NCBI RefSeq assembly: GCF_035594765.1
Contig: NW_026943823.1
Location: 7,316,001 to 7,380,000 of the forward strand
Direction: 5' to 3'
Origin: Anolis carolinensis
Lineage: Eukaryota
DNA: 64,000 bases
The notes beneath the pieces are model-generated. The model had not been told where the DNA came from and ran no database searches. It saw nothing but the letters and a program-made list of their open reading frames with translations. Both the position numbers and the translations under genes were made by a program. Position 1 is the stretch's first letter, and every line of letters begins with the position of its first letter. Shown here in pieces: positions 1 to 64,000 of this stretch.

Positions 1-1738
1 TAATAATCTCCATAGGGATGCCTGCCTGGCGGCTATCGTCTATTACTGTTCGCTCAAAGTCGTCCTTCAATGTCTGGAAGTGAAAGGTTACCTGCAGCAA
101 AATAGGTGAAGGTTAATGCTGGTTAGGTCCTATCATTAGTCCAGATTCGATCTTTCTATTTAGAGCCTCTGCTGGAGACCCATCCTCATTTAGAGAATAA
201 GGAGAAACTGCACATCCTTCTACAGGGTTCAGATAAAAACTCTATTTTAAAACTGACCCTTTTTACGCAAAAAGTGCGGGTCATCCGCGAGAAGATGGAA
301 GCGGAGAGCTGTGATATTAATGCCAATAACAAAATCCAAAGTTAAAATTTACTATGGACAAGCCACTAGTTTTACTTACCTTTGCCCCCGTTTAAACCTT
401 ACCTTAAGGAAAAAATTAATTTTAATCTTTTTATTTTGCATTTGCAAAACTACCTAGGAGTGGGTTGGTAGGCTAGTAGGCCGGGATGCTTTGTATCTAT
501 ACATGGTTTTACTGTATGTATGGGTAAGTATGTACTCACATGTTTTGATATGGTCAAAATTAACTAATCAATAAAGAGTTGTTGTTGTTGTTGGTAGTCC
601 AGATCCAAACGACAGGAAACTCTATGTCTTTTTCTGAATCCTTTGATGTTTAGCAGCTAATTTTTAAACTGGGTTGCTGTGAGTTTTCCGGAGTCTATGG
701 CCATGTTCCAGAAGCATTCCCTCCTGACATTTCGCCCACATCTATGGTAGGCATCCCCAGAGGTTGTGAGGTCTGTTGGAAACTAGGCAAGTGGGGCAAA
801 TATACATATACATGTATCTGTGGAATAATGTCATGGGTGGGAGAAATAACTTGTCTGTTTGAGACAAGTGTGAATGTTGCAATTGGCCACCTTGATTAGC
901 ACTGAAAGGCCTTGTAGCTTCAAGGCCTGGCTGATTCCTGCCTGGGGGAATCTTTGGTTGGGAAGCATTAACTGGCCCTAATTGTTTCCTGTCTGGATTT
1001 CCCCTATTTTCTGAGTTTTGTTCTTTATTTACTGTTTTAGAGTGTTTTTAATACTGGCAGTCAGATTTCGTTCATTTTCATGGATTCCTCCTTCCTTTTG
1101 AAATTGTCCACATGCTTGTGGATTTCAATGGCTTCTCGGTGTAGCCTGACATAGTAGTTGTTAAAGTGGTCTCTCATAAAATATGCTGTGTCCAGACCTG
1201 AAACAATCAGGGCCAGCAAACACCTCCCAACAAAGGTTTCCCTCAGGCAGGAATCAGTCAGGTCTTGAATCTGCAAGGCTGTTCAATGCCAATCAAGGTG
1301 GCCAATTGCAACATTCACACTTGTCTTAGACAAGAGTTCTTTCTCCCACCCTGGACATTATTCTGCAGATATATAAACCACACTTGCCTCATTTTCAACA
1401 GAACTCACAACCTCTAATGATGCCTGCCACAGATGTGGGCAAAACATCAGAAGAGAATGCTTCTGGAACATGGCCATACAGCCTGGAAAAATCACAGCAA
1501 CCCAAATTGTGGAATTTTTAAATTGCATTTTCCAGAAAAAAAATAATTTAAATTCCAAGCTTTACGGACGCATTTCCTTTGATCAATTGTTGCGTAATTG
1601 TTAAAAGTTCTGCAAACAGCTCCTGCTCTGGCAGCCACTCACCTTGCTTCCATCCTGGAAATCTGGAAGAACTCCGCAGCCTCCGTGTAAAATCTTTTTC
1701 TTGACGCCTTCCACATTCAGCAGGTATGTTTCTTCCAT
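1..1738 (-). CDS. AIPL1-like (AIP/AIPL1 family FKBP-TPR co-chaperone), coding exons 1-2; gene continues beyond window start
   Basis: Exon 1 at 1738..1643 (96 nt, [32 protein letters not shown], donor GTGAGT). Exon 2 at 91..<1 (acceptor [36 protein letters not shown]). Matches the human AIPL1 N-terminus ([15 protein letters not shown]...[22 protein letters not shown]) and its 96-nt first coding exon. Not in the ORF track. Confidence 0.9.
147..594 (+). mobile_element. 5'-truncated non-LTR retrotransposon 3' end (possibly RTE/RTEX-like)
   Basis: Open frame ending ...[20 protein letters not shown], then AATAAA and a (GTT)n tail. 10-bp TSD TAGTCCAGAT at 137-146 and 595-604. Clade assignment is tentative. 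Confidence 0.7.
670..1504. mobile_element. Penelope-like element fragment with inverted pLTR arrangement
   Basis: Minus-strand part encodes the endonuclease C-terminus ([19 protein letters not shown]). Orientation switches near 1195 and the element ends in CACAGCAACCCA. Degenerate hammerhead motifs at both ends. Confidence 0.8.
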
Positions 1739-1999
1739 GGCTGAGCGGCTCGCAAATCTTTTCTGAGATAAATCTGGTTGAGGAGTTCCTCGCTTAGTGT
1801 TTCACAAGGTTAATTAGAGTCACTTCTACTGATCTGTTTTGCCAAACATCAACATTCTGAATTTTGGTGCTTCCTGAAATCACAAGTGAATCTGTCAAAT
1901 GAAGCAGGAACCTTACTCTGCAGAGACCCTTTCAAAGGAGAGGAAAATGCACACGTATTAACACGGCCTTCCTTCTCCTGATCCTCTCGTCCTTCCAGG

Positions 2000-2006
2000 T
2001 TAATCC
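2000..2006. promoter_or_regulatory. CRX/OTX-type homeodomain site (TTAATCC) upstream of the AIPL1-like ATG
   Basis: TAATCC about 265 bp upstream of the ATG, with further TAAT cores nearby (about 1811-1816 and 2033-2038). Short motif, so it could occur by chance. Confidence 0.4.
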
Positions 2007-2205
2007 TGGATTTGTCTTCTTCATTTGCTTGGAATTAGATCAGGCTGTTTAATAAACAAGAGCTGCCCCTAATATCCTTCTAAACGATGCGAGCCATTTC
2101 TTGAGGCTTGGACCAAGTCGGGGCTGCAGCAGATCACACCAGAGTTTGGAAATAATCTGTGAAAAATTCATTTGCTATTTGTAATGGGTTAAAGTAGTTA
2201 GGTAC

Positions 2206-2510
2206 AGTAAATGTAAAGTTTTTCCCTGACGTTGTCTAGTCGTGTCCAACTCTGGGGGTTGGCGCTCATCTCCATTATTAAGCTGAAGAGCCGGCATTAT
2301 CCATAGACACCTCCAGGGTCATGTGGCCATCGGCATGACTGCATGGAGCACCGTTACTGTCCCACTGTAGTGGTACCTATTTATCTACTCACATTTGCAC
2401 GTTTTCAAACTGCTAGGTTGGCAGAAGCTGGGGCTAACAATGGGAGCTCACTCCACTCCACGGATTCAAACCACTGACCTTTTGATCATTTCAGCAGCTC
2501 AGCGGTTTAA
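2206..2510 (-). mobile_element. Sauria SINE
   Basis: Same sequence family as the full copy at 38917-39253; degenerate (ACCTTT)-type tail at the left end. Confidence 0.85.
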
Positions 2511-2964
2511 TTTATTTATTATTTATTTATTAAAACATTTGTATCCCGCCCTTCTCACCCTATAGGGGACTCAGGGCGGCTTACAATAAAAAACTACAGT
2601 GCAAATCAATTAAAATTAATTAGTTAATTAATTACAACATTTAACCCACTATTACTAAAATTCAGTTTCACAATAGTTAACCACCAGCACTATTTCTTTC
2701 TTTTTAAAAAAAATGTTTTTATTAAGTGTTTCTGTACATAGAAATACCACCAGCACTATTTCTAAATAATTTGCAATTGGATCATTTGGAGGAAGAGGGG
2801 CAACTGTTAGTAACAAATCAATAAGTATTCACAGCAACCCAGTAAATTCATCAGCTTTTTTTCAAAAAATATGTCAGCAAACTGGATATAATAACTGGAC
2901 ATTATGCCATTGCAGTTCACATGTGCAGTGACCAAATACAATGGGAAATACAGCTACATGATGT

Positions 2965-3359
2965 ACCCATATATACTTGAGTATAAGCCGACCCGAATAT
3001 AAGCCGAGGCACCTAATTTTACCACAAAAACTGGGAAAACTTATTGACTCAAGTATAAGACGAGAGTGGGAAATGCAGCAGCTACGGGTCAATTTCAAAA
3101 ATAAAATAGATATTAATAAAATTGCATTATTTGAGGCATCAGTAGGTTAAATGTTTTTGAATATTTATATAAAACTGTAATTTAATATAATAATAAGACT
3201 TTAATAAGATAAGACTGTCCAATTCTGAATACCTATATACTCAAGTATAAGCCGACCTGAATAGAAGCCAGCCAGGACCCTCACTCGAGTATAAGCCGAG
3301 GGGAGCTTTTTTAGCCCTAAAAAAGGGCTGAAAAACTAGGCTTATACTCAAGTATATAC
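2965..3359. mobile_element. Non-autonomous Tc1/mariner-pogo type DNA transposon
   Basis: Terminal inverted repeats TATATACTTGAGTATAAGCC ... GGCTTATACTCAAGTATATA, with internal subterminal TATAAGCCGA repeats. Confidence 0.7.
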
Positions 3360-4374
3360 ATTAATTATGTATTATTATTATTATTAAATTTATAGAGGAT
3401 ATTATACAATGTTTTTCAGAAAGGATAAAAATAATAACATTCTGGGTTGCTGTGAGTTTTCTGGAATGTATGGCTATGTTCCTGAAGCACTCTCCCCTGA
3501 CGTTTTGCCACATCTATGGCAGGTATCCTCAGAGGTTGTGAGGTCTGTTGGAAACGAGGCAGGTTTGATTTATATACCTGAAAGAACTCTTGTCTGCTTG
3601 ATTAGCATTGAAAAGTCATTCTGCTCCCTCTCTTTAAACGTCCTTCTGAAAACTTTAAAATTATGCAAGACAAGGAAAACAAAGGAACGTAACAGAGAAT
3701 AATAACTAGGAATGTGAGAACTGCAGAGAAGCTATGGTTTCTCCCCCTCCACACACACACACACAATACTGGACTTTTTGCAATAATAGTTAAAACCATC
3801 AATAGAAGACCATGACATATTTATCTGTATCATGAGAGATTGTTCGCATTGGGTACATTGACAAACTGAATGAGACACAACTTAATTTGCATTTTATTTC
3901 TTTTTTGCAAACACAATTTTAATAAAATCCCAACACAGGAAGGAAGGTTTCCCCTTCTTTGGGCAAGCAATACTTCAGCTAGAGGGAGCAAACTTTGACT
4001 TTCCACATGTTTCGCCCTGTAATGCCAAAAGTCCAATGCCTCTAAAAACCTAAGAGTTTTGCACAGTTCCATGAAAAAGAAGGAAAGATTAAGTCGCCTC
4101 CAGAGACCAAGATGACTGCAGCGAAATGAACAGGCTTCGTACTTCAGAGAACTTTCCTCGTTTCAAAAATGTGCCTGAATGTCTAGTCCGTTATCTATAT
4201 GACAGCAGCTTTGGAACAAGGGGAAATCCTTACAGTCGCTAGTGCTTGCCTGAGCTGTCAGCCATAGATCCCCCTGAATCAGAAATTGGAGAATCCAATG
4301 TCTGGAGCACAAAAGGAACATTCAGACACTCTGAAAGTGGTATCACGGCACCGCTGGGAGATTCAAATGGGGCC

Positions 4375-7300
4375 TCACTTCTCCATAATGGCTTCCAGTT
4401 GTTCCTGGAGGGAGGCCAGCTGTACAGAAATAAAGAAAAATAACAATAATAATAATGTTATTTTTGTAACCTGCTCTATCTCCCTGAATGGACTTCGGGG
4501 CAGCTTACATGGGGACGATCCCAATTAACATAGTTAAAATATAAAATATGAACATACCAAGTACACACATGGTACAAAGAAGTGCATAAACAATAACATA
4601 AAAACATTGTACAATAATTTTTGTTACATGTTTTCACAACATTGGAAAAGTGTGAGACAAAACAGGAGCATCTCTTCTTCCTGACATCCCAAAAATAGAA
4701 AGAGGGGAAGCTGTCCAAATTCACAGCCTTTCCTCTATTGCTAGCATTGCAGTACCAACAGACTCCTTACCTGCTGCTTCTCTCGCTCCTCCTGCTGTTT
4801 GAACTCATCCAGCACAGCTTGGAGACGAGTCTGGAAAAGGACAACAATAGAAACAAGTTTTAGCCAGAATCCTCTTTGTGGCTTACTCCAATATAACATA
4901 CTAGCTGTGCCCGGCCACGCGTTGCTGTGGCTGATGGGAATCATTTGTTGACCAGTTGGAATAGCAGTGAATAGCCTTGCAGTCTTAAAGTCTGGGTGTT
5001 TTCTCCTTACGTGAATCCTTGTTTGGCGAGCTGGAATACAATGGAATAGGTTTCCTGCTTGGAAGGCTGGGTATTTGCGTTGTAGGGAAATGGTTTTTTA
5101 GCCAATTTGAATGGCACTGAATAGCCTCGCTGTTTCAAAGACTGACTGCTTTCTACATAGGGGCATCCTTTCTTGGGCAGGCTGAATGAGACGAAGTAGC
5201 CTCATGGCTTAAAACCCTGAGGGTGCACTATGAAGGGGAAATCTTGCTTGGTTAGGCTGAACAGCACTGAATAGCCTTGCTGTTTGGAAGCCTGGTTGTT
5301 TCCTGCCTGGGGGAATCCCTTGTTGGGAGGTGTTAGCTGGCTCAGTTGTTTCCTTTCTGGAATTTAGAGGCCTCCATCTAAAAAAAACCTAAACCCAAAC
5401 ATTGGGGCCTGGGGGCCTCCCTCCTTGGGGCCAGGGCGCTTCCCGGCCTTGAGGCGTTTATCTCCAAAAGAAAAGAGTTAAAAGAAAGGAAACCTTGGTC
5501 CTTGCGGCCTCCCTCCGGCCTGGTGGGAGGCGGAGGTGGATCTTGGGGGGGAAGGTTCGGGCTCCGGCTCTCTCGTGGCCGGGGCCGCCCTGAGACCTGC
5601 GGGGCACGGAGGAGCCTGCAATGGTCTTCATGGGGAGGGGGGGGCCTTTCTGGAAGCCCCCCCCCTCGCCTTCGGCTCTGCAGGCCTCCACATCCCAAAA
5701 AAAGAAAGAAAAGAAATCTTGGGGCCACACGGCCTCGGGAGGCTGAGGTGGGTCGGGGGGGGGGGGCTTGCTCCGGCCTGTGGCGCATGGAGGAGGGGGC
5801 GCTTGGGGGGGGGGGGTTGTTCTACGCCTGCTGGGGCCCCGCCACGGCCTGAGAATGTTTACTCCGCGGCCCAACCGCGTGGAGGCCCCTCCTCCTCCTC
5901 CGACCACCATGGGGCCTTCCAGCCAGGCTGACGGCTGGGGGTTTAAGGTCCCATGGAGGTTTTGGATGGGATTTTTTATTGTATCAACCTAGAGGCGTGG
6001 ATTATGGGTTGTGTTGTCCAATTTCAAGGTTGGGGGGCCCGTAGTTTAGTTGTTTTGCTCGGTGCCGCGATGCCATCACTCTTTTATATATATAAAGAAG
6101 TACATTTTTCCAGTGCCTCACTTCCTCAACAATTACACTATGTAACAAAATTTGAAAAAACGTTCTGTTCCTGGTTTGAAAGTGTTATTTCCTGTTTAAT
6201 TGTGCAGTCCCGACTTTGAAAGTAGTTTTTTTACTCCAGAAACTTCATTTTTGTAGCTGTCACCTGTCAATTTCCCCAATCTCTGCTAAAGTGACCAGGC
6301 CTCCAGAGATATAATGAAAACAAGGGACAAGAGTGCAGGGTTCACCTTGAGCGCCAGGTTCTCGACTTTCATGATGAGTTCTTCTTGGCGCTTCCTGCGC
6401 TCTTGGGTCTCCTGCAGCTTGCCCTTCAGGTTGTCAATCTGCTTCTGGATGCCCATCGCTGGAAGGCAGAGCAGATTTGCTTTTTCTTTTATCACAAATT
6501 AAAATCCCCATTATCCCCAAACCACATGGTGAATAATCTAAAGTGATGGGAGCTGTCATTCAATAATATCTAGGGGCCCACGCTGGGGAGAAGCTAAAGA
6601 GCACCGATCACTATATAATATAATATATTTTATGTACATATATTGATACTAATATTGTAATGTAATTCAATATAATACTAATAATAATACAATATATGTA
6701 TTATATATATTAAATGTAATATTACTAATAATATTACTGTATAGTGGAATAGTACAATATAGTGATGTACAATGCTTATATTGTGCTATACTGATAATAT
6801 AATATGTTGTATATGCATATAGTGTTGATAGTAATATTGTAATGTAATGCAATATACTAATAATACAATATAATATTTATTGTATATGATATACTGAATG
6901 TAGTATTACTACTGATATTGCTGTATGGTGTTATGGTGCAGTGTAGCAGTATACAATGCTGGTGTTGTGCTGTGTTAATAATATAATATATTGTATGTAC
7001 ATATGACTTGTGGGCTACTCTGAGTCCCCTTCAGGGTGAGAAGGGCGGGATATAAATATTGATATTTAAATATTCAAACTAACAGCCAGTGTAACTTACA
7101 TCTATTTTTTTAACATAACTCAAAATATAAAATTTTTATTTATTTTTGTTAAGAAAATGACTGACTAGTTTATCTCTATTTCCCCTGATAAACTATTGTG
7201 TTTTGCCTAGGACAGATACATTTCTGAGTTAACAGCTAGATTCCATATTTATATTTAACTCTAAAGAGGCTTCTGATGAAACTATAGGTGAACTTTTTAC

Positions 7301-7379
7301 AGAATTTTTGTAATGTTTATGACTTTTAATTATGTTGTAGCCTGCCTCGAGCCATGAGGAGAAACAGATAAGAAATAAA

Positions 7380-7430
<51 letters not shown>

Positions 7431-10400
7431 GCCCACCCATTACCTCCTATACGCTTAATATCAGCATGCCACTCCATATGTATTCTACCTCAATTGTGAA
7501 CACAACATAGATAAATCTCTTCCCAACATTCGATGAAAAGCTGCATACATTCGTGCTTTTGGAAAGCCTAATGAAGGTATTCTCCTAAGAAAAAGAGATT
7601 TCCTAGGTCTTCTCACCTATCTGATTGGCCCCTTCGTTTTCTTGCTGCTGCCCACTGTTTTCGTTCATCTTCCCCTGCAGCCTCCTCTCCAGATCTTCTT
7701 CGGTGTCCATTATGTTCAGGTCTTCGTCATCATGGCGATCCCGCTCATCCTCATCGCTGCTGGTGCTGCTGACATCCTTGAACAGCTCCCGGAGCTCATC
7801 ATGTTCTACTAGATGGAAGCAGAAGAGAACAGGAGATTTGTGGCTGTTGGAGTCCAAAACACCTGGAGGGCTGAAGTTTGCCCATGCCTACCCTATACAC
7901 ATATTGTAAACATCCAGTATCATTCTCTTAACCCAGCACCTTCATCTAGTTACATCCTGGATGACTTTTTTCATACTTCCTGACACAAGAAATTTCCCAA
8001 GCTGTCCAAAGATAAGCATCTAATTCTACTCAGATATTTCCCTGCTGATTAAATCATAGCTCTTTAAAAGTAAATAAGAGTTATATCATTGACTGATCTC
8101 TATCCCATCACAGACATTATGATGAAAATGTTTAAAATCAGCATATGTGTATCAGCAACATACAAACAAATAAAGCTGATTTAGAATATTTATCCTCTAG
8201 CCCAGCATGGCCTTACTCTGACAGGTAGCAGCTCATCCTAATATCTCAGGGTTCAAAAGACCTCAATTCTTTCATCGCCCAGAAACAGATCTTTTTCAGT
8301 GGAAATGCTGGACCAAACCTGGCAGCTTCTACAAGCGAGGCTTATGCTTTACCATTAAGCTTGAATTGAGAAGTATAGCAAATAGGATAGTACCCAAGGA
8401 ACCATGGCTTTGCTTGTGCCCAGACATCCTGGGAGAAGAAATATCCAGACTGGTGAGGGAACCATGGTTGTCCGCTTCTTTTGTTTCATCTTCAGCAATG
8501 ACTTCCCAGCCTGAGAGCAGGAGTGAAAGAGTCAAGGGAAACCCAGATCAATTGGAAGGTGTACTTTGGGTGGAAATAACAGAGACAGTGCTGTGTAGTG
8601 ATTTAAGTATTGTATTAGGAGACTGGAATTTAAATCCCCAGTCACAGAAAAGGGGGGGGGATTTTCACCAATGACATTGGGCAAGTCACATTCTCTCAGC
8701 CTCACAGAAAGGCAAACCCCATCTGAACAAATTCTGTAAGAGGAACAACATGGTAGAAATAGTTGGAAAGAAATAGCATGATTGGAAAAGTTACACTTCC
8801 AGGGCTGTAGCCATGTGGTCATGATTGCTTTTAACTTATTTTTCCTCTAAAGTCAAGAAATTTAGGCTCAGCATTCTCTCATGTCATGAAAGTTTGGCTC
8901 CCAACCTCTTGTTTATAGAAATACCAACAGAACCACTTTTTTGTCTACTTGTGGAGAGAAAAATCAGAATATAATCATAATAATAATAATGACAACAACT
9001 TGAGAAGTGTCCGATGTGTGATCAAATACAAAAGCCAGCATAGTGATATTATTTGCTGTGTACTAATCTTGTTGTGTATCAAGTAATAATAACAACAACA
9101 ATCAGTGTAACAATGAGTCTGAAAAGTATCCTTTTCTTAAGAAACCTTACAAGGCTGCTTTTTAAAAATATTCCCATTACATGTTACAGTATTTGGAATA
9201 CATTTCACAGCTGTTATTTATTAGAGTCTATTAAAAGTAGCCTTGTAAGGTCTCTAAGAAAATGATACTTTTCAGACTCAGTGTTTCACTGATTGTTATT
9301 ATTATCATCATTCTTTATTTATAAATGAGAATGCTATGAAGCTTGAAACCAAGCAAATATTGTTATGAACAAATTAATATTGTGAAGTATAAGTTGAGTT
9401 GATATTTAATTAACTGGGGAGTGTGTCATTTAAAGTTCAACTTCCTAACTATCATCTCAAGGAGAGAGAAAGATGAGAAAAGGAAAGTGAAAGAATCTAG
9501 AGAGGAAAAGTGAGTCCTGATTTTATAAAAAGGATACGAACACTGACAGCTTCAGCATCGGTGCTCAGCAGGCGTTTCACTTCCTTCTCCACATCTGGAG
9601 ACTCAATGTACTGGGCCAGGAAGAGAAAAAGAGTGGTATTGCAAGTTAGTTGCTTCCTCAGTAAAAATACGTGATCATCTTGAGTCTAACAAACAATAGC
9701 GTTGATATAGCGCAATTACAACTCACTTTCTTCTTAGCTGTCTTCCTGAACCGCCTCTTTCTCACATTCTTCAGTGGGAGAGTAACTGAAAGAACACACA
9801 GAAAATAATGAAACTATGTAAAAAAATAGAGATAAGTCAAAGGTAAAAATGAAGAAAAGAATCCAGCTTCTGATGAGATGGCAGAATGGAAGACAGCATT
9901 CCTCACACACATGGATTGGGTCTTGATAGTACTAACAAACAATATTCTATCCCCTTCAAAATCCACGTGAGAACTTTATGGAGAAGCTTAGCTAATTTTT
10001 AGAAGCAAAGATGTACCGGCGGATATTTCCTCCACTCACTTCCATGGTTCCAGATAAATTTCTTCTCTCTATCCTTGTCCTTCTTCTTGTTGGCTTTCGG
10101 ATCGGTACTGACAACCGGCTCTTCCACAGTGGGGTAGAGTTCGCCATCTATGGTGCACACAAGCATCTGAAGGACCCAAAATAAATAAATAGGGAAGCAG
10201 AAGTATTAAAAACTTAAAGAGAACCAAAAACAAATCTGGGATGTATTTACACTGTAGAATTAATGCTGTTTGACAACACTTGGGCTTGCTCAGTACTTTA
10301 TTCATGGGAGTTGTAGTTTTACTAGTCTTTAGCCTTCTCTAACTACAATTCCCATAATTCCATAGAAGTTCAAGTGGGATCAAACTGTAAATTTCCAGCT

Positions 10401-11995
10401 GAGCAGAAAAATACAACAATGGAGTGGGCAATCGATGGGCAACCGTGATACTTACCTGACATATATCTGCTGTCTTATAGAAAGTTTTCTTATCAATAGT
10501 TTTTAAGCTTTCAGTGATGCAAGGCAAGTCCACCAGTTTGGCAGCTAATGGGACATGGTCAACTCGCACAATCCCATGGCGCCCATCTCCTGCAGATAGA
10601 AAGTGATCATATACTGGAATACATCACATTGGTAGGTACTTCACTAAGAGTTTACTCAGCTAGTTCACAAAGGCAAGCAAATCACTTGGGAGTACTGTAA
10701 CATCTAACAGTCACTTCCCAATGTGAATGGCCCATCAAACAAGTATCTCACGTAACCTCAAATGCAGGAGAATTGTATGCAATTGGCTGTCAGTCAACAA
10801 GTGTATGGAAAAATCATATTATTTATTTATGTATTTATTTATTATTTGCTACATTTATATGCCGTCCTTCTCACCCCAAAGGGGACTCAGAGTGGCTTAC
10901 AAATTACATTCACATACAATACATTATATTATTAGCATAGTACAATATTAGCATTAAATTACTATATTGTACTATATCACGACGTATGCATGCCTTAAAA
11001 CCAATATGAGAAATTAGATAGATGGGACTTCTGTAGTCCTATGTCAATGATGGGCAACCTTTTGCACTTGGTGTGTCAAAATTCACCAAAAAACCTAGCA
11101 TGACTTGGGTGGTGTGTCACTTTGAGAAAAAAAACCATAATTTCGCAATATGTATCATTTAAATAACAAAAATGTATAATTGTAATATATAACTGTATTT
11201 AATAAATCAAAAACTATTTACTACCATTATTTCCATGTACAACAATCTATGGTACCTCTTGCAGTTTCCACACTGATTTCTCTCTATTATAGTTTCAATG
11301 TAGTCTTGAATAATGAATAATATAATAATAATATAGTAATAATATAATAATATACAATTATAGTAGAATAATAATAGAATAATAGAATATATATATATAT
11401 ATATAAACGTAATGTGCATAATTCCCATGGAGTAAATAACAAAACCACTGGACCAAATCACACCAAATTTGGCCACAAAAGACATAGTCATCCAATCAAT
11501 CTGCATGTGGCAGCGTATCACCAAAAATGGCTAGGCGTGTCAGTGCTGACGCGTGTCATAGGTTGGCCATCACTGTCCTATGTACTACCCCTGAAATTGC
11601 CATCATGGGAGTCCAAGATGTTTTAATAACCCTGGGCAATTTGAACTTCAGAGTATAATTAATAACCCAAGACTTGGATAATCAGAAAAAATCAAGTCCA
11701 AAATAACACCATCCTGGTTGATGTTGTCTCCTTACCATGAAGTTCAATGGTGAGCCTGTCCTTCAAGTTGACACTCCCAGATTGCACTGCTCTCCGCACT
11801 GTAGACGCATATTCCTGAAGAGACAAGTGGAGTGAACGTGGTGAAATGAGAGGCAAAGATACACAATGAAACAATATCAGACAGCAAGCATAAAGCACTT
11901 TTCTGTTATTTGTTGCCAGGGCCACTTACTGGAGGCAGTCGCAGAATAAACTGGCTCTCCAGCTCATGGGGCACATCGTCCTTACTCTTACTCAT
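4375..11995 (-). CDS. TAF7: TFIID subunit 7 (TAF7-type protein at the TAF7L-syntenic locus), 11 coding exons, 354 aa
   Basis: Exons 11995-11930, 11814-11736, 10589-10456, 10166-10040, 9785-9727, 9610-9538, 8510-8394, 7808-7617, 6458-6346, 4830-4771, 4419-4375; total 1065 nt, all phases consistent. Protein MSKSKDDVPHELESQFILRLPPEYASTVRRAVQSG...KKKYIESPDVEKEVKRLL...LASLQEQLEAIMEK*. Candidate poly(A) signal at 3893-3898. Confidence 0.95.
4901..6098 (-). mobile_element. Non-autonomous Helitron (copy 1)
   Basis: Minus-strand 3' end GCCACAGCAACGCGTGGCCGGGCACAGCTAG|T (subterminal hairpin plus CTAG). 5' end TC-T-TATATATATAAAAGAGTGATGGCATC. Same termini as the copy at 60483-61036. Confidence 0.8.
7379..7430. 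repeat. (TAT)n microsatellite
   Basis: About 17 perfect TTA/ATT units. Confidence 0.95.
8511..9537 (-). other. U12-type (minor spliceosome) GT-AG intron of TAF7
   Basis: 5' splice site GTATCCTTTT (9537-9528). Branch-like TTCCCTTGAC (8540-8531) about 22 nt from the CAG acceptor. Confidence 0.85.
11045..11575. mobile_element. Non-autonomous hAT DNA transposon
   Basis: TIRs CAATGATGGGCAACC / GGTTGGCCATCACTG and an 8-bp TSD TCCTATGT (11037-11044, 11576-11583). Confidence 0.85.
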
Positions 11996-12385
11996 CTTCA
12001 GTTCTTGTGCATTCAGGAAAGTAGAGAAGACAAGGCATGGTTACACTACAACCTAGCAATGAACCTCTCAACACCTTTTGTTATCCAACTGGCTGCTAGG
12101 AGTCACAATGCAGCAGGACACAAAAACACAAGCACCTTATTTGAAGGATTGAGGTGGGGGGACCCATTAACCTATGCATTAAAGCACATTCCAGGCCTAA
12201 AGGCACTGATGTGACTCAAAGTTTGAGAAACAAAAGCTGTGAGCTGAAAGCATCTATAGATATACATGTATAGATATAGATATAGAAGTCAAACCATGCA
12301 TGTATGTATGTGCCATAAAGGTTGGGCTTCACCCCATCTCAGCTGCCCTGAGTCCCTTCGGGGAGATGGAGGAGGGGTATAAATA

Positions 12386-12828
12386 CAGTAGAGTCTCACT
12401 TATCTAACAGTCTGGATTATCCAACACAGTCTGCCTCCCGCACAGATCCACAGCTATTTCTCTAGGCAGCAAAGACTGAACATTTTACACATTTAATTTC
12501 CAACAATGTTGTTACTGTAAGTTCATTTTATGCAAATCTATCTTTATTTGCAGTCAATTTGCTAGTAGTCAATGTTTTGTAGTCAATACATTGCGATGTT
12601 TTGGTGCTAAATTCATAAATACAGTAATTACTACATAACGTTACCATGTAGTGAATTGCTCTTTCTGTCGATTTTTTGGAAAACATGGTATTTTGGTGCT
12701 TAATTTGTAAAATCATGACGTAATTTGACATTTAATAGGCTTTTCCTTAATCCCTCCTTATTATCCAACATTTTCGCTTATCCAACATTTTGCTGGCCCA
12801 TTTATGTTGCATAAGTGAGACTCTACTG
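12386..12828. mobile_element. Tc1/mariner-pogo MITE (CAGTAGAGTCTCACTTATCC family)
   Basis: About 20-bp TIRs flanked by TA. The family has about 12 copies in this window. Confidence 0.85.
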
Positions 12829-13114
12829 TATAAAGTTATTATTATTATTATCACTCAGAAACTTATTAATCTTATACACAGCCGTCTGTCTGAGGTTCTT
12901 GATTAGTACTGAATGGCCTTGCAGCTTCCTGCCTGGGGGAATCCTTTGTTGGGAGGTGTTTCGCTTAACACAGACGTTGGTGAAACGCCAGGAGAGAATG
13001 CTTCCGGAACATGGCCGTACAATCCGGAAAACTCACAGCAACCCAGTGATTCCGGCCATGAAAGTCTTCGACAACACAGTGCATATATGATTATAATAAT
13101 GATGATAATGATTA

Positions 13115-13769
13115 CAGTAGAGTCTCACTTATCCAACACTCGCTTATCCAACATTCTGGATTATCCAACGCATTTTTGTAGTCGATGTTTTCAATACATC
13201 ATGATATTTTGGTGCTAAATTCGTAAATACAGCAATTACTACATAGCATTACTGCATATTGAACTACTTTTTTCTGTCAAATTCGTTGTATAACATGATG
13301 TTTTGGTGCTTAATTTGTAAAATCATAACCTAATTTGATGTTTAATAGGCTTTTCCTTAATGCCTCCTTATTATCCAACATTCGCTTATCCAACATTCTG
13401 CCGGCCCGTTTATGTTGGATAAGTGAGACACTACTGTATTACAGCAGAGTCTCACTTATCCAACCTTCGCTTATTCAACATTCTGTATTATCCAACGCAG
13501 TCTGCCTTTCAGTAGTCAATGTTTTTGTAGCCAATGTTTTCAATACATTGTGATGTTTTGGTGCAAAATTCGTAAATACAGCAATTACATGTTACCATGT
13601 ACTGAACTGCATTTTCTGATGATTTGTTGTAAAATATGTTTTAATTTGTAAAATCATAACGTAATTTGACGTTTAATAGGCTTTTCCTTAATCCCTCCTT
13701 ATTATCCAACATTTTTGCTTATCCAACGTTCTGCCGGCCCGTTTATGTTGGATAAGTAAGACTCTACTG
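13115..13769. mobile_element. Two adjacent mariner-type MITEs (13115-13436, 13442-13769)
   Basis: Each copy has CAGTAGAGTCTCAC-type TIRs and TA flanks. Confidence 0.85.
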
Positions 13770-13849
13770 TATTGTATTTTCCTCCCTACACATAATTTCA
13801 GGAAAATCAGGACTAATTTGGGTGGTGAGCGAGACAAAGCTGCAAGGCC

Positions 13850-14070
13850 CAGGCTGTGGCGCAAGCTGGAGAGCAGCTGCAATGAATCACTGCAATGAAT
13901 CACTCTGACCAGGAGGTCATGAGTTCGAGGCCCGCTTGGAGCCTATGTTTGTCTTGTCTTTGTTTTATGTCAAAAGGCATTGAATGTTTGCCTATATGTG
14001 TAATGTGATCCGCCCTGAGTCCCCTTCGGGGTGAGAAGGGCGGAATATAAATGCTATAAATAAATAAATA
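13850..14070 (+). mobile_element. SINE with LINE2-like 3' tail (Anolis SINE2-like)
   Basis: Internal B-box-like GAGTTCGAGGCC, tail CCCTGAGTCCCCTTCGGGGTGAGAAGGGCGG followed by (TAAA)n. Related copies at 25955-26402, about 54190-54558 and 59145-59628. Confidence 0.7.
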
Positions 14071-14339
14071 TGGCCCAGCACCATAGAAGAAACAGGAAAA
14101 AAAAATAACAAATGCATTACTTGTCGACGCCATTTTTTTCCTCTTCTGGCTCCACACAAAGGCTTACAACAACGTCAACCATTCACAAAAAAACTAAACA
14201 CAAAGGCAGAAAAAGAAAACACGGTTACAGAAAAGAAGGACTGCAAGAGCAAACATCCCCTGCTACACAAAAAGAGGCTAAAAACACTAATTCGTGGTAC
14301 TGTGTTGTCAAAGGCGGAGCCACTCGCAGGCCTGCCTAG

Positions 14340-14470
14340 ACTCACCCGCTGCCTTCGCTGTCTGGGAAACCGGAAGCGGAAGGGGCGGGAAGAAGGAGGC
14401 CGGAAGAGAGTCGCCGGGTGACGTCACACCCCGGAAGAGGAGCAGCGGAGGCGCTTCTCGGAGAGCAGGT
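14340..14470. promoter_or_regulatory. Bidirectional CpG-rich promoter for TAF7 (-) and NIPA2-like (+), with their short non-coding first exons
   Basis: Palindromic CRE GTGACGTCAC at 14418-14427. ETS/GABP CCGGAAG at 14370, 14400 and 14431, plus a GC box. Minus-strand donor GTGAGT at 14345-14340 and plus-strand donor CAG|GTACGG at 14469. Confidence 0.8.
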
Positions 14471-14549
14471 ACGGCAGGCCTCCTTCTCCTTCCCTTCCTC
14501 TCTATTGCCCTTCTTCCCTTTCTCAAGCCCTCTCTTTCTCTTCCCTCCT

Positions 14550-15057
14550 GGCCATGTTCCAGTAGTAGCATTCTCTCCTGATGTTTCGCCCGCATCTGTG
14601 ACAGCCAGGCATGCTCAGAAGTTGTCAGGTTTGCTGGATACTAGGCAAGTGGGGTTTATAGATCTGTGGAATGATGACCAGGGTGGGAGAAAAACTCTTG
14701 TCTGTTGGACGCAAGCGTGAATGTTTATTTATTTATTTACTACATTTATATCCCGCTCTTCTCACCCCGAAGGGGATTCAGAGCGGCTTACAAATCAAAT
14801 GAACATACACTATAAAGAGACAAAACCTTTCCAATGCTAATTAGGGTGATTAACTGAAACATGAATGCTGGCTTCCCAGTGGCAAAGGACTCTTGCCACA
14901 CCCTGGACTCAACACAGATATATATTCTTTCCTTTCCTTACTTAGTTTATCCATACCTCACAACCTCTGAGGATGCCCGCCATAGATGTGGGTGAAACGT
15001 CAGGAGAGAATACTTCTGGAACATGGCCACACAGCCCGAAAGACATACAACAACCCC
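14550..15057. mobile_element. Penelope-like pLTR fragments in inverted arrangement
   Basis: GGCCATGTTCCAG...CTCCTGATGTTTCGCCC on the left, and its reverse complement ending ACAACAACCC on the right. Confidence 0.7.
14964..15004 (+). ncRNA. Minimal type-I hammerhead ribozyme motif (Penelope-associated)
   Basis: CCU-CUGAGGA-U-GCCCGC-cauagau-GUGGGU-GAAAC-GUC-AGG: conserved core, 6-bp stem II, very short stem III, GUC cleavage triplet. Confidence 0.7.
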
Positions 15058-15224
15058 ATACAATATATTATTAGCATAGCACAATATAAGCATTAAATTA
15101 CTATATTGTACTATATCATTACATGGTAATATTATTAGTAATATTACATTTAATATATAATATATAATTAATATTATATTGTATTATTAGTAGTATAATA
15201 TTGTATTCCATTATAATATTATTA

Positions 15225-15515
15225 CAGTAGAGTCTCGCTTATCCAACGTTCTGGATTATCCAATGCATTTTTGTAGTCAATGTTTTCAATACATCGTGAT
15301 ATTTTGGTGCTAAATTTGTAAATACAGTAATTACTACATAGCATTACTACGTATTGAACTACTTTTTCTGTAAAATTTGTTGTATAACATGATGTTTTGG
15401 TGCTTAATTTGTAAAATCTTAACCTAATTTGACGTTCAATAGGCTTTTCCTTAATGCCTCCTTATTATCCAACATTCTGCCGGCCCGTTTCTGTTGGATA
15501 AGTGAGACTCAACTG
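15225..15515. mobile_element. Mariner-type MITE
   Basis: Same TIR family as 12386-12828, with TA flanks. Confidence 0.8.
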
Positions 15516-16697
15516 TATATAAAAATTGTACAATGCACTATAAAACAGTTAAAAATTATTAACTTACATCAGACATTCATAAAACACATTCTAAAATACA
15601 GATGGGCGTGTTCAATTTTAAAGGACTGGGTCTGTCGATTGAGTTCAAATCAAATGAACATATATTATTAGCATAGCACAATATACGCATTAAATTACTA
15701 TATTGTACTATATCATATGGTAATATTATTAGTAATATTACATTTAATATATAATATATAATTAATATTATATTATATTATTAGTAGTATAATATTGTTT
15801 TCCATTATAATATTATTATCAATATTATATGTGTATACAATATGTATTTATAAATCAGTGTTGCCACCTTGATTAGCATTGAATAGCCTTGCAGATTCAA
15901 AGCCTGGCTGCTTCCTGCCTGGGGGAATCCAACACTCAGGAAACAGGGAATTCCAGGCAAGAAACAATCAGGGCCAGCTAACAGCTCCCAACAAAAGATT
16001 CCCTCGGGGCAGGAATCAGCCAGGCCTTGAAGCTGCAAGCCATTCAATGCTAATCAAAGTGGCCAATTGCAACATTCACACTTGCCTCCAACAGACAAGA
16101 GTTCATTCTCCCACCCTGGACATTATTCCACAGATATATAAACCTCCTTTGCCTAGTTTTCAATATAACACAACCTCTGAGGATGCCTGCCACATTTATA
16201 TGCCGCCTTTCTCACCCCGAAGGGGACTCAGAGCGGCTTACAAATTAAATTTACATACAATATTATATTATTAGCATAGTACAATACTGGCAATAAATTA
16301 CTATATTGTACTATATCAATTAATGTATTGTGTAATTTTAATTGTTAGCTGCTTTGAGAGAGAGAAAGAGGGATACAAATACTATAAATAACTCAATAGA
16401 GCAGGCAGGTATGTGAGGCAGATGCAGCCCCACACTTTTATTTGCCTCTTGAGCCACAGATGCACAATGATCATAATCATATTTGTTTTATTGTTTAACT
16501 TTTCTCATACAAGATTTTAGCTTAACTTTTTGAAAAGTTCTGTAATCCTCTTTAGGCCCTGTGCTGGGAGAAAGGCAAGATATCAGTTAAATAAATCCAG
16601 TGAAGGTAAATAAATGTGTCACTACTTGCGTGACTACTTTTTGGAGCAAAAGTGGAATATCTGGTCAATTTCTCACAAAAACTTTAGGGCGACTGGG

Positions 16698-19130
16698 ATG
16701 GAAGACTTAACCACACATGATGACTTCTACATTGGATTGGGCTTAGCTCTCATTTCCAGCTTGTTCATCGGAGGAAGTTTTATCCTGAAGAAGAAGGGAC
16801 TTCTCAAGTTGAATGGCAAAGGCTCTGTCAGAGCAGGTATTAGTCACAAATAGAAAAATCCCAGGCACCTAGTTGCCCAAATAGGGGTTCAACCTATTTG
16901 GCTGTGCTCAGTTCTGATTTCTCATGAAGCTTATTTTTTTCTTCCCAGGTCTTGGAGGCCATGCGTACCTGAAGGAATGGCTGTGGTGGGGAGGACTGTT
17001 GTCTAGTGAGTATCTCAATGCAAGATTTGACAGCTGCTATGAACATTTGGGCTATCATATGTATTTTTTTCTCTACCTGAACATTATTTGACTTGGTGAA
17101 AGTGAGTTTTCCTTTCTCATAACGTTGCCTTGGTAGTCATAATAATCAGTATCACACAATGACAGCTTGATGGGAGAAGAAAAAAGTAAGTGCACATTCT
17201 TGATCCAAACTTCCTTGCCCATCAAATAAAATGACTAATTGAGAAACAAGTTGTCAAACTGAGAAAACATTGTTGTGTGTTTGCTATGTCGCATCTCTGA
17301 CGGACTAATTCTTTCTTATAGTGGGAATTGGAGAAGCTGCCAACTTTGCGGCATATGCTTTTGCCCCAGCAACACTCGTCACTCCTCTTGGAGCATTAAG
17401 TGTATTAGTTAGGTAAGCACAATACCATCAACTTGTTTTGGACAACCCATTGTAGCCATTGCTGAATAGGAAAAGGAAGCATTGTTGTCAAACATCTGGA
17501 GGGCTACATGTCATCCCTGCTCTCAACATTCACCTTAGAGACCAGGTCTCTGTTCTGACCCTTTCCCACAAACATTGCCTTTCCTTTCTCTCTGTAGTGC
17601 AGTTTTGGCTTCCTACTTCCTGCATGAACAGCTCAACATCCATGGGAAAATTGGCTGTATCCTGAGCATTTTAGGTTCCACCGTAATGGTAATCCATGCA
17701 CCGCAGGAGGAAGAAGTCTCCAGTCTGGAGTCAATGGCAGAGAAACTAAAGGATCCAGGTATTATAATCAGCCCTCTTTTTTTCTGTGCCATGAAAACAT
17801 TGAGTTTGGAGAGAAGAAATTTTAAAATCTAGTCATTCTTTATCACTCTCCAATCAGTAAGCTGTGCATAATGCATATCTACAGTGTGTGTGTATGTCCT
17901 AACCCAACTTTTTCCTACTTAATGTTTATTTTATTTTTCTGACATAGCAATGAAAATGTTAAAGCACTGTGTATGCTGAAAGATGTATATATTGTTATTA
18001 GTAAGATATGAAATTACTAATGGGTTTCTGTGAGGTTTTTAGGCTGTATGGCCATGTTCCAGCAGCATTGGCCATACAGCCTGAAAAACCCACAGCAACC
18101 CATTCGTAATTTTATCTGTTACTAGTAACAAAATATATACATATTTTAAGCATACACGTTGCATTTAAGCATTCTCTCTTTAACAACTCAGTGCTTCTGG
18201 CCATTAAAGCCTTCGACAATACATTGAAATTACTAATTTTGGTCAAACTCAGTACAAGAGTTCATTTCTTATATATCTTTTTTCCTTATTTTGTGGCTCC
18301 TAATATTTGACTAGTGAGCAGATTGACTTTCCCAGTGCATTAGAGCCCACTAATCATACCTAATGCAGACCTTGATGGTTGGTCCAGGACATTCTGCAGT
18401 AAATGCTCTAGCCAAGCACTTCTCAGCCATCCCATCTCATCACTTGAAAACTGCCTGAAATAGATCTTCATGTCTTCCTTCTTTCCTTCCAGGATTCATA
18501 GTGTTTGCTGCATGCATGCTGTTGAGTTCGCTCCTTCTCATCTTCGTGGCCGGACCTCGGTATGGGCAGCGCAACGTTCTGGTGTATGTTCTGGTCTGCT
18601 CCGCCATTGGCTCACTCTCCGTCTCTTGCGTCAAAGGCTTGGGCCTTGCCTTGAAAGAACTGTTCGCTGGGAAGCCTGTCTGGAAGGATCCGCTGGGCTG
18701 GGTGCTATTGGTGTCCCTTGTCATTTGCATCAGTGTTCAGATCAACTACCTGAACAAGGCCTTGGATATCTTCAACACCTCTGTGGTCACTCCCATCTAT
18801 TATGTCCTCTTCACCACAGCGGTCATGATGTGCTCAGCCATCCTATTCAAGGAGTGGCAGCATCTTGTCTTGATGAATATCGTCGGCACTATCAGTGGCT
18901 TCCTCACCATAGTCCTCGGCATCTTCCTTCTGCATGCTTTCAGAGACATCCCTTTTACTGCAGACCTGCTACCTCTGTTTCTGAAGCAGGACCAAACAAA
19001 CATGCATGCAGCATCTTGGAGAAGTGAGGGCAAGCATCACTCTTGTGTTCACCAGCCCCTTCTGGAGGCAGAGTATGCCAACAAGATGGGCATAGACAGA
19101 GCAGAAGAGCAGGCAGGCCAAGATTTATGA
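16698..19130 (+). CDS. NIPA2-like magnesium transporter (NIPA family), 5 coding exons, 361 aa
   Basis: Exons 16698-16836, 16949-17005, 17322-17412, 17598-17758, 18493-19130 (139/57/91/161/638 nt, 1086 total). Motifs [65 protein letters not shown] and [23 protein letters not shown], as in NIPA2. Confidence 0.95.
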
Positions 19131-22113
19131 AAACTAATTCATTGGCTAATAACAATGTACAAACACTACCTTTTTAAAAGAACCTCTCAAGACTATGGGT
19201 GCTTTCCACCAGAAAGCTGGGATCAGGCACCAAATACTGAAACATTTGGGACCACTGTTTTCAGACATGAGCTTTCACTGATGACATGCTTGACCAAATT
19301 AAGAGGATGAATAGAACCAAGCTGGAATTCAGAAAGTGGTCGGACTAAATCTCACTTCTCCCAGCCTTGCTGATTCCTTATCTTCCAGATTTCCTAAGTG
19401 GCCTATAGGTTAATATATACAGATTGACATTTTGGATATATTTGCTCTGCACACAATACCAGCTATGAAATGACATGGTGTTTTGAAATCCTCTGGAAAT
19501 AGTTGGGAGGGGAGGGGGGATATCTGTTCAAAGCGGGGGTGGGGGAAGAATCGTATAGAATGGACACAAGTAAAATACCATAGCCAGGAATGTATAAGAA
19601 AAGGGAAATGTTATTTTCTCTCTTCCCTGCTTTTTCAGCTCAGGAAGTGGAGAAAATGTCTGTGAGTATGAATGAGGATTTTCCTTGTATTTCTCTTCCT
19701 CTAGGTCATTTTAAGAACAATAAATGGAATGAATGCCAGGCAGGCTTGTTTCTACTACCTATGGTAGCCCATGGATGCTACTAGGTGCTTGGTAGGGAAT
19801 TTAGCTTTTGTACAGGCAGATGATACCAGACAGCTTCTTTAAGCAAAATCTGATTTTTGCCAAATTCAGAAGGACTTGGTTTTCCCCCCTTCCATATGTG
19901 CCTCATCTGTTCAACTTTTTTGTGAACATAAAGACAATGCATTTTAGGTGGCCTTAAGGATTAACATGTTTAAGTATTAAAGTTTATACGCTATTTAAAA
20001 TCAGTCTTACTTTGTTTGTACAATACAGCATTTCAAGTTAGAAGTGTTGGACATCCAAATCCATGCAAAATTGTTTTGGACACTTCAGACTTATGCTAGT
20101 TGTTCAGGACTTGTTGCTTTGCCAGTTGGCTCTTTACAGAACATTTTCCCTTTTGATAAATTGAGAATGCAGTTTACTCAAAATAGATATTTTATCTTTA
20201 CCTGTACAATAATGCGTAATTTGGTTTGTGTCACCACTTGGAAAGCCTATTGGTTTGCAAGTATATTTGAGCAGAATTTGGCTAGATTTGTTATCCCCAG
20301 AAGGAATAAGCTATAGGATCCATAAGACATTTATGCTGGAAGGTCTGGACTAGGGATGAGGATCATATATCATACCAAGTATTGTTTAGCTGTAGCTCCA
20401 AGAAATCCTCATTACTGGTTGTTATCAAGGTCTGGATCACTTGATTCCCCTTCTTCTCTGAATTCCAACTATCATGTGCCACAGCCTACTGGCTAGTAAT
20501 CAGGGATAATGAGAGCTGTAGTTCAATATTTGGAATGTCTCCCCACCCCTGGGAAATACTATGCTTCCTCAAAGCTTTAATCTTGTTTAAATTTAATGGT
20601 GACACCTCTTCATAATCCTGTGTTTCAGGAAAAAGTGATGTGTGGCACTAGAGCCGTACATAAGTGTCAATACAGCTACTCCAAAAGTGATCAGAACTAG
20701 AGTAATTCTTTCAGTGACTTCAACATTAGTAAACAGAAGTCATGTGCATTTAATCATTGTGTCTCAATCATATTTTTGTCTGGGGCTTGATCAATATCTC
20801 TGCACATCGCCTATGATAAGGGTCTGCCCTAGATCACCATGGTTGTTTTTGATACTTGCCTTCCAGTCATTTCCAGTTTTGGGGGTTTTATGGGAAAAAT
20901 TGTTTTCAGGGGGAGTCTACCTTTTTCTGAGACTGAAAGAGCATAGCTTAGCTAAGGTTTCAAAGTGCATTTCCATGGCTGAATGGGGATTCAAACCCCG
21001 GTCTCTGGAATTATAATATAGCACTCAAACCGACAGGAAGGGTAGCTTTAGATATGCAGTAAGTACTATTATGGTTTAAGTATGCTAATATTCATCTGAG
21101 TAAGCAACAGTGAACTTGTGTAAAGGATAATAGCTTGAAGAACCTCTTAGGCAATGCATTAATCCATAGACAATTCATAGGTAAAAGATTAGGAAGGACT
21201 TGCCAGCTTACAGAAACATGGCTTTATAATAGTATTCTAGGGCATACTAACTGCTATAGTTGATTCCCCAATATAGTGAGTGGAAATAACAACCAACTAA
21301 ACAGACATTAGGAAATGGATCCAGTTTATGTTTATTCCACTGATCAAAAGGAAAGGACTTAATGGAGAAAGTCAGGATTGCCTTTTGGACTTCTTAAGTG
21401 AAACATTTACATAACCACATGAGTGACATTCCCTCCCAAAACAGCCTGGGTAGCGTTCTTTCCAGCTGTGCTAAGAAGGGTCTGGAAAAAGCACCTTGAG
21501 AAAGACAACACGTCTTGACTGGCACATTCCCGCAAACTGAGCTTGCCTCCCTTCGTGCAACTGCCACATCCAGTTGCAGCTTTTCAAAGGCAACTCAGCT
21601 ACATATTTCAAGCAAGCGACAGGCAAGCAATTCATACTGCTTAAATTAACAGTGCTAAAACACAGTACCATTTTAAAGGCACATCTGCACCCCTGTTTGT
21701 CCCATAATTCACATTAGTGTCTCAAGCTTTCCATATTCTTTATCTCAAAAAGAAAGCGTTCTTAAGCATAAACAGGTGTGCTTCCCTGGGATCACCGTCA
21801 GGAAAGCATGCTGTTCAAATCACAATTCTGATATGAAGTTCCCATTATCCAAAACAAAAACAATTTAATTAAAAAAATCGGGGCAACATAAGCCCATGTT
21901 AAGCAGTACGTGCATGAATCTGCACAGCCTTATTCATCTGCTGATGTTCGTACGATGGGAATTTAAAACTTGAGGTGATCATGAAGCTCAAGAGTCCATC
22001 ACAAATGCGGCAGTCGACCTTCTACATAGCTTATCACTAAATATCCTTTCTTCTGTTCCTTCCACCACCTCCTCTGCTCCCCCTTTAATGAAGAAAACAG
22101 AGTTGCTTCAAGT

Positions 22114-24158
<2,045 letters not shown>

Positions 24159-24194
24159 GCCGGGGCCCGACCTTCCCGCGCCTCCTCCACACGC

Positions 24195-24270
24195 ACGGGC
24201 GCCGGAAGTGGGGCGCGCTTCCTGTTTCCGGCCTGGCCGGCCTGCTTCCCTGGGTGCGCATGCGCAGAGC
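24195..24270 (-). promoter_or_regulatory. TIMM8A promoter (NRF1 + ETS/GABP)
   Basis: Perfect NRF1 palindrome TGCGCATGCGCA at 24255-24266, CCGGAAGTG at 24202 and TTTCCGG at about 24224, in a CpG-rich segment. Typical of nuclear-encoded mitochondrial genes. Confidence 0.8.
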
Positions 24271-24622
24271 GTAAACAGCCGAAGCCTCCCTCAGAGAGGA
24301 AGTTGTCTGTTGTGGAGCGACTCTGAAGAGTGACAGGCGTCAGTTGGGAGCACAGCTCAAGGCAAGGGTTCCCTTAATGGGATGGAGGCCTCACTTTGAA
24401 GTGGTTTTGTGAAGAACTGGCTCTATTTGGTGGAGAAGGCCTAAGGCCTAAAGCAGGTATGGGCCAAGTTAGGCCTTCCAGGGGTTTTGGACTCCAACTC
24501 CCACCATTCCTCACAGCCTCAGGCCCTTTCCTTTTCCTAACTTGGCCCATGCCTGGCCTAAGACCTTGTACAACTAAAACTCCCCCCATCCACTTCTCTG
24601 GACTTTGAGGATTACCTTAATG

Positions 24623-25920
24623 CAGTATTTCTCAACCTGGGGGTGTCGTGAGGGGAGTGCCAGGGTTCACCAAAGACAACCAGAAAACACTACAACTCCC
24701 AAATGTCAAGGCCTATTTTCCTCAAACCCCACCAAGTGTTCACATTTGAGCATACAGTAGAGTCTCACTTATCCAAGCTTCTGGATTATCCAACGCATTT
24801 TTGTAGTCAATGTTTTCAATACATTGTGATATTTTGGTGCTAAATTCGTAAATACAGTAATTACTACATAGCATTACTGCGTACTGAACTACCTTTTCTG
24901 TCAAATTTGTTGTATAACATGATGTTTTGGTGCTTAATTTGTAAAATCATAACCAAATTTGATGTTTAATAGGCTTTTCCTTTATCTCTCCTTATTATCC
25001 AACATATTCGCTTATCCAACGTTCTGCTGGCCCGTTTACGTTGGATAAGCGAGACTCTACTGTATTGAGTATTCGTGCCAAGTTTGGTCCAGATCCATCA
25101 TGGTTTGAGTCCGCAGTGCTCTCTGGATGTAGTCAGACTACAACTCCCAAACTCAAGGTCAATGCCCACCAAACTCTTCCACTATTTTCTGTTGATGATG
25201 GGAGTTCTCTGTGCCAAATTTGGTTCGGTTCCATCGTTGGTGGAGTTCAGAATGCTCTTTGATTATAGGTGAACTATAAATCCCAGCAACTACAACTCCC
25301 CTGGTGGCACAGTGTGTTAAAGCACTGAGCTGCTGAACTTGCGGACCAAAAGGTCCCAGGTTCAAATCCCGGGAGCAGAATAAGCGTCTGCTGTTAGCCC
25401 CAGCTCCTGCCAACCTAGCAGTTCGAAAACATGCAAATGTGAGTAGATCAATAGGTACCGCTCCGGCGGGAAGGTAACGGCGCTCCATGCAGTCATGCCA
25501 GCCACATGACCTGGAGATGTCTATGGACAACGCTGGCTATTCGGCTTAGAAATGGAGATGAACACCAACCATACTGATATGGCTATACTACTATACAAAA
25601 TCCCAGAATACTTGTAAAGTATCTATACGAGGATGATTGTATAGATGAGCACCAACCCCCAGAGTCAGTCACGACTGGACTTAATGTCAGGGGAAACCTT
25701 TACCTTACCTTACAACTCCCAAATGACAAAATCAATGCTCCCCCCAACCCCACTAACATTGATATTTGGGCGTATTGGGTATGTGTCCAAATTTGGTCCA
25801 GTGAATGACAATACATCCTGCATATCAGATCTTTACATTACGATTCATAATAGTAGCAAAAAATGCAGTTATGAAGTAGCAACAAAAATAATTTTATGGT
25901 TGGGGGTCACCAACCATAAT
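24623..25920. mobile_element. Nested TE cluster: hAT-like element carrying a mariner MITE (24755-25062) and a Sauria SINE (about 25298-25710, interrupted)
   Basis: CAGTATTTCTCAACCTGGGGGT start, MITE TIRs, and a SINE body with ACCTTTACCTT tail. Confidence 0.7.
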
Positions 25921-25954
25921 TTTAGTTTAAGTTAAAACTCAGCATCATTATTGG

Positions 25955-26402
25955 CGCAGGCTGGTGAGCAGCCTGCTGCAATAAATCACTCTGACCATGA
26001 GGTCATGAGTTCGAGGCCAGCCCATGGCGGGGTGAGCACCCGTCAATTAAAAATAAAAAATAGCCCCTGCTTGTTGCTGACCTAGCAACCCAAAAGATAG
26101 TTGCATCTATCAAGTAGGAAATAAGGTACTACTTATAAAGTGGGGAGGCAAATTTAACTAATTTATGACGTTGGAATGAGGAAGTGCTGTCACAGTGGAT
26201 GATGAAGCAGCTGGTCCCCCCTGTGGCCAGAATCGAACATCCCCTCAGGAAAAGGTTAAATTGCCTCTGCATCTGTCTCTGTCTCGGTTCTATGTATATA
26301 TGGGCATTGAATGTTTGCCCTATATGTATATAATGTGATCCGCCCTGAGTCCCCTTCGGGGTGAGAAGGGCGGAATATAAATACTGTAAATAAATAAATA
26401 AA
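25955..26402 (+). mobile_element. SINE with LINE2-like tail
   Basis: Same family as 13850-14070, with a (TAAA)n tail. Confidence 0.75.
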
Positions 26403-26937
26403 TTGCATTGGAGTGTATATTCACAATTCTGTGTTAATAGTCATCCTCTTTATGAGAGTGACATTTATCGAATTTATTAGGGTACTTGAATTCACCCTAT
26501 CTTTAAAAAACTGATATTGAACCTTGGACAGGACAATGAATGAAGCAACAAAATACATTTCCTTTATATGCAATACTATATTTTGACATTATTTTTGTAA
26601 TTATGATTCGGTGATTGTACAATAATTTCTTTGAGTTTTAAAACTTTGAAAAAATGTTTAAATCCCATTGTGTTAAAAGAAGACATCCATGCATTTTGAT
26701 ACTGTAAATCCGCTTGTAAGGAGAAAGGCATCTAACCAGCGTTTTGCCATCAGAAGGGTGGCTGTTCTTCGGCAATTTCATATACAAGCCACTTGTGAGC
26801 GAATAGATAAGAATGTTTTCTGTGGATTCAGCAATGTCTGCCATGATGGCCTCCTTGCAAATTGATCCATCCTATGTCCATTCAGAAATTTATCAAGCAA
26901 ACATGGCACAAATAAACAGCACAAAAGGAGTACCGCT

Positions 26938-37009
<10,072 letters not shown>

Positions 37010-37059
37010 TTAGGTTGGCTATAAGCACAGTTTCAAATGACTAAGCTCCACAGATGACT

Positions 37060-53400: not shown

Positions 53401-56173
53401 AGACCAGAGCTTGTTGTCTTTTGCTGTCACAGCTGGAAAGGCCCAAAGACCTTGGAAGCATCACAATCAGATCTTCGAGCTATGCAAGGATAAGCTTGGC
53501 TACTCCTTGGATGGGGAACTATGGGCAATGGCAAACCACTTGCAAGGATTATCCTTGATTTAAGAAACCCTATAATAAATCATATAATGAAGTTAAATCG
53601 CTGTGCTGCTGAACTTGCTGACCAAAAGATTTGCGGTTCAAATCCATGGAGTTGGGTGAGCTCCTGCTGTTAGCCCCAGCTTCTGCCAACCTAGCAGTTC
53701 AAAAACATGCTAATGTGAGTAGATCAATAGGTACCGCTCAGGCGGGAAGATAACAGTGCTCCATGCAGTCTTGCCGGCCACATGACCTTGGAGGTCTTAG
53801 AAATGGAGATGAGCACCAACTCCCAGAGTCGGACACGACTGGACTTAACATCAGGGGAAAAGTTTTACCTTTACTATAATGAATCATTGGATACCTAAGC
53901 ACATCCCCAAATACTTTCTCCCTCTATGAGCAGCCCTATTAAGGAACCATAAGGTAAAGGTAAAGGTTTTCCTCCTGACATTAAGTCAGCACATCATCAG
54001 TTCATACACTCATAGGATCCCCAATCCTATCACATTTATTAGTATTATCTACTTGGTAATCTCAGGAGGACATTGGTCTCCAAACAGGCTGTTTGATGAC
54101 CGAATTCTTGCTTTTTGAAATTGGCAATAACATATGTGGCCATTTCCCCCCACGACAGAATATTATGCTTATTTTTCAACCTTCCCTTCCTAACCTTCTG
54201 CCTACCTAGCAGTTCGAAAGCAAAATGTGAGTAGATAAATAGGTACGACTTAAAAGCGGGGAGGTATTTTGAGGTACCTAGAAAGGCCAGAAAAATGCTG
54301 GTGATTTGATCAAGGAGGAAAGTTTACGAACAAAGCTCTTCGGCAGAGAGATGGAGCAAGAGCACAATAGAGCAAGATGGCCGGAACCAAGCACAAGCCT
54401 CCAAGATGCCAAAGATGGGAAAAGCCTATACACACACACACACACACACACAATTGTTTGTCCTGTCTGTGTATGAACGGCATTGAATGTTTGCCACGTA
54501 TGTATGTTCTGTGATCTGCCCTGAGTCCCATTCAGGGTGAGAAGGGCGGAAAATAAATACAGTAGAGTCTCACTTATCCAACATTCTGGATTATCCAACA
54601 CTTTTTTGTAGTCAATGTTTTCAAAACATCATGATATTTTGGTGCTAAATTCGTAAATACAGTCATTACTACATAGCATTACTTCGTATTGAACTACTTT
54701 TTCTATCGAATTTGTTGTATAACAAGATGTTTTGGTGCTTAATTTGTAAAATCATAACCTAATTTGATGTTTAATAGGTTTTTCCTTAATCCCTCCTTAT
54801 TATCCAACATATTCACTTATCCAACATTCTGCCGGCCTGTTTAGGTTGGATAAGTGAGACTACTGTATTATAAATTTAAAAAATAATAAATAAATAAATA
54901 ACCTCTTTGGTGGTGCAAGAGCTTATTCTCACAAATTTATTTATCTACCATATTTATCTCCTGCCTTTCTCTATCCCGAGGGGAACTTGAGGCTTACAAA
55001 TGGCATTTATACAGTGCCTTGGGCGTTAAACACAGGCATGAAATAGAATTATTAAAATTAAAACAGGCATTAAAACATAATTAAAATACATTCCAGTATG
55101 AGACACTGTCTGAGACACACAAACTATCTGATGACGTTGACTAAAGTCCATGCAAGTCTGTGATATACAGTAGAGTCTCACTTATCCAAGCTAAACAGGC
55201 CAGCAGAAGCTTGGATAAGCGAATATGTTGGATAATAAGGAGAGATAAAGGAGAAGCCTATTAAACATCAAATTAGGTTATGATTTTACAAATTAAGCAC
55301 CAAAACATCATGTTATACAACAAATTTGACAGAAAAAATAGTTCAATGCGCAGTAATGTTATGTTGTAATTACTGTATTTACCAATTTAGCACCAAAATA
55401 TCATGATATATTGAAAACATTGACTACAAAAATGCGCTGGATAATCCAGAACGTTGGATAAGCAAGACTCTACTGTAGAATTATAAAAATTCAAACAGGC
55501 ATAAAAACGTAATTAAAATACATTCCAGTATGAGACACTATCTGAGACACATAAATTATCTGATGATGTTGAATAAAGTCCATGCAAATCTGTGATATAT
55601 TTGTTAGTGTGAGCAGCTAAAGAAATTTTTTTTGGTTTATTTAATTTTTACCCCTCTTCTTTTTTTTCTTCCTCTTCTAATTCTTTTTTCCCTTTTTTCC
55701 TTTTTCCCCCTCTTTTCCCTCAATTTTGTAATTTATTTTATTGTATGTTTTTGTCTCTGTTTATGTTGCAAAGAACACTAATACAAAATTATTTTTAAAA
55801 AAAAAGATATTCTTGACCTTGCAAAACTACAACTCCCTTAGCTCCACAGCATAAGCACTTGGCTTTTTTGGGTGGGAAAGAACCTTAAAGGGCCCCCAAT
55901 GAGTGGCTCTGGCTCTTCCAGGTGTTTTGGACTTCATTTCCCAGAATTCCCTGCCGTTGCCCAAGCAGGCGAGGGCTTCTGGGAGTTGGAGTCCCTTGGC
56001 GGGCCTTACCTGACGCACTGGAGTGGCTCCTGCCCGCAGTCGGTCTGGCAGAGGAAGCGCTCCCAGTGGAGCCAGCCCATGGGCGGCGTGCGGGCCAGGC
56101 CGTTCTCCAGGGCTCCGCTCCACCGCGCCATCCCCAGCAGCACAAGCGGGAGCAGCCCGGCCATGGCCGCCAT
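47482..56173 (-). CDS. GLA: Alpha-galactosidase A (GH27), 7 exons, about 427 aa
   Basis: Exons 56173-56010, 51279-51105, 50814-50637, 50151-50060, 49639-49478, 49078-48881, 47796-47482 (internal exons 175/178/92/162/198 nt). Signal peptide then [31 protein letters not shown] and WRNYADI. SCEWPLY identifies GLA rather than NAGA (SCSWPAY). Confidence 0.97.
52447..52647 (-). mobile_element. Sauria SINE (3' part)
   Basis: AAAGGTAAAGGT tail plus body. Confidence 0.85.
53591..53874 (+). mobile_element. Sauria SINE (internally deleted)
   Basis: SINE body with TTTACCTTTAC tail. Confidence 0.85.
54560..54865. mobile_element. Mariner-type MITE
   Basis: TIR family as 12386-12828, TA flanks. Confidence 0.85.
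55168..55475. mobile_element. Mariner-type MITE
   Basis: TIR family as 12386-12828, TA flanks; bracketed by about 120-bp direct repeats. Confidence 0.85.
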
Positions 56174-56194
56174 CCTTCCAACTCTGGAGCCGCC

Positions 56195-56295
56195 TCGCTC
56201 CGGAAGAGCCCGCCAGCCAATCGCAGAGCCCCGCCCTCGCCGCTCCGCCAATCAGGACGCGATCCGACTAGCGCCGCGAGGAATGACCAATCCGG
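56195..56295 (-). promoter_or_regulatory. GLA promoter: three CCAAT boxes, GC box, ETS site
   Basis: CCAAT at about 56217, 56248 and 56287, CCGCCC at 56231, CCGGAAG at 56200, in a CpG-rich segment. Confidence 0.75.
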
Positions 56296-56516
56296 TGCCT
56301 GAGAGGCGGGACCGCAGGAACAAAACTTGCTCCCACTGGGAAGCTTAACCCCTTCGCTCCCGCAGGACTTTTAAAAACACATTTCTTTCCTCAATCGAGG
56401 AATCCAGGGCCCTTCCACACAGCTATACAACCCAGAATATCAAGGCAGGAAATCCCACAATATCTGGGTTGCTGGGATGTTTAGCCATGTTCTAGAAGCA
56501 TTCTCTCCTGACATTT

Positions 56517-57382
56517 AGCTAACACTCCAGAAGACAGGAGCAGAATTCAAAACGATCTTGACAGACTAGAGAGATGGGCCGAAACTAACAAAATGAAGTT
56601 CAACAGGGACAAATGCAAGATACTTCACTTCGGCAGAAAAAATGGAAATCAAAGATACAGAATGGGGGACGATGCCTGGCTTGACAGCAGTGTGTGCGAA
56701 AAAGACCTTGGAGTCCTCGTGGACAACAAGTTAAACATGAGCCAACAATGTGATGCGGCAGCTAAAAAAGCCAACGGGATTCTGGCCTCATCAATAGGGG
56801 AATAGCGTCTAGATCCAGGGAAGTCATGCTCCCCCTCTATTCTGCCTTGGTCAGACCACACCTGGAATACTGTGTCCAATTTTGGGCACCACAGTTGAAG
56901 GGAGATGTTGACAAGATGGAAAGCGTCCAGAGGAGGGCGACTAAAATGATGAAGGGTCTGGAGAACAAGCCCTATGAGGAGCGGCTTAAAGAGCTGGGCA
57001 TGTTTAGCCTGCAGAAGAGAAGGCTGAGAGGAGACATGATAGCCATGTACAAATACGTGAAGGGAAGTCATAGGGAGGAGGGAGCAAGATTGTTTTCTGC
57101 TGCCCTGGAGACTAGGACACGGAACAATGGCTTCAAACTACAGGAAAGGAGATTCCACCTGAACATCAGGAAGAACTTCCTCACTGTGAGAAGGGCTGTT
57201 CGACAGTGGAACTCTCTCCCCGGGGCCGTGGTAGAGGCTCCTTCTTTGGAGGCTTTTAAGCAGAGGCTGGATGGCCATCTGTCGGGGGTGCTTTGAATGC
57301 GATTTCCTGCTTCTTAGCAGGGGGTTGGACTGGATGGCCCATGAGGTCTCTTCCAACTCTACTATTCTATGATTCTATGATT
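56517..57382 (+). mobile_element. CR1 LINE, 5'-truncated (ORF2 C-terminus + 3' tail)
   Basis: MKFNRDKCKILHFG..., [19 protein letters not shown]...WNSLP...[13 protein letters not shown], and an (ATTCTATG)n terminus. CATTT duplicated at both ends. Confidence 0.95.
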
Positions 57383-57742
57383 CATTTCGCCCACATCCAT
57401 GGCAGGCATCCTCACAGGTTGTGAGGTATATGAAGAAACTAAGCAAAGGAGGTTTATATATCTGTGGAATAATGTCCAGGGTGGGAGAAAGAACTCTTAT
57501 CTGTTGGAGGCAAGTGTGAATATTGTAATCAATCACCTTGATTAGCATTGAAAAGCCTTGTAGCTTCAAGATCTGGCTGATTCCTGCCTGAGGGAATCAT
57601 TTATTGGGAGGTGTTAGCTGCCCCTGATTGTTTCATGCCCGGAATTCTCCAGTTTTCAGAGTGTTGTCCTTTATTTACCGTCGTCTGAAAACAGGGGAAT
57701 TCCAGATGAAACAATCAGGGCCCGCTAATAATAATAATAATA

Positions 57743-58040
57743 CAGTAGAGTCTCACTTATCCAAACTAAACGGGCGAGCAGAAGCTTGGATAAGCGAATA
57801 TCTTGGATAATATGGAGGGATTAAGGAAAAGCCTATTAAACATCAAATTAGGTTATGATTTTTACAAATTAAGCACCAAAACATCATGTTAGACAACAAA
57901 TTTGACAGAAAAAGTAATTCAATACGCAGTAATGTTATGTTGTAATTACTGTATTTACAAATTTAGCACCAAAATATCACTATATATTGAAAACATTGAC
58001 TACAAAAATGGCTTGGATAATCCAGAACCTTGGATAAGTG
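57743..58040. mobile_element. Mariner-type MITE
   Basis: Left TIR intact; right end runs into (TGA/TAA)n. Confidence 0.8.
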
Positions 58041-58106
58041 AATAATGATGATGATGAATAATAATGATGATGAATAATAATGATGATGATGGTGATGATG
58101 ATGATG

Positions 58107-58143
<37 letters not shown>

Positions 58144-58145
<2 letters not shown>

Positions 58146-58303
58146 GGCCACCCTACTGGGATCTACACACATTATCCGAAAATACATCACACAGTCCTAG
58201 ACACTTGGGAAGTGTTCGACTTGTGATTTTGTGATACGAAATCCAGCATATCTATCTTGTTTGCTGTCTCATAATAAAATAATAATAATAATAATAATAA
58301 TAA
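58144..58303 (+). mobile_element. R4/Dong-like non-LTR 3' end within a (TAA)n tract
   Basis: ATLLGSTHIIRKYITQS* C-terminus followed by a short 3' UTR, with TAA repeats on both sides. Dong/R4 elements are known to target TAA microsatellites. Confidence 0.65.
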
Positions 58304-58789
58304 TTTTATTTTTGTATCCAACCCCATCTGCCCAGAGAAACTTGGGCTGGCTCACAAGGTCACATTATAAAATACAGTATCAATACATTTAAAACAAGAG
58401 CACATAAAAAAGCATGTAAAACAAGCATATAACCATAAAACAAGCATGTGGACAATTTCAACAGAAAGGGGGAAACCAGGAACATGAACTCAATCTGGCT
58501 GCCATTATTTTAAAAAAACTCCAAAATCAGGACAGTACATATAGAAAAACACTCAAAAAAAGGGGAATTCCAGACAGGAAACAATCAGGGCCAGCTAACA
58601 CCTCCCAACAAAGGATCCCTCCAGGCAGGAAGTAGCCAGGCTTTGAAGCTGCAAAGCTTTCCCATGCTAATTTACACGGCGCTCCCATAACCTGTCGTTC
58701 CCATTTTGGGAAGAAGCGCCTCCAGTTGTCTGCGATGCTCTCGAACCAAAGGACAAAGACCAGTTGGCAGTTATGCAGCCCATGTTTTA

Positions 58790-59949
58790 TTATTTCCGAC
58801 CTTCCACCATGATGATGTGATAGCCAAACTTGGTTTTGACCGGAGGGTCTGTGTAGACGGGTTTGTCCATGCTGCTGACCGGCAGAGCAAAGGCGGCTTC
58901 CTGGAAGGGTCCCACCATGGAGCCCCTGGCCATCCAGCCCAGGTCGCCCTGAAAAGGCAGCACAGAGAGACTCTTTGAGCTGCAAACAGAGATGGGGAGC
59001 CTACCTGTAGTAGGATCATAGAACTAAGGTATTTTGGAAGTTGGGGCCCATTTTTGCCTTGGACATCATAGGAAATCTACCCTCCATCTACCAATATTTA
59101 TGATCTACTTTCTGCCTATTCCTACTTTGAAATGTATCTCTATCTATTTATTTACAGTATTTATATTCCGCCCTTCTCACCCCGAAGGGAACTCAGGGCG
59201 GATCACATTGTACACATATAAGGCAAACATTTAGTGCCATATACACATAGAACAGAGACAGAGACAGACGCAGAGGCAATTTAAACCTTCTCCAGTTTCC
59301 AGCTTCCTGAGGGTATGCTTGATTCCGGCCACAGGGGGAGGAGCTGCTTCATCATCCACTGAGACGGCAACTTCCTCATTCCAACGGCGGCGGGATGATT
59401 TTTTTTATGGTGTCGTAAATTAGCCTCCCCACATATAAGTGGTACCTAAATTTCCTACTTGAGAGCTGCAACTATCTTTCGGGTTGCTTAGGTCAACAAC
59501 GAACAGGGACTATTTTTTATTTTAATTGTCAGGTGCTCACCCTGACACGGGCTGGCCTTGAACTCATGACCTCTTGGTCAGAGTGATTTATTGCAGCTGG
59601 CTACTAACCAGCCTGCGCCACAGCCCGGCACCTGTCCCCTCACATTTAGACTGCAAGGGTTCAAATCAGTATCCATTCAGACAGGATGAAATTTGCTTGC
59701 TTCCTGAGAGTTTTGCTTTCGCACAGAGACTTCCAAAATAGCATGTCTAACATTTTCCTTTTTTGATCCGATTGCTGATATTTTAATAGCTCTGTAGAGT
59801 AACATGTTGCTTTGACCTTAATTTTTATTTGGTTAATTCCCTGGCTGCCAAGCACAAGGCTTCGCTCCTGACCATTAAACCCAGGTCAGACTAAGGAAAG
59901 TGTTCCCAAATCTGACAAAAATATTGCTATTGGGACAATAATGCTACTA

Positions 59950-60002
<53 letters not shown>

Positions 60003-62603
60003 ATTATAATAACAATAATATCCCACTTTATCTCTCTGAAAGGTGACTCAAAGCGGCTTAACATAAAAACATTAGCATATAGCTTAAAATATACAAATAT
60101 TAGGAATAAAATTCCAAATGAAACCAGAATACTTTCTCTTAGGAATGCCAGATTTTGAAATGGATTTAAGAAAAGACATACTATTTAATTACTTGGTGAC
60201 AGCGGCTAGAATAATTTATGCTAAAAACTGGAAATTGAAAGAAGCACCCCGGATAGAGGACTGGATATTGAAAATACTAGACATTACAAATATGGATAAC
60301 TTAACACAATGCCTTAAAAGAAACCAAGGCATACCAAAGAAATCAGCTGACTGGACTCTTTTGAAAGAATATTTAAAATAAGATAAGAAAAAAAGTAGAT
60401 TCCCAACCATAAAAAATAGCATGAGCAAATGGGAGGATGTGCTTCTTTAAAGAAAAGAAATGTATATTTCTATATAAATATACTAGCTGTGCCCGGCCAC
60501 GCGTTGCTGTGGCGAAGTATGGTGGTATGGGAAATAAAGTATTGAGGAATTGTGTATTGTATATTGATAATCTTATATTATCTGCTTAGAACTGGATTAT
60601 ATGAGGCCCTGTATAAAATGCACACTGAAGTGGATTATATGGTAGTGTGGAGTCAAGATAATCCAGTGCAAAGCAGATAATATAAGATTATAACTGGGTT
60701 ATATAGCTGTGTGGAAGGGCCTTGAGTCTACACTGCCATATAATCCAGTGCAAATTAGATAATCTATGGAAGAAGCCTAAGTGAGGCCTAAATCTGCCTG
60801 TCCCCTGGGCTGAGTTGGTTACTAGGAGACCAAGTGGGCAGAGATTAGTCCTCTAACTGGCAGCAATTGGATAAAAACAATTATTGCTCTCCCTCTAATT
60901 AGGACTTTATTTTTCTTTTCTTTTTGTTGTATCAACCTAGAGGCGTGGATGATGGGTTGTGTTGTCAAATTTCGAGGTTGGGGGGTCTGTAGTTTTGTGG
61001 GTCGCCGTGATGCCATCACTCATTTATATATATAGATGGACATTTTTGTTTTCAAACCTCGATGTAAGAGATCGGAAGTTGACAAACTTTTTTTTTCTTT
61101 CTCGCTATTTTCCTACTTTTCTCTATCATTTATGTTCCCCCACTTTCAATGTTAAAAAAAAATACTCGCGGATCTGTAACTATACATCTGCAACTTTATT
61201 CCGGTTTTTTTTTCCTTTTCTTATTTAATAAATTTTAATAAAAATTATTAAAAAAATAAAAATATGCTAACATTAAAACAGAATAATAAATAAATATAAT
61301 AGAGATGCACACGTGCATACATACCCCTTGCCTGGCTTTGTCCTCGCTGTATTGGGAGGCAACTTCACTGAAGCGCATTCCAGCCTTTAGCTTTTCCAGG
61401 GCTTCCAAGGCTCGGCTCTGCTTCTCACAAAGAATATGCCTCACCTTTGAAAGTCAGACAGAGATTAGATGCCACAAAGAAGACATGCAAAAACACTTTT
61501 TTACTGAGCCTCTGGTGCAAGGATGGGGTGCCCATGGACGTTTACATATTGTGTTATTGGACTGCTGTGAGTTTTCCAGGCTGTGTGGCCATGTTCCAGA
61601 AGCATTCTCTCCTGACGTTTCACCCATCTATGGCAGGCATCCTCACAGGTTGTGAGGTCTGTTGGAAACTAGGCAAGTGGGGTTTATGTATCTGTGGAAT
61701 AATGTACAGGATGGGAGAAAGAACAAAGTATTCCCCAGGCAGGAAGCAGCCAAGCTTTGGAGCTGCAAGGCCATTCAATGCTAATCAAGCTGGCCAACTG
61801 CAACATTCACATTTACCTCAAACAGAACATCTTGGACATTCCACAGACATATAAACCCCACTTGCTTAGTTTCCAACAACCTCTGAGGATGCTTGGCAGA
61901 GATGTGGGTGAAACGTCAGGAGATAATGCTTCTGGAGCATGGCCATACAGCCCGGAAAACTCACAGCAACCCAATCATGTTAATGTTACATAGTGTAGGG
62001 AGACATGACAGGCATTTCAGCTTGGCAATACAGTAGAGTCTCACTTATCCAACATAAATGGGCCGGCAGAACGTTGGATAAGTGAATATGTTGGATAATA
62101 AGGAGAGATTAAGAAAAAGCCTATTAAACATCAAAATAGGTTATGATTTTACAAATTAAGCACCAAAACATTATGTTATACAACAAATTTGACAGAAAAA
62201 GTAGTTCAATACGCAGTAATGTTATGTTTTAATTACTGTATTTACAAATTTAGCACCAAAATATCACGATATATTAAAAACATTGACTACAAAAATGCGT
62301 TGGATAATCCAGAATGTTGGATACGCGAGTGTTGGATAAGTGAGACTCTACTGTATTTTGAGCTCTCCGTCTCTGTGGGAGTTAAGACCCTCTGAATCAG
62401 GGATAGTGAGGTTTACATGTTCTCTGGTTGTAATTCCCTAATAGTGGCTGATGGAGTTATAGTCCAGCAACAGGACCACAATGGAATGCTTACAATGACA
62501 GAATATAAGCCCTTAATTGAATCTTTAAACGTGTATACTAACAAAATGGAGCCTCCAGTGGTGCAGCAGGTTAAACCGCTGAGCTGCTGAATTTATTTTT
62601 ATT

Positions 62604-62642
<39 letters not shown>

Positions 62643-63302
62643 TTAAACTTGTATACCGTACTCCCTGTTTGGCTCGGAGCGGTTTACAGAAATATATTAA
62701 AACAATACACTTAGCTTTAAAATAACAATAAAAACAATAAAAACAACAATAAAAGCAACAATAAAAACAGACATAGCCCCGAGTTTTTCACCCATTGAAA
62801 GCTTGTCGGAAGAGCAAGGTTTTGCAGGCCTTCCGAAAGGCAAGTAGGTCTCGGGTGGTTCGAGTTTCAACGGGCAAGGAATTCCATAATTTACTGACTG
62901 AAAGGTCGGCAGTTTGAATCCAGGGAGCGGAGTGAGCTCCAGCTGATAGCCCCAGCTTCTGCCAACCTAGCAGTTCGAAAACATGCAAATGCGAGATCAA
63001 TAGGTACCGCTCCGGTGGGAACATAACGGCACCCCATGCAGTCATGCCAGTGGCCACATAACCTTGGAGGTGTCTATGGACAACACAGGCTCTTCAGCTT
63101 AGCAATGGAGATGAGCACCAACCCCCAGGGTCGGACACGACTGGACTTAATGTCAGGGGAAAACCTTTACCTACTAACAAAATGTTTGGGAAGGTTTCCA
63201 ATTCGAAAGAGAATAGGCCGGTGCCTACCTTCACAGAGCTGCCTCCTCCTTTGGGGCCCTGGCTCTTCTTCTCCGCAGCATCGCCGCTCGAGAAGGATCC
63301 CC
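58790..63302 (-). CDS. PIN4: Parvulin-14 peptidyl-prolyl isomerase, exons 2-4 (exon 1 beyond window end)
   Basis: Exons 63302-63229 (..[15 protein letters not shown]), 61444-61325 ([40 protein letters not shown]) and 58948-58790 ([52 protein letters not shown]). Confidence 0.96.
59145..59628 (-). mobile_element. SINE with LINE2-like tail
   Basis: Reverse complement of the 25955-26402 family. Confidence 0.75.
60103..60470 (+). mobile_element. L1 LINE ORF2 C-terminal fragment
   Basis: PEYFLLG...[17 protein letters not shown]....PRIEDWILK, typical of non-mammalian L1 ORF2 ends. Confidence 0.75.
60483..61036 (-). mobile_element. Non-autonomous Helitron (copy 2)
   Basis: A|TCTATATATATAAATGAGTGATGGCATC...GCCACAGCAACGCGTGGCCGGGCACAGCTAG|T: A-T target, TC/CTAG ends and a 3' hairpin. 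Confidence 0.85.
61558..61973. mobile_element. Penelope-like inverted pLTR pair
   Basis: GCTGTGAGTTTTCC...CTCCTGACGTTTC on the left and its reverse complement on the right. Hammerhead-like motif at 61880-61920 (+). Confidence 0.75.
62031..62353. mobile_element. Mariner-type MITE
   Basis: TIR family as 12386-12828, TA flanks. Confidence 0.85.
62548..63172 (+). mobile_element. Sauria SINE interrupted by an L2 3' end (-, about 62592-62890)
   Basis: SINE head at 62548-62591 resumes at about 62892. The insert carries [28 protein letters not shown] and a (TAAA)n tail. Confidence 0.8.
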
Positions 63303-63450
63303 CTTCGAAGAGAAAAACAGAGGCAACAGTAAGATATGCTTGGGACCAGGGGTCCCCAAACTAAGGCCCGGGGGCCAGATGCGGCCCCTCCAAGGTCATT
63401 GACCTGGCCCCTGTCCTAAACTTGAGGCTTAGGGTTGACCTAAGTCTACC

Positions 63451-63758
63451 TGGTCTTTGGGGGCCCCTTTCCTTACCTATGGTCTTATGAGATCGTCTAG
63501 ATGGTCTTTGAAGGTCTCTTTGCTTAGCTACAGCCTTATGAGACCATCTAGATGGCTTTTGGAGGTCACTTTCCTTACCTATGGTCCTAGGAGACTGTCT
63601 AGATGGCCTTTGAAGGTTCCTTTTCCTTACCTATGGTTTTATGAGATTGTCTAGATGGCCTTTGGGGATCCCTTTCCTTACCTATGGTCTTATGAGACCA
63701 TCTAGATGGTCTTTGGAGGTCTCTTTGCTTACCTATGGTCTTATGAGACCATCTAGAT
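63451..63758. repeat. 51-bp minisatellite, about 6 copies, each with an internal palindrome
   Basis: Unit CCTATGGTCTTATGAGACCATCTAGATGGTCTTTGGAGGTCTCTTTGCTTA, starts at 63476, 63527, 63578, 63630, 63681 and 63732. Confidence 0.9.
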
Positions 63759-63890
63759 CAGGGGTCCCCAAACTAAGTCCCTCCAAGGTCATTGACCTGG
63801 CCTCTGTCCTAAACTTTAGACTTAGGGTTGACCTAAGTCTGAAATAACTTGAAGGGACACAACAACAACAATCCTAATTTTGGACTATGT

Positions 63891-64000
63891 CATCAGCGTG
63901 CTTGAGGAAGCAAAGACCACCAGCATTGAAGCGATGCTCCTACGCCATCAACTCCGCTGGACTAAAGGCCACGTTGTCCAAATGCCCAAAGATCACCGTC
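63891..64000 (+). mobile_element. RTE-clade LINE fragment
   Basis: SVLEEAKTTSIEAMLLRHQLRW..GHVVQMP motif. Confidence 0.75.

What the first reader, a model, noticed from the sequence alone, without database searches (positions are those of the whole stretch)
1..2160. An AIPL1 paralog outside the ORF track, in Xq22-syntenic DNA, with a photoreceptor-type site upstream
Seen: two spliced exons giving [62 protein letters not shown], a 96-nt first coding exon, and TTAATCC upstream. Established: human AIPL1 (the PDE6 chaperone) is on 17p13, not beside TAF7L; zebrafish has a second, cone-expressed aipl1 paralog. Inference: this is the second vertebrate AIPL gene, retained in a cone-rich diurnal lizard and lost from mammals. 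It may chaperone cone PDE6 specifically.
Basis: partly seen in the sequence, partly recalled or inferred. Interest (0 to 1): 0.7.

Follow-up and report, generated by a model that had tools for sequence, protein, structure and literature searches.

The report
Lizard AIPL-2, its only AIPL gene
This is the lizard's copy of AIPL-2, an already described sister gene of the human blindness gene AIPL1; it is the only AIPL gene found in this genome, so it likely helps fold the light-signalling enzyme PDE6 in all of the lizard's photoreceptors and not only in cones.

Summary
The exons are real. They begin an intact, spliced six-exon gene encoding 703 residues, identical to a protein already in NCBI. It lies between DRP2-like and TAF7-family genes, near BTK. 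It groups with zebrafish cone aipl1b in the AIPL-2 clade (99/97), and grouping with mammalian AIPL1 is rejected. That clade, its position and its loss in mammals and frog are in print (Bhalla & van Noort).

- No AIPL-1 was found in this genome.
- Platypus has both genes, and a newt has AIPL-2.
- An owl, a gecko, snakes and a gharial keep it.
- TTAATCC occurs at chance level.

Likely role: an HSP90 co-chaperone for PDE6 in all photoreceptors. Retinal expression was not tested.

Points not met in the passages read:
- A second TPR module in ray-finned fish, where coelacanth, newt and amniotes have an acidic disordered tail.
- Lys269 in 230 of 231 AIPL-2 and 0 of 105 AIPL-1 sequences.
- AIPL-1 loss coincides with sauropsid loss of PDE6A.

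Verdict: known gene, modest interest.

The parts
1643..1738 (-). Coding exon 1 of AIPL-2 (96 nt, residues 1-32), donor GTGAGT
   Evidence: best PDB match human AIPL1 FKBP domain, E 5e-7
92..1642 (-). Intron 1 (1551 nt, GT..AG)
1..91 (-). First 91 nt of exon 2 (180 nt, G000:C14:7316091-7315912). The rest lies left of the window: exon 3 7315751-7315563 (189 nt), exon 4 7313281-7313105 (177), exon 5 7312543-7312402 (142), exon 6 7311683-7310356 (1328 nt with stop; last TPR helices plus a 373-residue acidic tail)
   Evidence: the joined frame equals P0001; junctions 4-5 and 5-6 are spliced in 3 of 4 runs laid
   Evidence: Contigs in X3 and X5 carry 604 and 707 nt before exon 4; coding exons 1-3 make 465.
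2000..2006 (+). TTAATCC, a CRX/OTX2-type motif (motif name recalled); function untested
   Evidence: present, but at chance frequency
10342..10623 (-). Upstream neighbour, a TAF7-family gene with introns (TAF7L by position; name recalled); its last exon ends about 2.6 kb before the AIPL-2 ATG
   Evidence: TAFII55_N, E 4.5e-20; last exon read

Best explanation
This is the intact, spliced lizard AIPL-2 gene, the orthologue of zebrafish cone aipl1b and the only AIPL gene found in this genome; it likely works as an HSP90 co-chaperone that matures the photoreceptor enzyme PDE6, probably in all photoreceptor types and not only in cones. Shown: a six-exon, 703-residue frame, splicing of exons 4-6, clade, synteny, and no AIPL-1 found. 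Inferred from AIPL1 biochemistry: the TPR domain docks on the HSP90 C-terminus and alternates with the PDE6 gamma subunit, and the FKBP-like domain with its helical insert binds the client and its prenyl group. Inferred history: AIPL-1 and AIPL-2 both existed in early bony vertebrates (coelacanth, paddlefish, zebrafish and platypus keep both). Reptiles and birds then lost AIPL-1, while therians and frogs lost AIPL-2. The acidic tail is predicted to be disordered and is likely accessory.
For: Exon lengths 96/180/189/177/142 with GT-AG ends and one open frame; the AIP gene of the same genome has the same four inner lengths. Spliced joints skip exactly the predicted 561 and 718 nt in 3 of 4 runs, from three studies. 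Tree of 51 rows: AIPL-2 99/97, AIPL-1 100/99 (50). Tree of 35 rows: 100/98 and 100/100; holding sauropsid genes with mammalian AIPL1 costs 219 log units, p-AU 6e-7. The zebrafish row P0502 has Gln at 413, as the gosh allele requires. Order DRP2-like, AIPL-2, TAF7-family, NIPA-like, TIMM8A, BTK, RPL36A, GLA, PIN4 (gene names given by family and recalled order). Yak and frog AIPL-1 queries each find six exons here, five exons of AIP and two weak FKBP/TPR hits, but no third locus. An AIPL-1 profile finds nothing better than E 1.2 in 200 kb around PIMREG, while it finds the five AIPL-2 exons in the control region at 1e-18 to 1e-30. No sauropsid among 119 named of 120 listed AIPL-1 hits. 12 of 17 pocket residues and 16 of 19 disease or HSP90 positions named in the review match primate AIPL1. 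Model: FKBP plus TPR folded, tail pLDDT mostly under 50. In zebrafish, aipl1b mRNA is in cones and its loss removes Pde6c protein (PMC5381001 passages).
Against: The tissues of the runs laid are unknown, so retinal expression is not shown. No binding or chaperone assay on any AIPL-2 from a reptile or bird was met in the literature searches. Many of the conserved positions are shared with AIP too, which does not chaperone PDE6. At 9 of 9 clade-diagnostic columns the lizard has the AIPL-2 residue, and at K65, G116, Q117, P231 and A276, as at K269, that residue is the AIP one. The zebrafish protein has a second TPR module that the lizard lacks. Only 120 of 356 AIPL-1 hits were seen, and an assembly gap could hide AIPL-1. 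Only exon 1 of the PDE6B-like gene was checked.
Confidence: 0.78

Rival explanations
1. AIPL-2 stays cone-specific in reptiles and birds, as in zebrafish. It matures PDE6C only, and rod PDE6B matures without an AIPL protein or with AIP.
For: Zebrafish aipl1b mRNA is reported exclusively in cones. The review says AIPL1 binds PDE6 beta only through PDE6 alpha, and PDE6A is absent in sauropsids (no third PDE6 first exon here). A lizard with few or no rods would make cone-only expression trivial (recalled).
Against: It is the only AIPL found in the genome. It is kept intact in nocturnal, rod-bearing birds and a crocodilian (habits recalled). The review calls AIPL1 an obligate PDE6 chaperone and says AIP cannot substitute.
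Confidence: 0.14
2. [quoted passage not shown]
For: It is the sole AIPL gene found. Many orthologues are named AIPL1-like. The chicken orthologue XP_001233085 was used as chick AIPL1 in PMC5381001.
Against: Two trees and the AU test. Coelacanth, paddlefish, zebrafish and platypus each have one protein in each clade. The published synteny puts AIPL-2 between BTK and DRP2, as here.
Confidence: 0.01
3. AIPL-2 has drifted to a broader, AIP-like HSP90 co-chaperone role outside photoreceptors, with the acidic tail acting as a holdase.
For: It keeps AIP-like Lys269 and several AIP-like residues. Part or all of exon 6 was held by 20 listed runs from 7 studies of unknown kind and tissue. The upstream motif is at chance level.
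Against: Zebrafish aipl1b becomes restricted to retinal and pineal photoreceptors. The genome has its own intact AIP. The tail is not conserved in sequence beyond close relatives.
Confidence: 0.07

Closest known systems
AIPL-2 clade (Bhalla & van Noort, bioRxiv 10.1101/2022.07.13.499904; J Mol Evol 2023)
   Same: Same clade and the same place between BTK and DRP2; birds and reptiles are reported to have only this AIPL (here 50, 54, 55).
   Different: The preprint puts platypus only in AIPL-2 and calls the gene missing in amphibians. Here platypus has both, echidna has AIPL-1, and the newt Pleurodeles has AIPL-2. The preprint has no mention of retina, cone, PDE6 or TPR.
Zebrafish aipl1b / aipl2 (gosh; Iribarne et al. 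2017, PMC5381001)
   Same: Orthologue; 66% identical over 328 residues; FKBP-like domain plus TPR.
   Different: The zebrafish protein has a second TPR module at 404-554, and the lizard has an acidic tail instead. Zebrafish also has aipl1a for rods; no such gene was found in the lizard.
Human/mouse AIPL1 (LCA4 gene, PDE6 co-chaperone)
   Same: 60% identical core; most pocket and disease positions kept; best PDB sequence match is 8eoa_C, E 3e-137 (69).
   Different: Paralogue, not orthologue. Lys at 269 where AIPL-1 has L, V, M or I; Met at 151, 96 and 104 in the pocket; a 373-residue acidic, proline-poor tail instead of the primate proline-rich domain.
AIP (XAP2)
   Same: Same fold and inner exon lengths; same Lys269 and several shared residues.
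   Different: Separate clade; the lizard's own AIP is at G000:C1:238.60 Mb (18, 50).

Membership tests
AIP/AIPL family | N-terminal AIP-type FKBP domain with insert | tested here: met
   PF23322, E 2.6e-19; model and fold search
AIP/AIPL family | Three-TPR domain with K265, R270, W278, C239 | tested here: met
AIPL-2 clade | Groups with zebrafish aipl1b apart from AIPL-1 and AIP | tested here: met
   99/97, 100/98; 9 of 9 diagnostic columns
AIPL-2 clade | Lies between DRP2 and BTK | tested here: met
   Spectrin, EF-hand_2, EF-hand_3 and ZZ hits on one side; TAFII55_N, Tim10/DDP, BTK/SH3/SH2/kinase hits on the other
AIPL-2 clade | Cone-restricted expression, as in zebrafish | not testable with these tools
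   Spliced contigs exist but tissue and cell type are not given
AIPL-1 (human AIPL1 orthologues) | Groups with mammalian AIPL1 | tested here: not met
   AU test p 6e-7
AIPL-1 (human AIPL1 orthologues) | Lies beside PIMREG in the WSCD1-PIMREG-KIAA0753 block (human order recalled) | tested here: not met
   That block is on C9; no AIPL trace in 200 kb around PIMREG
PDE6 co-chaperones (works like AIPL1) | Prenyl-pocket and disease residues kept | tested here: met
   12 of 17 and 16 of 19 identical to primate AIPL1 (66); many are shared with AIP, so this is weak
PDE6 co-chaperones (works like AIPL1) | Matures active PDE6 with HSP90 and binds PDE6 gamma | not testable with these tools
   Needs a cell or binding assay; genetic evidence only for the zebrafish orthologue

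The most novel reading that the evidence does not exclude
Reptiles and birds lost AIPL-1 together with PDE6A because AIPL-1 was the dedicated chaperone of the rod PDE6 alpha-beta heterodimer. The ancestral cone chaperone AIPL-2, with an AIP-like lysine in its HSP90-binding groove and a long acidic tail, took over both PDE6C and a PDE6B-only rod enzyme. Therians ran the opposite experiment, and platypus keeps both genes. This would make the AIPL-1/AIPL-2 pair a natural test of what gives an HSP90 co-chaperone rod or cone specificity.
Probability: 0.3. Interest if true: 0.55.

Novelty: already known. Interest (0 to 1): 0.3.

Why it matters
The gene and its history are published, so the finding itself is not new. 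It matters in three smaller ways. First, what databases and at least one paper call chicken or lizard 'AIPL1' is the paralogue of the human disease gene, so these animals are not orthologous models of LCA4. Second, the distribution is reciprocal loss, not simple mammalian loss, with platypus keeping both genes and a newt keeping AIPL-2. Third, clade-wide differences (Lys269, a second TPR module in ray-finned fish, an acidic tail) and the coincidence with PDE6A loss give concrete handles on why cones and rods once had separate PDE6 chaperones.

Tried and rejected
- Upstream motif as evidence of photoreceptor control: chance level. No related genome is held, so its conservation was not tested.
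- Run search: no RNA holder listed on record.
- Run X9 gave one contig over exon 6 that runs into the intron and no joint.
- A second TPR module in the lizard: tblastn with fish TPR2 over 79 kb downstream hit only exons 4-6 (18).
- The C1 and C5 hits as AIPL1: C1 is AIP; C5 is FKBP4-like by eye.
- A UniRef entry labelled giant panda as a therian AIPL-2: it nests inside snakes, 100/97 and 100/95 (50, 87), so it was treated as contamination or mislabelling.
- Ten unnamed representatives were looked up for a sauropsid AIPL-1: six were named (frog, three teleost entries, mole, monkey), three had no name, and one was AIPL-2-like and led to the newt.
- GAF family search was too weak to list PDE6 genes; a PDE6C first-exon query was used instead.
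- The gosh stop (Q413) sits at the start of TPR2, but the mRNA is lost, so it does not test TPR2.
- Rfam: no match in the window.
- Earlier scan findings: none.
- Literature searches gave nothing on AIPL expression in reptile or bird retina (listings only). PMC5559027 is not held.
- No complex prediction was run: an AIPL-HSP90 pair would pass by likeness to solved structures.
- Therian genomes were not searched; loss there rests on the preprint and on the hit lists.

Full report
Observation. The quoted peptides are on the minus strand: exon 1 at window 1738-1643 (96 nt, donor GTGAGT) and exon 2 from 91 to the window's edge. The window is G000:C14:7316001-7380000. In the stretch to its left, exons of 180, 189, 177 and 142 nt with AG/GT ends and a 1328-nt last exon give one open frame of 703 residues. 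That protein is identical to P0001, which NCBI holds, so the gene is annotated. Residues 1-330 are an AIP-type FKBP domain and a TPR domain. The last 373 residues are 27% Glu/Asp and 2% Pro and are predicted disordered (pLDDT mostly under 50).

Transcription. Four of the 24 runs listed were laid on exons 4-6. Three of the four, from three studies, gave contigs that skip exactly the predicted 561-nt and 718-nt introns. Two of them run through the whole tail to 225 nt past the stop. A loose end in X15 reads, by eye, as the end of exon 3. The fourth run showed no joint. If the X5 contig is colinear, it ends near window 1980, 20 nt short of the TTAATCC site. That is compatible with a proximal promoter site but shows nothing: the motif occurs 10 times in the window against 12.45 expected.

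Neighbourhood. Pfam scans of 49 selected window frames and 92 selected downstream frames give DRP2-like exons (spectrin, EF-hand_2, EF-hand_3, ZZ) on one side. On the other side lie a TAF7-family gene, a NIPA-like gene, TIMM8A, BTK, RPL36A, GLA and PIN4 (gene names assigned from family plus recalled order).

What it is. A tree of 51 proteins gives three clades: AIP, AIPL-1 (100/99) and AIPL-2 (99/97). The window protein sits with Pogona and Varanus inside AIPL-2, together with zebrafish P0502. P0502 has Gln at 413, matching the gosh allele of aipl1b. A second tree of 35 rows (17 rows of the first dropped for time, the newt added) agrees, and forcing sauropsid genes together with mammalian AIPL1 is rejected (p-AU 6e-7). 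Coelacanth, paddlefish, zebrafish and platypus each have a protein in both clades.

Is there an AIPL1 too? None was found. Yak and frog AIPL-1 queries each returned 13 matches: six exons here, five exons of a gene on C1 and two weak FKBP/TPR hits. The C1 gene is AIP. WSC, PIMREG and KIAA0753 families map in that order to C9 at 26.08, 27.40 and 29.35 Mb. In 200 kb around PIMREG an AIPL-1 profile scored no better than E 1.2, while the same profile found the five AIPL-2 exons in the control region at 1e-18 to 1e-30. The rest of the 1.3 Mb towards WSCD1 was covered only by the genome-wide searches. Of 120 listed AIPL-1 hits (356 in all), 119 carry names; they are fishes, frogs, coelacanth, lungfish, sharks and mammals, and none is a reptile or bird. 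An assembly gap cannot be excluded.

Distribution. All 120 listed hits (225 in all) class as AIPL-2. They include turtles, a gharial, many birds (an owl and a frogmouth among them), a gecko, snakes, a worm lizard, platypus and eight fish rows. One entry labelled giant panda nests inside snakes and was set aside. A Pleurodeles protein is AIPL-2 with an acidic tail. Retention therefore does not follow diurnal, cone-rich vision (habits recalled), and the loss is therian and anuran rather than mammalian and amphibian. Therian and frog genomes were not searched here.

How it likely works. By inference from AIPL1, the TPR domain binds the HSP90 C-terminus and alternately the PDE6 gamma subunit, and the FKBP-like domain engages the catalytic subunit (review PMC12733016). 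The lizard protein keeps 12 of 17 pocket residues and 16 of 19 disease or HSP90 positions, though many of these are shared with AIP. Zebrafish aipl1b is cone-restricted and needed for Pde6c protein. A PDE6C first-exon query finds two genes in this genome: PDE6C on C3 and a PDE6B-like gene on C2 (best match rod beta, 162 bits against 147 for alpha). This fits the published absence of PDE6A in birds and reptiles (PMC4906994). With no AIPL-1, AIPL-2 likely serves both enzymes (0.78 overall). Rivals: cone-only (0.14), broad AIP-like role (0.07), moved AIPL1 (0.01).

Clade differences seen here. (a) 110 of 113 teleost AIPL-2 proteins and 8 of 8 fish rows have two TPR modules. The other 112 rows, coelacanth and 115 of 115 AIPL-1 proteins have one. 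Of 84 tails of 100 residues or more, 69 are over 20% acidic; the lizard tail aligns only with close relatives and weakly with Rhineura. (b) Between K265 and R270, position 269 is Lys in 230 of 231 AIPL-2 sequences and in 0 of 105 AIPL-1 sequences where both anchors aligned (12 rows did not align and were left out). AIP mostly has Lys there too. That this position is part of the clamp for the HSP90 C-terminus is recalled, not tested. (c) AIPL-1 and PDE6A are both missing in sauropsids, and the review says AIPL1 binds PDE6 beta only through PDE6 alpha. This is one event, so it cannot be tested statistically, and mammalian AIPL1 also serves cone PDE6.

What is known. [quoted passage not shown] One sentence there about chicken chromosome 19 is ambiguous. 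The 2025 review equates AIPL-2 with cone aipl1b. Seen: passages of the preprint (figures, supplements and the journal version not seen); passages and one section of PMC5381001; passages and one section of PMC12733016; passages of PMC4906994. Points (a) to (c) and the platypus and newt corrections were not met in those passages or in searches (listings only). The library lacks most subscription journals, so they may be in print.

Verdict. The gene is already known. Interest 0.3. The boldest reading not excluded, co-loss of AIPL-1 with PDE6A and takeover by the cone chaperone, has probability 0.3 and interest 0.55.

Noticed in passing
P0119/P0120 and P0360/P0388 (platypus); P0505 (echidna): Platypus has both AIPL-1 and AIPL-2, and echidna has AIPL-1, against the preprint's statement that platypus has only AIPL-2.
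   Followed up: yes
P0511 (Pleurodeles waltl): A newt keeps AIPL-2 (78% identical to the lizard core) with a 143-residue acidic tail, so the gene is not lost in all amphibians.
   Followed up: yes
P0502 residues 404-554; P0005 residues 433-589: Ray-finned fish AIPL-2 has a second TPR module; in most teleosts it has Gln at the 269 position and Cys at the Trp278 position.
   Followed up: partly
P0024 (UniRef A0A7N5JWL6): An entry labelled giant panda is a snake-like AIPL-2, likely contamination or mislabelling.
   Followed up: partly
P0049 (XP_001233085): The chicken protein used as 'chick AIPL1' in PMC5381001 Fig. 3b is AIPL-2; many orthologues carry misleading names (golgin-like, neurofilament-like, myb-like) from their tails.
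   Followed up: yes
G000:C3:207.91 Mb (L051) and G000:C2:202.37 Mb (L052): PDE6C and PDE6B-like first exons are open; no third PDE6 catalytic gene was found.
   Followed up: partly
window 16614-19127 (+): A NIPA-family magnesium transporter gene lies between the TAF7-family gene and TIMM8A; no such gene is recalled at human Xq22.
   Followed up: no
window 5380-5990: A GC-rich stretch inside a TAF7-family intron, repeat-like by eye, with no Rfam match.
   Followed up: no
window 56512-57293 (+): A reverse-transcriptase-like fragment of CR1/LINE type (by eye; no Pfam hit at E 0.01 for the frame tested) between GLA and PIN4.
   Followed up: no
G000:C9:27232001-27432000: The 200 kb around PIMREG are dense with tandem repeats and LINE pieces; the WSC, PIMREG and KIAA0753 hits keep their order but span 3.3 Mb.
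   Followed up: no
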